DNA from: Thermodesulfobacteriota bacterium
Lineage (GTDB): Bacteria; Desulfobacterota; Desulfarculia; JACQYL01
DNA length: 64,000 nucleotides
Direction of reading: 5' to 3'
Assembly (NCBI GenBank): GCA_963675595.2
Contig: CAXXLZ010000001.1
Span: 1 to 64,000, forward strand
A program made the translations under genes and the position numbers. How positions within the stretch are numbered: position 1 is the first letter of the stretch; each line of letters opens with the position of its first letter. The notes below the pieces were generated by a model that was not told the DNA's origin, did not search any database, and worked only from the letters and a program-made list of their open reading frames with translations. Shown in pieces: positions 1 to 64,000 of this stretch.

Positions 1-75
1 AACATCCGCCGCTCCATCCTTCTCGATCGATCCGTCGCAACTTCCCGTTATCAGTGGCCTCGGAGGGGTTTCCCG

Positions 76-1857
76 TCAAGGGGGACTGCTTCTTTCGTGA
101 AGTCTCGATTCTGAGACCCAGCTCGGCCAATTGCATGGCTTCCACTTCAGCGGGTGCGTCGGTAACCGGGCAGGCGCCTTTCTGAGTCTTGGGGAAGGCG
201 ATGACGTCGCGGATGGTCTTGCCTCCGAGCATGAGCGTGATCAGGCGATCCAGGCCCAAAGCGATGCCGCCGTGAGGAGGGGCTCCGTATTGGAAGGCCT
301 CGAGAAGAAACCCGAACTTCTTCCGGGCCTCTTTCTTGGATATGGACAGAGCCTCAAAAACCCGCTCCTGCATTTCCGAATCGTGAATTCGAATGCTTCC
401 TCCTCCCACTTCCACTCCGTTCAGCACCAGATCGTAAGCGCGTGATCGCACTTTTTCCGGACTGTCGGACAGGAGTTCCACATCCGCTTCCACGGGGGCG
501 GTGAAGGGATGGTGCACGGAAACGTACCTTTTTTCCGTCGGATCGTACTTGAGCAGGGGGAATTCGGTCACCCACATGAACTGGAAGCGACGATGGTCCA
601 CCAGCTCCATGCGACGGCCCAGGGCCAACCGCACTTGTGCTATAGAGTCGTTCACGATCTTGGGCTGATCCGCTCCGAAAAGCACCAAGTCTCCGTTTTC
701 CATGCCCAAGGCTTCCGCGAGACCCGTTTTTTCCGAATCGCTCAGGAACTTGGTGATGGGCGACATCCATTCGTTCCCTTCCACCTTGATCCAGGCCATG
801 CCTTTGGCCCCAAAGCGTCCGGCGAGGTCGGTGAGCTCATCCAACTCCTTGCGTGAGACCACGTGTCCGCCTTTTACGTTCATGGCCTTGACCACCGCCC
901 CCTCCGGTCGCCGCCTTTTGAAAGACTTTCAGGCTGGTTTGGTGGAAGAGGTGGGTTACGTCCACCATTTCGAATCCGAAGCGGGTGTCCGGGCAGTCGG
1001 TACCGTAACAAAGCATGGCTTCGTGGTAGGACATGCGCGGGAACGGGGTTGTGAGCGGATAGTCCAGGAGTTCCCGAAACAAGCGGGTGATGAGCCGTTC
1101 GATGATGTCAATGACGTCCGACTCATCGACGAAGGACAGTTCCATGTCCAGTTGGGTGAATTCCGGTTGCCGATCCGCACGGAGGTCTTCATCGCGGAAA
1201 CACCGAACGACTTGGTAGTACCGATCGAGACCGGACACCATGAGTAGTTGCTTGAACAACTGAGGAGACTGGGGGAGCGCATAGAACTGTCCGATGTTCA
1301 GACGGCTCGGCACCAGAAAATCTCTAGCCCCCTCAGGCGTGCTCCGTGTCAGCACCGGGGTTTCCACCTCGATAAAGTTTTCATTTCCAAGGAAGTTTCG
1401 AATGGTGTCGTTCACATCGGTGCCGGAACATCAGATTTCGGGTCATGAAGGGGCGACGGATGTCCAAATACCGGTATTTGAGACGTATGGAGTCCCCCAA
1501 ATCTTCTTCATCAAGGTCGAAAGGGGGGGTCTTGGACTTGTTCAGGATTTCCAGCTCAACGGCCGGCACTTCAACGGTGCCGGTGGGCAGAGAGGGATTG
1601 ACGGTTTCTTCGTCTCTCAGACGCACGACGCCTCGAACCGCGACCACGAATTCGGTTCGCAGGTCGTTGGCGAGGGAGTGTGCTTCGCGGGATTGCTCAG
1701 GGTTGAAGACCACTTGCACCACACCGCTGCGGTCTCTCACATCCACAAAGACCACGCCGCCATGGTCTCTAATGGTGTGAACCCAACCGTTGAGACAGAC
1801 CTCGCGATCCAGCATCGATTCCTGGATCTGTCCGCAATAATGCGTCCGTTTAAGCAT
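76..1857 (-). CDS. aspS: Aspartyl-tRNA synthetase, split by several frameshifts (probably sequencing indels); 3' end approximate
   Basis: Fragments [71 protein letters not shown] and [24 protein letters not shown] lie in successive frames. Confidence 0.95.
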
Positions 1858-2038
1858 GCCCGATTTCCATTGATACCACGAGGTTGATCGATATTCGTCC
1901 AAGCTTTGGAAAAGGGTTACTATAGGAGCGAGTCCCGGATTTGTAAAGCAAAACTTCCGGAAGGATATCCGGTGAGCGCGGGTGGACGGACCTGGGAAGA
2001 ACGTCCCCGCACCTGTTTTCATTAGTCTGTGCTTCCCC

Positions 2039-2063
2039 CGTTCCCAAGTTGAACTTGGGAACG
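2039..2063. repeat. REP-like perfect hairpin CGTTCCCAAGTT-G-AACTTGGGAACG
   Basis: 12-bp inverted repeat in the divergent intergenic region between aspS and the Mo-enzyme operon. Confidence 0.5.
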
Positions 2064-2260
2064 AGACCTCTAGGTAATCTTCATCCGCGCAACGCACCAC
2101 ATCCGGGGAATTCGGTGACGCCGGGCATACCGGGTGAACTCTCCCGACGCGTGTCCAAAGTCTCAACGGGTCCTGAGAACCCCCCGACCTCGTTATGGAA
2201 AACGTATGAGGTCGGTCACTCGGGTCGAGCGCGTGAAAACGCGCCTGTGTGAGGTTGTGC

Positions 2261-2288
2261 TTGACGGAATAGCTACATATTAGCTACA
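2261..2288 (+). promoter_or_regulatory. Putative promoter region with tandem TAGCTACA repeats (11-bp period)
   Basis: TTGACG at 2261, then TAGCTACA at 2270-2277 and 2281-2288, about 55 bp upstream of the operon start. Confidence 0.35.
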
Positions 2289-2344
2289 AAGAAGGTATTG
2301 GCCTCTCTCCACGCCCCGACCTTAAGTTTAAGGACAGCAAGCCC

Positions 2345-2827
2345 ATGAAACACATTGTCCGCATCAACGTCAACGGCGACCCCTATGAGTTGGCCGTGGA
2401 TTCCCGGAGCACCTTGCTGGATGTTCTCCGAGAAGACCTTCGCCTCACCGGAACCAAAAGGGGATGTGGCGATGGGGACTGCGGAGCCTGCACTGTGCTC
2501 TTGGATGGTCGGCCGGTGAACTCCTGCCTTACCCTGGCCGTGGAGGCCGATGGAAGAGAGGTGACGACCATCGAAGGGTTGGCTCCCTCGGGGTCCGGGC
2601 TCCATCCGCTTCAAGAGGCCTTCATCGAGAAAGGCGCGGTGCAGTGCGGCTACTGTACTCCCGGAATGATCCTTTCCGCCCTGGCTCTATTGCGCAGGAA
2701 TCCGAACCCTACCGAGGAGCAGGTACGGGAAGGTCTGAGCGGAAATCTATGCCGTTGCACGGGCTATAACAAGATTGTCGAAGCCGTCATGGCTGCGGCC
2801 GCATCCCGAAAGGAGGAGTCGTCATGA
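2345..2827 (+). CDS. Xanthine dehydrogenase/CoxS-family 2x[2Fe-2S] subunit
   Basis: GTKRGCGDGDCGACTV, QCGYCTPG and GNLCRCTGY motifs. Confidence 0.95.
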   Translation: MKHIVRINVNGDPYELAVDSRSTLLDVLREDLRLTGTKRGCGDGDCGACTVLLDGRPVNSCLTLAVEADGREVTTIEGLAPSGSGLHPLQEAFIEKGAVQCGYCTPGMILSALALLRRNPNPTEEQVREGLSGNLCRCTGYNKIVEAVMAAAASRKEESS

Positions 2828-3717
2828 TACCCAGAATGACCCTCCCTCGATTCGAGTTCTTTGCGCCGGAAAGCCTGGACGAGGCATTGGAGCTGCTTTC
2901 GGAGTATGGAGACCGGGCTCGAGTGAAAGCCGGCGGCACGGACCTGCTCATCAGAATGCGCAAGCGCTTGGTTACTCCTGATGTACTTATCGGACTGTCC
3001 CGACTAAAGAACCTCGAGGCCATCGTATTCGACGAAGAAAAAGGACTGAGTATCGGGGCCATGGCCAGGCTGGCCCAAGTGGCCGACAACGAGCATATAC
3101 GGAATCGGTACCCCGCCGTGGCGTACGCGGCGTCCATCACGGCCACCAATCAGATTCGCAATCTCGGAACCGTGGTGGGGAACCTCTGCAACGCATCTCC
3201 CTCGGCGGACAACGCCCCGTCCCTCATCGCCATGAAAGGCGAGGCGGTGCTGGCCTCCGTGAGGGGCAAGCGAATCGTACCATTGGATGCTTTCTTTCTG
3301 GGACCGGGAGTCACGGTTCGCGAACACGACGAACTGGTAACGGAAGTGCGCGTGCTCAGACCAGGGGTCGGAACGGGGTGTGCCTATCAATTCATTTCCA
3401 TGCGCTCCAAAGTCGATATCGCCGCCGTCAGTGTGGGCGTTATGGTTGTCATGGATGGAGAGACGATTCGGGAAGCCCGAGTGGTGCTCGGTGCGGTGGC
3501 CTCGACTCCTCTTCGCTCTTTGAAGGCGTCCGAAGTGCTGACCGGGGCCAAGGTCAACGATGCCCTCCTGCAGGAAGCCTCCCGCGCAGCCATGGAGGAA
3601 GCCTGTCCTATTTCGGACTGCCGGGCCTGCGACGAATACCGGAAACGCATGGTGGGTGTGCTGACTCGAAGGGCCTTGCACCAAGCCATATCGGACGTTC
3701 GGAACGACCCGAGATAG
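2824..3717 (+). CDS. Xanthine dehydrogenase/CoxM-family FAD subunit
   Basis: AGGTDL and QIRNLGTVVGNLCNASPSAD motifs; ATGA overlap with the upstream gene. Confidence 0.95.
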   Translation: MIPRMTLPRFEFFAPESLDEALELLSEYGDRARVKAGGTDLLIRMRKRLVTPDVLIGLSRLKNLEAIVFDEEKGLSIGAMARLAQVADNEHIRNRYPAVAYAASITATNQIRNLGTVVGNLCNASPSADNAPSLIAMKGEAVLASVRGKRIVPLDAFFLGPGVTVREHDELVTEVRVLRPGVGTGCAYQFISMRSKVDIAAVSVGVMVVMDGETIREARVVLGAVASTPLRSLKASEVLTGAKVNDALLQEASRAAMEEACPISDCRACDEYRKRMVGVLTRRALHQAISDVRNDPR

Positions 3718-3765
3718 ACCGGAGTTCCGCCGAGTTGCAAACTACTTACGTCAGGTGGGTGAAGC

Positions 3766-6048
3766 ATGATCGAACGTTCAGTTGTCGGAAAGGATACACC
3801 CAGGATCGACGCGCGTCTAAAGGTGACCGGCGCGGCAATCTATACCGACGACATGTCTCTGCCCGGCATGCTGCATGGTGCGATTCTTCGTTCTCCTCTG
3901 CCGCACGCGCTGATTCGCAACATCGACGTATCGGCGGCGGAGCGGATTCCGGGCGTCAAAGCCGTGATCACGGGAAAGGACGTTCCATCAATTCGTTACG
4001 GCAATTGGAGACTGGTTCCCGAGAGCCAGGATGAGACTCCTTTGGCTCATGAGAAGGTCCGATTCATCGGGGATGAAGTGGCCGCCGTGGCCGCTGTGGA
4101 CCGGGAAACCGCCGAAGAGGCGCTGGAACGGATTCGGGTCGAATACGAAGAACTTCCCGGATTGTTCGGCGTGGAAGATGCCGTCCGCGAGGGAGCGCCC
4201 ACAATCCACGAGGCTTCACCCGGCAACATCAGTCTCGACCGGAAGATCGGTTACGGCGATTTGGAAAGCGGATTCGCGCAAGCCGACCTGATCCTGGAAG
4301 ACACCTTCCGCGTGCATCCGGTGAGTCATGCATACATGGAGCCTTGTTCGAGCCTGGCCGTGGCCGATGGACAGGGCAGAATCACCTTATGGAGCTCAAC
4401 ACAGACTCCTTACATCGTCCAATGCTTGTTGGCGTCCACCCTGGGCTTGCGGGAGAACGAGGTTCAGGTGATCAAGCCCTACGTGGGCGGCGGCTTTGGG
4501 GGCAAAATGGAAATGCGGGTCTGGGAGTTCTGTGCTGCGTACCTGGCTCGCACGACCGGTCGCCCGGTGAAGTTCACGCTGACTCGTGAGGAGGAGATTC
4601 GTACCGGAAGGCGTCGGCATCCTATGGTGATCCGTTCCAAAGTCGGCTTCAAGAAAGACGGAAGTCTGACGGCCAAGCATTTCCACGTGTTATTGGAGGG
4701 CGGCGCCTATAACAGCATGGGGCCGACGGCCACTTTCCTGTGCGGGAATTTCGGTGCCATGCTTTATCGTTATCCCAATTATCGGTACGAAGGGTACCAC
4801 GTCTACACCAATAAACCCCCGGCTGGAGCCATGAGAGGTTTCGGCGCTCCTCAGGCCCTGTTCGCTTCCGAGACCCAGATGAATATTGCGGCGGAAAAAC
4901 TCGGGATCGATCCCATCGACATCCGCTTGAAGAACGCCATGGTGCCGGGGGACGAAATTCCGGACGTGGCCGTGATCAGTTCCTGCGGTTTCGTGGAAAG
5001 TCTCAAGGAAGTACGCAAAATGAGCGACTGGGATCGGAAACGAAAGAGGCTCGGCAAAGGTTTCGGTATCGGTATCGGGTGTTACAGCTTCATCTCCGGC
5101 GGTGTATTCAACTGGTTCAATACGCAATACCCGTTTTCTTCCGCCGAGGTTCGGGCTTACGACGATGGAACGGTCCACCTTTTTACCATGGCGTCGGATA
5201 TCGGCCAGGGGTCGGATACGGTCCTGGTTCAGATTCTTGCCGAAGAACTGGGCCTTTCCATGGACCGAGTCCGGATCACTTCGGGCGACACGGCCATGAC
5301 GCCGAAGGCGGACTTGGGCACTTGGGGCAGTCGAGTGACTCTGATGGCCGGTAACGCCGTGATCAAAGCGGCACGCCGGGTGAAGGAAGAGCTGGCCCGT
5401 GTGGTGTCGCTCAAATTTAATCTGAACGTGATCCATGAAGTGGATTTCAAAGACGGACGGGTCTTCACCAAATCTAGGCCGGATAGGGGCGTGACTTTCG
5501 GCGAAGCGGTGGCTTTGGCGATGAAGTACAACCGCGGCGAACAGGTGATCGGACGAGGCTCTTACACTCCCAGGGATAAGGGACTGGTTTCACCGGCATT
5601 CAGCTTTGGAGCCCAGGTGGCGGAAGTGAAGGTGGATGAAGAAACGGGCAAGGTCGAGGTGGAGAAGATGTACACCGCTCACGACTGCGGCACCGTGATC
5701 AATCCCATCTCCGTTGAGGGCCAACTGGAAGGCTCCATCCATATGGGGTTGGGCTACGCGCTATGTGAAGAGTTGGTCATGGAAGACGGCCGCACCCTGC
5801 CTGAAGGGTTCCTGGATTATAAACTGCCGTCCGCGGTGGACATGCCGCCGGGGGAATCCGTGTGCATTGAAACCTACGAACCCGAGGGCCCGTTAGGGGC
5901 CAAAGAAGCCGGGGAAGGACTGGTCTCCCCGACGGCTCCCGCCATTGCCGAGGCCGTGTTCCATGCCGTCGGCTACCGCTGCATGGATCTGCCCATCACA
6001 CCGGACAAAATCTTGGGAATCAGGAAAAGTACCGCGAAAGCCTGCTGA
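3766..6048 (+). CDS. Xanthine-oxidase-family molybdopterin-binding subunit (4-hydroxybenzoyl-CoA reductase alpha-like)
   Basis: YVGGGFGGK, GAMRGFGAPQ, DIGQGSDT, GTWGSR, AHDCGTVINP and GAKEAGEG motifs. Confidence 0.93.
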   Translation: MIERSVVGKDTPRIDARLKVTGAAIYTDDMSLPGMLHGAILRSPLPHALIRNIDVSAAERIPGVKAVITGKDVPSIRYGNWRLVPESQDETPLAHEKVRFIGDEVAAVAAVDRETAEEALERIRVEYEELPGLFGVEDAVREGAPTIHEASPGNISLDRKIGYGDLESGFAQADLILEDTFRVHPVSHAYMEPCSSLAVADGQGRITLWSSTQTPYIVQCLLASTLGLRENEVQVIKPYVGGGFGGKMEMRVWEFCAAYLARTTGRPVKFTLTREEEIRTGRRRHPMVIRSKVGFKKDGSLTAKHFHVLLEGGAYNSMGPTATFLCGNFGAMLYRYPNYRYEGYHVYTNKPPAGAMRGFGAPQALFASETQMNIAAEKLGIDPIDIRLKNAMVPGDEIPDVAVISSCGFVESLKEVRKMSDWDRKRKRLGKGFGIGIGCYSFISGGVFNWFNTQYPFSSAEVRAYDDGTVHLFTMASDIGQGSDTVLVQILAEELGLSMDRVRITSGDTAMTPKADLGTWGSRVTLMAGNAVIKAARRVKEELARVVSLKFNLNVIHEVDFKDGRVFTKSRPDRGVTFGEAVALAMKYNRGEQVIGRGSYTPRDKGLVSPAFSFGAQVAEVKVDEETGKVEVEKMYTAHDCGTVINPISVEGQLEGSIHMGLGYALCEELVMEDGRTLPEGFLDYKLPSAVDMPPGESVCIETYEPEGPLGAKEAGEGLVSPTAPAIAEAVFHAVGYRCMDLPITPDKILGIRKSTAKAC

Positions 6049-6067
6049 GCGGTCATTGGGTCAAATA

Positions 6068-6104
6068 AAAGGCGGGAACGCTCTTCATGAGCGTTCCCGC
6101 CTTT
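6068..6104. terminator. Probable bidirectional intrinsic terminator
   Basis: AAAGGCGGGAACGCTC-ttcat-GAGCGTTCCCGCCTTT between convergent genes. Confidence 0.85.
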
Positions 6105-6141
6105 GCTAAAGATTTAGGAGAGAGAAGAAGAGATATATATG

Positions 6142-7592
6142 TCAACCTAGTTTGACGGTGACGAAGAAAGTAGCGCCTCGTCGCCAAACCAGGAGTAGAA
6201 GCGTCTTAGCCTCATTTTTGCCTGTGGCCGCCTTGAATTCCTCCACCGAGTTGATCGGTTTGTGTTCCACTTCCAGGATGACATCTCCCCGGAGCAAGCC
6301 GCTTTCCGCAGCAGGGCTTCCCGGCTCCACCGAGGTTACGGCCACGCCTTGAGATTTTTCGAGCCCGAGACCTTTGGCCAGTTCCGGCGTAACGGTCTGG
6401 ATGGATATCCCGATACGTTTTCCTTGGGTGGTTTCGGAAGCCACGGTGAGCTCGTCTTTCAGAGTCCCCAATTCCACCTTCAAGGTCTTCTTCTTTCCGT
6501 CACGGAGAATCTGCACTTCCACCTGGGTGTCCGGGGGAACGTTGGCGACCATTTGGGGCAGTACCTGGGAGTTTTCCACGGGCTGATTATTGAAGGCGAC
6601 AATGACGTCACCCCGTTTGATGCCCGCCTTGGCCGCAGGACCGCCTTCGGTGACGTCCGCCACCAGAGCTCCGTTGCGGTCGGAAAGCTTAAACGAGTCG
6701 GCCAGCTCTTCGGTGATATTCTGGATGGTCACTCCCAGCCATCCTCTGGTGACCTTGCCTTTTTCCTTCAAATGAGTCAGCACGCTCTTCGCCATGTTGA
6801 TGGGCACGGCGAAACCGATTCCCTGCCCTGTGGCCACAATGGCGGTATTGATGCCGACGACGTCGCCGTAATAGTTGAATAGGGGGCCGCCGCTGTTGCC
6901 CGGATTGATGGAGGCGTCCGTTTGAATGAAATCATCATAGGGGCCGGCGCCGATTACTCTTCCCGTGGCGCTGATGATGCCCGTTGTCACGGTTTCCGAC
7001 AAACCGAAGGGGTTGCCGATGGCCAACACGGGTTCACCCTGGCGAAGGGTGTCGGAGTCGCCGAGGGTGACGAAACTCAGGTCCTCTTTCGGCTCGATCT
7101 TGATCAAGGCGATGTCCGTCTTGGGATCGGTACCGACGACCTTGGCCGGATACTCTGTTTTGTCATAAAGCACGATCTGAATTTCGTCGGCTTCCTGCAC
7201 GACATGGTTGTTGGTTACGATGTAGCCGTCCTTACTGACGATAAATCCGGATCCCAGTCCCCTTTTGGCGATATTCGCGGGGCATCCGATTACCGAAAAA
7301 AACGTTCCCAGAAATCCTTAAACGGATCATTTTCGCCGAAAGGCGACGTGCCGTGCCCTTGGAAAGGCATGGCGCTCATTTTTTCGACCTTGACTACGCT
7401 GATATTCACGACACAAGGCTTAAGCCGCTCCACCAAGTTGGGAACGGTCTCGTTGGTGACTTCGAATTTCCGGTGCGGAATGGACGATTCCGTCCAGAAT
7501 GGTGCGGCCGCCGCGATACCCGACAAAAAAATACTCAACACAACGACGCGTATTCCAACCGCTATCCAACTTCTGCTTCGCTTGTGGTTCAT
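6142..7592 (-). CDS. DegP/DegQ (Do-family) periplasmic serine protease with two PDZ domains, frameshifted near 7290
   Basis: Signal peptide; TNNHV, DIALIKI and QTDASINPGNSGGPL catalytic motifs; two PDZ repeats. Confidence 0.93.
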
Positions 7593-7989
7593 CTAAGATT
7601 TCCTCCTTGTGACGATTCTTTCTTGTGCCGTTGTTCGTCTTCTGCGAGACGATTTGTCAAAATAGATTGCCGCGAGCCGAATGCGTTTAATGTTTTCTCC
7701 AGACCCAATTCTACGGGTTGATGGCCGATTTGGCAACATGCTGAATTCTTTAAGGTTTTAGTTTATTTGCGAAGTCTCCCCGGCTGATCCGGCGTCCGGA
7801 GGCGCGGAATCGCCATGCCTTGCCGCGGGAACGGGTGGATCAGTGCGTTGATGTTTTCTTTCCAAAGCCCGAGATTTGCGTCATCCGGATTCTTCGGCGA
7901 GGCTTCGATGAACCTTGAGGGCGGGGTCTCGGTTCATATACTTCTTGAGGCGTTGAATTCCGGAAAGTGATGGATATGATACAATCATC

Positions 7990-9378
7990 ATGAAGAAGCC
8001 GAAACGTTTGACCCCGGACGAGGCGGAGACCATTTTGGATTCCGTGGCGGACGGGGTTTTCACCGTAGACAAGGACTACCGGGTTACTTGGTTCAACCGG
8101 GCGGCCACTCGGATTACAGGCGTTCCGAGGGAGGAGGCCGTGGGTCGGCACTGCTGCGAGGTGTTCCGGGCGGAGATCTGTGAGGCCGACTGCGCGCTGA
8201 AACAAACCGTGCGAACCGGCAAGCCCCTGGTGAATCGAGCGGTCTATATTGTGAGACCCGACGGGCGGCGGGTGCCCATCAGCGTGAGCACCGCTCTTCT
8301 GTTGGACCGGAAGGGGGAGGTCATCGGGGGCGTGGAAACCTTCCGGGACCTCAGCTTAGTGGAAGAACTTCGCAAAGAGGTGGAGCGTCGCTACACCTTC
8401 GAAGACATCATATCCCGCAATCACGCCATGCGGGACATTTTTTCCATTTTGCCCGAGGTGGCCCGGAGCGACGCCACGGTGCTGATCGAAGGAGAAAGCG
8501 GAACCGGCAAGGAATTACTGGCGCGCGCCATTCACAATCTTTCGTCCAGGAATGACAAAGCCGCGGTGACGGTGAACTGCGGCGCCCTTCCGGACACGCT
8601 TCTCGAATCCGAGTTGTTCGGCTACAAAGCCGGAGCCTTTACCGACGCCAAAAAGGACAAGCCGGGACGGTTCGCCCAGGCCGAAGGAGGTACCCTGTTT
8701 CTGGACGAAATCGGGGACCTGTCTCCCGCTTTGCAGGTGAGGCTGCTCAGGTTCCTTCAAGAAAGAACCTACGAGCCTTTGGGATCGAACCACACGTTGC
8801 ATGCCGACGTCAGGATTTTGGCCGCGACCAACCGTGAGCTCCAGGGTGAAATGCAGAACGGGCGTTTCCGCCAGGATCTTTATTACCGAATCAACGTCAT
8901 GCGGCTTCGGCTACCGCCTTTGAGGGAAAGGAAAGAAGATATTCCACTGCTTGTGGAGCACTTTGTCTCCCATATGAACCGCGTGAAGGGAAAGAATATC
9001 GAAGGTCTTTCCAACGACGCCCTGTCCGCCTTTATGGAGCATGATTGGCCGGGCAACATACGGGAGTTGGAAAACGCCATCGAGCACGCCTTCATTCTTT
9101 GCCCGGGCGGACTCATCGAACGCCGACATCTCCCGGAACAGTTTCGTTCGTCGTTTTCGGTTCCCGACGGCATGGTGGGGAGCGGAACCACTTTGGCGGA
9201 AGTCGAAGCGAGAATCATCTATGAGACGCTGATCCGGCATCAAGGGAACCGCCAAGCCACGGCCAACGAACTGGGCATCGACAAGACCACCCTGTGGCGG
9301 AAGATCAAGAAGCTCGGACTCGACGTCCCGCGAGGCGGAAACCGCTCGGAGTCCCCCGAAAACGAAGAAACTCAATGA
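7990..9378 (+). CDS. PAS-domain sigma-54-dependent transcriptional activator
   Basis: N-terminal [34 protein letters not shown] and a Fis-type HTH. Confidence 0.95.
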
Positions 9379-9555
9379 CGCCGCCGTCGGCACCCTGATC
9401 CCCCCAACGGTTGCCCGGGCATTCCAAAAATCGTCGCGGTCCCACCGGTGATGATCCGCCTTGTATGAGCGCCGCCCGCATTTTCGCCGCTTTGAAGCGG
9501 CCGGCTGATTTGTAGGGCCGGCCTCGGAAGTCCCGATGGCCGGCGCTGATCGGCG

Positions 9556-10059
9556 CTATCCGATGAGCACCATGCTGTACCAGGCCGGCATCATCTTTCC
9601 GTCTTTGTCAAATTCCACTTTGAATCCCAACGGGGTCAGCGTCTTGCCGAAGTCGACTCCGTAAGCGTCCATGGAAGGGCGCGCGAGATGGGGAAAGCGG
9701 CAGGGTTCGGGAAAGGCGCATTCCTCGCACTGGACACAGAGCGCAAGCGCCATGGAATACCCGAAGCCGAGCATCATGGATTCCTTCTCCACCCCGAGGG
9801 CGACGTCCTGGCCGAGCTTGGCGTCCGTGGTCTTGATGACGACGGCCTTATCGTATTCTTTGAAAGCCTCGTCGAACTGCTCTTGGGAGAAATGGAGATT
9901 GGGAGGACACGTCCAGTACTTGCCCCATCGTTTGCACCCGAACCGGCATTTCAAATGCGACCTCGGGTCGAACGCCACCTGCGAGGTGTCGATCAGTTTG
10001 GCTTCGACGGCACCCAATTCCAGCGCCTTTTCCACCAGGACTTCAGGGTTCGCTTCCAT
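9556..10059 (-). CDS. DUF2284-family Cys-rich predicted metal-binding protein
   Basis: KCRFGC..WTCPP and CVQCEEC..CRFPHLARPSMDAYGVD motifs. Confidence 0.8.
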   Translation of the reverse strand: MEANPEVLVEKALELGAVEAKLIDTSQVAFDPRSHLKCRFGCKRWGKYWTCPPNLHFSQEQFDEAFKEYDKAVVIKTTDAKLGQDVALGVEKESMMLGFGYSMALALCVQCEECAFPEPCRFPHLARPSMDAYGVDFGKTLTPLGFKVEFDKDGKMMPAWYSMVLIG

Positions 10060-10095
10060 TCCTTCTCCTCTTAATCGGGCCGTTATAAAAGGCCG

Positions 10096-11981
10096 CCGAA
10101 GCTTGACACTCTGTGCGATAGCGCCATAATGATATCAAGTAGTTACATATTTTGATTGGACGGTTTTTACACTACAAGCCTCGTTTCATGGCAGGGACGA
10201 TGGAATGGGTGGCGCTCCGATCAAAGTCAGCCAGTGCTTTTGTTCGTCCGTGGGACGGGCCACGACACGGGTTTTTGAGGCGCCGATTTCCAGTTCCCCC
10301 ACCTTGATTCTTTGGAGTTGGTAAAGGAGTTTGGGTACGGAGACCGTCTTCAGTTTCGAGCGCATCCATCGCTCGACTTGAAGGGCGAGGACACAGACAA
10401 AAATATGAGCGCGTATGCGGCGTTCCGTCCAGTGGTAGACCGGACGGATCAGGAGCGTGCTTTTCAGCGACCGCCACCCGCGCTCGATTTCCGCCAGGTC
10501 CTTATAGCGTCGAACCACTTCTTCCGGAGAGAGCGCAAAGTCGGTGGTCTCCAGCATCAGCATACCGTCGATTTTCTGTTCCCATTCCAGTGCCTTTCCG
10601 TTCTTCACCACCGTGACTTTGTCCCCCACCCGGGTTAATCGGTAGAAGCGAAGCAGGTTGCGGTCACGAAGGTGATCACGGATTCGATCATAGGTTCCTT
10701 CCGGCGTGGGTCTTCGCCCTCTTCCCTCGGGCCGGGTCAAGTGGTGGAGCTTCTTCTTGACCCAATCATCCGAAGCCGCCAAACGACGTTCCCGATTCTT
10801 CTTCGCCTCCAGAGCAATGGCGGGGGAGTAGGCGACCACGAAGCGAACACCTTCCCGCTTCTCCTGAAGAAACTGCTCCTTATCGTTTTGTCTGTCGAAC
10901 CCCTGTTCGAGGGATCCGATGATTTCGTCGGCCCATTTGTTCCGACGAAGCGGGTGGGCTACGATGAAGCCCAACTCCTCATCGAGCAGTGCGTCTAGAT
11001 TGGCGTCGGAAAGCATGCCGCGGTCTCCCACGAAGACCACGCGCCTCAAAGCGAAGCGTGTCCTGAGGTCCTTCACCACGTCGGAAACGGTCGTCCTGTC
11101 GGCCGTGTTTCCGGGGAATACATGGTGACACAAAGGAATTCCTTCGCGCGTCACCACCATTCCGATCACCACTTGGCGCTTGTCGAACCGCCCGTCGCGA
11201 CTGTATCCGTATCGACGGAAATCGTCTTCCAACAGGGAACGCTCGCCTTCAAAATAGGTGGAGGTGATGTCGTAAAATACCAAATCCAGAGGCTCGGAGG
11301 GATCGAGAACACGCCGGGCGACCAACGGTTCGGCCTTCTCCTTGACGTGAAGCAGGCGATCCATGGCCCGGAGAAGATGGTGATAGGGGGGCTTGTCCCG
11401 GTCATCGTAATGCACCGAATCCAGCCAATCCAACAGGGCCAACTTGCTGCACGGGTCGCACACACGGTTGACGACCAGCATGCGAATGAGCTCCCAAGCC
11501 GGGAAGGAGGCGGAACCGCCGATTCCCGCATCCACCAATGCTTCCGAGAAACCCAATCGATCCCATACGCTTCCCGCCGCATGCACGTGGCCATAATCGC
11601 GGGAGGAAACAAGGCGTGGCTCTTCGCCCTCGGCGGGCAGGTCGCCGGCCGCGCGTTGGAAACCTTTCGCGAGTTTGCGGAGGGTCTCAATCCCCAACTT
11701 GTCTACAGGCCCGAGGTTAACGATGACCCGATTTCTGGGAGCGCCTCCTTGTGCGGGGTGTCTGTAGCTCTCGCACAACTGGACGGAGCTGTACACCTTG
11801 CCCCGTTGTCTCTGTCGATGCACTCGAACGAACATAGGCTACAGCATACATATTTAAAACCAATATATCAAGCTATATAACCATATATTATACACTACAC
11901 ATTTACAGGCAAAACAGAACCTTTCTATCGTAATTCCAGCAAGTTACATAAAAATGGACGGGAAAAAGTGTCAAACTTCGG
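10096..11981 (-). mobile_element. IS1634-family insertion sequence, complete
   Basis: 15-bp terminal inverted repeats CCGAAG(C/T)TTGACACT at 10096-10110 and 11967-11981; 6-bp target duplication AGGCCG at 10090-10095 and 11982-11987. Confidence 0.92.
10186..11835 (-). CDS. IS1634-family DDE transposase
   Basis: VFYDITSTYFEG, GYSRDGR, FVGDRGM and IERGWRSLKS..IRPVYHW..RIRAHIFVCVLA motifs. Confidence 0.93.
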   Translation of the reverse strand: MFVRVHRQRQRGKVYSSVQLCESYRHPAQGGAPRNRVIVNLGPVDKLGIETLRKLAKGFQRAAGDLPAEGEEPRLVSSRDYGHVHAAGSVWDRLGFSEALVDAGIGGSASFPAWELIRMLVVNRVCDPCSKLALLDWLDSVHYDDRDKPPYHHLLRAMDRLLHVKEKAEPLVARRVLDPSEPLDLVFYDITSTYFEGERSLLEDDFRRYGYSRDGRFDKRQVVIGMVVTREGIPLCHHVFPGNTADRTTVSDVVKDLRTRFALRRVVFVGDRGMLSDANLDALLDEELGFIVAHPLRRNKWADEIIGSLEQGFDRQNDKEQFLQEKREGVRFVVAYSPAIALEAKKNRERRLAASDDWVKKKLHHLTRPEGRGRRPTPEGTYDRIRDHLRDRNLLRFYRLTRVGDKVTVVKNGKALEWEQKIDGMLMLETTDFALSPEEVVRRYKDLAEIERGWRSLKSTLLIRPVYHWTERRIRAHIFVCVLALQVERWMRSKLKTVSVPKLLYQLQRIKVGELEIGASKTRVVARPTDEQKHWLTLIGAPPIPSSLP

Positions 11982-12120
11982 AGGCCGGTTGCCACAGGCA
12001 GGCAAAGAAACGACGACATGCAACGCGCGCAAATCCCAAGAAATGAGACGGACCCAAGAAGTATGCCGCTGTGACGAGGGGTCCAGCGCGACGCGGCGGA
12101 TCGGGTTCTACACCGACCTG
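11982..12120 (+). repeat. Dispersed repeat family A copy, split by IS1634 (5' part at about 10076-10095)
   Basis: Aligns by eye with the reverse complement of 44024-44170 and with 47454-47613 and 34262-34380. Confidence 0.7.
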
Positions 12121-12270
12121 ATGGGCCTCACCGAGCGGAAGGCAGGCTACCGACATATGGGGGCGGAAGTCAATCGAGATTTCGTATGGACCGCAAAGAT
12201 GATAAACAAAAAGAGGGTGCCGCGTATGGTGCGGCATTTCAGGAGAGTCCGCCGCATAGAGGCGGACTCC

Positions 12271-13151
12271 TTATTTCGGGGGTTCCTCTTCTCCCTGCGT
12301 CGGAGTTTTGGTGAGCATGCCCAGAATTTGCTGCAACGCTTTACGCTTGGATTCCGTGGAGCCGGCTTCGACCCAGCCGTAGCCCGCGTCGTGAAGCTGA
12401 AGCGCCAAATCCAGGAACGGAGTGGGTTCAACCCCCGCCTGTTGAAGGAATTCCCGATCGGCCAGTATGTCTTCCGTGGGGCCCTGGCGCAGGACCCGTC
12501 CTTCGGAAAACACCGCGATTTCGTCCGCCCAAAGACAGGCGAGGTACCAGGTCGTGGGTGGCGAAAACCAGGGTGGTTCCATTCCGGAAAAGTTTCTCTA
12601 GCAGGTCCAGCAGATTCTTGACGCCGCGGGTGTCCAATCCGGCGGTGGGTTCATCCAGAATCAGCACTTCAGGCTTCATGGCGGCGATGCCGGCGATGGC
12701 CACCCGCTTCTTCTGCCCAAAGCTGAGCATGTGTGTGGGGCGTTCGGCCAGGGATTCAATGTCGAGGGCTTTGAGGGTGTCGCGCACCCGTTCCCTGGTT
12801 TCCTCTTCGGAGAGGCCCAGGTTCAGCGGACCGAAAGTCACATCCTGGTACACGTTGGCTGAAAAAAGCTGGTCGTCGGCATCCTGAAGCACCAATCCCA
12901 CCCGTCGACGCCAGCTTTTCTTCGCATCGCGGTTGTATCGGGCGGGGAGGCCGTCCAGGAGGATTCGGCCCTTCTGAGGTTTCAGGGTACCGTTGAGATG
13001 CAGCAGAAGGGTGGTTTTCCCCGCGCCGTTGGGTCCGAGCACGGCCAGACGACGACTTTTTTCGGATTTGCAGGTTCAGCTTGTTCAGGGCTTTGACGTG
13101 CCCCGGGTAGGTAAATTCGATCTCATTAGCTTCCAGGATAACCGAGTTCAT
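12271..13151 (-). CDS. cbiO: ECF cobalt transporter ATPase, frameshifted
   Basis: GPNGAGKTT, LSFGQKKRVAIAG and ILDEPTAGLD motifs; last gene of cbiMNQ. Confidence 0.9.
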
Positions 13152-13899
13152 GCAGGAATCCGTTGCAGGCCAGACTGGTCGCGACGACCACCAGAAGAAG
13201 GCAGGCAATAAGGGTGAGGATTTTCGAGGAAACGGGCTTCTCCTCCGTCAGGAACTTGAATTCTCCTTCGAATCCTCTGGCCGAGAGACCGGTTTCCATT
13301 TGGCGAACCCGGCCCATGGTCCGGTCGAACAAGGCGGCCACCAGAAGACTCAAAGAGCGACAACTGGTCATGAATCCTTGATATCCCAAACGCGCGGACT
13401 GGGATCGATGGGCCGCGGCCACCGTGTCCGAAGCGACGAAAATCAGGCGATACGTGAGGAGCATCAGCTCAATGACGGCGGCGGGCACTCGGACCCGGGA
13501 CAGAAGGGGCACCAAGTCGGTCATGGGGGTGGTCAGAGCGAGAAACGACAAGCACGATACGGCCGCCAGGGACCTAAGCACCACCTTCAGGGCCGTGTTG
13601 ACGCCTTCGGGAGAGAGAGCGAAGTGCAATCCATGAGACCAATGTACGGACACAAACAGCATGGGGGTGCTCAACAGCAAAAAGCCCACGGGCAGGGCCA
13701 GTATCTTCAGATAAAACCCTCCCGGAATCTTTGCGCCCCAAATGGAGGCCAGGGAAACGAGCACAATGATGATCAAGGCGGCCGGCATTGGAGGCAACAG
13801 AAGACTGAGGAAAAGCATGCCTCCGGCGAAGAGGAGTTTCTCCACCGGATGGCGCCGACTCCATTGATTCGTGTAAGCTATGGTATCAATGTGAAACAT
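13126..13899 (-). CDS. cbiQ: ECF cobalt transporter T component
   Basis: Hydrophobic protein with IELMLLTYRLIF, QSARLGY and LSARGF motifs. Confidence 0.9.
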   Translation of the reverse strand: MFHIDTIAYTNQWSRRHPVEKLLFAGGMLFLSLLLPPMPAALIIIVLVSLASIWGAKIPGGFYLKILALPVGFLLLSTPMLFVSVHWSHGLHFALSPEGVNTALKVVLRSLAAVSCLSFLALTTPMTDLVPLLSRVRVPAAVIELMLLTYRLIFVASDTVAAAHRSQSARLGYQGFMTSCRSLSLLVAALFDRTMGRVRQMETGLSARGFEGEFKFLTEEKPVSSKILTLIACLLLVVVATSLACNGFLHELGYPGS

Positions 13900-14203
13900 G
13901 TTCCGGGCTTTTCTCCTGAAACTTGGCGCGAGCGCGACGATACCCTAAATAATATGCCAGAACGCCGGCTCCCAATGCGGCTTGAAGGGCGAAGAGCATA
14001 CTTTCGATTTCCCCGCTCGGAGGCTCCCAGAAGGGTTCGAACCAAGGTTTGTATCCGGGATGGCTTTGGACGATGACTCCCTCCGCCTGCCCGTCGGCTC
14101 CTGCGAAGGGTTCCTCGCGATCCGAAAGTCCGGGAATCATCAGGGGAATCACCGCCAAGGCCACAACCAGGGCGATCAAAATTCCGTTTCGTTTGAAAAT
14201 CAT
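13886..14203 (-). CDS. cbiN: Cobalt transport protein CbiN
   Basis: [40 protein letters not shown] signature. Confidence 0.93.
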
Positions 14204-14871
14204 TGTACACCTCCGGCGAGGATTGCGGTTTCCTCCAACTCGTCGCGGCTGTACTTCAGCACCAGATTCACCACCAGTACGGTAAGCAGCCCTTCGGAAA
14301 CCGCAAGTGGGATTTGGGTCACCGCGAACACCGAAAGGAATTTAATCGCCGCACCCTGGAAACCGCTCACCGGGTCGGGAAAGGCCACGGCCAGTTGTAG
14401 GGCGGTGACCACATAGGTGGTGAGGTCCCCGAGGGTCGCGGCAAGGAAGGTCGAGAATCCCAAGGAACGACCCGTTCCACGGAGAAGACGAAAAAGCGCG
14501 TAGGCCACCCAGGGGCCGGCCACGGCCATGGAAAATACATTGGCGCCGAGGGTGGTCAATCCGCCGTGGGCGAGAAGAAGCGCCTGGAACAGAAGCACGA
14601 TGGCCCCGAGGAGGGGCATGACCGCAGCTCCAAAAAGTATGGCCCCTAAACCCGTGCCTGTGGGATGAGAGCAACTGCCTGTGACGGAGGGGAGTTTCAG
14701 GGCGGAAAGGACGAATACGAAGGCTCCACATGCCGCGAGCAGCAGTTTGGCCTTGGGCTTCTCTCGAAATATTTTAACCACCTTCCGCGCGCTCACGACG
14801 ACGAAGGGCAGCGACACCGCAGTCCAAGCGGCCGCATGAGCGGGCGGCAAATAACCTTCCATGATATGCAT
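14200..14871 (-). CDS. cbiM: ECF cobalt transporter S component
   Basis: N-terminal MHIMEGYLP and [15 protein letters not shown] motifs. Confidence 0.95.
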
Positions 14872-15789
14872 ACGCGTGATTCCTCCTTGCGGTTTGGATT
14901 TCACCTCGGAGTCCGGCCGGACCCTTTTCGCTATTGGACGATCATTGCAGCCTTCCTCTCGGGAACCTATAACGGAGGCATGTCTTCATGTGATGCGCAG
15001 CAACTTTCTGGAACTTAATTTTGAATAGACGATATTGTTGCCGAAAAATACCCGCGCCGTTCACACGCTTCTCAGAATCGTCGCCGAAGCCGGTATCGTT
15101 AATCTTATTGACGGCCCAAGTCACTTCTTTTGCTTTTGAATAGGATCGAAAAATGTTACTCTATTATTCGATCCAAAAAGGGACATCCAATATAGTCCCT
15201 TTTCAAATATCGGTATGCAATATAGCGATCGATGATCAACACTTTGGCGCTGAAGCGCTCTCTCCAATCCCTTGCCGCGAGGAGGATATCTATTATTCGG
15301 TATCTTGCGGAATAGACGCCGCCCGAGACCTCCGTTGAGAGGGCCGGTAAATCAGAGAGCAAACCTGATGCTAAGAGATAATGCCCTAGTTGAAAATTAA
15401 TTCACAACGGATAGTCGTCGATTCCGACTTTGTTGGTTTTTATGGCTGTGCCCTAATCTTCGTGAGCGAAGTTTAACACAAAATCCGAATCCTCCAAAAT
15501 TTCTTGAACCGTTCACAAGAAAAAAGTACCATATAAATGGTAATCATGTCAATTTAAGAAGCTTGTGGATATGCTTCGGCCTATAGTTCGTGAGTTTACT
15601 ATGGGTTTGTTTCTATACATATACATACCATAAGTATAAGCCGGGAGTTTCCTCCCGGCGTTGCCCGGGAAACTATCATTTTCGGTCACGTGGCAGGTTG
15701 GTTTTCGGGTTCGAGTAATGGGCGTGTCCCACGAAACTCATACCCGGCTTCAATATGGACGGGTTCAGGTTTAACACAAGGAGAATCGC

Positions 15790-16063
15790 ATGGCGCTCTG
15801 CGGTGAAGACCATCAGAAGCTGCTGACCCGCATTAATCGCATCGAGGGTCAGGTGCGGGGGCTTAGGAAGATGGTGCAGGAGGACCGGGATTGTATGGAG
15901 GTGCTGAAGCAAATCGCAGCCGCCGGCGGGCCCTTAGATCCCTGGCCATGGTCCTTCTCGAAGACCATTTGAAGGGTTGCGTGGCTTCGGCCATTCGAAC
16001 GGATCAATCGGAGAATGAACTGATTCACCAAGTTATTGAAGTGTTTAATAATTCAGTAAGTAA
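15790..16063 (+). CDS. CsoR/RcnR-family metal-sensing repressor, frameshifted
   Basis: LLTRINRIEGQVRGLRKMVQEDRDCMEVLKQIAA continues in another frame as ALRSLAMVLLEDHLKGCV. Confidence 0.88.
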
Positions 16064-16140
16064 GCTCCGGTTTGAGCCGAGTGCGCCCAAAACGGGTTTT
16101 GATGTGAGTGTCTTTCTAACCCCCGGCACGGGAGGCCGCA

Positions 16141-17194
16141 ATGGAGAAGATGACACCCAAAGAAAGAGTGCTCGGACTGTTTCGCCGAGACCCCATCGAC
16201 ACCATGCCCATTTTCAGCGGACTTTCCATGGCGGCGCTCCCGGCATTGCGGGAGGCGGGCCTGGTTTTCTCTCAGGTCCACACCCGTCCGGACCTCATGG
16301 CGCGAGCCGCAGTAGTCTCATCCCGCAGAATGAATTTCGACTGCATCGTGGTCCCCTTCGACATCACGATTCTTTCCGAAGCTCTGGGCAATCGCCCCAA
16401 CTTTTATGAGGACCGCCTCCGAAGTGGTCTTTCCGACGGTTCCCGAAAAAATCTGGAAGGACCTGGAAGAGATCAGCATTCCCGACGACATACTTGAGCG
16501 GGGCCGAATTCCCATGATTTGCGAAGCGGTTTCCATCATCAAGCGAGAGGCTCCCGAATACCCCGTGGGGGTATGGCAAAGGGGGCCTTTCACGCAGATG
16601 GGGCAACTTTTCGAGCTGGAAGAGGTTTTGAAGGCTTCCTTCAAAGCCAAAGCAAAGTGGAAGCGGCCCTGGCAAAGCTGGTGGAACTGGTTTCGGCCGC
16701 TGGACGGCTGTGGTTGGACGCCGGAGCGGACTATATCACTTTGAGCGAACCCAGCGGATCCGGAGACGTGTTGCCTCCCCGCCTTTTCAAGAGTCTTATC
16801 CAACCGAAGCTCGCCCAAATTCTGGAAGAGTGGCCGTCTCCCAAGGTCTTGCATGTCGCGGGGAAGACCGACGGAATCATCGAAATGATGAAGGACTGTG
16901 GAGCCGACGGCATTGCCGTGGACAAGAAAAGCAACATAAAGGACATTCGAACGAAGATCGGGGACGAACTGCTTCTTTTCGGAAAATTTCGATGTCTATG
17001 ACTTACCCTGCAAACCCGAGACGACCGTGGAACATACCGAGGCCGTGATCAAAGGGATCATCGACGACGGAGTGGATGGGGTATGGCCGGGGTCGGACCT
17101 TTGGCCCGACATGAAAGAGGAGAACATGCGGGCCGTTGTTCGCACCGTGCACGAATACGGGGCAAAGCCCAGTCCTGCGGTGGGGAGAACCTGA
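16141..17194 (+). CDS. UroD/MtaA-CmuA-fold corrinoid-linked methyltransferase, several frameshifts
   Basis: MEKMTPKERVL, PFDITILSEALG, GRIPMICEAV, GPFT, KVLHVAGKT and GVDGVWPGSDLWP lie across frames. Confidence 0.85.
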
Positions 17195-17220
17195 GAAGGA
17201 GAGGGCGGGCCGAACGCCGG

Positions 17221-18046
17221 TTACGGAGTCTCGTGAGGGCGGTCCCTGACCAACAGGTGGGACTTCAGCAACTTGAACATGGCGATGACTTTGTCGGCGA
17301 AGGTGGTGCCGGAGTTGTCCGCGACCAAGTCGGTGAGATCGTTGAGAAAGAGACGGTCCTCTTCAAGAAGATAGTCCTGCTCCTTCCACCAGGAGTTCTT
17401 CAACTCCCTGGCGAATGCGACGTTTCTGGCGGCCAGAGTGTTCAGCGGGGAGTATTCCCGGAATTTTCGGCAGAGAAAAGTGGCTCTCACCCAACGGTGA
17501 GAAAGCAGCATTCGGTAGTTTTCCGACTCCTGACGTTCACAGTTGATTCGGAAAAAACAGAGATGCGCCTGGGGTTCGCCGTGACCCAGTTTCAATGGCC
17601 AGTTCGGTGCAGGCGTGCTCCTTCGCAGCTTCGCGAAGGTGCTCCACCACGTGTCGAAAGAAATTGACACCGGATCCTGAAACCGGAAAAAGCGGCATGA
17701 TTTGCTCACTGAAACTGGGTCCCACGAACTGTCGGCGTATTTCCAGGACGCATTTGGCCGTTTCCCGGTCCAACCACCCTTGAAAGGGCAGGGCGGGCAA
17801 CCCTTGAACAAGCTCTTCGCAAACATGGACCAGGAATTCTCTATCGGCGACTTCGCCGGAGACCGGCTGCGCCGGTATGGATCCCTGCGCGGAGCCATAG
17901 GACCGCCGGTCGGCATGCACCACTAGTTTCACGTGCGGCCGACTCTTCGGATCGATGTTCTCCAGGAAGTCTTGAATGAAGTGTTCCGCCTCGGCCTTGA
18001 TGTCCCTCGTTTGATCGGTTCCGGTCTTCGTCGGCGGTGAGCTCAT
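17221..18046 (-). CDS. Hypothetical protein (about 275 aa), frameshifted near 17600
   Basis: Two overlapping ORFs join into one protein-like sequence; GGAGTGGAAGGGAG upstream of the ATG. Confidence 0.55.
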
Positions 18047-18640
18047 TTCGCGTCTCCCTTCCACTCCTTCCTAATCGTGGTTTTGCAGCCCGGTTCGTAC
18101 TCGAAAAGCCGGGCGCCGGTCGTTCGGTGACATCCTTGCGTCTCGATCGGTGCGGTTCTCGTTGACTCCCACGATCGGAGCCCTTACCGACAGACTATAG
18201 CATGACGGTCCATGAAATCACAGTAGCCGAGTTGGGAAATCTGCGGCTTGTCCGACCGCATGGAATTTCCCTTTCTTGGTATCCTGCCGTTCGTTTTTGA
18301 GGTGCTGGGGAGAACTCGCTTGACCGGTGGGAGAGACCCGAACGGAGCTTGGGCCAGAAAAGGACGGCGGTGGAGACCGGGCGTACCTGAATGAGTGGTG
18401 GAGCCGCGGCGGGAGGCGAGTAGGGATCCCGGCGGCATAAAACCTTCTCCCTCCGGATGCCTGGGGGGGATGGAGGGCGAGGTACACAGGCGAAACAGCT
18501 TCCCCCGGGATCCCAAGGGACAACAATGAAAGGGCGGCGATCGACGCCGAAGATTTCTTGGGAGGGCGCGGGAAGCCCCTTTTAGACGAGAGGCTCCCTG
18601 CCCGGTCGCTACAGTTCAGCGTGATCGCAGCCGATGAGGT

Positions 18641-19684
18641 TTAGTATTTGCCGTAAATTTCCGCCGCTTCCATGATCGCTTGAGCATTCAGGAAACTGGC
18701 GTTGGGCGGGAATTCGCATCCGGGGGACAAGATGAATTTTCCACCGGCCTTGAGTTCCTCGATTTCTTTCTTGCATTCTTCCTTGACCATGTCCGGAGTT
18801 CCCAGGAAGCAGTAGCGGGCCGGCTCCATGTATCCGCAAATGGTGGTCTTGTCGCCCCATTTCTCCTTCGTTTCGGTCCAGGTCGCGCAATCATCGGGCG
18901 TGTAGGCGCAGGAAATGAGCACGGGTTCCATGGCTTCGATCTGGGCGTCGAAGTAGATGTTCTGGCCGCAGTTGTGCACCATGACCATGCAGCCGCATTC
19001 GCGAATGGTGTCGGCCAGGCGTTTCGCAAAGGGCGCTTCGATCTTCTGCCACAGGCTCTTCTTCATGATGGTGCCGGAAGCATAGAGAGTGTCCAGCATG
19101 ATGGCGAGTACGCCGGTTTTGGCCAATGCCTTGATGTAGTCCACCAACACCTCGGTGATCACTTCCTGGGCCTTGATCACGGCTTCGGGGTGTTTCATGC
19201 AATCCAGGAACATCCTCTCCGCTCCGCGCATCATGCTGAGAATTCCCAGGGGACCGAACACGAAGGCAACCACGGGAACCTCGGCGCCCTTTTCATTCTG
19301 GAGAATCTCATGCATTTTGATGAAGCCGCTCATGCGAGGCGTTTTGGTGGGGTCGATCCGTTCCACCTTGGTCAGATAGTCGTCGGGGGTCACGATTACG
19401 GGCTTGTCGTAGTTGGGGTGAGCGGTGTCCTCCACGGGAAAGACCACTTCCTGGCCGAAATCGGCGCATTCGACGGACAGGTCCACTAAGGTGACGAAGC
19501 AATCAAAACCGAACATCTCCTGCGCCTGGATCCAGGATTTGGCCGCAAGCTCATAGTCCTGAGACCACTCGCCATAGGTGATTCCGTAGACCCGGCGGGA
19601 TGCCCCACAAATCAGGGGAGTTGCGGGAACACGATCTGCTTCTTTGCCCTGCAGGCAGGCTACCACTCTTTCCATCGAAGTCAT
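18641..19684 (-). CDS. UroD/MtaA-family methylcobamide:thiol methyltransferase-like protein
   Basis: MTSMERV, DLSVECADFG, FGPLG, and zinc motif VHNCG ... LSPGCEFP; RBS AAGGAGG. Confidence 0.88.
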   Translation of the reverse strand: MTSMERVVACLQGKEADRVPATPLICGASRRVYGITYGEWSQDYELAAKSWIQAQEMFGFDCFVTLVDLSVECADFGQEVVFPVEDTAHPNYDKPVIVTPDDYLTKVERIDPTKTPRMSGFIKMHEILQNEKGAEVPVVAFVFGPLGILSMMRGAERMFLDCMKHPEAVIKAQEVITEVLVDYIKALAKTGVLAIMLDTLYASGTIMKKSLWQKIEAPFAKRLADTIRECGCMVMVHNCGQNIYFDAQIEAMEPVLISCAYTPDDCATWTETKEKWGDKTTICGYMEPARYCFLGTPDMVKEECKKEIEELKAGGKFILSPGCEFPPNASFLNAQAIMEAAEIYGKY

Positions 19685-20242
19685 GACTTCCTCCTTCTCG
19701 GTTGACGTTGGTTCACCAGGATCATAAGTTCGAACTCCCGTGAGGGAGTCGGATCGATCGTGTCGTCGCCGAAGCGGATCTCCTTTCTCTGCCCGGGACG
19801 TACACAACGATCCTTGCTATGCGTGCATCCAATACCGTCAGGCGACTGCGGCTCGGTCGCACCATTCCGGTTGCATCGGATGGCCGAGCCGTTGAGCCGC
19901 GTTTGGAACCGATGTAAGTGGTCTGGTTGGGAAGTGGTGAAGTCGAACTCGTCGAAGCAGGTGTGGATTCGCTTCTGCTTCGTTAAAGCGCCGTCCCTCG
20001 GCGGCTCGGCGGGCAAGCGGCGAGATCGCTTTGTGGACGATGTGTCTTTTCAAGGGGTGCTCAACACGATCAATACGGAAAGGCTCGGAGGCGAGGCGGT
20101 AGTCCGCAGTGCGAGGCATGACGGCTTCGCTTCCTTCTTCCCCGATGGATGCTTTTCGGTTCGGCTGAACGGCGATTGGGTATCCGAAGGCCTCGTGCTC
20201 CATGCTGCAACCGTGTTTCGCAATCCGGTCCGGCCAAAGAAA

Positions 20243-20857
20243 TTACTCCTCCCAGTTGAGGACGATGTCTCGGAGTTGTTCGATTCCCACTCCGGAAAAG
20301 GTGGAAAGACGAACGATTTGCGCAGTTTCATTGAATTGTCTTAACTTCTTCTCGCTTTCTTCAATGGTTGTGGAGTCCACGGCATCCACCTTGCTCATGG
20401 CCAGAATGTCGGCGTCCTGGACCTGAGCGACCACGAGTCTGCCGAGCATATCCATGTCGAGAAGCTCGGCCGGTCGTGTGGTGTCGAAGAGGACAATGGC
20501 CGGTCCCAAAGAAATTCGAGCGTCCCTACCCCCCATTCGGGCCGCCATTTTAACCTGATGGGGAATGGCGACCCCGGTAGGTTCCACCAGAACATGCTCG
20601 GGTTTAAACTCCCGATAGAGTGTGGCCAGCGTCTTGGCGAAGCTGGAAGCCACTTCGCAGCAGATGCATCCTCCACCGATGTCCTTCACTCGCATGCCGC
20701 TTTCTTGGATCACTTTGCCGTCCACCGGAATTTCACCGATTTCATTCACCACGAGGGCCACCTTCCGGTTTCCCGAGTCGGCGATTTCCGAGGAGAGTCT
20801 GAGAATGAAGGTGGTCTTTCCACATCCCAGAAAGCCTGCAATTTGAGTGATTTTCAT
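20243..20857 (-). CDS. CobW/COG0523-like G3E GTPase (GTPase domain only)
   Basis: GFLGCGKTT, VVNEIGE, GGGCICC, VEPTG and SKVD motifs. Confidence 0.9.
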   Translation of the reverse strand: MKITQIAGFLGCGKTTFILRLSSEIADSGNRKVALVVNEIGEIPVDGKVIQESGMRVKDIGGGCICCEVASSFAKTLATLYREFKPEHVLVEPTGVAIPHQVKMAARMGGRDARISLGPAIVLFDTTRPAELLDMDMLGRLVVAQVQDADILAMSKVDAVDSTTIEESEKKLRQFNETAQIVRLSTFSGVGIEQLRDIVLNWEE

Positions 20858-21112
20858 GAAATCTCCGTGCCGGCGTTGTGTCGTTGTGCGGAAGCGAATG
20901 AGGTCATCGGGATGACCGTGCCTTCACGGTCCGGTGCGATGATCGAAGAGGAGCCATGCCGCGGCGACGAGGTCGGAATCTTCCGAAGATCAATCTCCCG
21001 AGGTCAACGGAAATTCCTTTCACACGGTGCGGGCGCGGCACCGGGATCAAGCTCGCTTTTCGGGGTTCGGCGTCGCCGACGCAATCGTCCCGAGGCACGG
21101 TTCCTCTTCAGG

Positions 21113-21781
21113 CTATGCTTTGGACTGAACCTCGCGCAGGCGACCGATCATCTTGATGCCCTCGGTCACGGCGTTGCCCGCGCTCTCTGCGTAACCGTCG
21201 GCGCCGAACAGGGTGGAAACGTCCCGGGTCACGGGAGCGCCGCCGAGCATGATCATCACATTGGGATTCTTCTCTTTGATCATCTTGATGACCTTCTTCA
21301 TGCCCAGCATCGTGGTGGTCATCATGGCGCTCATGGCCACGATTTCCGAATCCGTACGCATCTGTTCCTTGACGAAATTCTCCAGAGGCACGTCGCGGCC
21401 CAGGTCGTAAACTTCAAATCCAGCTACGTCGAACATCATCTTGACCAGGTTTTTGCCGATGTCGTGAACGTCGCCCTGGATGGAGCCGATGACGACCTGG
21501 CCCTTCATCTTTCCACTTTGCTCCTGGGGCACGTGGGGGCGGAGGATGTCCAGACCGGCATAAAGGGCGTCGGCGCACATGAGCACTTCAGGCACGAAGT
21601 ATTCGTTGCGCTCATAGAGATCTCCCACGATCTGCATGCCGGCCGCGAGACCGTCCATGATCGCTTCCAGTGGGTCCACCTTTTCGTCGAGAGCCTGTTG
21701 CGCGAAGCTTTTCACTCCCTCTTCGTTGTACTCCACGACCGAGTCGCTTAAACCTTTGAGGATGTCTTCCTTGCCTGCCAT
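21113..21781 (-). CDS. Corrinoid (B12-binding) methyl-carrier protein, MtaC/MtbC-like
   Basis: Cap domain GMQIVGDLYERNEYFVPE; base-off/His-on GDVHDIGKNLV; DLGRDVP, SAMMTTT and GGAP motifs. Confidence 0.95.
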   Translation of the reverse strand: MAGKEDILKGLSDSVVEYNEEGVKSFAQQALDEKVDPLEAIMDGLAAGMQIVGDLYERNEYFVPEVLMCADALYAGLDILRPHVPQEQSGKMKGQVVIGSIQGDVHDIGKNLVKMMFDVAGFEVYDLGRDVPLENFVKEQMRTDSEIVAMSAMMTTTMLGMKKVIKMIKEKNPNVMIMLGGAPVTRDVSTLFGADGYAESAGNAVTEGIKMIGRLREVQSKA

Positions 21782-21885
21782 ACTGATTCCCCTTCCTTTG
21801 CTGAAGCATTCTTGAACGGACGGGCCCCTGGGATTGCGGAAGCCGCCTCCTCGACTTCCGCACATGTTCGCTTGCGATAATAATA

Positions 21886-21900
21886 TACACTATAGGGGTA
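21886..21900. promoter_or_regulatory. CsoR-type operator TACACTATAGGGGTA
   Basis: TAC-N9-GTA with a G-tract, close to the Bacillus CsoR box TACCCTACGGGGGTA; about 105 bp upstream of the corrinoid gene. Confidence 0.6.
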
Positions 21901-22443
21901 CTGAATAGTCCGAGGGATGAATTCCGGCTAGACGCCGGATGATTTATTGGTGAACCTGCATTATGGAAAGAATTTTGGGATAGACGAAGTTAATTATAAA
22001 CGGAAGAAAGCCTTAAGGAAATAAATAACTTGGATATTCTATTGCTAATGGCAATGATTGGTGTGGCATTCAATCGGAATTACATATGATATGTTTAACA
22101 TATAAGGAATAATGCCTATACAAAAGTTGGGATGGGGCGAAACTTGACGTTCCAGGAAGGGCGGTCTCGATGGGAGTCTCTTCTTCCGGAAGCCCGTCAC
22201 GCGGGCTCGATCTCCCGATTCCGATGAGGGACACTGGCCTCGCCGGCGAATATCTGCTACAGGAGGAGTTCTCGCACGAGTTGAGCGGGCGGCGCTTCTC
22301 CCCGCGCCCGGATGTTTCAAAAGAAGTCCAAGTCGGCGACGGCAGGCCGTCGAATCGTTCGGTGGGTTCTCAATTCGCCGGGGGGAATCCGGGCGCGTAC
22401 CGCGTCACAAATCGGGAATATCCGTCAAACGAGGTGGAAGGCC

Positions 22444-22855
22444 ATGAAAGGTTGGTTTTGGCCCGGCATGATGGCCATGCTGTTGTGGGGCTTGTGGGGC
22501 TTCTTTCCCAAGCTCACCGTCCCGTCATATTAATCCGGGCAGTGCCCTGGTGTTTGAAACCTTGGGCGGCATGATCGTGGCTTTGGTGGTGCTTGTCGTC
22601 CTTGGGTTCAGAATCCAGACGAATCCGGCCGGGGTGGGGTATGCGCTGTTCACCGGTGTTTGCGGTTTTCTCGGGATCCTTTTCTACCTCAAGGCGGTAA
22701 CCGTAGGCAGGGTTTCCCTGGTGGCGACCATGACCGCTCTGTATCCCGTGGTGAGCGTCCTTCTCGCTCACTTTGTTCTGGGCGAGCCGCTGACCCTGAA
22801 GGAGGGCGCGGGCATCCTCCTGGCATGCCTCGCCATTCTTCTCATGGTGCTGTGA
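22444..22855 (+). CDS. EamA/DMT-family small membrane transporter, frameshifted
   Basis: MLLWGLWGFFPKL ... VSLVATMTALYPVVSVLLAHFVLGEPLT. Confidence 0.85.
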
Positions 22856-22909
22856 ACGGGAGAGAGCCCTCTCTTCACCCTCGAAGAAGAAGGCGTTTCT
22901 GGCGTTCGG

Positions 22910-24631
22910 TCATGATTCCTTGGGTGAGAACTTTTTCACCACCGCCGCGATTTCTTCTTCCGTAAACGGCTTGTGCAGAATTTCATTGACCCCGGCCGCA
23001 AAGGCGGCGTCGAAGTCCTGGGCCTCGTTTTGCGTGGTGACCATCACGATGGGGAGCGCGTCTTTGTCGTACCACCGGCGAACAAGGCCCGTCAGTTGGA
23101 TACCCGTGATTTCCGGCATATTCAGATCGGTCAAAATCAGATCGGGTTTTTCGGCGCGCACCCGGTCCACCGCCTCGGCGGGAAACTGGAAAAGCCGCGG
23201 TTCGCATCCCAAGTCGTAAAGCATACCCCGATAGATATTCAGTATCATCTTGGAATCGTCCACGGCGAAGATCACCGGTTTGGCTTCCGCTTCGGCCGTC
23301 GGGGCTCCCTCGATGAGCGAAGCCAGATCGTCCCGTCCGTTCTTCGTTAGAAGTTCGCAATAGTGGCCCTTCAAATCAGGATGAGCGCGCTCGGAAAGAT
23401 ACGGGACCGCCTTCTTAACGAAAAACTCCTCTTCCAGGAGGTCGAGGAACATGCGGTCGCATTGGGAGTTGATGATGGTGACCACGATGTTCAAGGCTTC
23501 CATGTCTTCGGTACGAATCATATTCTTGACGCCGGCGGCCAGAATCTCATCATAATTACGTTCAATGGCGCCGGCCGCCGCCGCTCTCACGTTGGCCACG
23601 GGATCCTGCAATCCGGCGCCCAAGGCGAAAGCCCCTTTATGCAACGGCAGGAGGCCAAGCGCCTCGTACGCGGCGAATCGCACGTTGGGATCGGCCGGGT
23701 GGGTGTGGATCAGTTTGCGCACGGCGGGAATGCTTGTGGGGTCTTTGATGTCCCCAAGAACGTTCAAGGAATGGATGACCAGGTCCGGGTCGTCCTGAGT
23801 CAGGTTTTCCAGAAGCAGGGGAACCGCCTTGGCTCCCACCTGCACCAGCATCTGTTTGCCCGTGCTGCGAATGTGCGCATGGGCCGATCCCAACGTTTCG
23901 TTGAGTTTTTCCAGGGACTCCACCGACTGGACCCGGGCGAAAACCTCCAGGATCAAGAAGTCGATTTCGGCGTCGATTCCGAGTTTCTCCGACAGTTTTT
24001 TCATGGCCGGAGGCGTGCCCAGGCGGCCGAGGGTTTCCACCGCCGCGGCCACGAGCCTCGCATTGCCGCTGTAAAGGAACTCCGCCACCAGGGAAACCGA
24101 CCATGAGTCACCGAGGTTTCCCAGAGCCGGCATGGCGGCTGCAAGCACCATATCATTGGCTCTTGAAGCAAGGAACTCCCTTAGAACCGGGACGGCCTCT
24201 TCGAGACGGATTTCACCGACCACCTCGGCCAGCAGGGCTTTCCCCGCGTCGTCATCCCCGGTCTTGAGGAGTGCCAGTGGGACCGAAGGCTTGTCGAGGG
24301 ACATGGAGAAGAGGAGTTCCCGAGCCAAAGAATCCACGTCGCCAAGGTCGGACGACTTGGAAACCAGGCGAACCAGTAAGGGAATCGCGAATCCTTCATC
24401 GGCTCTGCTGAGTTCGAGCAGGGCCTGCCTTTGGGTCTTGGCGTCCATCTCACCCAAATGGGCCAACACGATGCTCGCCTTGAGGAGGTCCTGTTTGGCG
24501 ATATCGTATCGCAGCTCGTCCAGGAATGCCTGGGGAGAAATATCCATCATATCACGTTCCATCCGGCCTTTAGCCCGGTCTTCCGAAGGGATGTAGGAAT
24601 CTCGAGCAGGCTTGAGGGGATTCACTTCCAA
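22910..24631 (-). CDS. HEAT-repeat protein with C-terminal receiver domain (start uncertain)
   Basis: Repeated AAVETLG / VRFAAYEALG helices; C-terminal VDDS..LILTDLNMP..KPF. Confidence 0.85.
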   Translation of the reverse strand: MEVNPLKPARDSYIPSEDRAKGRMERDMMDISPQAFLDELRYDIAKQDLLKASIVLAHLGEMDAKTQRQALLELSRADEGFAIPLLVRLVSKSSDLGDVDSLARELLFSMSLDKPSVPLALLKTGDDDAGKALLAEVVGEIRLEEAVPVLREFLASRANDMVLAAAMPALGNLGDSWSVSLVAEFLYSGNARLVAAAVETLGRLGTPPAMKKLSEKLGIDAEIDFLILEVFARVQSVESLEKLNETLGSAHAHIRSTGKQMLVQVGAKAVPLLLENLTQDDPDLVIHSLNVLGDIKDPTSIPAVRKLIHTHPADPNVRFAAYEALGLLPLHKGAFALGAGLQDPVANVRAAAAGAIERNYDEILAAGVKNMIRTEDMEALNIVVTIINSQCDRMFLDLLEEEFFVKKAVPYLSERAHPDLKGHYCELLTKNGRDDLASLIEGAPTAEAEAKPVIFAVDDSKMILNIYRGMLYDLGCEPRLFQFPAEAVDRVRAEKPDLILTDLNMPEITGIQLTGLVRRWYDKDALPIVMVTTQNEAQDFDAAFAAGVNEILHKPFTEEEIAAVVKKFSPKES

Positions 24632-24802
24632 AAGAGGCGGAGAATATCCGCGAGACGACCACCATTTTTCACAAAAAGATCATACTCAAGGGGACGGAAC
24701 CGGGTCAACGGAATTGTCTCCGTGCGAGTGAAGCCGCTCGACGGTCTGAAATCATGGGGCTTTGTCAACGAGCCGTGAAGAAGGAGGGAGCACGGAAGGA
24801 CT

Positions 24803-25309
24803 TTAGTTCCTTTTGGGTCTGGGACGAGATTCGGACATGGACTTCCTGAGCTCTCTGAGGCGATTCTGCAGGTCTCGGTAGGCGGAGGTGTTCAGGTCCT
24901 GATTACTCTTTCGGTAATCACGCATCTGGTCGAGGACCTGCCTGTAATCGGTTTGCAGTCCCTGCATTTCCGCGGACTTGCCGGGCGCCGGGGGAGGAGA
25001 CGTCGTGGCGGGCGTGGGAGCCGCGGGAGGCTGCACTGTGACCGTACGGATGGCTTTGTCCTGCGCCGAATCCTGAGGGGCGGGGCTCTTGATGGTGGTT
25101 TCGATGATGCGAAATTTCTTGTCGTCTTCCAGAATCTCGGGAGGAACGTTTTCTTCGTCGTTGGCGTAGTGTACTCGTCCCGATTCGTCTTTCCACACGT
25201 AAATCTTACCCACGGCGGGCGCGGAGAACATCAGGCAGACCACCGGGAGAAGAATCCGGAAAAGACTTCGGCCCAGCGGGACCGTGCATAGGTTGAGATT
25301 CATGACCAC
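24803..25309 (-). CDS. Secreted DUF4124-domain protein
   Basis: Signal peptide, KIYVWKDESGRVHY motif, Pro/Ala linker and coiled-coil tail. Confidence 0.75.
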   Translation of the reverse strand: MVMNLNLCTVPLGRSLFRILLPVVCLMFSAPAVGKIYVWKDESGRVHYANDEENVPPEILEDDKKFRIIETTIKSPAPQDSAQDKAIRTVTVQPPAAPTPATTSPPPAPGKSAEMQGLQTDYRQVLDQMRDYRKSNQDLNTSAYRDLQNRLRELRKSMSESRPRPKRN

Positions 25310-25451
25310 GTATTATAAGTTAGGGGGCAAGCCAAGGGCAACGATTTCCGGTGAAGATGCGATTTTCTTTCGCTTCCGACTTCCATAATTTTCTATTGAC
25401 TATTTCATGACGGATTGGTAAAAGCCTCTTTCACCCAACGGAACACCTTAT

Positions 25452-25527
25452 TCCTCGGTAGCTCAATCGGCAGAGCGGGTGGCTGTTAACCACTAGGTTG
25501 CAGGTTCGAGTCCTGCCCGGGGAGCCA
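25452..25527 (+). tRNA. tRNA-Asn(GTT)
   Basis: Cloverleaf TCCTCGG..AGCTCAATCGGCAGAGC..GGTGG-CTGTTAA-CCACT..GGTTCGAGTCC..CCGGGGAG-CCA. Confidence 0.97.
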
Positions 25528-25566
25528 AAAAAATCCTGGGCGAACCCATGCCCGGTTCGGTTTACA

Positions 25567-25605
25567 GGAAGCCCCATCGGATACCCCGGTGGGGCTTCCG
25601 TTTTT
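25567..25605 (+). terminator. Intrinsic terminator after tRNA-Asn
   Basis: GGAAGCCCCATCGG / CCGGTGGGGCTTCC stem followed by a T-run. Confidence 0.8.
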
Positions 25606-25701
25606 AGGGGCCGGTACTTCTGCAGGTACCGCCCTGCGAGAGCACCTCCCTCCCGGCCCTCGAAGCTCGACCCTGGAAATCGTGATGGTGTATTGGTCGA
25701 G

Positions 25702-25738
25702 CTCGTCCATTGTAGGGGCGGGCCGTAGCGACCGCCCA
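25702..25738 (+). repeat. GTAG-type REP-like element, copy 1
   Basis: CTCGTCCATTGTAGGGGCGGGCCGTAGCGACCGCCCA; direct repeat of 28004-28040. Confidence 0.7.
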
Positions 25739-26052
25739 GAAGACGGCCTTCGACTCTTCACATTGAGCAGGCATCGGCCCTAATCAAAGCTTGAAAAAAA
25801 TCGTCCGTAAACCCGCAGCGCTTACTGTTGACAAAACAGGTCACGGATTCAGGTAATAATAAAGGGAACGGTTTCTTAAGGGGACTGACGGATGATTCGA
25901 GGTTAACTATCTGAAGTAACTTGTGACGCCAAAATTAAACAGGGCGATCTCTTAGACTCCTATTGGTAAATTGCCGGAGCCGAAATTCACCCACGAATTC
26001 CTTTGACGAAGCAAAAAATAGTCGTTCCTTAGAACTCATAGGTAACATACTC

Positions 26053-27867
26053 TTAGGCCGAAACTATTTTGGATATCTTATTGTTAGGATTTCGCCGTTC
26101 TCGCACAAAACCCCGAACTTCTAATTTCGCATTCCTTGTCTCGTCGTTGAGCTCAAAGCTTGTTTTGTTCTCGGGAGTGTACCACTTCGTGTCTCTTCGG
26201 TTGCCATTTACAATGAAGTAGAATGCATATTCTACTTCGCCTGCAAAATAGTCATCAGATATTTCACATTGCGCTTCTAAAACATCATCATGTCGCTGAG
26301 TATGCACCACAAGCGGAGTTATATCTAAATGGTTATTTTTGAGGAAACGGTTTACCTCTTTTAAAGGTAGAGTTGGAAACGGTGGATTGATAGGTTCGTC
26401 CAACAGTTCAGGCCATAAGTTACGGATCACATTCAACATACTATTGCTGGATATTTGATCTTCGAATGGTGCGGCCAAGAAGGTACAAAGAACTGAACGG
26501 CAATTATACAGGCATACTGTATCGTGCGATATGTCACTTTCCAACAAGAGAGAACCATGCCAAGTTGGCATCAAATGCTCCCAGTAATATAATGATGGCA
26601 AATCATAGCCATGGGTTTGATTAAATAAATTTGTTTCGGCGATATAGCGCTCAAATTCTTTATAGGAAAATAGGTGATCAACAGCGTTGGTCCAACGATT
26701 GTATATTTTTACAAGTTTAGTCAAATATGAGTTATTTGAATTGGTTATTTGGTCAAAATTTGGTTTGTAATACCGAGCTCGGCAGATTTCCCCGATATTG
26801 GAGCGAACATGCAATCTATTTTCTGGATAGGTTTTGTAATAATCGTATGCGAGAGGAATGAAGTGTTCGAAATCAATACATTTTTTCACAATCCTTCTAA
26901 ATAAGGAATAATTAGAGGTTGCATGTTCCGACTTTGTTATCTCGTAATTAAAGAAATGATTCTCATGTTTCAGGTTATGCCTCTCCGATAGGCGTTCTGC
27001 TATTATGGCATCTACATAATTGACCTTTTCGCCCTTTCTGACGTATGTGAAATACGTCAATTGATCTTGGATATTTCTTGTCGCAGCAGTGGTTAATCTG
27101 CTGTCCAATCCAGCACTTAAGGAAACATTCAGTGGTGAGATCCGGTTGAATTTTTCCATTAATTCAGTAAAATATTGAGACGCAGTATCAACGACACTGA
27201 TGCTGGACAGAGGAGGCAATTCCTGCCGTGGAAAGTACCTATATAGTTTACCACTTTTCAGATTCAACTGATTGTTTGGTACAAGGACTCTAATGTCGTC
27301 ATAAATGCTTGCATGTCCTGGAAGAAAAGACATGTTATAGGTCTTAGGTTTTGCATTATCCAGAAAGTTTTTGCACTCTTTGGAAATTTCTTTTTCTAGA
27401 TAGTTGTGTAGAATAAAGGAATGAGACGCCACTGCAGGATAGGGAGAGCTAGTATAATAGACTGATTTCATTCCGGTGGCATCATTGAGAACATGTACGG
27501 CATCGCCTAATGAGTAGAAACATATAAATCGTCCACAACAGTTATCCAATTCATCGAAAAAATCATCTAAAGACTTTGCTAATTTGTTGAAAATGTAATT
27601 CGTGATTTTCTGGTGATCTGTAACTTCACAATTCAGCGAGACCAAATTTCCTAGAAGACAGAGGAACCCTTCCTGATTTCTTTGGGTACTGAATGGCTGT
27701 ACTGGATCATAAGAAATATTAAAAGTCTTGAATGACCAAGTTTTCCAATGGTGATGGACTGTAGGGGGCTCTGTAAAACAGGATGCAAAAAAACCTCTTT
27801 TCCACAAAAGATGACGATACGGGTTATCTGTTTCAATAAGATCAAAATTTAACATATTGGAATCCAT
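26053..27867 (-). CDS. AT-rich 604-aa protein with asparagine-synthase-like adenine-nucleotide (PP-loop) domain
   Basis: GRF..DATGMKSVYY, SLSAGLDSR, HVRSNIGEICR and YYWEH motifs; much lower GC than its flanks. Confidence 0.75.
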   Translation of the reverse strand: MDSNMLNFDLIETDNPYRHLLWKRGFFASCFTEPPTVHHHWKTWSFKTFNISYDPVQPFSTQRNQEGFLCLLGNLVSLNCEVTDHQKITNYIFNKLAKSLDDFFDELDNCCGRFICFYSLGDAVHVLNDATGMKSVYYTSSPYPAVASHSFILHNYLEKEISKECKNFLDNAKPKTYNMSFLPGHASIYDDIRVLVPNNQLNLKSGKLYRYFPRQELPPLSSISVVDTASQYFTELMEKFNRISPLNVSLSAGLDSRLTTAATRNIQDQLTYFTYVRKGEKVNYVDAIIAERLSERHNLKHENHFFNYEITKSEHATSNYSLFRRIVKKCIDFEHFIPLAYDYYKTYPENRLHVRSNIGEICRARYYKPNFDQITNSNNSYLTKLVKIYNRWTNAVDHLFSYKEFERYIAETNLFNQTHGYDLPSLYYWEHLMPTWHGSLLLESDISHDTVCLYNCRSVLCTFLAAPFEDQISSNSMLNVIRNLWPELLDEPINPPFPTLPLKEVNRFLKNNHLDITPLVVHTQRHDDVLEAQCEISDDYFAGEVEYAFYFIVNGNRRDTKWYTPENKTSFELNDETRNAKLEVRGFVRERRNPNNKISKIVSA

Positions 27868-27959
27868 CTCAAAAAGATCTCGGCAAGATAGAGATGCATC
27901 CTATTTGGAGCATGCCGAGAAAGTTGTCCGGGTACAATTCGTAACGAACGACGAGGCTT

Positions 27960-28440
27960 CTATAGTTGTGGAGCCGGGCAAAGGTAATCAGTCACGGGGG
28001 GGACTCGTCCATTGTAGGGGCAGGCCATAGTGCCTGCCCAATAGTCGGCCGAAGGCCCACCATCTCCCCTGTCCCCCCCTGTGCCGGCGTCCCTCTGCGG
28101 CGCACCCCGTGAATAAGTAAGGGCAAAGAGTCTTTTCACTTTCCAGCGTCGTTTATAGCGTCTAGACAGCCTGTCCGCACACCGCCAAGCGATTTCTCGT
28201 TCCGAGGTGACGCCCTCCAAATAGCCGACCATGAGCATCCGAAAGTACATGCCGGGTGGGATGGAAGGACCGCCGCCTTTGCGGAAGCGGGGGTTCGCAG
28301 AGTTCCTCCACCCGGGAGTCAAAGCCGTCTTCCTTCAGCCGTTCGTTCAGCTTCCGGTAGAACGGGTGGCCGGGACTTCGGGCAATTTGAACGTGGGGCA
28401 CCCACATGGGTACTGTTTCAATCCTTCTTTCCTGCCGAGC
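27960..28440 (-). pseudogene. IS1182/IS5-like transposase remnant
   Basis: PGHPFYRKLN..GFD..VEELC and PSIPPGMYFRMLMVGYLEG..SEREIAWRCAD, then RYKRRWKV; truncated. Confidence 0.75.
28004..28040 (+). repeat. GTAG-type REP-like element, copy 2
   Basis: CTCGTCCATTGTAGGGGCAGGCCATAGTGCCTGCCCA; 5 mismatches to copy 1. Confidence 0.7.
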
Positions 28441-28785
28441 GCCGTATCATCCTCGTTTTATGTTGTGTTGTCATCAAGTTAGTATACTTGTTGTCGCTCT
28501 CAAGGCAACTTCAAACTCAAAAAATCGGAGTCTTTCAACGGGTAGATATGCGGCTCATATCTAAGGAGCCGGACAGTCCAAGCCTCGCCGAAATTCGACG
28601 GGGCTTTTTTGTGTTCCCGCGGAGATGGCCGGACCATCCATGCCTGGTTGCGGAATTGTTCGTTGTTGTGACGCCAACAAAGTGGGCATGTGACGGCTTT
28701 ATCACTTCCTTCATCTCTCCTCCCTCTTTGTGGTACGTTGTGCAACGACCCGATTATGTGCTTCCGATTGGAGACGGAACTAACG

Positions 28786-29017
28786 ATGATGCTTGAAAGC
28801 ATTCAAGTCGATCATGCTCGGCTGACGGAAATATGCCGCCGGTACGGGGTTGTTCGACTTGACGTGATGGGCGGTTTCGCTCGCGGTGAAGCCGGAGCCG
28901 GAGATCGACCTGAAAGCGACCCACGCCGAACTGGTCGAGGCGGAGAAGGAGATCAAGGCGGCCAAGGACAAGCACAACGCGTTTCTGGTAGAACTGGGCC
29001 TGCCGCCGTTGCCGTAA
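28786..29017 (+). pseudogene. Chimeric relic: nucleotidyltransferase (MNT) N-terminus joined to a type I R-M HsdM-like C-terminus
   Basis: LTEICRRYGVVRLDVMGGFARGEA, then out of frame EIDLKATHAELVEAEKEIKAAKDKHNAFLVELGLPPLP*. Confidence 0.7.
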
Positions 29018-29335
29018 AGCTCTAGTGCTTAATTGCATAAATCTCTGTACTGGGGAGTGCTTTTCAAAAAGCACCCCCCAGACCCCCCGCAAAAGGCTTG
29101 AGCATGGCCGCACCGCCTGCGGCGGAGCGTCTCCGGGGGCAAATTGCATGAAGCTTCACGGACCTTTCATAGGCTCGTTTCGTTGGGGTTAGAGCAAAAA
29201 GAAATTCTGCAACCAGATACTAGGCGAGCCGCCCGAACCGGGGAAGGCTTGACATCGTCAAGGACCGTGATCTGTTCGACAAGGCGGTCGGATATATTCG
29301 GCGGTATTACCGATAAACCAAAGGAAACTTCGACT

Positions 29336-31249
29336 ATGTCCCATCAACCGACACCCTCGCAGCCTTTCGACTCCCTGTCCTGGGACGATCTCGTCATCTG
29401 GGCGGGGAGCGCGGTCGCCGGCCGGGGTCGCACTTACCAACGCCAGGGCCGAGTGGAAGACTTGGCCGTGACCGAAACCGGGGGCCTCATCGCGTCCGTG
29501 ATCGGCTCCGAGCGTTACGCGGTCCAGGTCCGCCTGGATGCGGACGGCATCCTCGAATCCTATTGCACCTGTCCCTACGAGTTCGACTGCAAACACGGCG
29601 TGGCCACGGTGTTGGAATACCTCGCCCAAGTCGGCCAAGACCGACCGATCCCCAGGGCGGACCCGCGGGACGAGCGTTTGGCCCGGACAAGCGACGTCGA
29701 GTTCGATGGAGAGGAGTGGGACGCCGACGATGGTGACGGTCCGGCTTTGTCCGGAGACGTCTTGGCGCAGGTCGATAGTCTGCTCAACGAAATGACGAAG
29801 TCGGAACTCGTCAAAATGATCCATGGTTTCGTGGAAAGATATCCAGCGGTCGCTTCCCAACTCAAGGACATCGTCCAGTTGCGCACCGGAGATGTCGACT
29901 CGCTCACGGCGCGCCTGCGCCGGGATATCCGCGAGGTGAGCAGCGAGCCGGCTTGGCGAAATCACTGGGACGGCGAGGGCTACACGCCCGACTACTCCGG
30001 TATTCGCGACAGGCTGGAGGCCTTGCTGGCCGCGGGTCATGCCGACGCGGTGCTCGCTCTCGGCAAGGAACTCATCGAATGCGGGACCGACCAGGTTGAA
30101 ATGAGCGACGACGAGGGCGAGACGGCCATGGAGGTCATCGGCTGCATCGCCGTGCTCCCGCGCGCCTTGGCGGCCTCCTCCATGCCGGAAGCCGATCGGC
30201 TCTTGTGGGCCCTGGATGCCGTGCTCAATGATCACTTAGACCTGTGCGAAGACCTCGACGGCTACCTGAATGAAGAACATACGCAAGCCGCCTGGCATGC
30301 CGTGGCCGACGACCTTCTCAAGCGGCTGGGCGAGGGCGAATTTCATAAGGGCGATTTCAGCAGCGGCTATCAACGGGACCGGCTGAGTAACCGGACCATA
30401 CAAGCCCTGGAACGGGCCGGCAGGAACGAGGAGATCATCTCTCTTTGCGAGGTCGAAGCGGGCAATACGGGCAGCTATGCCCGCCTCGTCAACCGTCTGA
30501 TCGCCTTGGAGCGCTATGAGGAGGCCGAGGGCTGGATTCGCAAAGGCATTTCGGCGACGCGGAAGCAGTACCCGGGGATTGCCTCCCATCTTCGGGACGC
30601 GTTGCTGACCATCAAGACCCGCCGGCGGGACTGGCCGGCCGTTGCGATTCTACGTGTGGAAGAGTTCGTTCGGACCCCCTCGGTCCAGACTTTTGAAGAC
30701 TGTAGAGGGACGGCCCAGCGGCTTGATATCTGGACGATGGTCCGCCACATGCTTCTTGAGCACCTTGTCGACGGCCGGCTTCCCTGGAAACAGCCTGAAT
30801 GGCCCTTGCCGATTCCGGGCAAGGACGCTCCGAAACCCGAACGACGCGACACTTTCCCCAGATTCACCACCTTGATCGACATCGCCATCCGGGAGGAAAA
30901 GCCCGAAGAGGTGCTGCGCTGGTATGACGGTCGCCCCGGGAAACACGTTTTTGGACACGGCGCCCTGGACGAAAGCGTCGCCACAGCCGTGGCATCCCAC
31001 GCCCCGGACCGAGCCGTGGCCATCTGGAAGGTTCTGGCGGAGCAGGCGATCGCTCGAGTCAAGCCGAGCGCCTATCATGAGGCGGCCAGGTATCTACGAA
31101 AAGCCGCCAAGGTCATGATTCGGGAGAAGAAAGAAACCGACTGGGAACAGTATCTGGCCGGCTTGCGAAGAGAGCATTTCCGGAAAAGGCGTCTGCTTGA
31201 GATTCTCGACACTTTGAGCGCGGAACCGATTGTGAAAGAAAGACGCTAG
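29336..31249 (+). CDS. SWIM zinc-finger protein with helical-repeat C-terminus
   Basis: RGRTYQRQGRV..CTCPYEFDCKHGVA (CxC..CKH). Confidence 0.85.
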   Translation: MSHQPTPSQPFDSLSWDDLVIWAGSAVAGRGRTYQRQGRVEDLAVTETGGLIASVIGSERYAVQVRLDADGILESYCTCPYEFDCKHGVATVLEYLAQVGQDRPIPRADPRDERLARTSDVEFDGEEWDADDGDGPALSGDVLAQVDSLLNEMTKSELVKMIHGFVERYPAVASQLKDIVQLRTGDVDSLTARLRRDIREVSSEPAWRNHWDGEGYTPDYSGIRDRLEALLAAGHADAVLALGKELIECGTDQVEMSDDEGETAMEVIGCIAVLPRALAASSMPEADRLLWALDAVLNDHLDLCEDLDGYLNEEHTQAAWHAVADDLLKRLGEGEFHKGDFSSGYQRDRLSNRTIQALERAGRNEEIISLCEVEAGNTGSYARLVNRLIALERYEEAEGWIRKGISATRKQYPGIASHLRDALLTIKTRRRDWPAVAILRVEEFVRTPSVQTFEDCRGTAQRLDIWTMVRHMLLEHLVDGRLPWKQPEWPLPIPGKDAPKPERRDTFPRFTTLIDIAIREEKPEEVLRWYDGRPGKHVFGHGALDESVATAVASHAPDRAVAIWKVLAEQAIARVKPSAYHEAARYLRKAAKVMIREKKETDWEQYLAGLRREHFRKRRLLEILDTLSAEPIVKERR

Positions 31250-31362
31250 GGCCGAAACAGTGCTCCTCCATTACAGCCGCCAAGAGACCGGGCGCCGGAT
31301 GTCACGGAGTGTCGGGCAAGAGTTCGTCTCTGTTGCGAACAGACTCAAACCTGAAGAGGAAT

Positions 31363-32016
31363 ATGGCCCCCATGATCCCGAAAGATATGGAAACAACGGT
31401 TTCCGAATATAAGCGATTGCGGCACCTGATAACTCAATTGCATACGGAAATTGGCGGACTTGCGAAAAAGGACGCCATTTTTGCCTGTGCCAAGCGCCTG
31501 CGAATGCTGAGCAGGCCGAATGGGAAAAAGGTCATCGTTTTTGAAGATGAATTCGAAATGGGTGTTTTTCAGGATTACCTGATCTACATGTACCGCCCCC
31601 GCGGTATCAGCCTTGTCCAGCAAATGCTCAACCGCAACCGCTATCCACAAGGAAGCACCGAAAGGCGACTACTCGAAGGGATGGTCAAAGCCCGCTTCTC
31701 AGTCTTTATGGTCAAAGAAGTCATTCAGCCCGCCGGATTCGTCGGTTTGGATATCATGAGCGGGGAAGAGTTCTTCATCCTTGATCTTTCACTTCCGCAG
31801 CAAGAAGTTGTCGGGGTGTTGATCGGTTTCAGAATTTTTCCATACCAGGACCTCTGGATGCACACCGGGGCGGGCCTTTCTCTTGGGCAGGTAGAAGATG
31901 TCGCCACCTTCCAACCCATGGGAGAAACCATGAGTGAAAAGGACGAGCGGCAGTTGAACGAGGAATCCATTTTCAACCGGCGCGATATGATTGGTATGAT
32001 GGAACGAGATGTCTGA
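31363..32016 (+). CDS. Hypothetical protein
   Basis: Long ORF with GAGGA RBS, co-directional with the SWIM gene. Confidence 0.65.
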   Translation: MAPMIPKDMETTVSEYKRLRHLITQLHTEIGGLAKKDAIFACAKRLRMLSRPNGKKVIVFEDEFEMGVFQDYLIYMYRPRGISLVQQMLNRNRYPQGSTERRLLEGMVKARFSVFMVKEVIQPAGFVGLDIMSGEEFFILDLSLPQQEVVGVLIGFRIFPYQDLWMHTGAGLSLGQVEDVATFQPMGETMSEKDERQLNEESIFNRRDMIGMMERDV

Positions 32017-32485
32017 CATGAGGCGGCCAAGAAATGGGATTACTGCCGGCAAGCAACTCGTCGTGCCCGATTCGGACGAGCATTTCGCCTATATCGCCGG
32101 CTACACTGAAGGTGGTTTTCCTTACGGAATCACCTGGGAGGAGATGCGAACGATGGCGGAAGAGAAACCCGAAATTGGCAAAGCGCCGAAGGAGCCATCG
32201 GATCTCCAACCCGAACCTATCGTCGCATTTTTCGCCGGGTTTGGCCTCGTTGTCGAGGTAAAGCGCAACCGGGGTGGGTTGTCGATCTTTACCTTGCCCG
32301 ACAGAACTCCCCTGGCCCGACTGATGTCGGCCGGAAAGGGCGATCTGGTAGAGGTTCTGTGGTGGAGCCACCGTGACCGGTGGGAATCGATCGGTGATCT
32401 CGGCGGAGTGGTAATGTCGCTGCGAAAGGCATTGCAGTATGTCGTCGACGACAAGCCGGGCTGTTTCGGTTTTCGGATCTTCTGA
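32009..32485 (+). CDS. Hypothetical protein
   Basis: Overlaps the previous stop; contains DSDEHFAYIAGYTEGGFPYGITWEE. Confidence 0.6.
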   Translation: MSDMRRPRNGITAGKQLVVPDSDEHFAYIAGYTEGGFPYGITWEEMRTMAEEKPEIGKAPKEPSDLQPEPIVAFFAGFGLVVEVKRNRGGLSIFTLPDRTPLARLMSAGKGDLVEVLWWSHRDRWESIGDLGGVVMSLRKALQYVVDDKPGCFGFRIF

Positions 32486-32657
32486 GAGAATGGTGTAGGA
32501 GAAAACCATCGCAGGCCAATTCCACGCTTCTTGCTTGACTTCAGCAAAAGGCGAGAACAACCCCGTTTTCGTTTCGCACCGGGCGGGACGGATGTGGAAT
32601 GTGTCCGAAAGCTTTCCCATAACCACAGCCGGTTTACACTTCCGGGGCGTTTCCGAA

Positions 32658-33689
32658 TCAGATGTTGACTTGGGGAGGCCTTTGGATGACCACCCCAAAC
32701 CAGCCAAGTCCCTTGTAGGTTTCATATCCGGGGGTCAGGGCGAAACCCACCATGCGGCCCGCATCGTCCACATAGGTTCCCTTCACCTGGTTTTCCCTGC
32801 GTAAGTTGACTATTTCCTGCAGGAAACCCTGGTGGTCCGAAGAAGCGATGACCCGAAAGCGCGAATCCAACAGCAGGCACCGGGTGCGCGAGGCTTCCTC
32901 CTTGTCCAGGCGTACGCCGTCCACCACCGCCCGGGCCTGGGGCTCCCAATCGAAGAAGATGCCCAACACTCCCACCGGGCGCCCGTGGGTTTCGCCGCTC
33001 TCCCGAATGGCCGTGGCGTAGGTGGCCACGGCCCTGTTGCCCAGTTCGGGGCGCAGGCCCACGTCGGCCACGGAGAACTCGGCGCCGTCCCGAGTGGCCA
33101 GGGCGTTCTTGAACCAGACCTCTCCGGCCATATTGTGGCCCGCCACCCGATAACGGTCCGGCCGGCCGTTGGCCAGGACATCGCCCTTGGTGTCCAGCAC
33201 CCAAAGGTCGAGGTAAACCGTGTAGGAATCCAGGATCACCGCCAGTCGCTTGGAGGCGAAGCGCCGGTTTTCCGGCGAAGGGTCCGAGGCGCAGGCCACC
33301 ATCGCGGCGTCGGTGGCCCACCAGCGCACATCACAGGAACGTTCGTAGAGGTTGCGGTCGATGATGTCGATCATGTTGAGAGCCAGGTCCGACAGTCTGG
33401 TTCCCCGCACATTGGCCACCATTTGTTGGCCCAGACGATCCAGCTTGCTCACTCTTTCGTCCAGTGCGGCGGTCAGTTCATTGGTGATTCCTTTGATGGA
33501 ATCGGATACCCGGCCCACCTCCTCGGCCACGATGGCGAATCCCCGCCCGGCCTCCCCGGCCCGAGCGGCTTCCACTGCGGCGTTAATGGCCAATATTTTG
33601 GTGGAACGGGTGATCCCCATAATTCGCTTTACATTATCGGTGATCAGCTTGGATACATCCTTGGAAAGGGCAAGTATTCTTTCCGGCAT
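32658..33689 (-). CDS. Soluble methyl-accepting chemotaxis-like protein with C-terminal Cache/PDC-like domain
   Basis: [29 protein letters not shown] near the N-terminus; no transmembrane segment. Confidence 0.88.
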
Positions 33690-34069
33690 GAAGCATTCTC
33701 CCTCATATTGTAGCCACAACGTCCGGCTACTTGGCGCCCCACGGCCGATGCCGGGAGCGTAACTCATCATAATTTAACAAAGGGGCAAGAAATGGGCCAA
33801 ACCGAAACTGAAAGGGGACAAAGGAGACCGCCCTGAATTGCATGACATTTTATTATGTCGAAAAGAACCGACCCGCCGGTATGCGTACCGTCAGGTAGCA
33901 AAAGACGACGAAACCTACCAAAAGGAAGGGAAGGTTGGACGCATGGACCGGCTGAGGCATCGGAGGGCGGCGCTTCCGGTATCGAGGGGGGCCGGAGAAT
34001 CAGGGGGGAAAGGCGAATCGGGCCCCTTCCCTGGTCGGGACATCACCTCCTCAAGCCGTTTTCTCGTAC

Positions 34070-34246
34070 CTATTCACGGGGTGTGCCTCCGGGGGACCAA
34101 TGGCCCCCCCGGACCCCCGTCGTGCTTTTGCGAATCGCATACGCGATTGGCAAAACGAGCAGCATGTACCGTACAACATATTAAAATAATGAAGTTTATT
34201 AGGAAAAGGCCCGAGGGAACCTTTCTTTCAAAGAGCGTTCCCGCGG
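34070..34246 (+). repeat. Dispersed repeat family B copy
   Basis: TATTCACGG..GGGGGACCAATGGCCCCCC..TTTTGCGAATCGC..ACGAGCAGCATGT, shared with 39702-39882; partial inverted copy at about 28085-28116. Confidence 0.8.
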
Positions 34247-34261
34247 ATACCCTTCTGAATG

Positions 34262-34380
34262 CGCACCAAGAACGATCACACGCAAGGCGTGCGAATTCCA
34301 AGCAATGAAGCGTACGTGGAGTACTGCTCAGTGACAAGAGGCCAAGCGCGACGCCGCAGGTTGCGTACTTGATCGGCCCG
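34262..34380 (+). repeat. Dispersed repeat family A copy
   Basis: GCAAGGCGTGCGAATTCC..CAGTGACAAGAGG..AGCGCGACGCCGCAG core. Confidence 0.65.
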
Positions 34381-34429
34381 CCAGGATGGCGCATTTCTTG
34401 CACTTTCAGAGGATATTTGATCTTAAGGC

Positions 34430-34849
34430 GTGGAGTTTTCGGTGAATATTTCGAATATAGGGCAAATATTTCCTCCATCAGGCGTCCAAAACGGTGAAGA
34501 TGTTTCACAGAAAGCTGATTTCAAGGCAAATGATTCTATTGATGAACCAGGGTCGGCATCTAAAACCGTCGATATGAGGAACGTGTCACTAAACGAAGTT
34601 AATCAACTCATCAGATCTGGCACGGACGAGCTTCTGCAGATAGTGCCGTTTGTCCCTCCTCACATCATCAATAAATACGGGCCGGAGTACGCTGCCGGCG
34701 TTAAAGTGGATTTCCTAGGACAAGTAGAGACAAGCCTTGAATTTCATAGAAGTCGCGGTGAGGAAACGGGAATATTGGAAAAAGTATTAGAAAAGCTAAT
34801 AGATATTGATGGAACTGTTATATCTACTAAAGTAGACGTCATGGCTTGA
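34430..34849 (+). CDS. Hypothetical protein, AT-rich
   Basis: 139-aa ORF with lower GC than its flanks. Confidence 0.55.
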   Translation: MEFSVNISNIGQIFPPSGVQNGEDVSQKADFKANDSIDEPGSASKTVDMRNVSLNEVNQLIRSGTDELLQIVPFVPPHIINKYGPEYAAGVKVDFLGQVETSLEFHRSRGEETGILEKVLEKLIDIDGTVISTKVDVMA

Positions 34850-34879
34850 CCTATCGTCAAGGGCTCAAATCGGTTCTCG

Positions 34880-35282
34880 ACTTTCAGTCAAAATAGGTAC
34901 TCGACTTTCACTCAACCGGAGGATCAACTCCTCAACCCGTTTTCCAAGATCGGGGTCCGCTGCAATTACGGATTTCAGCCTCTTAATCACGCTGCTCACC
35001 GAACTGTATTTTTGCATCCCGAACTGCGTGCGATGCCACTTCATTGGAGAAGTCTCGCCAATCGTGCTCCCTTGAGTCGCCTTGTCGGGTATATGGCCAC
35101 ATTTCTCGGTTCGTTAATTACGCCTCTCCGTGATGACATGAGTTCACCTTCGTTCACTCTATACGGGTTCTCCAAAATGCACACTTCTCCGTCCGGTCGA
35201 CAAAAACGGGCTCGCCTCTCCTGCCGGGGTTCATCAGGTGATACCAGGTACGCGGATACTCTATGCGCAGCGGCCTTGACGT
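34880..35282 (-). pseudogene. REP-associated tyrosine transposase (RAYT/Y1)-like remnant with internal deletion
   Basis: N-terminal RPLRIEYPRTWYHLMNPGRRGEPVF and C-terminal FGMQKYSSVSSVIKR HTH-like tail; catalytic core missing. Confidence 0.7.
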
Positions 35283-35361
35283 GGTGAGGCGGTTACAATC
35301 AATATAACCAAGATTGAAGAGGAGACTTGACCTCTTTACACATCCCAACGCAGGAAACCCA

Positions 35362-36225
35362 ATGTTTCAAGCAGTTGCAGCAAATCAACCGACCGTCCCG
35401 CCCCGTTCGAGCACTATACGGCCGCGGGTCTTTGGACGGACGAGCACACATCGTCCAAAATGCTTTCTTTTCACCTCGAGGGGTCCGTGGACGTCTCCTC
35501 CAGGAACACGGAGTTCATTGATCGGTCCGTTCGCTGGATCGTTTCCCGCTTCGATTTGAACGAGAACAAGAGTGTGGCTGATTTCGGGTGCGGACCGGGC
35601 CTGTACACGACTCGTCTCGCCGCATCCGGGAGCGGAGGTGACCGGCATCGACTTTTCCGGGGGTTCCATCGAATATGCCCGCCGAGAATCAAAGCGCCGG
35701 GGCCTTTCCATCGACCACGTGCACGCCGACTACCTGGAATATGATACGAACCGGCGTTTCGATGTGATCCTGATGATCATGTGCGACTTCTGCGCACTCA
35801 GCCCGGAGCAGAGGGCAAGGATGCTGAACAAGTTCTCCGAGTTCCTCAAGCCCGGAGGAGCGGTGCTGCTCGACGTCTATTCCCTGCGCGCCTTCGAGGA
35901 ACGGGAGGAGACCGCCGTGTACGCCCCTGATTTGCTGGACGGGTTCTGGTCCGCAGAACCGTATTTCGGGTTTCTGAATACGTTCAAGTACGAAGCCGAA
36001 CAGGTGGTGCTCGACAAATACACCATTGTCGAGGAGGCTCGAACCCGCGAGGTCTACAATTGGCTTCAGTACTTCGACCCGGAGGGCCTGGGGAGAGAGG
36101 TCCGGGCCGCCGGCTTGGAGGTTGAGGCATTCCCGGGGGACGTGGCCGGTGGAGATTTCGACGCGCAGGGCGACGAATTCGCCGTTTTGGCGCGAAAGCG
36201 GCTTCCCGGTGAATCCGTTCGGTGA
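35362..36225 (+). CDS. Class I SAM-dependent methyltransferase, frameshifted
   Basis: LWTDEHTSSKMLSFHL, VADFGCGPGLY, VTGIDFS and LKPGGAVLLDV lie across frames. Confidence 0.88.
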
Positions 36226-36373
36226 TCCTTCGGAGCGGGATTTCCTCTTTTCGAGCGCGTCGGCGAGGGATTACAGCCCATGACGCGAAAGAGGCTTGCC
36301 GCAAGAGAATCGGCCTGTTTGACGGTAGGCGGGATGGACTGAGGACGGGGGATTCTTTCCCCCGGGAAACTTC

Positions 36374-36402
36374 TTGACACAATAGTTAAGTTGCTGTACT
36401 AT
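36374..36402 (+). promoter_or_regulatory. Sigma-70 promoter overlapped by a MarR-type operator
   Basis: TTGACA-17-TACTAT; imperfect palindrome ATAGTTAAGTTGCTGTACTAT at 36382-36402. Confidence 0.75.
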
Positions 36403-36409
36403 TCGGATC

Positions 36410-36886
36410 ATGGAAACCAAGGAAGAACTCATCATATCCACCATCCGGGCGCTGCTGCGCGTGGCCAAGAAATACGCACGCATCGAGCAGTTGCCCGTTC
36501 CGGTGGAAAAGGGTGTGGAAATCACCACGGCGGAAGCCCATACCATCCAGGCCGTGGGAGAAGACGAAGGAATGAGGGTTTTGGATGTGGCGACGTTCTT
36601 CGGCGTGACCAAGAGCGCCGCTTCTCAGATGGTCGCCAGACTGGTGCGGAAAGGCTTTTTGGAGAAGAGGACCTCCGATCACAACAACAAGGAATTCCAG
36701 TTGTTCCTCACCCAATCGGGTTGGCGGGCCTTCCAGGCTCACGAGCGGTTTCACGGGAAGGATCTGGCCGGTTTGGTGAATCGTCTGAGCGCCTTTTCTC
36801 TGTCGCAGATCGCGACCATATCGGTTTTGCTGGAGGCCCTCGGAGCCGTCATGGACGAAAGATTGTCGGAAAAAGAACGGGAGTGA
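36410..36886 (+). CDS. MarR-family transcriptional regulator
   Basis: VATFFGVTKSAASQMVARLVRKGFLEK..LTQSG winged HTH. Confidence 0.92.
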   Translation: METKEELIISTIRALLRVAKKYARIEQLPVPVEKGVEITTAEAHTIQAVGEDEGMRVLDVATFFGVTKSAASQMVARLVRKGFLEKRTSDHNNKEFQLFLTQSGWRAFQAHERFHGKDLAGLVNRLSAFSLSQIATISVLLEALGAVMDERLSEKERE

Positions 36887-36903
36887 TTCTTTTTTTTGGG
36901 TTA

Positions 36904-36924
36904 ATAGTTAAGCTGCTTAACTAT
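36904..36924. promoter_or_regulatory. Perfect MarR-type operator ATAGTTAAGC-T-GCTTAACTAT
   Basis: Perfect 10-1-10 palindrome, near-identical to 36382-36402. Confidence 0.8.
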
Positions 36925-36937
36925 ATGGGGCGCAGAC

Positions 36938-39649
36938 ATGTGGAATCCGAAAAGAGCCGTCATTGAATTTTCCATTAAACGCTACAAGCTCATCGCCGTA
37001 GCCGCGGTTTTGTTCACACTGGCGACCGGCGCTTTCTTCCCGTTGATCACCATTGATACGGACCCGGAAAGCATGCTCGAGAAAACCGAGCCCGTCCGGG
37101 TCTTCCACAATGAGAGTAAGAAGCGGTTCGATCTGAGCGATACCATTGTGCTGGGCGTTATCAACGAGCACGATCCGAACGGCGTTTTCAATCCGGAGAC
37201 TTTGAGGCGCGTTTATGAGTTGACCGAATACGCGAAGAGCCTCCGCTGGGAGGATGAAGCACATCCCGGTCGATTATCCGGTGTCATAGAAGCCGACATG
37301 ATCGCTCCGTCCATGGTCGATCACATCAGCCGGCAGGGACCCGGAACGATCAAGTTCGAGTGGCTCATGGCCCGGCCGCCGGAAACGAAGGCGGAAGCTC
37401 TGGCCGTTCGCGACAGGGCCCTCTCGAACCCCCTCTTCAAGGGCCGGATGATATCGGAAGACGGCAAGGCCCTCTGCATCTATCTGCCTTTGACGGATAA
37501 GCTCCTAAGCTATCGAATATACGAAGACCTCAACAGGAAGATCGCCCTGATGGGCGGCGAGGAAGAATACCACATCGCCGGTCTTCCGGTTGCGGAAAGC
37601 GCCATCGGGGTGGAGATGTTCAAGCAGATGACGGTGGCGGCTCCCTTGACGATGCTGGTGATCATGGGACTCCTGTTCCTCTTCTTTCGAAGATGGACGT
37701 TGATTGTCCTTCCCATGGTCGTTGCCACGGTTTCGGTGGTATCGGCATTGGGGCTGATGATCGCTTTCGGCTACCCGGTCCACATCCTCAGTTCCATGCT
37801 TCCGATCTTCGTGATGCCCATCGCCATCTGCGACACGGTTCATATTCTTTCGGATTTCTTTCAATCCTACACCAGAGAGAAGGGGCGCAGGCAAACCATC
37901 CGGGAAGTGATGCACTCGCTGTTCGCGCCCGTTCTATATACCTCGTTAACAACGGCCGCCGGCTTTCTGTCGTTCTTGACGACATCGATTCCGCCGGCGA
38001 GGGTTTTCGGTGTTTTTGTCGCCGTGGGGGTCTTGATTGCCTGGATCACCACCATATTGCTCGTGCCCGCATACATCATGATGATCCCGGATCGGGTGCT
38101 GGAAAACTTCGGCAAGTCGTCCAAGAAGCGAGAAGGACACACGTGGATCGAGGGGTTCCTGCAATTCCTGGGAAGGTTGACCTACACACGCGCAAAGTTG
38201 GTTCTGGCAATCATACCCTTGCTGCTCATCCCGGCGGTATGGGGTATTTCTCAGATCAGAATCAACGACAATTACGCGAAACGATTCAGTACAAACCATC
38301 CGATTCGCCAAGCAGATATCGCACTCAATAGGCATTTTGATGGGACCTATGTCGCGTACTTGGTCATGGAAGGGACCGAGACCGGAAAGCCGTCGCAGCG
38401 GGATATCCTGAGAACGGAATTGGACCTTGCCGACTTTGTCCAGGGCATGGGGGATCGCGGCGCAGCCGCCGCCGGAATCGTCGCGGATGTGGGGGGCGGA
38501 CTTGCCGGGTTCGCGCGAAAAGCGGGCTCGTTCGAGGCGTTCATGGATACGGCGACCCGTTATGTGGATGAGAAATCGGCCTCCGCCTCGGACGAGGATT
38601 ATGATGTCCTGCAGGAGCTAAGGAGCTTCTTCGGCATGGAAAAGGAGAAACGCAAGCCTTTCAAGCGGCCGGAGGTGCTCGAATATATGGCCGGACTGCA
38701 GACGTACCTGGTGAAGAAAGGATTGGTGGGTAAATGCACGTCCGTTGCAGACGTGGTTCGCAAAGTCAACCAGGAATTGACCGACGGTACCAAGGAGAGT
38801 TTTCGTATCCCGGACAAACTGCAAGGGGTGTCGGAATGCTACATGCAATACCAACAAAGCCATCGGCCCAACGATCTTTGGCATATGGTAACGCCGGATT
38901 TCATGAACGCCAATGTCTGGACCCAGTTCACACGAGGAGACAGCGAACAAACGCATAGAACCGTCAAGGCGGTGGAGCGATATGTCGCGACTCACGAGCC
39001 GCCGGTTGCTTTGTCCTTCCGGTGGGCGGGCCTGCATTACGTCAATTTCGTATTTCAGGACATCCTGTTCAGGCAGATGTTGCAATCGTTTGCCGGAACA
39101 TTGGGCATTGTCTTCATCATGATGGTCTTTCTATTTCGCTCTCTGCTTTGGGCCGTGGCGTCCATGATTCCTTTGACGCTCACCATCACCACCATCTACG
39201 GAGTCACCGGAATCGTGGGCAAGGACTACGACATGCCGGTTGCGGTCCTGAGCGCCATCTCACTTGGGATAGCCGTTGATTTCGCCGTCCACTTTCTGGA
39301 GCGGAGCCGTGAAATGTACGCACAAACAGGCTCCTGGGCGCAGACCGTGCCGAAAATGTTCGAAGAACCGGCAATAGCGATCAGCCGAAACGTCCTGGTG
39401 GTGGCGTTCGGATTCATGCCCCTCATGGTGGCTCAGTTGATTCCCTATAAGACGACCGCGGTACTGCTTTTCGGAATTCTCTTCTTTTCCGGTCTGATGA
39501 CCTTGCTCCTCCTTCCATCGTTGCTGATGGTCGCGGAAAAGTGGTTTTTCGGAAAACAAGCCGGAAGCAATCGGACGGCTGAATCAACGGAACAGGGGAG
39601 ACCCCTCGAAACCATGGAGAGCGAAATGAAGGCCGAGTCCTCCAAATGA
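36938..39649 (+). CDS. MMPL/RND-superfamily transporter
   Basis: Two-fold TM repeat with large periplasmic loops; TSLTTAAGF and LGIAVDFAVHF motifs. Confidence 0.92.
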   Translation: MWNPKRAVIEFSIKRYKLIAVAAVLFTLATGAFFPLITIDTDPESMLEKTEPVRVFHNESKKRFDLSDTIVLGVINEHDPNGVFNPETLRRVYELTEYAKSLRWEDEAHPGRLSGVIEADMIAPSMVDHISRQGPGTIKFEWLMARPPETKAEALAVRDRALSNPLFKGRMISEDGKALCIYLPLTDKLLSYRIYEDLNRKIALMGGEEEYHIAGLPVAESAIGVEMFKQMTVAAPLTMLVIMGLLFLFFRRWTLIVLPMVVATVSVVSALGLMIAFGYPVHILSSMLPIFVMPIAICDTVHILSDFFQSYTREKGRRQTIREVMHSLFAPVLYTSLTTAAGFLSFLTTSIPPARVFGVFVAVGVLIAWITTILLVPAYIMMIPDRVLENFGKSSKKREGHTWIEGFLQFLGRLTYTRAKLVLAIIPLLLIPAVWGISQIRINDNYAKRFSTNHPIRQADIALNRHFDGTYVAYLVMEGTETGKPSQRDILRTELDLADFVQGMGDRGAAAAGIVADVGGGLAGFARKAGSFEAFMDTATRYVDEKSASASDEDYDVLQELRSFFGMEKEKRKPFKRPEVLEYMAGLQTYLVKKGLVGKCTSVADVVRKVNQELTDGTKESFRIPDKLQGVSECYMQYQQSHRPNDLWHMVTPDFMNANVWTQFTRGDSEQTHRTVKAVERYVATHEPPVALSFRWAGLHYVNFVFQDILFRQMLQSFAGTLGIVFIMMVFLFRSLLWAVASMIPLTLTITTIYGVTGIVGKDYDMPVAVLSAISLGIAVDFAVHFLERSREMYAQTGSWAQTVPKMFEEPAIAISRNVLVVAFGFMPLMVAQLIPYKTTAVLLFGILFFSGLMTLLLLPSLLMVAEKWFFGKQAGSNRTAESTEQGRPLETMESEMKAESSK

Positions 39650-39701
39650 GATTCCGTCTTGTGACAGGGCCGATCGGTGAGAGGGTGGAGAACAAAGGCA
39701 T

Positions 39702-39882
39702 CTATTCACGGCGTGTGCCGCAGGGGGACGCCGTCCCCCTGCGCCCCCTGCCGGGGGACCAATGGCCCCCCGGACCCCCGCTGCGCTTTTGCGAATCGCG
39801 CACGCGATTCACAAGACGAGCAGCATGTGCCGTCCAACGTCGTAAAATACTGAAAGGTTTTTGGGGAGGAGCCCGTGGGAAC
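39702..39882 (+). repeat. Dispersed repeat family B copy inside the operon
   Basis: Homologous to 34070-34246. Confidence 0.8.
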
Positions 39883-39977
39883 ATGGGGCTCCCGGCGACC
39901 CTGCGAATCATTACGGTCGCCAATGTTGGGAGCATGAAGAAGTACATCGGTCAAAGACAAGGAAAGCGGGAGGGATT

Positions 39978-40812
39978 ATGAAAGCGATAACGATTTCCAC
40001 GGTAACAGCCGTGGGGCTTCTGTTGGTGCTGGGCGTTTGCTGCGCATGGTCCGGAGATGTGAACGTCGACGACATCATTCGGAAGGCGAACCACATGGCC
40101 TTGTACCAGGGGGCGGACGCAAAAGGAAGAGTCGGCCTGGTGATCACCGACAAGCAGGGGCGTATCCGCAAGAGGGAATTCAACATTCTCCGAAAAGACG
40201 AAGGCGAGTCCGACGGGGATCAGAAATACTTCGTTTTCTTTCATGAACCCGCCGACGTTCGGAAAATGGTGTTCATGGTTCACAAGCATGCGGACCCGGG
40301 CAGAGACGACGACAGGTGGCTCTATATGCCGAGCCTTGATCTGGTAAAACGCATCGCGGCCGGTGACAAACGCACCAGTTTCTTGGGGTCCGATTTTCTT
40401 TACGAAGATATTTCGGGCCGAAGGCCGTTTGAAGATACCCATGAGCTGATAGAGACAACAAGTATGCATTATATCATCAAAAACATACCCATATATAAAG
40501 AGAAAGTTGAATTTGAACACTATATCGCATACATTGATAAAAATACTTTTATTCCTATGAAATTGGAGTTTTTTAAAAAAAGATGACAGACTATATCGTG
40601 TGGTTGAGTCAATAAGCGTGCTCGATATCGAAGCGTATGAAGACGGAAACAAGGTAACTTATCCTACCGTAATCGTATCGGTCGCCAAAGACCTGGAGAA
40701 TGGGAGCATGTCCGAAATGAAATATGCCAATACCCGGTACAATATGGGTTTGAAGTCGGATATTTTTACTGAACGTTATCTGATAAGGCCTCCAAGAGAT
40801 GCCGTTCGATAA
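39978..40812 (+). CDS. LolA-like outer-membrane lipoprotein-sorting family protein, frameshift in the A-run near 40580
   Basis: FHEPADVR..DDDRWLYMPSLDLVKRIA..SFLGSDFLYED and C-terminal IFTERYL. Confidence 0.88.
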
Positions 40813-42088
40813 GAACCAAGGTCTGTTATTCAAGCTGTTGATTCCATTTGTGTTGTTTGTGGACATGACCATTCGGGCATCGACCGGCCATTGCGGTTCA
40901 CTATTTGAGGATTTGCCGGTTGTGGAAATCCATGGGTTTTTCGAAACAAGAGCCGGCTTTCGTATGCAGAACGATCCCCATGAACGGGATCTGTCCATAT
41001 TGGATGCCCGACTTCAGGGTGAGCTCCTTGTTGATACCGATTGGGCGGAATTCAAGTACAAAGGGGACTTGTGGTACGACGGAGTAACGGAACAGGGGGA
41101 GTACGACACGCGTGAGACCTGGTTCTTCGTGCGTCCTACGGACTTTCTGGACGTGAAGATCGGCCGTCAGGTTCTGACGTGGGGAACGGGGGAATTGGTT
41201 TTTTTGAACGACCTTTTTCCAAAGGACTGGCAGTCCTTTTTCATCGGGAGAGATTCCGAATATCTGAAGGCGCCTTCCGATGCGGCGAAATTCAGCTTTT
41301 TCACGGACATCGCGAATCTTGACGTGGTGTATACGCCTCAATTTGATCCCGACCGCCTTGTTACGGGCGAGTATCTTTCCTATTGGAATGCCTCACTCGG
41401 AAAATTGGCCGGACGCGACGCGATCGTCAAAGCGGAAAAACCGGAGCGATGGTTTCAGGATGATGAAGTCTCGGTGCGCCTCTACAAGAACATCAACAAT
41501 TACGAGGCGGGGCTGTACGGATACCGAGGTTATTGGAAAAAGCCCGCCGGTCGGACGGAGTCGGGCAGGCCCGCATTTCCTGAACTGGATGTTTTCGGCG
41601 CCTCGGTTCGTGGGCGGATCGGACCCGGGATCGGGAACATTGAGATCGCCTATTATCATTCGGCGGACGACGAGAGTGGTTCCAATCCCCTGGTGGATAA
41701 TTCGGAGATGCGGTATCTGGCCGGTTACACGCAGGATATGGGAAGAGACTTCAATGCCGGTCTCCAATACTATGTGGAACAGATTCTTGATTATGATGAT
41801 TACGTTTCGAGCCTGACCGAGGGGCCGGTCAGGGATCGTTTCAGACATGTCCTGACGTTCCGGTTCACCAAATTGCTGATGAGTCAGAATCTTGAACTGT
41901 CCCTGGAGGGCTATTACTCACACAGTGATCATGACGCCTACCTGCGCCCCAAAGTCCACTACAAGTATACGGATCATATCGCGATTGAAACCGGAGCCAA
42001 TCTCTTTGTCGGGGCGGACCGGAATACATTTTTCGGCCAATTTGAAAAAAACACAAATACATACATGGCGGTTAGGTATAGCTTCTAA
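40799..42088 (+). CDS. Outer-membrane beta-barrel protein (DUF1302-like)
   Basis: DVKIGRQVLTWG, FFGQF and C-terminal VRYSF. Confidence 0.78.
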   Translation: MPFDKNQGLLFKLLIPFVLFVDMTIRASTGHCGSLFEDLPVVEIHGFFETRAGFRMQNDPHERDLSILDARLQGELLVDTDWAEFKYKGDLWYDGVTEQGEYDTRETWFFVRPTDFLDVKIGRQVLTWGTGELVFLNDLFPKDWQSFFIGRDSEYLKAPSDAAKFSFFTDIANLDVVYTPQFDPDRLVTGEYLSYWNASLGKLAGRDAIVKAEKPERWFQDDEVSVRLYKNINNYEAGLYGYRGYWKKPAGRTESGRPAFPELDVFGASVRGRIGPGIGNIEIAYYHSADDESGSNPLVDNSEMRYLAGYTQDMGRDFNAGLQYYVEQILDYDDYVSSLTEGPVRDRFRHVLTFRFTKLLMSQNLELSLEGYYSHSDHDAYLRPKVHYKYTDHIAIETGANLFVGADRNTFFGQFEKNTNTYMAVRYSF

Positions 42089-42593
42089 AAGGCGGTTCCA
42101 CATTCCAAAATATGGGGGAATTCAATGAGCACTGAAACCGGAATGAAGAACCATGCTCATGAGGGAGGCGGACACAAGCGAGGCCCCACCAGCTTCCAAA
42201 TACACGACCCGGACCGGGTCTTCGACGCACTTCCTCTCAAGAAAGGAGACCATTTCCTGGACGCCGGCTGCGGGCCCGGGGATTATTCAATTCGGGCTTC
42301 GGAATGCGTCGGTGATGCCGGTCTGGTGTTTGCGCTGGACAAGGACAAGCAAATGATTGAGGAGCTGAGACGGAAAGCGCGGAAGAAAGGAATCACCAAT
42401 ATCAGGGCCGTGACCTCGGACTTTACCGCATCGTTGCCCCTGCGGGACCACTCCGTTGACGTGTGTCTCGCGGCAACGGTACTGCACATACCGGCCGTGT
42501 TCAAACATGCGAATGCCTTTGGAATGCCCCCCGATAATTGGTCCATGTATAATGAGAGTCTGAATGCCCAAAGAACGGAAGGAGACTTTTTGC

Positions 42594-42875
42594 ATGGCCA
42601 AGAGAAAGAGACACAGCGCGGAGCAAATCATCCGGAAACTTGAAGACGCGGACCGTCGTCTGACGGCAGGGCAGACGATAGCGCAGGTTTGCCAATCCCT
42701 GGAGGTGAGCGAGGCGACGTACCACCGGTGGCGAAACCAGTATGGCGGGATGAAGGCTGAGGAGGCCAAGCGGCTAAAAGAACTGGAAAAGGAAAATGCA
42801 CGCTTAAAAAAGCTGGTCGCCGATCTGATGTTGGACAAGGCAATGCTGAAGGATCTTGCGGAGGGAAACTTCTAA
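42594..42875 (+). CDS. IS3 transposase OrfA
   Basis: SEATYHRWRNQYGGM..RLKELEKENARLKKLVAD; GGGAAAC slippery heptamer at the 3' end. Confidence 0.93.
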   Translation: MAKRKRHSAEQIIRKLEDADRRLTAGQTIAQVCQSLEVSEATYHRWRNQYGGMKAEEAKRLKELEKENARLKKLVADLMLDKAMLKDLAEGNF

Positions 42876-43774
42876 GCCCGGCGCGTCGTAGGAAAGCGGT
42901 TGATTATGTTCGAAGTGAACATGCCGCTTCAGAGCGTCGGGCCTGCCGCGTAGCCGGTCAACACCGATCCACCCAACGTTATGAGCCGAAGGAACGGGAC
43001 GATGAGGTGGAACTGATCAAGGCTCTTCACCGGTTGGTTGGAGAACATCCCCGTTTTGGATGCCGTAGGATCACTCGGCTGCTGCGTGATGCGGGGTGGG
43101 CGGTAAACTACAAGCGAATTCATAGACTTTGGAAAGAGGAGGGATTCAAGGTACCTCGAAAAGCCAAGAAGAAACGCTTCCTGGGAGTTGATGCCAATGC
43201 GTGCAACAAGCGTAAGGCGGCTTTTGCAAATGATGTCTGGACGTTGGATTTCATTCATGACCGCTTGGTCGACGGCCGTCAGTTCAAGTGCTTGGCCATT
43301 GTCGACGAGTTTACTCGGGAAAACCTGGCCCTGAGGATCAACCGCTCCATTACGGGTGAAGACGTTTTGAACGAGCTGAGCCGATTGATGGGCGAGCGGG
43401 GAGTTCCAACGGGCATTCGATCGGATAACGGTCCCGAATTTATAGCCCAAAAGGTGAGAAATTGGCTGAAAGACCTGGGAGTGGGAACCTTTTTCGTCGA
43501 GCCGGGAGCCCCTTGGCAGAACGGGTACGTGGAAAGTTTCAACAGCCGTTTTCGGGATGAATTCTTGAACATGGAAATTTTCAACAACATCAAGGAAGCG
43601 CAGACTCTGGCCGCCAAATGGCGGAAAGTCTATAACGAGGAAAGACCGCACAGTGCATTGAATTACATGACCCCGGCCCAGTTCGCGGCGAGCCCTTGGG
43701 GCCTCGACTCCGCCTCGCTCAGCTCGGCTTCGCCGTGGCCCCAAGGGCCGGGGATGGAAAACCGCGAGTCATGA
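42872..43774 (+). CDS. IS3 transposase OrfB (DDE integrase core), probably expressed by frameshift
   Basis: VWTLDF, IRSDNGPEF, PWQNGYVESFNSRFRDE and YNEERPHSAL motifs. Confidence 0.93.
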   Translation, partial: LSPARRRKAVDYVRSEHAASERRACRVAGQHRSTQRYEPKERDDEVELIKALHRLVGEHPRFGCRRITRLLRDAGWAVNYKRIHRLWKEEGFKVPRKAKKKRFLGVDANACNKRKAAFANDVWTLDFIHDRLVDGRQFKCLAIVDEFTRENLALRINRSITGEDVLNELSRLMGERGVPTGIRSDNGPEFIAQKVRNWLKDLGVGTFFVEPGAPWQNGYVESFNSRFRDEFLNMEIFNNIKEAQTLAAKWRKVYNEERPHSALNYMTPAQFAASPWGLDSASLSSASPWPQGPGMENRES

Positions 43775-44023
43775 TAAAACTCTCATAACTCCTGGACCAA
43801 AAACTGGGGGCTTGACACCTTGTTTCGGGAAATCCATCGTGTTCTCAAGCAAGGCGGATTTCTCGCGGTTATCGAGTGCAAGAAGGAAGAAACGCCCTTC
43901 GGCCCACCAATGGAACTGAGACGCTCTGCCCAAGACATAGAGGGGGCGATGACTCCGGGAGATTTCCTCAAAATCCGCTATGTGGACCTGGGAGTCACGT
44001 ATCTGATCCTGTTTGCCGCCGCC

Positions 44024-44170
44024 TAGACCGTTGAAAAGCACGATCTGCGGCGTTGCGCTTCATCCCTCGTCACTGCGACGTACTTCTATGTATGCCTTTC
44101 CTCGGGACTTGCCCCTCGCATCTCATCGTTTTTCGCCGGCCCTCGGCAACCGGCCCTTTTCATCGGACCG
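44024..44170 (-). repeat. Dispersed repeat family A copy (inverted)
   Basis: GATCTGCGGCGTTGCGCTTCATCCCTCGTCACTGCGACGTAC core. Confidence 0.75.
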
Positions 44171-44382
44171 TCGGCGGAATCTCGGACCCGGCGGCCGGGT
44201 GGGCTTACCAAGGATGGTTCGTCCATCTCTCCTTCCTTTCGGTCGTTTCCGCCGGATTCGGATTGCGCTTTCCGGCGCCCCGTACAATATTTCCGGGCGT
44301 ATGTGTTTCCCTGTGTGTCTTTCATAGTTGATGATATGTATAATTCAGGCTACATTGAGTCATATCCGCCCGGGAGGACCTG

Positions 44383-44901
44383 ATGGGCAAATTCGATTTC
44401 TCCGTCATTCGGAATCTCCGCAAGAAGTGGGGATTAACCGCAGAGGAACTGGCAAAGCGTTCGGGCCTGACGCGAGGGACCATCGCGAAGATTGAAGGAA
44501 AAGACGGCAATCCGACCATCGAAACCATTGAAGCGTTGAGTGCCGTCTTCCAGTTGTCGTCCAGCGAATTGATCCGCCTTGCGGAGACCGCTCAGTGCGA
44601 GGCCGGCGCGACTCAGCCTTTTAAAGGACAAGGGATCGACGGCGCTCACATCTGGTTTCCCAATTTCGAGGTCTATCACCTCCGTGGGGGGCGCGGTGTG
44701 CGGAAGGAATCGGATCCCAGGCATCACGAGAATACGGCCGAAGTGTGCCTGGTGCTTTCCGGCAAGGTGAGAGTCGTCGTCGGCGAACAAAGCCATGAAT
44801 TGGGACCCGGTATGGCGCTACGGTTCAAGGCCCTGCATGAGCACCACTTCGATTTTATTGAAGAATCCGAGATGCTGCTCATTCACCATGTCTCGGTTTG
44901 A
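44383..44901 (+). CDS. XRE-family HTH regulator with cupin domain
   Basis: IRNLRKKWGLTAEELAKRSGLTRGTIAKIE..NPTIETI; cupin HH..E..VLSG motif. Confidence 0.9.
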   Translation: MGKFDFSVIRNLRKKWGLTAEELAKRSGLTRGTIAKIEGKDGNPTIETIEALSAVFQLSSSELIRLAETAQCEAGATQPFKGQGIDGAHIWFPNFEVYHLRGGRGVRKESDPRHHENTAEVCLVLSGKVRVVVGEQSHELGPGMALRFKALHEHHFDFIEESEMLLIHHVSV

Positions 44902-45092
44902 TCCGGGACGCGAGGAGACGGAACCAACCACGATTTCTCTGCGTATTCATTGAAAAGCCGAAGCGCCCGCGTGCCGGAACGGAGAACCTTTGTCGCAGGC
45001 TCGGCAACCAAACGAGGACCACGAGGGTCGGCAGCCGCCAAGGCCCTGATCCGGGGGTCTTTTTTTTTATCCTTCTCGGGAAGGAGGGCGAA

Positions 45093-45761
45093 ATGGTCGA
45101 TAATCGAGAAGTGTTCGAAAGAATCTACAGGGACTATTTGGTGGAAGTGTCCGCCCTTGATTTGAATCGCATCAAGGAACGGCTCGGCGTGGAGCTGGAT
45201 GGGGAAACGGCGATTATCCCGTTCTACGGTGCGCCGTACCGGGTTTCTCCTGGAGGCATTGTCGATGATCAGGGGCGTCGACCGAATCATGCCGTGAGCG
45301 TGATCCTGTGCAAGTATCTGCTTCTGTGCCCGGAAAACGAACCGGTGGAGGGGGAGTGGGTGACTTACAGAGAGTTCAAGGATGCGCTTCCATTTGTCGG
45401 CGGGTTTGCTCAGAACACGGAGAGGCCCATCGGCCAAGGTTTTTCCGGCCGCATGGAACTGCTGAAGACAGCGTCGGAAGCCTTGTCGGGGCGACCGGCG
45501 GAAGAGGAAATCAGCGCCGACCTCGTTTTGAAATTCGAGGTCCTGCCCAAAATCCCCTTGTTGATGCTGTTCAACGATCGTGACGAGGATTTCCCGTCCA
45601 ATTGTTCGTTGTTGTTCCGGAGAAGCGCGGCGGAGTACCTGGACATGGAATGCCTCGCCATGGTCGGTTGGGTACTGTCCGACCGATTGAAAGTATGGCT
45701 GCCGGACCGATCGTCGGCGCCATCCGATTTGGCGATGTCCGTGGGCGCCGAGGATTCTTGA
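45093..45761 (+). CDS. DUF3786-family protein
   Basis: ILCKYLL..WVTYREF..LPKIPL..DEDFP..LLF..YLDMECL pattern. Confidence 0.8.
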   Translation: MVDNREVFERIYRDYLVEVSALDLNRIKERLGVELDGETAIIPFYGAPYRVSPGGIVDDQGRRPNHAVSVILCKYLLLCPENEPVEGEWVTYREFKDALPFVGGFAQNTERPIGQGFSGRMELLKTASEALSGRPAEEEISADLVLKFEVLPKIPLLMLFNDRDEDFPSNCSLLFRRSAAEYLDMECLAMVGWVLSDRLKVWLPDRSSAPSDLAMSVGAEDS

Positions 45762-45820
45762 CGAAACCCTGAGACTCCTCGGCGGAGAGGGCCTCCCTGA
45801 AGATGCCCGACCGGGCGCCG

Positions 45821-46615
45821 CTAACCGTTACGGTTTTTCAGTCTGAATGCCGCCAAGAGGATATACAGGCCGATCCATACGGCATAAGAGACCAAGAACA
45901 AGGTGGTTACCGGGTTTGCGGCGAGGGAAAAGGCTCCCCCGACCCGGGCGTCCGGCCCCTCTCCCTCCCGGTAGAAATCCGTCAGGGTCAAACGAACGTT
46001 TTGTCCCACCAAGGGTTCCAGCATGCGGATCGTGCCGGCCAGAACTTGTTCTTCTCCGAGGAACACCGAAACTTCGGCGTGGTCTTCTTTGGGGTGGAAT
46101 GTATCTCGCGTCAGAATTCTTCTTGAGGGCCGGTAGGGATAGTTGAGCAGGGCCGGATCATCTTTGAATTCAAGACCGCGGAGTTCGATCCGGTATTCGC
46201 CGGCTTGTCCGTTGGATCCTGGAAGAAGCCGGACGTTTTCCGCTTTGGTTCCAAAAGCCATTTGCGAGAGGTGCCCCAAAAGAACGAGCACCATGATGAG
46301 ATGAATGAGCACGAGGAGCCGCCCCGAACCTCGCCGGGTCCCGGTCATTCTCGGGATCAACCGTGTCCACGTGCAGCAGATCAAGTTCACCACCATGATT
46401 CCCGCCGCAGCGCAAAGTCCGAGGAACCAAGTCGCGGCCACCGGAGTTTTCCAGGCCGAGTTCATGATCCAATCTCTGACCAGTTCTCCATTCATGGCGT
46501 CGAGCCCCGGCCGAAGGGCCGGAATGTAACTGGTTATTGCGCCCAACCCGAACCAAACGGCCAGGAAAGTCAAAGCCCAAAAGGACAGCGTCAACGAAGA
46601 GAGGCGGTTGATCAT
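45821..46615 (-). CDS. Short ResB/CcsB-like membrane protein
   Basis: VNLICCTWTR and LIHLIMVLVLLGH transmembrane motifs; ATGA overlap with the upstream gene. Confidence 0.65.
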   Translation of the reverse strand: MINRLSSLTLSFWALTFLAVWFGLGAITSYIPALRPGLDAMNGELVRDWIMNSAWKTPVAATWFLGLCAAAGIMVVNLICCTWTRLIPRMTGTRRGSGRLLVLIHLIMVLVLLGHLSQMAFGTKAENVRLLPGSNGQAGEYRIELRGLEFKDDPALLNYPYRPSRRILTRDTFHPKEDHAEVSVFLGEEQVLAGTIRMLEPLVGQNVRLTLTDFYREGEGPDARVGGAFSLAANPVTTLFLVSYAVWIGLYILLAAFRLKNRNG

Positions 46616-47361
46616 AAGTTCTCCAAAAGGTGCGCCGCGTAAAGAATGGCTGGAAAGCAGCCCGCGATTGCGATGGCCCATGCCCTGGCTCGGGGGTTGG
46701 ACGACCAACGGACCGGCAGATGAAGTACGACGGTGATTCCCAGAAATACCGTGGTGGCCTCCAGGAAGTTTCGCCCCCAGCGCCAGTAGTCGCCCAACCA
46801 GTTGAGAGCCCAAGTGAACCCGCAGAACTCGCCGGCCAGGAAAAGCCCCGTACCGGCTACCAAGTGGTTCACGGCCCGTTTGCGTGCGCACCGCGCCGCC
46901 GCTTCATCAACGGCAGGCAACAGAGAGCCGCCGGCCGTGAGACCGGAAAAGAGGATGACCGCCACCGAAGCCCTTCTCAACAAGAAGAAGCATCGAGCCC
47001 AGGTGTAGTCGTACATGAACCAGGCCGGATATGGGGTACGATCAGCGAACAGCAGGAGGCTCAGGAGCAAGGAAACGGCGGTCCATACGAGCCGATCCAG
47101 TCGGACCGTTTTGAGGGCGCCGCCCGACCGCAACATGCCCAGAAGACCCAAAATGAAGGCCATGAACATCATGGGTTCGATGGCTCCGGCCACAGGCGGG
47201 CGTTTGGTCTTCGCATACAGAAGGACCAGGGTAAGGAAGATGCTTGTGAGCGCAGCTAAACCCAACCAGGGCGTGAGTCGCTTCAAGCGCATCCAACCTG
47301 ATGCCGCGGCGGCTATGCTGAGCACAAGCGCTGCAAAATAGGCAACTTCGAGAAAAGGCAA
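46612..47361 (-). CDS. Divergent CcsA/ResC-like (WWD-domain) membrane protein
   Basis: RPPVAGAIE, WALNWLGDYWRWG (WWD-like) and VVLHLP; TTG start after GGAAGGAG. Confidence 0.7.
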   Translation of the reverse strand: MPFLEVAYFAALVLSIAAAASGWMRLKRLTPWLGLAALTSIFLTLVLLYAKTKRPPVAGAIEPMMFMAFILGLLGMLRSGGALKTVRLDRLVWTAVSLLLSLLLFADRTPYPAWFMYDYTWARCFFLLRRASVAVILFSGLTAGGSLLPAVDEAAARCARKRAVNHLVAGTGLFLAGEFCGFTWALNWLGDYWRWGRNFLEATTVFLGITVVLHLPVRWSSNPRARAWAIAIAGCFPAILYAAHLLENL

Positions 47362-47453
47362 GATGAAGACTCCTTCCGGAAGATAGAAGAAAGGAGGAGG
47401 GTTGCGTGACGCGCCCTTCCACCATTGTTTGGGGGGAGCGAAACCCGTGCCGA

Positions 47454-47613
47454 CGGCCCGTTCAAACGGGCCGGTTTCGGAAGGCCGGAGAAAAACGACG
47501 ACGCTCAAAACGCGGCGGCCTTGAGCAATGCATCGTTTGGAAAGCATGTTGCAGCAGCGATGGATGAAGCGCAATTCGCTTGGCTAGGGCGGATTGCGCC
47601 TTTCAACAGCCTG
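47454..47613 (+). repeat. Dispersed repeat family A copy
   Basis: GGGCCGGTT..AAAAACGACGA..GGATGAAGCGCAA..TTTCAACAGCCTG. Confidence 0.65.
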
Positions 47614-47648
47614 TTGGACGGGTTATGCTCGTTGAACGGCGACGTTGG

Positions 47649-49730
47649 TCAGAATCGCGCGATCAGACCGATCCGCCATTCCCGTCCGGGTCCGGGAAAG
47701 TCCACTTCGGACTCGTAGTCTTTGTCAAAGATGTTGTTCACGCCTGCATAGGCTTCGAAGTATTCGAAGAACTCCCTGGACACACGCGCGTTAAGAATAA
47801 AGTAACCGTCGGTCTTCTCCCCTTCGAGGTCGGGATTCGCCGGCGTGGGCAGTTGATCGTAGCGTTCTCCCACGGCGAGGCCTTGGAGGTCCAGCTTGGT
47901 CAAGACTAGGGGGATGAGGTAGCTTGCCCCAACGTCCAGCTTGTGCTCCGGAACGCGTAGGACTTTGTCCGTGGCCCGATCGTCGCTTTCATCGCGGGCT
48001 ACGGTGTAGGTGTAATCCAATCGGAAGATCAGTTCCTTGAGAGGACTCCAGACGAGCCCGGCTTCCATTCCATAAAGGTGGACCTTTCCATAATTCTGGA
48101 ATTGGGACGTGGGATTATTGGGGCCGTCGCGACTGATCCAGTCACTGATATCCATGTAGAAGCCGGCCAACCGGATGTCGATTTGATCGAAGAAACGCCT
48201 GCCGACGCCGAGGTTATAATTGATGCTCGTCTCCGCTTCCAGCTCCGGGTTCCCTCCCTTGGTGCTGTAAAGCTCCTGCAAGGTGGGAAATCGGGTCTTC
48301 CGTCCAACGGATCCGAAAATTCGCGTCGTATCGGAGAACGTGTAACTCGCCCCGACCATGGGGTTCCATTCCGATTTGGTTCCCGGAGTATCAAGGTCTT
48401 GCTGCTTCGTGAGGTTGCCGTCCTTGTCCGTGAGATTTTCTTCAGCCCTGTCCACCTGATACCAATCGTACCCCATTCCCGCGACCACCATCAGGCCCGG
48501 AACGGCGGTGAATCGGTACTCGATCCCCGAGGAACCCGTGTAGGAGAATGATTCGGCATAGGGCAGGTACTCGTCGTCCCGTTCCTTGTGGGAGTCCCCT
48601 TTGAAGTGGAAGGCCGCGGCCAGCATGTGGCCGTCCAGCACGTTGTATTCCGCCGTGAGGTTGCCTCCGGCGAAATAGTCCTTGTAACGGCTGTGTGCGA
48701 TGGCATCGGTGAAGTTTGCGTCCGAGTAGGAAACGTACAAGTCCTCGTGGTTGTGGTAGAAGAGTTTGCCTTTGAGGGTGAGCTTTTCGCTCAAAGCCCG
48801 ACGGCCGCTCAGGTCCACTCCCATGTCGTCATAGTCTTCCCAGCGGGACAGCCTGGAGAAGGCGGGTCGACTTGTGAACACCATTTCGCTGCTGATGTTC
48901 GGCGGCATGCCCCGATCGGCGTTGATCCAGTGGAAGTTGGCAAAGTACTCGCCGTCGTCGGATTCGTATCCCACCCGAGACCATATGCTGTCCACGCGGT
49001 AATCCGAGTTGTTTCTGTAACCCCCGTCTTCCAGGAGCGCTTCCTCGGTACCCCCGGGTTTGTATACGATGCCGCCCATTTCCGGTGCGTAGTCGCCGGA
49101 CATCCGCCACCCGTCGCTTGCTCTTCGGGTGTAATTGAGAAAGTAGTTCCAGTTTCCGATCTTCATGCCGTGGGAAACGCCGGCACGATAGGTGCCGTGC
49201 TCGCCCGCTTCGCCGATGAGCATAAAGGAGGGCTTTTCGCTCGCGGCCTTTTTGGTTACGACATTGATCACGCCGGCGAGGGCGTTGGGACCATAGAGGA
49301 CGGAAGAGGCGCCTTTAATGATTTCGATTCTGGAAATGATGTCGGCTGGAATCTGGTCCAGGTTCAGCCGGTGGTACTTGGTTTCGTAATAAGGAACGCC
49401 GTCGATGAGAATCGCGGCTTTTTCCTGCGCCAAGCCGTAAATTTGCACCTGAGGTTCATTACGTCGGTTGGTGGTGACCAGAACACCCGGGGCGAACGCC
49501 AGGGCCTCGGCTACGGTGGTGCTGTTTGTGGCACGTACTTGTTCCTCGGTGACGATGTCGTGGATCACCACTTCTCTATCGTCGGGTCGATCTGCTGAAA
49601 CCAGGAGTTCTCCGAGGTAATAGGGTTCGAAACCCGCCTTCTCGGTATCCTGGGCGGAAGCCGGTCCTACGGCCGATAAAAGGATGATGAGCAGACTGAG
49701 GAGGAGGATCTTGGGGCATTCGGGGCGCAT
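47649..49730 (-). CDS. TonB-dependent outer-membrane receptor
   Basis: Signal peptide; plug ILIDGVP..IEIIKGASSVLYGPNALAGVINVVTKK; C-terminal GVNNIFDKDY..PGREWRIGLIARF. Confidence 0.95.
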   Translation of the reverse strand: MRPECPKILLLSLLIILLSAVGPASAQDTEKAGFEPYYLGELLVSADRPDDREVVIHDIVTEEQVRATNSTTVAEALAFAPGVLVTTNRRNEPQVQIYGLAQEKAAILIDGVPYYETKYHRLNLDQIPADIISRIEIIKGASSVLYGPNALAGVINVVTKKAASEKPSFMLIGEAGEHGTYRAGVSHGMKIGNWNYFLNYTRRASDGWRMSGDYAPEMGGIVYKPGGTEEALLEDGGYRNNSDYRVDSIWSRVGYESDDGEYFANFHWINADRGMPPNISSEMVFTSRPAFSRLSRWEDYDDMGVDLSGRRALSEKLTLKGKLFYHNHEDLYVSYSDANFTDAIAHSRYKDYFAGGNLTAEYNVLDGHMLAAAFHFKGDSHKERDDEYLPYAESFSYTGSSGIEYRFTAVPGLMVVAGMGYDWYQVDRAEENLTDKDGNLTKQQDLDTPGTKSEWNPMVGASYTFSDTTRIFGSVGRKTRFPTLQELYSTKGGNPELEAETSINYNLGVGRRFFDQIDIRLAGFYMDISDWISRDGPNNPTSQFQNYGKVHLYGMEAGLVWSPLKELIFRLDYTYTVARDESDDRATDKVLRVPEHKLDVGASYLIPLVLTKLDLQGLAVGERYDQLPTPANPDLEGEKTDGYFILNARVSREFFEYFEAYAGVNNIFDKDYESEVDFPGPGREWRIGLIARF

Positions 49731-49765
49731 TATGAGTTCTCCTTGCCGGTGGGAATCCGGACTGA

Positions 49766-49859
49766 TATATTTTTAAAAATATACCGACGGTGCGGAAAAA
49801 GCCGCTGAAAAGCGGCCGACGACATGGTTATTTATATTTTTAAAAATATATCGAGTCAA
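49766..49859 (-). promoter_or_regulatory. Promoter with two identical 18-bp palindromic operators TATATTTTTAAAAATATA
   Basis: Copies at 49766-49783 and 49833-49850; minus-strand TTGACT-17-TATAAA overlaps the second. Confidence 0.8.
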
Positions 49860-50148
49860 GGAAAACCGTGTCGCGGATTTCCCTCGGAGGAAGGACTCGG
49901 GCAACTTCCCGTGTTTATTAAGTATAACCTTTCCTCCCTCTTCATTACCGATCTCTTTTGAGCATGCCCTTGCGGAACCGGGAAAAACGCGATATATTTA
50001 AATCTAACGTAATGAAATGCTCATTTCCGGGATCTCTTGCCGGTAGTCTTCCGCAGCGATTTTTAGCTTGTCTGTCGGTCGAAGCATCTGAAGGTCGTTT
50101 CTCCATCCCCGGGATATCGTCGACGGTTTCTCCCGTCAAAGGTGAGCC

Positions 50149-53100
50149 GTGATGAACCCAACGAACACAAGACGTGTCGCCTTGGCGGTTCGAACCACAC
50201 GTGTCTGCGGCGCCCTCGCGGTAGTCTCGGGGGTCGCGGCCTTTCTGTGGCGGCTCGCCGGGCTTCCTCCTTTGGGCACCTTCGGGCCCGACAGGATGCC
50301 CATGGCTTCCGGCACGACCCTGCTTTTCGTGCTGTTCGGCGGTGTGGCGTTTTTCCTTCCTCTCATGAGGAAAAGCCGGCGCCTGCGAAGAATCGGCGCC
50401 GCATGCGCGGTGGTGGGAGTCACGGCCGCGCTGGTGCTGCTGGTCTGCTACTTCCTGGACATTCATCCCGAATTCGAGCATTGGGCATTTTCCCCTACGG
50501 AGGCGACGGGCGCTTCGCCCAAGGGACTCATGTCTCCGCTGACGGCCTTCTGCTTTTTGATTGCGGGAGGGGCGTTCCTATCCCATCTAATTTCCTCCGG
50601 GCGAAGTCCGACCGCAAAGATCTCTTTTCTGCTTTCCTGTTTTCTGCTTCTATTGAGCATGACGTTTATCGCCGCTTACGTCATGGGGAGCCCCCTTTTG
50701 TACGGCAGCGGCGTTCTCCCGCCGGCTTTGCCCACGTCTTTGACTTTCCTGTTTCTTGGGGCGGCTCTCCTTCCGCCCACCGTGGAACGACTCCGGTCGT
50801 CGGAGCCGAAGGGGGACGTTTCGAGAAGGCGGGTCGCCTATGGCCTCATTCTGATTTTTGTCATGTCTGCCGCGGGGATTGTCCTTGCGGGCGATCTCTA
50901 CTTTCGGAGTTACACCGCACGGTTCCGAGCCGAAGTGGAAGGGGCGCTGGCTGCGGTGGCGGACATGAAGGTCCGAGAACTGGTGCATTGGCGAAAAGAG
51001 CGAATGGGAGACGCCGCCGTATTTTTCGACAACCCGGATTTTTCCGAATTGGTGCGGCGCTACCTCGACGATCCAAAAAACTCGGACGCGAAAGGCCGAA
51101 TTCAGGTCTGGTTGGACGCCGTTCGGGATTCCGGCCGCTACGACAGGGTTTCCCTGCTGGATGTGGTCGGCCATGATCGCATCAATTCTCCGGCCACGCC
51201 CGACTCGGTAATCCCGCACCCGGCCCACGACGTGTCCGCGGTGCTGCATTCCGACCGAGTCTCCTTCCTGGACTTCCACCGACATACTCCCAATGGACCC
51301 ATTTGCCTGGCCGTTATGGCCCCCATAATCGACGTTTCTGAAAACAGGCGGCCCTTGGGCGTTCTTGTCTTCCGCATCGATCCGGGGGAATACCTGTATC
51401 CCTTGATTCGTCGCTGGCCCACGCCGGCCAAGACTGCGGAAACCCTTTTGGTCCGCCGCGAGGGAGATGACGTCCTTTTTCTCAACGACTTGAAGTTCAG
51501 AGACAACGCCGCCTTCAATCTGCGCTTCTCCGTTGATTTGCCCGATCTGCCGGCGGCGAGGGCGGTCCGCGGTGAAGAAGGTGCGGTAGAGGGCAAAGAC
51601 TACCGAGATGTGCCCGTAGTGGCGGCCATACGAGCGATTCCGGGCTCCCCGTGGTTCTTGGTGGCCCGTATGGATCGGTCGGAAGTGTATGCTCCCGCCA
51701 GGGAGCGTTTGTGGATCGTCATCGTGATCGTCGGTCTTCTGTTGCTCGCGTCGGGGGTCAGTGTAGGCGCCCTGTGGCGCTATCAAAGTACGCGGTTCGA
51801 GCGGGAACGTATGGAGTCGGCGGAGGCTCTGGAACGCTCGGAAACGACCATCAGAGCGATCTTCGACGGCGCCAGAGACGGCATCTTGACGGCGGACGCA
51901 AAGACCGGGAAGTTCATTGCGGCCAACGAGGCGATTTGCCGAATGCTCGGTTATTCGCGAGAAGAACTGTTCGCGCTCGGTGTGGAGGACATCCATCCCG
52001 TGGAACAAATTCCATATGTTCTCGATCAGTTCCGGAGGCTGATGGAAGGGGAGATCACTTTTGCCGCCGACATTCCGGTGCAACGCGAGGATGGCTCCCT
52101 ATTCTTTGCCGAAGTCGGCGCAACGCCTGTGGAACTCGACGGACGCCTGTGCCTGATCGGGATATTCAGAGACGCCACGGATCGCAGGCTCGCCGAATCC
52201 CGCATTTTGCATCTCAACGCGGTGCTGCGAGGTGTCAGGAGCGTGAACCGACTGATCACGCGGGAAAAGGATCGGGAGGGTCTGATCAGGCAAGCCTGTG
52301 ATCTGCTTGTGGAAGCCAGGGGATTTCACTCCGTGGTGATCGGCTTGACGGAAGACGACGGCGATGGAATTTCAGCTTACGCAGCGGCGGGAGACGTACC
52401 GGAGTCGCTCCGGGAGCTGCTCGAACGTGGGGAAAAGCCGGAGCTGCCCCTGGAAGCCATGGCGGGCGGGGAGGTAGCGCCTTTCAGAAGTCGAAGGGAT
52501 CCCTTTTCCGAGACGGACGATTCGGATTGCGGAGAGGATGACGCGGTGGCCGTTGGTCTTGAGCAAGGCGGCAAGATTTTGGGCTTTATGTTGGCGTATC
52601 TTCCCGAGGGCATCAAAGATGATCCGGAGGAGCAGTACCTTCTGCGGGAAGCGGCCGGTGACATTGCCTTCGCATTGCGCGGAATAGAGATTGAGGCCGA
52701 ACGAGACCATTCGGCCGCGGCACTGGCGGACCGAGAAGAACAGCTTCGGCAGGCACAAAAACTGGAGGCCGTCGGCCGTTTGGCCGGAGGCGTGGCCCAC
52801 GATTTCAACAATCTCCTCACGTTGATCCTGGGCTATGCGGATGCCGTGATGCAGGAACTCCACACCGACGATACGCTACGAGAGGATGTCGAACAGATAC
52901 TGCACGCTGCGCGGCGCGCTACGAGTCTGACCACTCGGCTTCTGGCGTTCAGCAGGAAGCAGACTCTGCAACCGGAGATTCTCGATCTGAATGAAGTTGT
53001 GGCGAATGTGGAGAAGATGCTCCGGCGGCTCATCGGTGAAGACATCGAGTTGCGCACGGTTCACGCCGAGGGTTTGGGCAAAGTGAAAGCCGATCCGGGT

Positions 53101-53880
53101 CAGATTGAACAAGTCATCATGAATCTGGCGGTGAATGCCCGCGACGCCATGCCCCAAGGGGGAATCCTCACGATAGAGACGGCGGAAGTGCAACTTGATG
53201 AGGAATATATGCAGCTGCACGTGGATGTGACTCCCGGTCCTCACGTCATGCTCGCGTTGTCGGACAACGGTTGCGGCATGGACGAGAAGACGAAACGTAG
53301 GCTTTTCGAACCCTTTTTCACCACAAAGGGCAAGGGAAAAGGAACAGGGCTGGGGCTGGCCATGGTTTATGGTATCGTCAAACAATCCGGCGGCAGCATT
53401 CGAGTCTATAGCGAACCGGGAGAAGGCACCACTTTCAAGATTTATCTCCCCCGCGTGGAAGCCGAGGCGCTCTCGAAGCCTAAGTCGCCGTCCCGCGCGG
53501 GGCGAGGAGGAGGCGAGCTGGTGATGGTGGTGGAGGACGAAGATTCCTTACGGGATCTCTTCGGTAAAATGTTGGAGAACCTCGGTTATCGCGTGATTGC
53601 GGCCGCCAACGGAGCCGAGGCGTTGTCACTTTTTGAAGAGCGCGAAGTTCGCCCCGACCTGCTTCTGACGGACGTGGTCATGCCCGGCATGAGCGGATCC
53701 CTCCTGGCCGAACGCCTCCAAAGCATGCAACCCGAGTTGAGAGTGATTTATATGTCCGGCTACACGGACGATACCATCGTTCACCACGGCGTACTGGATC
53801 CGGGTACTCCTTTTCTGCAGAAGCCCTTTGCCGGCAGCGACCTTGCCGCCAAGATCAAGGAGTTGATGAGCGAGAAGTAG
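50149..53880 (+). CDS. Membrane hybrid histidine kinase (TM/Cache-PAS-GAF-HisKA-HATPase-REC)
   Basis: [29 protein letters not shown] and [10 protein letters not shown] motifs. Confidence 0.95.
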   Translation: [1243 protein letters not shown]

Positions 53881-54153
53881 TGACTCCCGCCTGTGCCCGA
53901 GTTTCCGATCGGCACCGGCTGTAGGATTGTATGAGGCCGAAGGGAGTCGGCGGACGGCCAAAACCACGATATTTCGAACGGATTTTCCGAATTTCAGGGA
54001 GATGGAACCACCCTGAATCCCGCCACAAGCCGGAAAGAGAAAATCAGATAAGGCTTCGCTTACAACCGCTTGCGCATGTTTCGTGTGATCCCCGATAATT
54101 ATCTAGTTCATATACTGGCCGCTATACGTTCGATCCTATTCAAAGGAGTCGTC

Positions 54154-55383
54154 ATGCAAAAAAGACTCGGATTGTTTGGTTCGGTGGTGGTTGTGTTCTT
54201 CTTTAGCGTGTTGTTCGGTCCGGTTTGTGCCGGCGCCGAAACCGCAAACATGCTCTCGTTGCAGCAGGGCGCCCTTACCGTGAGCGTTCCTGCCTCTTAC
54301 GGTGGCTGGTATGCGGAGAGCATGCTGGATGAGAGTGCGCACACGGGGTGGGCTTGTGAATCGGGTCATATTCGGGACAACGTATTTGTGTTCGAGCTTG
54401 TGCGGGAGACCGTGCTTGACCGTTTCGAGTTCGACAATGCCTCCGTGGACGCGGAGGGCGCCGGAGCCAAAGACGTCTTGGTGGAGGTTTCAAATACTTC
54501 CCCCGAGTCCGGGTTTGTACCCGTGGTCCAGGCCACCCTGGCCGACCTGACCGACGGACAGAGCTTTGAGGCGACAAGAAAGTCTCCGGCTCGATGGATA
54601 AGACTCACGATCCGGAATAACCATGGGAATCCGGAATGGACGGAGCTCTTCTCTTTCAGAGGATTCGGCGAAAAGCCGGCTCCCGGTGCTCAAGGGGACA
54701 TCTCAGGGACCTACGAGAGCAGCTATGCCCTGTTTCATGTTCGCCAACAGGGGACCGCGTTGACCGGCTGCTACGAGTATGACGAGGGACTTCTGGACGG
54801 GGCGGTGGAGGGCCGGATCATGAAGATCACCTGGCATGAAAACGGAGGCCCCGATGATCTGGGACCGGCCGTCATGGTGTTCGCGCCGGACGGGAAATCA
54901 TTTAGAGGGTTCTGGTGGTACCGAGGCCAGGAAAAGGGCGCTCCCAACGGGACTTGGGATGGAAAGAAGGTCTCCGGCGAGGTAGGGTCCTGTCCCCATT
55001 GGTCCGGTTCCGTGGGCGGTGAAATCGAGAAGCAACTGGTCGCCGAGAAGAGGGCCAGGATTTACGGAATTCTCTTCGACTTCAACTCCGCGGAAATCCG
55101 GCCGGAATCGAAACCTGTTCTGGACGAGGTGCTTGAACTCCTGAAGAAAGAACCAGACTGGAGTTTGACCATTGAAGGACATACCGACTCAATCGGCTCC
55201 GACACGGATAACCTGGTTCTCTCTCGGCGACGCGCCGAGTCGGTGAAAGCCTATCTGACTGCCTCGGGTGTGAATGAAAACCGACTCAAATCCGTGGGAA
55301 AAGGAGAATCCGAACCCGTGGCCGATAATGACACGGAACTGGGACGCGCCCGGAACCGAAGGGTCGAGTTGGTCCGGGAATAG
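54154..55383 (+). CDS. Secreted OmpA-family protein with N-terminal discoidin/galactose-binding-like domain
   Basis: ILFDFNSA, IEGHTDS and RARNRRVE motifs; ARWIRLTIRNNHG. Confidence 0.88.
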   Translation: MQKRLGLFGSVVVVFFFSVLFGPVCAGAETANMLSLQQGALTVSVPASYGGWYAESMLDESAHTGWACESGHIRDNVFVFELVRETVLDRFEFDNASVDAEGAGAKDVLVEVSNTSPESGFVPVVQATLADLTDGQSFEATRKSPARWIRLTIRNNHGNPEWTELFSFRGFGEKPAPGAQGDISGTYESSYALFHVRQQGTALTGCYEYDEGLLDGAVEGRIMKITWHENGGPDDLGPAVMVFAPDGKSFRGFWWYRGQEKGAPNGTWDGKKVSGEVGSCPHWSGSVGGEIEKQLVAEKRARIYGILFDFNSAEIRPESKPVLDEVLELLKKEPDWSLTIEGHTDSIGSDTDNLVLSRRRAESVKAYLTASGVNENRLKSVGKGESEPVADNDTELGRARNRRVELVRE

Positions 55384-55621
55384 CTCCGACAACCGGGCGG
55401 GGCCGTGCGGAAGCGGGTGCGGTCGTTCGGCGCCGGACCTGTATGAAGTCAATAGCCTCTTCATGGACGACTCCATTCGTGGGTGGAATCGAGACGTTAA
55501 TGGCTTGCCCGCATCGGAGAGGACATGGACCTTGATCTTCAGCTTTCGGTGGACGGTTGGGAACAGGCGACGTTAATTCAAGCCTTCTTCCAAACATAGC
55601 GCCGACGGATAGAGACAAAAC

Positions 55622-56464
55622 ATGGAGAAAAATTCCAACGTGTTGTATCGAGAAGAGTTTCCCCGATCCAATGCCTACGACCTCTCTTGGATCATGGAAC
55701 ATCAGATGGGACCCAATCCCCTGTGGCTTGTGGAATGGCTCAGCCAAAAAATGGATCTGCAGCCCGGAATGCGGGTGCTGGATCTGGGGTGCGGCACGGC
55801 GCTAACCAGTATTTTTCTGGCCCGTGAATTCGCCGTCGACGTGTGGGCTGCGGATCTTTGGGTGCACCAGGACGACAACTGGACGCGCATTCGGGAGGCA
55901 GGACAAGGCCGGCGGGTTTATCCCATGAGGGCCGAAGCGCACTCCTTGCCTTTTGCGGAGGCTTTCTTTGACGCCGTCATCAGTATTGACGCGTATCAAT
56001 ATTTCGGCACCGACGAACTCTACCTGTCATATGTGAGCCGTTTCCTCCGGCCCGAAGGAAGAATCGGCGTGGTGATACCCGGACTCATGAGGCCCATGGA
56101 AGACGGAGTTCCTCAGCACCTGTGCCGTAAGCAATCCAACGGGGCGGTGTTCTGGGAGGAGTCCTGCAACTGTTTCCTGACGTCCGACCGGTGGCGGGCC
56201 CTTTGGAGCCGGTGCGGAAGCGTTCGGCTGGAAACGGTGGACGAACTTGCGGAGGGGTGGAGGCACTGGCGCGATTTCGAGATCGAGCTGGAACGGTCCG
56301 GAAAGAACCGATTTCCCTCTCCGGCGGAAACCCTTGATGAAGACCGGGGGAGATATGTGGGATTTATTCGCCTTACGGCCCGGAAGCAAGCCGAAAGCGA
56401 ACTCCTCAATCTGTATGATCCGGACATCATATCCAGGCTGAATAAACCGACGACTCCTTCCTGA
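55622..56464 (+). CDS. Class I SAM-dependent methyltransferase
   Basis: MGPNPLWL, VLDLGCGTALTS and LPFAEAFFDAV motifs. Confidence 0.9.
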   Translation: MEKNSNVLYREEFPRSNAYDLSWIMEHQMGPNPLWLVEWLSQKMDLQPGMRVLDLGCGTALTSIFLAREFAVDVWAADLWVHQDDNWTRIREAGQGRRVYPMRAEAHSLPFAEAFFDAVISIDAYQYFGTDELYLSYVSRFLRPEGRIGVVIPGLMRPMEDGVPQHLCRKQSNGAVFWEESCNCFLTSDRWRALWSRCGSVRLETVDELAEGWRHWRDFEIELERSGKNRFPSPAETLDEDRGRYVGFIRLTARKQAESELLNLYDPDIISRLNKPTTPS

Positions 56465-56898
56465 CGCCCGGTGCCGATACGGACGCGACCATTACCGGGG
56501 GTAGGGTTCAAAGGACCCGTGCCCCCGTTGCCGTTTCGTTCTCTTCTCCTCCGGAAAGTCGATCCTGCCGGGGCGGCAACCGAATTACGCGAGTTTCCCA
56601 GTGATCCGGAAGTCTGCTGTATGCCCTCACTCCGGCCGCTGCGCGGCGATTAGCCGAGGGTGTTCCATGCACGCTTCATTTTTGACAAGCCGACCGAAAC
56701 ATTTCAAAATCACAAAGACAACGACGGTGGGCAACCCCGCAAGTTCGTACTCGAATATCCGGACGTTATCCGTCAGGCAGTGGAACAGCTTTGTTGCTGC
56801 AGGCTGTTGAGAAACGCGATCTGCGGCGTTGCGCTCGCGGATCGATGATATCGCAACTTCAAGGCAGGAATCGGATTTGTGATATTTGTGGAGAAAAG

Positions 56899-59800
56899 AT
56901 GAAGCGTACAACAAAATCCATAATAAAAAATAGAATAGCTGCCAAGTTCCAGCCTAATGACATTTATCAATGGAGGTCATGGCTGGTAAATACAATGCTT
57001 CTGATCGGGATTGTTGGGTTTCCCTTATCATTTATTTTTACATTTCCAGTATTCATAAGTGAAGGTCTGTATTGGCTTATTGTAATTGATTCTGTTGTAT
57101 ATGGAGCAATATTAATACATTATTTTGCAGAGGGGTTATCGTACTGGGGAAGAGGGCTCCTTTCGATGGCCGTCGTCTACATGATGGCGATCTCCTTTCA
57201 TGTGGCGCTCGGCCCACATTATGCCAGACCGGTATGGTTGGTCTTGGGCGCCGTAATGGCGGCCCTGCTCTTTGGTGTTCGGGCCGCCGTATCGGCGGTC
57301 GTGTTCAATATGATGATTCTCATGGGTCTTTACTGGGCGATGGGGCCGGAACGCATCGGCTGGGAGGATGTTTACCGGGCACCTTTCGCCCAGTGGATTA
57401 TGTTTGTTGTGAATTCAGCCATTATTACCTTGGCGTGCGCGTTGCCCGTCGGTTTTCTGCTTAACAAACTCGACATTTCGATGAGGCGGCAGCGAATCGC
57501 GGCGGAAGGTTTGTTGGGCGAGGCGGAGAAGCTCCGAGCGGCCCACGAGGCCCTGCAGAGGGAAACCGTGGGGCGAGAGGGGGCGGAGCTGAAATTAAGG
57601 GACAGTGAGCGAAAATTCAGGAACCTGGTGGAGAATCTCAATGAAGGGATCTACTCACTGGATGAAGAGGGGGTTTTCCGTTACATCAACCCTGCCGTCA
57701 AGAGGATTCTGGGGTACGGGGAATCGGAGATTGTCGGACGGCGATTCTCCGATTTCGTACCTGCCGAGGTCATGGATTCCCAAAAAGACCTTACGCAAGG
57801 GACGGCCTTCCCTCCCATCGGAAGCCGGGAATTCAGGATTTTGCACGAAGACGGGACAACGCGTTGGGTTCGGAACTCCACGCGCACGGTCTCCGAAGGT
57901 AATGCGATCGTCGGTCGAGAGGGGGTCATTTTTGACATCACCGAACGAAAACAGGCCGAGGGAGCCATTCAGGGCGCCAACGAAAAGTACGCCATATTGT
58001 TTGAAAATGCGGGTGACGGGATCTTTATCGTCCAGGATGACAGGATCAGATTTCCCAATCCGAGAGCTCTCGAACTAACGGAATACTCAAGAGAAGAATT
58101 GAGGGAGAAGACCCTGTCCGAGATTCTTCGTCCCATGGAACGGGAGACGGACTTCACCGAGCAAGAGACGGAATCCGCGGCGGGCATCGGTCCTCCGACC
58201 TTCACGCACAGGCTGATCGGGAAAAGCGGGAGAGAAATTTGGGTTGAGCGGAGTTCGATCAACATTACTTGGGACGGGCGACCGGCGAGCTTGAATTTCA
58301 TTCGCGACATCACACTGAGGAAAGCGGCGGAGGAACGATTGAAAGTCAGCGAGAGGCTGTTCAGAGACATATTCGATGCCTCGTTCGACGGCATTTTCAT
58401 TCATGATGCGGGCAAGATTATCGACATGAACGTCAAGGCATCGCTGGAATTGGGGTTCACAAAAGAGGAACTGCTCGACGAACCCATTGTCAATCTTGTC
58501 GCCAGGGAGGATCTGGAGGCGACCCTGGAACGCCTCAGAATGGTCACTGAACGTCCGGAGCTCGAATATGGCGGGGCGGAAGCCAGACTCCTGAGAAAGG
58601 ACGGCACCAAGGTTCACGTCGAATATTTCAGCAGATCGACGTTCTATGAAGGTAGAGACGCGCGAATCATCGCCTTCAGAGACATTAGTGATCGTAAACG
58701 GACGGAGAACGCTCTCAGGCAGAGTGAGTCGCGCTATCGCAGCCTGTTCGAGTCGGCCCATGACGCCATCTTCATTTTGAAGGGCGATCGATTCGTCGAC
58801 TGCAATCCCAAAACGTTGGACGTATTCGGAGTCTCCTTGCAGGAGATCATCGGCCGTTCTCCGTATGATTTTTCTCCCCCTCGCCAACCGGACGGGAAGC
58901 CCTCCAAAGAGGCGGCACTGGAAAGAATCCGAGCGGCGTACGCCGGCGAACCCCAGTTCTTTGAGTGGAAGCACACGAAGCGGGACGGTGTCGCCTTCGA
59001 TGCGGAGGTGACTCTACACATGATTGATCAAGCCGAGGGGGTTGTTCTCCAATGCATGCTGCGCGACATTTCGGAGCGAAAGAAAGCGGAACAAGCACTC
59101 AGGGAAAGTGAAGAGAGATACAGGAATATATTCGAACGGGCCGCGGTGGGCATTGTTAATGTGAATTTGCAGGGGAGACTGACCTTCGTTAATCAGAAGT
59201 TCTGTGATATGTTGGGGTATACTGCTGAAGAACTATTGGCCTTGGACTTGCGGCATGTTACTCACTCGGAAGATTTGCCGGAATCGCATCGTAGAGTGGC
59301 TGATCTGCTTTCCGGAAAGAGTCGGGATGCTTTTCAGCAAAAACGTTATGTGCGGAAAGACGGCTCCATTGTTTGGGCGAACACATCCGGAAGCATGCTC
59401 ACCGACGAGTCGGGTAAGCCGAAGTTCCTGGTCGGAATTATAGAAGACATCACGGATCAGAAACAATTGGAGTCAAGAGTTCGGCAGAGCCAGAAGATGG
59501 AGGCCATCGGCACGCTGGCGGGAGGCATTGCTCATGATTTTAACAACATCTTGACCTCGGTATTGGGCTTCACGGAACTCGCAAAGATGAAACTCGGCAT
59601 GGGAAAGAACTTGGACAACGAGCTGGACGAAGTCATGAATGCCGGTTTCAGGGCGAGAGACCTGGTCAAGCAGATATTGGCGTTCAGTCGTCGAACCGAT
59701 ATTGAAAAGGGACCCATCGCAATTCGTTCCTTGATCAAGGAGTCGGTAAAGTTCCTTAAATCTTCTTTGCCTTCCACCATTGAGATCAGGTATGACATGG

Positions 59801-60618
59801 GGGGATCCGACGCGACCGTTATGGCGGACCCCACGCAGCTTCATCAAATTCTCATGAATCTCTGCACCAATGCCGCACACGCCATGAAGGACGAGGGCGG
59901 AGTGCTCGACTTGCGATTGGAGGAAGTCGAAATAGGGGGACTGGAAAGCCTCCAACACAAAAAATTGAAAAGTGGAAAGTATTTCCGGCTTACCGTATCC
60001 GATACCGGCCATGGTATCCGAGAAGAGTTCATTGAAAAGGTTTTTGATCCGTTCTTCACCACAAAACCACGTGGGGAAGGGACCGGACTCGGACTTTCCG
60101 TGGTCCACGGCATCGTAACGGATATGGGGGGCGCCGTCTCCGTGGAAAGCACTCCGGGGCAGGGCGCCGTATTCACCGTCCTGCTTCCTTTCAATGAAGC
60201 CGCGGCCCTCGAACAGGTATCCGCACATCCGGCCCCCCCAAAAGGCAAGGGCGGGGTTCTTCTTGTCGACGATGAGAAGGCGATCCTCGAGTCGGGGCGC
60301 GGCGTACTTGAGCATCTCGGATATGAGGTGACCACGGCAAACGGCAGCCTCGAAGCCTTGGATATTTTCCGGGCAAAACCGGATGCATTCGATCTTGTTC
60401 TGACCGATATGACCATGCCCAAAATGACCGGTCTCGAATTGGCCAAGCAACTGCTGAGCACCAGGCCGGACATTCCCATCGTGCTGTGCACCGGTTTCAG
60501 CGAGGGGCTGACTCCGGATTCGATCCGGGATATAGGTATCCGGGATATGATCATGAAACCGATGATCGGCGACGAGCTGGCGGTAACCCTTGCAAGAGCC
60601 CTGAAGGACCGCGAGTAA
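56899..60618 (+). CDS. Membrane multi-PAS hybrid histidine kinase
   Basis: N-terminal TM bundle, about five PAS/PAC repeats, QSQKMEAIGTLAGGIAHDFNN and a REC domain. Confidence 0.95.
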   Translation: MKRTTKSIIKNRIAAKFQPNDIYQWRSWLVNTMLLIGIVGFPLSFIFTFPVFISEGLYWLIVIDSVVYGAILIHYFAEGLSYWGRGLLSMAVVYMMAISFHVALGPHYARPVWLVLGAVMAALLFGVRAAVSAVVFNMMILMGLYWAMGPERIGWEDVYRAPFAQWIMFVVNSAIITLACALPVGFLLNKLDISMRRQRIAAEGLLGEAEKLRAAHEALQRETVGREGAELKLRDSERKFRNLVENLNEGIYSLDEEGVFRYINPAVKRILGYGESEIVGRRFSDFVPAEVMDSQKDLTQGTAFPPIGSREFRILHEDGTTRWVRNSTRTVSEGNAIVGREGVIFDITERKQAEGAIQGANEKYAILFENAGDGIFIVQDDRIRFPNPRALELTEYSREELREKTLSEILRPMERETDFTEQETESAAGIGPPTFTHRLIGKSGREIWVERSSINITWDGRPASLNFIRDITLRKAAEERLKVSERLFRDIFDASFDGIFIHDAGKIIDMNVKASLELGFTKEELLDEPIVNLVAREDLEATLERLRMVTERPELEYGGAEARLLRKDGTKVHVEYFSRSTFYEGRDARIIAFRDISDRKRTENALRQSESRYRSLFESAHDAIFILKGDRFVDCNPKTLDVFGVSLQEIIGRSPYDFSPPRQPDGKPSKEAALERIRAAYAGEPQFFEWKHTKRDGVAFDAEVTLHMIDQAEGVVLQCMLRDISERKKAEQALRESEERYRNIFERAAVGIVNVNLQGRLTFVNQKFCDMLGYTAEELLALDLRHVTHSEDLPESHRRVADLLSGKSRDAFQQKRYVRKDGSIVWANTSGSMLTDESGKPKFLVGIIEDITDQKQLESRVRQSQKMEAIGTLAGGIAHDFNNILTSVLGFTELAKMKLGMGKNLDNELDEVMNAGFRARDLVKQILAFSRRTDIEKGPIAIRSLIKESVKFLKSSLPSTIEIRYDMGGSDATVMADPTQLHQILMNLCTNAAHAMKDEGGVLDLRLEEVEIGGLESLQHKKLKSGKYFRLTVSDTGHGIREEFIEKVFDPFFTTKPRGEGTGLGLSVVHGIVTDMGGAVSVESTPGQGAVFTVLLPFNEAAALEQVSAHPAPPKGKGGVLLVDDEKAILESGRGVLEHLGYEVTTANGSLEALDIFRAKPDAFDLVLTDMTMPKMTGLELAKQLLSTRPDIPIVLCTGFSEGLTPDSIRDIGIRDMIMKPMIGDELAVTLARALKDRE

Positions 60619-60767
60619 TCGGTTGCTCGATCAGACGGCCCACGGCGCTGTGTTTGAAACCCGTACCCTATGCGAATCGGGCTCTTCGGCATTGGGGCGC
60701 CCGGCATGCCCCGCTTTTTAGCGGTCTGTCCCAACAGGACTTATTCAACGTGCCGATAAGATAAGAT

Positions 60768-62183
60768 ATGGCCAAGATACTGATTCTGGACGATGATTCG
60801 AAGATTTGCCTGTTTCTTTCCCAGATGAGCGAGAGTCTGGGATATGAAGCCTGCACCGCCAATACCCTGAAAGACGGCCTGAGACTGGCCAATGAAGGCG
60901 ACTACGATCTGATTCTTCTGGACCTGGAATTTCCGGAGGGAAACGGACTTCAGATTCTACCGGAGCTCCTGGCCGCGGCTTCCAGGCCGGAGGTGATCAT
61001 CATTACGGGAACCGGAGGTGTCGGGGGCGCGGAATTGGCTTTCAAATGCGGGGCCTGGGATTATGTGCAGAAACCTTTCGTCCTGCACGAAGTATCCTTG
61101 CCCATGACGCGGGCGCTGCAATACCGTCGCGAGAAGGAGATCGCACGGAAACCGTTGACATTCGATCGAATGGGGATTATCGGGAGTTCCCCCGCCCTTA
61201 ACAGCTGTCTGGAACTGGCTGCCAAAGCCTCGGTAACCGATGTCAGCGTCCTGATTACGGGAGAGACCGGTACCGGGAAAGAGCTCTTAGCCAGGGCCAT
61301 ACACGAGAACAGCAGGCGAGGGGCCGGAAATTTCATTACGGTGGATTGCGGGGCCTTGCCCGAAACACTCGTCGAGAGCATTCTATTCGGTCACGAAAGA
61401 GGCGCTTTTACCGGCGCCGATAAGAGGAGAGAAGGGCTCATCGTTCAAGCCGACGGGGGAACCCTTTTTTTCGACGAGATCGGCGAGCTTCCGCTGAATA
61501 CTCAGAGGACTCTCCTTCGTTGCCTCCAGGAAAGGCGGATTCTCCCGCTGGGCGCCAAGCAAGAGGTTGCCGTGGATTTCAGGTTGGTGGCGGCCACGAA
61601 CCGTAACCTCGAGAAACTGGTTGAGGCGGGAAGGTTTCGTGAAGACCTTCTGTATCGCATACGGGCTGTGGAGATCGAACTTCCGCCGCTTCGAACTCGG
61701 GCGGACGATATTCAGGAAATAGCGATCGGCAAAATCCACCAACTTGCCAAGCGATACGGCACCGCTACGAAGGGGATCTCACCCGAATTCCTGGAGCTTC
61801 TGACGGCTCACAAATGGCCCGGAAACATCCGGGAGTTGATCAACATTATAGAATACGCGTTGGCTCTGGCGGGTGAGGATCCCACGCTCCATCCCAAACA
61901 TCTGCCCCCCGAATATCGTACGGTCAAACTGGACGGCGCCTCACACGGAAGGACGTCGCAAGAAACGCACGTCGGGGACCCCACATGTGAGGAATCGGAC
62001 TTTCCGACCCTCACCGAATACCGCGACAGAATCGAGAAGACGTACCTTCAGATGCTCCTGGAAAAGAGCCGAGGCGACAGAAAAGAAGCTTGTCGACTGT
62101 CCGGTGTTTCTCAATCCCGCCTTTACGATCTGCTGAAAAAACATCAGCTGACCGGCTTTAGACTCCAGCCCATCCTCGACTAA
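60768..62183 (+). CDS. NtrC-family sigma-54-dependent response regulator
   Basis: REC domain, [22 protein letters not shown] and HTH. Confidence 0.95.
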   Translation: MAKILILDDDSKICLFLSQMSESLGYEACTANTLKDGLRLANEGDYDLILLDLEFPEGNGLQILPELLAAASRPEVIIITGTGGVGGAELAFKCGAWDYVQKPFVLHEVSLPMTRALQYRREKEIARKPLTFDRMGIIGSSPALNSCLELAAKASVTDVSVLITGETGTGKELLARAIHENSRRGAGNFITVDCGALPETLVESILFGHERGAFTGADKRREGLIVQADGGTLFFDEIGELPLNTQRTLLRCLQERRILPLGAKQEVAVDFRLVAATNRNLEKLVEAGRFREDLLYRIRAVEIELPPLRTRADDIQEIAIGKIHQLAKRYGTATKGISPEFLELLTAHKWPGNIRELINIIEYALALAGEDPTLHPKHLPPEYRTVKLDGASHGRTSQETHVGDPTCEESDFPTLTEYRDRIEKTYLQMLLEKSRGDRKEACRLSGVSQSRLYDLLKKHQLTGFRLQPILD

Positions 62184-62262
62184 GCTCCCTGCAAAAGCCC
62201 CCCCGGGGGCGGACCCAACCATCTTGTGAACGGGCGCAGCCCTTCACTCTCCAAAAAGAATG

Positions 62263-62410
62263 ATTCCGAATTCCAGGAAATCGGAAAAAAAGCCTTCCGA
62301 TTTTCCGGGAAAGAGGAGGATCGGGTTTTGTTATGCACTTGAGAAAATCGATCAATATGCTGAAATGAGATCGGATTTTCAAATACGTCCTGCTCGGCAC
62401 GCTAAATGCT
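62263..62410 (+). promoter_or_regulatory. Sigma-54 promoter with upstream enhancer-like sites
   Basis: CGGCACGCTAAATGCT (GG-N10-GC at 62396-62409); TTCCGAATTCCAGGAA and TTCCGATTTTCCGGAA about 100-130 bp upstream. Confidence 0.7.
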
Positions 62411-62482
62411 TAGGTGAGAATATGGGTGCGAAGTGCCCTGTCCAGACAATCCGATGGTCTGAAAGCGAGAGGTGGAGAAGGA

Positions 62483-62866
62483 ATGCAGGTATTGCTTTGT
62501 ACGGGAAACGGCGTTTGCAGAGCCTCCGAGCTGCTGAAGAAGGAAATCGAGACTCTGGTGCCCGCCGGTATGCTCGAAACAGTCAGCGGTGTAACGGACC
62601 TAATGGAGTATTTGAAGCGCCCGAGGCCGGGAAACAAGATCGTGATCCTTCTGGCGAGGGATGGTGAAGAACTTGAGCAGTACCTGTCCATTAAAAGCAT
62701 GATCATCGATCTTCCATTGGTGCTGATCCTTCCCGATTTGGGAAAGAATACAATAAGTAGGGCGTGCAGGCTGTACCCTAGATTCATGAGTTATATTGAG
62801 AGCAATTTTATGGACGTGGCCACCGTTGTGAGACAAATGTTAATTAAGACCAGAGTAATCTGCTGA
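62483..62866 (+). CDS. Hypothetical protein with degenerate receiver-like alpha/beta pattern
   Basis: GGAGAAGG RBS; LPLVLILPD..ACRLYPRFMSY. Confidence 0.6.
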   Translation: MQVLLCTGNGVCRASELLKKEIETLVPAGMLETVSGVTDLMEYLKRPRPGNKIVILLARDGEELEQYLSIKSMIIDLPLVLILPDLGKNTISRACRLYPRFMSYIESNFMDVATVVRQMLIKTRVIC

Positions 62867-63152
62867 CATATGGAAAACGCATGAATATGTCCCGATGAGT
62901 ACTTGCGGAGCAAGAACTATGCATGCCTTCAATGCGTTAATGTGGAATGTTGGTTATCCGAAAGTAAGAGAGGGTGACGCATTAAGCTTCGAAATTTTGG
63001 GTGGAAGACATACGGTATATATGGCTGGACAGAGAGTCTGGTAGTAATTTAGTGAAAAATGATCTTTCAGAATTATAGTCTGTTATCGTGGCGATTTAGT
63101 CGAATAAATAGATATCCATGCGACGTAACGGGTGGAAAGGAGAAACATAGAG

Positions 63153-64000
63153 ATGAAAAAACGATCACTCAATTGCAAGCTGATTGTTTTTGGAGTCTTA
63201 ATTGTTGTTGTCCCTATGTCGGTCATAGGAGTCTTTTCGATCGTTAGAACTTCCGATTCTCTCGAAACGTTGGCAAAGGGGGGGGCCGTCAACGTAGCCG
63301 TAAACCTGGCCGATATGACTCAGTTGGTTCTGGAGGAGGAACTGAAGATCGCAACAGAACTGAGCCTAACGAATACCACGCTTGCCGCCGCACGCAAAGT
63401 TGCTGAGGTCGGGGTCGACGGTTCCAAGTCCGAGATTGCCGAATTGAGTGGAATGCTGGGCAAGATGTTGAGTAATCGAAGCGAAGGTTATGAAGCCATA
63501 TTGGTAACCGACGCGAATGGTACCGTGTATGCCGATGGGAACAATGGAAAATTTGTAGGTGTTTCTCTTGCGGATCGGAAGTATTTCCAGACGGCCAAGC
63601 AAGGAAAGGCGAACGTGTCGACTCCGGTGAAGTCGAAGCTCACAGGGGGTAATATCGCTCCTGTAAGCGCACCGATCATGTCCGACGACAATCGAGTGCT
63701 CGGGACGTTGACCAACGTTATGCGGATGAAGTTTCTATCGGACAAGATCGTGTCCGTCAAAGTGGGCGAAACGGGGTATCCGTTTATGGTCGACGCCGGC
63801 GGCATGGCCATCGTTCATCCGAACGACAAACATGTTTTGAAAACGAATTTTGCGCAATTGGAAGGGATGAAGGGCATTACCTCGAAGATGCTGGCGCTCG
63901 AAACCGGAGTAGCTTCCTATGCTTTTGAAGGAATCAACAAGATCGCTGCGTTCGCACCGGTACCGCTTACGGGATGGAGCGTCGGTGTGACGCAACCCGT
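63153..64000 (+). CDS. Cache-domain sensor, probably a methyl-accepting chemotaxis protein (runs off the window)
   Basis: Open frame from ATGAAAAAACGA with a TM helix and DRKYFQ, VGETGYPFMVD..HP and GWSVG Cache motifs. Confidence 0.85.
   Translation, partial: MKKRSLNCKLIVFGVLIVVVPMSVIGVFSIVRTSDSLETLAKGGAVNVAVNLADMTQLVLEEELKIATELSLTNTTLAAARKVAEVGVDGSKSEIAELSGMLGKMLSNRSEGYEAILVTDANGTVYADGNNGKFVGVSLADRKYFQTAKQGKANVSTPVKSKLTGGNIAPVSAPIMSDDNRVLGTLTNVMRMKFLSDKIVSVKVGETGYPFMVDAGGMAIVHPNDKHVLKTNFAQLEGMKGITSKMLALETGVASYAFEGINKIAAFAPVPLTGWSVGVTQP

Follow-up and report, generated by a model that had tools for sequence, protein, structure and literature searches.

A TonB-dependent receptor and a CcsBA-derived membrane protein pair behind ModE-type operators: a putative part of molybdenum/tungsten uptake in anaerobes

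The locus comprises three genes on the minus strand of a 64,000-nucleotide stretch of DNA, which was analysed as a whole and is referred to here as the window. They are a TonB-dependent receptor gene (47649-49730), gene A (46612-47361), which encodes a predicted CcsA-derived membrane protein of 249 amino acids with eight predicted helices, and gene B (45821-46615), which encodes a short, predicted ResB/CcsB-derived protein of 264 amino acids that combines four transmembrane helices with a small beta domain. All three are genuine genes, and a first-pass annotation, made from the sequence alone, had placed them correctly as same-strand genes for a receptor, a CcsA-like and a ResB/CcsB-like protein. 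The translational coupling that it proposed for the last two is borne out by the overlap of the A stop codon with the B start codon in an ATGA at 46612-46615. The most likely start of A is a TTG at 47361, preceded by GGAAGGAG. A 287-nt spacer separates A from the receptor gene and contains a terminator-like hairpin with a T-run (47502-47527, minus strand), identified as a consensus match alone (seven such sites, where shuffled sequence would be expected to give 5.7), which could serve as an attenuator. Because this spacer and hairpin intervene, we can only infer that the receptor gene and A-B share a single transcript. Pfam searches of open reading frames of at least 150 amino acids across approximately 29-62 kb found no cytochrome c, CcdA/thioredoxin, or ABC permease, in agreement with the first-pass annotation.

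The receptor (693 amino acids) has a signal peptide, a plug, and a 22-strand-type barrel, and it matches both domains that characterize TonB-dependent receptors, the plug (PF07715, 7.8e-23) and the beta-barrel (TonB_dep_Rec_b-barrel, PF00593, 2.7e-41). None of the substrate-specific NCBIfam models comes near its cut-off against this protein, all scores being far lower.

Pfam and NCBIfam searches relaxed to E<=1 recognize neither A nor B, but their earlier description as CcsA/ResB-like is supported by profile and AlphaFold fold matches. The A family, which has 145 cluster representatives at E<=1e-3, yields a profile that aligns over positions 9-244 (E 2e-5) with CcsBA of Helicobacter hepaticus, which exports heme and is the cytochrome c synthase of System II (structures 7S9Y and 7S9Z); in the alignment with 7s9y, the WGD-W-W motif of A falls on WGRYWGWD, and H214 falls on the His (chain residue 858) of the following helix. 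The AlphaFold model of A (pLDDT 93.4) superposes on 7s9y with Z 21.4 and an rmsd of 2.9 A over 245 of 249 residues, and on CcmF with Z 20.7, the best unrelated structure scoring at most 11.5. For B the profile match to CcsBA is weak (E 2.6 for the whole sequence, 0.15 for the domain). Its model (pLDDT 90.6) matches CcsBA residues 6-337 with Z 10.6 and an rmsd of 3.5 A over 210 of 264 residues, a moderate margin because the next unrelated structure already reaches Z 8.5, and Foldseek matches it to the ResB/CcsB fold with E 1.4e-5 and probability 1.00. B H105 aligns, at the same weak domain E of 0.15, with the His of LLLHAS in 7s9y, which we take to be TM-His1, the TM3 His of CcsB. The first-pass annotation had proposed both an alignment to CcsBA and scoring with PF01578 and PF05140; the alignment was obtained, but the Pfam models do not match the window's own proteins. 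A shows no match to PF01578 at E<=1 and thus does not reach its gathering threshold, and B does not reach that of PF05140, while 22 of 86 A family members match the former at E<=0.01 (best 1.1e-8) and 3 of 23 B family members match the latter at E<=0.1. A shares its fold with the solved CcsA/CcmC/CcmF members and B with ResB/CcsB; judged from profiles and models, both descend from CcsBA.

The two transmembrane His that the first-pass annotation regarded as retained are indeed invariant: A H214, located after the WWD loop as is TM-His2 of CcsA, in 86/86 family members, and B H105 in TM3, the weakly aligned TM-His1 position of ResB/CcsB, in 23/23. B has in addition a family-specific His (H115, 21/23) ten residues further out. 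A also keeps the Trp-rich WWD loop (W184, 86/86; W193, 85/86; W195, 82/86; G190, 82/86) and a Glu, E178, in 84 of 86 members. The D-P-K-E of that loop is replaced, as had been noticed: the counterpart of WDPKE is WGRNF in the window, and the family consensus is W-S-x-G-F. The His reported as missing before the WWD is an invariant Phe (F125, 86/86) at the P-His1 position. GLHSY, likewise reported as lost, is absent; the last helix does, however, carry a His (H244; His in that column in 23/86 members) that lies, in sequence register, nine residues ahead of the canonical P-His2 and may or may not substitute for it. The periplasmic domain of B is as short as had been described, at approximately 110 amino acids; the genome's canonical ResB open reading frame has 470.

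Passages of PMC6299221 define the heme-handling protein family by two conserved periplasmic His, P-His1 and P-His2, that flank the WWD domain, and state that CcsBA function needs each of its four His. A lacks the conserved periplasmic pair, and the four-His ligand set of a functional System II synthase is accordingly incomplete in A-B; an alignment of all four His, which the first-pass annotation had held would speak against its reading, is not what we find. Because a canonical ResB+CcsA pair with all of the motifs (LIAHVV, WSWDPKE, LLHARY, and GLHSY) occurs elsewhere in the genome (G000 C2:3807-3809 kb), A-B is distinct from the housekeeping synthase.

Loss of the defining His ligands, together with the failure of Pfam and NCBIfam to recognize either protein, might suggest that A and B are functionless, decaying relics of a duplicated ccsBA, and the first-pass annotation had called the pair degenerate. 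This reading is already contradicted, and we give it next to no credence: the family is large (the 145 representatives noted above), it has invariant positions that include the Phe at P-His1, dN/dS is 0.09-0.43 in 8/8 comparisons, the AlphaFold models of both proteins are of high confidence, and gene B lies directly after gene A in all 22 of the related loci sampled for synteny besides the window (L041-L062, some truncated by contig ends). By these sequence measures, purifying selection maintains A-B as a conserved family, and the pair is not degenerate.

In 7/22 loci a secreted protein is encoded after the receptor gene, with a conserved CxxCH in six of the seven, and A-B could be a dedicated System II-type synthase or heme supplier for it. 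Specialized CcsBA isoenzymes for special heme motifs occur in other bacteria. Against this, which we consider a very long shot, the CxxCH protein was found neither in the window's operon nor in its genome, where the only match is elsewhere and to its TP_methylase part, and it is missing from 15/22 loci; the invariant Phe at P-His1 and the missing GLHSY are at odds with the requirement for all four His (passages of PMC6299221), and the genome already has its canonical System II pair. The same protein is a hint of redox chemistry at the loci that encode it, which do not include the window.

Two copies of an identical 18-nt palindrome (TATAT-N8-ATATA), both candidate ModE-type operators without strand, precede the receptor gene. 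The distal one (49833-49850), with a CGA before it on the minus strand, overlaps a promoter-like TTGACT-17-TATAAA in minus-strand reading; the proximal one (49766-49783) lies approximately 36 nt upstream of the receptor ATG and 67 nt from the distal one. These are the only copies in 6.8 Mb of genome, even at up to two mismatches, and none is expected in shuffles of the window. The palindrome fits, as a sequence match, the ModE consensus ATCGNTATATA-N6-TATATANCGAT as quoted in a passage of PMC545781. The operator pattern CGNTATAT-N8-ATATANCG (24 nt) is present twice in the promoter region, with one mismatch (proximal copy) and two mismatches of 14 specified positions. Related boxes are found upstream of modA in the genome's own modABC and of a xanthine-dehydrogenase-family operon. 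At other loci, boxes precede the A-B operon in 8/22 cases (seven within 200 nt of gene A, plus the head of the L048 cluster), mostly as tandem pairs 63-79 nt apart, and A-B-modABC operons are among those so preceded; 13/22 have no ModE-type box at up to three mismatches. Given the site counts and their controls (21 hits in the loci against a shuffle mean of 9.6 and maximum of 15; 14 genome-wide at up to two mismatches against 6 for a reversed control), operator specificity rests on position, not number. The genome encodes two ModE-like proteins, both consisting of the DNA-binding domain only and scoring 80 and 55 bits against an NCBIfam cut-off of 98.5, and from the match of the sites we infer binding of ModE at the two palindromes.

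The linkage to a receptor, which had been set as a test in the first-pass annotation, is seen beyond the window: an orthologous TonB receptor lies within the A-B cluster in 14/22 loci. Receptors beside A-B are 23-49% identical to the window's, the orthologues adjoining the pairs falling at 46-49% (five loci) and 29-31% (eight loci). At L047, L051, and L054 (3/22), A-B-modA-modB-modC are contiguous with A-B first, and ModE-like genes or nifB/nifEN lie alongside; at a further locus, L048, A-B is inside a mod/tup-like ABC operon. A BtuFCD-like importer accompanies A-B at L041, L042, L053, L055, and L057. DUF364 and NTPase_1 genes neighbour A-B at some other loci, and the DUF364 family is linked, in passages of the DUF364 paper, to molybdate, tungstate, and vanadium transporters. 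Neither a receptor nor mod genes are present at L050 and L059-L061.

The window and 9/22 loci (L043-46, L049, L052, L056, L058, and L062) have a receptor and A-B with no ABC importer within approximately 8 kb, a soft count because contig ends cut some loci. The window's cluster encodes no inner-membrane component other than A-B, which might itself be a permease-like conduit for Mo/W species or another metal complex, evolved from the heme channel of CcsBA, which passages of PMC6299221 describe as a transmembrane heme conduit. We consider this unlikely. Another 9/22 loci pair A-B with a complete ABC importer in one cluster, a point in favour of an accessory role; modABC is already in the genome, an energy-coupling component is lacking, and conservation falls on His, Trp, and Phe rather than on the polar or cationic lining expected of an oxyanion path. 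A-B is probably not the main permease.

The first-pass annotation read the pair as a non-synthase derivative of CcsBA, repurposed as a channel that imports heme, a corrinoid, or another tetrapyrrole from the receptor. Its CcsBA origin and the loss of the periplasmic His pair hold up; the heme or corrinoid cargo is not supported, Mo/W fitting only its wider wording of "another metal complex". The retained transmembrane heme ligands and Trp-rich loop would suit a tetrapyrrole channel equally well, BtuB is the receptor's closest solved relative by sequence (E 6e-19, in the plug region only), some clusters encode BtuF/IsdE-like binding proteins (with scores far under cut-offs), and a periplasmic or secreted TP_methylase-like domain (tetrapyrrole methylase fold) is encoded at L043-45. 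The link to tetrapyrroles is also kept alive because the genome encodes another short CcsA/ResB-like pair, distinct from A-B, that adjoins CobN, ChlI/D-type (VWA) chelatase, and BtuFCD-like genes. Against these stand the ModE-type boxes and the embedding of the pair in modABC operons, receptor scores of only 143-147 bits against heme and B12 receptor models with NCBIfam cut-offs of 317-600, and the lack of cobalamin or other riboswitches in 44000-51500 (E<=1) or in seven related loci (gathering score), and of heme oxygenase, ChuS/X-type, or corrinoid-salvage genes in the 22 neighbourhoods scanned. Tetrapyrrole import is, in our estimate, even less probable than a Mo/W conduit.

Since the receptor and the CcsBA offshoot sit behind two ModE-type operators, we read the locus as part of Mo/W uptake: it looks like an undescribed part of molybdenum/tungsten acquisition in anaerobes rather than a decayed importer of heme or B12. 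The locus would be a high-affinity acquisition system under repression by molybdate or tungstate, and the receptor would carry a Mo/W species, possibly of thiomolybdate type or in a metallophore complex, across the outer membrane. A cargo of Mo or W is likely, because no riboswitch turns up in the regions scanned and the ModE-type operators, the modABC and mod/tup-like operons, and the DUF364/NTPase_1 and BtuFCD-like neighbours point to it. A and B would form a heterodimeric inner-membrane module evolved from System II CcsBA. Because the CcsBA fold, the bis-His site, and the Trp-rich loop are kept and the periplasmic His pair is lost, we read A-B as a membrane b-type hemoprotein and not a cytochrome c synthase; it would hold heme b at an intramembrane site formed by B H105 and A H214, and the presence of heme there is also likely. 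A-B would act on the cargo at the periplasmic face, most probably by electron transfer across the membrane, although a redox role is itself a tentative suggestion. Taken whole, a Mo/W-repressed acquisition system with a CcsBA-derived, heme-holding pair is the reading that we favour, at somewhat less than even chances. We know of no chemistry that makes heme necessary for Mo/W uptake. Other counterpoints are the TP_methylase-like domain at three loci, the four loci with neither receptor nor mod genes, the sub-cut-off ModE-like proteins, the boxless loci, and the doubtful co-transcription of the receptor gene with A-B.

Among known systems, CcsBA resembles A-B in both subunit folds, helix order, both transmembrane His, the Trp-rich loop, a P-x-x-G/N-x-F/Y-E loop, and its organization as two translationally coupled genes. 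A-B differs in the three motif changes of A, in a B periplasmic domain that compares with several hundred residues in CcsBA, in the gain of the second TM3 His (H115), and in its context, which is one of Mo/W uptake and ModE-type operators without a cytochrome or thiol-redox partner. The heme lyase of System I, CcmF (6ZMQ), is a nearly equal structural match (the Z of 20.7 for A, and 9.2 for B) and has a stable b-heme held between two transmembrane His, which by analogy could serve as a model for the proposed role of A-B; unlike A-B, it consists of a single long chain that has both periplasmic His, and its partners are CcmH and CcmE; none of these is linked here. ModE-controlled modABC molybdate uptake shares operator sequence and spacing with this locus and, at three loci, has A-B first in its operon; our searches of the literature on Mod systems gave no TonB-dependent receptor or CcsBA-like component. 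Inner-membrane heme-containing reductases of the PepSY-TM/FoxB type are encoded beside TonB receptors. Their likeness to A-B would be purely functional, that of a membrane hemoprotein by a TonB receptor acting on an imported complex in the periplasm; the fold is unrelated, the cargo is a ferric siderophore, and regulation is by iron. The HemX-type CcsA paralogues of hem operons are, like A, small CcsA-family proteins that are not synthase subunits. The one in this genome differs from A in having all four motifs, in passing PF01578 (144 bits), and in having neither a ResB-like partner nor a link to transport genes; it is encoded between a SirC-like gene and hemA.

The cluster lies on the minus strand and comprises a gene for a TonB-dependent receptor of 693 amino acids (47649–49730; Pfam Plug, 7.8e-23, and barrel, 2.7e-41) and two smaller genes, A (46612–47361), which encodes a CcsA-derived membrane protein, and B (45821–46615), which encodes a short ResB/CcsB-derived protein of 264 amino acids. 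The longest ORF for A starts at 47574, and we placed its start at the TTG at 47361, giving a protein of 249 amino acids, because the first hydrophobic helix begins directly past this TTG, which is preceded by GGAAGGAG. The ATG of B and the TGA of A overlap as ATGA. The receptor gene and A are separated by 287 nt containing a terminator-like hairpin (47502–47527, minus strand), and given such a spacer we go no further than calling a single receptor-A-B transcript plausible. G+C content is even over the region (0.53–0.59), and the other neighbors encode methyltransferases, an MMPL/LolA-like pair, and hybrid histidine kinases. As the first-pass annotation had stated, no gene for a cytochrome c, CcdA/thioredoxin, or an ABC permease lies nearby, at least among the scanned ORFs of 150 or more amino acids. 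A search of Rfam with positions 44000–51500 gave no match at E ≤ 1, and seven related loci gave tRNA alone at the gathering score.

Two plus-strand genes converge on the end of B, encoding an XRE-HTH/cupin regulator (44383–44901) and a DUF3786 protein (2.3e-48; about 45090–45761). Neither recurs beside the A-B pair in 22 related loci, and both were therefore excluded as members of the system. An IS3-family integrase (rve, rve_3, HTH_21; 43007–43774, plus strand) lies 2 kb off the operon end; it may be linked to the altered gene order, which is receptor-A-B here versus A-B-receptor.

Neither A nor B matched Pfam or NCBIfam, even at E ≤ 1. Word-indexed searches found, for A, only itself and one protein of 27% identity, and for B only a protein of equal length and 98% identity. 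An exhaustive profile search with A against 1.84 billion representatives recovered 145 proteins with an E-value of at most 1e-3, mostly of 240–256 amino acids; for 118 of them it was 1e-10 or lower. For the family alignment we took all proteins of 225–300 amino acids among P0003–P0149, apart from the B protein and the weak or partial hits P0123, P0136, P0140, P0142, and P0146. The resulting 86 sequences comprise P0004, from the two-sequence query profile, and 85 of the 145 listed hits. Of these sequences 22 reached PF01578 at E ≤ 0.01. The A profile matched the solved System II cytochrome c synthase CcsBA (7s9y) over almost its full length (E = 2e-5), and it scored A at 225 bits versus 52 for the canonical CcsA of the host genome.

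Predicted folds agree with this assignment. The AlphaFold model of A (mean pLDDT 93.4) superposes on 7s9y over 245 of 249 residues (Z 21.4, rmsd 2.9 Å) and also resembles CcmF, the System I heme lyase (6zmq; Z 20.7), the best unrelated structure scoring 11.5. For B the evidence from sequence alone is weak, with E = 2.6 against 7s9y (0.15 for the domain) and PF05140 matched by 3 of the 23 members; the B model (mean pLDDT 90.6) aligns with 7s9y over 210 of 264 residues (chain 6–337; Z 10.6, rmsd 3.5 Å), with 6zmq at Z 9.2 and the best unrelated structure at 8.5, and Foldseek places B with 7s9y at E = 1.4e-5 and probability 1.00. The original reading of a CcsA/ResB-like pair is thus right on profile and fold evidence rather than on family models. 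"Degenerate," the word first applied to it, was wrong: dN/dS is 0.09–0.43 for both genes in four close genome pairs, and A and B therefore form a distinct, constrained subfamily. The nearest clusters in a protein atlas contain proteins of 245–276 amino acids, carry PF01578 or PF05140 on 12–91% of their members, and come most commonly from Thermodesulfobacteriota. Proteins of this type fall under the Pfam cut-offs, and such automatic names as their clusters carry are those of cytochrome c biogenesis proteins, a point to be borne in mind in annotation.

PMC6299221 takes a periplasmic His on each side of the WWD domain as the defining feature of the heme-handling family and states that CcsBA function needs each of four His. 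Both transmembrane His are kept, as originally noted: H214 of A is invariant in the 86 sequences and aligns with the transmembrane His past the WWD loop, and H105 of B is invariant in 23 sequences and aligns with the CcsB TM3 His. The further changes that the first-pass annotation recorded in the CcsA-like protein hold across the A family. The residue aligned with the first periplasmic His is Phe in 86 of 86 (the next residue being Phe in 73 sequences and His in 13), the D-P-K-E of WDPKE has become S-x-G-F, and the C-terminal GLHSY segment is absent. The Trp loop is retained (W184 in 86, W193 in 85, and W195 in 82 of 86). In the window's protein the last helix carries a His, H244, in a column that is His in 23 of 86 sequences. 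Going by sequence register, H244 precedes the canonical second periplasmic His by 9 residues; the structural superposition extends to chain residue 902, and H244 is at most a candidate for its equivalent. B has a second His, H115, in 21 of 23 sequences (Gln in L048 and L050). This position is Ala in 7s9y and Gly in the host genome's own ResB, and H115, which lies toward the periplasmic end of this helix, TM3, is therefore a family-specific gain. A-B is ruled out as a standard synthase; by homology, heme is probably bound between H105 and H214.

We searched 401 genomes from the phylum with the profile of A, which gave 23 strong matches (≥173 bits) in 21 genomes, followed by one at 95 bits and then by scores of ≤77 that represent canonical CcsA. 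We compared 22 loci (L041–L062; up to 19.5 kb around each), namely 21 strong matches and the 95-bit locus, with the window's own locus and a 2.4-kb contig of genome G034 excluded. ORF calling relied on a simple script that takes the longest ORF and may miss small genes, and the loci come from related genomes and are not independent. A homologue of B lies directly 3' of A in all 22. Linkage to TonB receptors elsewhere, which the first-pass annotation had proposed as a check, was found in 14 of the 22, where the cluster includes a receptor homologous to that of the window (46–49% identity in five, 29–31% in eight, and 23% in one). It is immediately past B in 12 loci (L043–L046, L049, L052, L053, L055–L058, and L062), and in L041 and L042 it adjoins an intervening ABC operon. 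In L056 the ResB-like and receptor genes form one 942-amino-acid ORF with no intervening stop (6533–9361, minus strand), which may reflect gene fusion, recoding of a stop codon, or a mistake in the assembly.

Transporter genes accompany the pair in nine of these loci. The order A-B-modA-modB-modC occurs in L047, L051, and L054, with ModA, ModB, and ModC above curated NCBIfam cut-offs; a ModE-like gene lies upstream in L047 and L051, and nifB and nifEN lie upstream in L054. In L048, A-B is preceded by genes for a ModB-like permease, an ABC ATPase, and DUF364. Peripla_BP_2-FecCD-ABC importers occur in the clusters of L041, L042, L053, L055, and L057, often with NTPase_1 and DUF364. The DUF364 structure paper connects this family, by genome context, with transporters of tungstate, molybdate, vanadium, and iron. 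Neither receptor nor mod genes were seen in L050 and L059–L061. The pair had first been read, with its receptor, as an import channel for heme, corrinoid, or another metal complex; set beside the ModABC and FecCD-type importers encoded in these clusters, a function of A-B as the channel for the cargo itself appears unlikely, for all its ancestry in a heme channel.

A secreted protein of about 350 amino acids, with two weak Oxidored_molyb-like domains, is encoded after the receptor gene in seven loci, and its CxxCH motif is kept in six of them. In three the protein is fused to a C-terminal TP_methylase-like domain (L043:12840–14705, L044:4392–6197, and L045:4713–6491); other members are at L052:12910–13959, L055:12664–13716, and L056:5256–6326. 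No transmembrane segment separates the TP_methylase-like domain from the rest of the protein, which would put a tetrapyrrole-methylase fold in the periplasm. A search of the window's genome for this family found no member. Tetrapyrrole import by A-B, to which the heme-handling ancestry and this methylase-like domain might be related, seems to us improbable beside the molybdate-type genes and putative operators of these clusters.

Two such candidate operators lie upstream of the receptor gene on the minus strand, a distal box, CGA-TATAT-TTTTAAAA-ATATA, and, 67 nt on, a proximal box, CGG-TATAT-TTTTAAAA-ATATA. The 18-mer occurs only at these two sites in the 6.8-Mb genome (≤2 mismatches), and shuffled versions of the window give an expectation of 0.00 for TATAT-N8-ATATA. 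The palindrome fits, as a sequence match, the E. coli-type ModE consensus, ATCGNTATATA-N6-TATATANCGAT, given in PMC545781. The distal box overlaps a promoter-like site, TTGACT-17-TATAAA, that was read by eye; a promoter scan chose a neighboring candidate. Elsewhere the host genome has a mod locus in the order ModE-like gene, modA, modB, and modC (ModB 346 bits versus a cut-off of 262; ModC 321 versus 285), with the box CGC-TATTC-TTTTACAT-ATATA-ACG ahead of modA. A 473-amino-acid ORF without an NCBIfam match (L082:5163–6584; C2:23162–24583 of the host genome) directly precedes the ModE-like gene.

Genome-wide, the 24-nt pattern has 14 sites at ≤2 mismatches versus 6 for a reversed control, and the 14 include both receptor-upstream sites and the modA site. 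The core TATAT-N8-ATATA with one mismatch is not enriched (71 sites versus 68 for the reversed control), leaving exact or flank-extended matches as the only informative ones. A further one of the 24-nt sites, a ModE-type box with one mismatch in 14 specified positions, lies at C1:528219–528242 (about 3720 in L084) and separates a gene for a GntR-type regulator, followed by a xanthine-dehydrogenase-family operon with XdhB/XdhC-like molybdenum hydroxylase subunits, from a divergent 332-amino-acid ORF without a family; another of them, also with one mismatch, adjoins an IS and unknown genes. Among the related loci, L044, L045, L046, L047, L049, L051, and L056 have boxes with ≤3 mismatches that precede A by no more than 200 nt, and two more lie at what is probably the head of the L048 cluster. 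The boxes usually form tandem pairs with a spacing of 63–79 nt. Over 378 kb the scan gave 21 hits in all, versus a shuffle mean of 9.6 (maximum 15); 13 of the 22 loci have no such box at this threshold. In L052, L053, L055, and L057 a shared AT-rich element with AGTTATT-like repeats stands in place of the box, within about 100 nt upstream of A, and in that clade may bind a different regulator.

The conserved pairing of A with B, the conserved receptor family, membership in mod operons, and the ModE-type boxes make acquisition of molybdenum or tungsten the best-supported context of the cluster, and probably the correct one. As a mechanism we lean, tentatively, toward a redox role. CcmF carries a fixed b-heme, which provides a precedent, and to this are added the extra outer-leaflet His and the neighboring CxxCH protein in seven loci. 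The inner heme site would be at B-H105/A-H214, and a possible outer site could comprise the family-specific B-H115 together with, in the window's subclade, A-H244. A-B would carry electrons over the inner membrane so that Mo/W is released or converted from the form imported by the dedicated TonB-dependent receptor, which in sulfidic settings could be, for example, a thiomolybdate or a complex with a metallophore. A-B would feed ModABC-type or BtuFCD-type importers. That such a CcsBA-derived, two-subunit membrane cytochrome b is an undescribed core part of ModE-controlled Mo/W acquisition in anaerobic Thermodesulfobacteriota, its electrons crossing the inner membrane to free or convert the imported metal, is a more speculative proposal.

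How strict anaerobes obtain Mo/W where these metals are scarce under sulfide is a standing question, and to our knowledge TonB-dependent Mo/W uptake is barely documented. If the proposal is true, a conserved pair with the ancestry of a cytochrome c synthase heme channel has been brought, along with a dedicated receptor family, into uptake clusters under ModE-type control. The clusters would then offer candidates for an outer-membrane Mo/W receptor and a new accessory uptake step, as well as a natural experiment on the use of a heme-handling fold once its periplasmic His ligands have been replaced. A literature search found nothing relevant on a CcsA/ResB-like protein tied to TonB receptors or Mo uptake. 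PMC10434189 describes an iron-starvation-induced locus of Bacteroides thetaiotaomicron, BT2473–BT2482, in which two genes annotated "CcsA" adjoin those for a porin, a thiol oxidoreductase, and an M75 peptidase; CcsA-like genes are there likewise in a metal-uptake setting.

The host genome contains other CcsA/ResB relatives. A canonical ResB (470-amino-acid ORF) and CcsA are encoded elsewhere, with LIAHVV, WSWDPKE, LLHARY, and GLHSY all present. Between a gene for a SirC-like precorrin-2 dehydrogenase and hemA sits a HemX-type paralogue of CcsA (ORF 817–2148 of L002; C2:39774–43391) in which the four canonical motifs are all present. A second, distinct short CcsA-like/ResB-like pair is found in L010 (C2:3284000–3302000; genes 8735–9526 and 9238–9834/11636–12211). 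Its CcsA-like part matches PF01578 (2.3e-6) and has a His near the place of the first periplasmic His and a poor Trp loop; its ResB-like gene is interrupted by an IS (DDE transposase, 9880–11589), and it is flanked by genes for CobN (1284 amino acids), a Peripla_BP_2-FecCD-ABC set, and a ChlI/ChlD-VWA protein.
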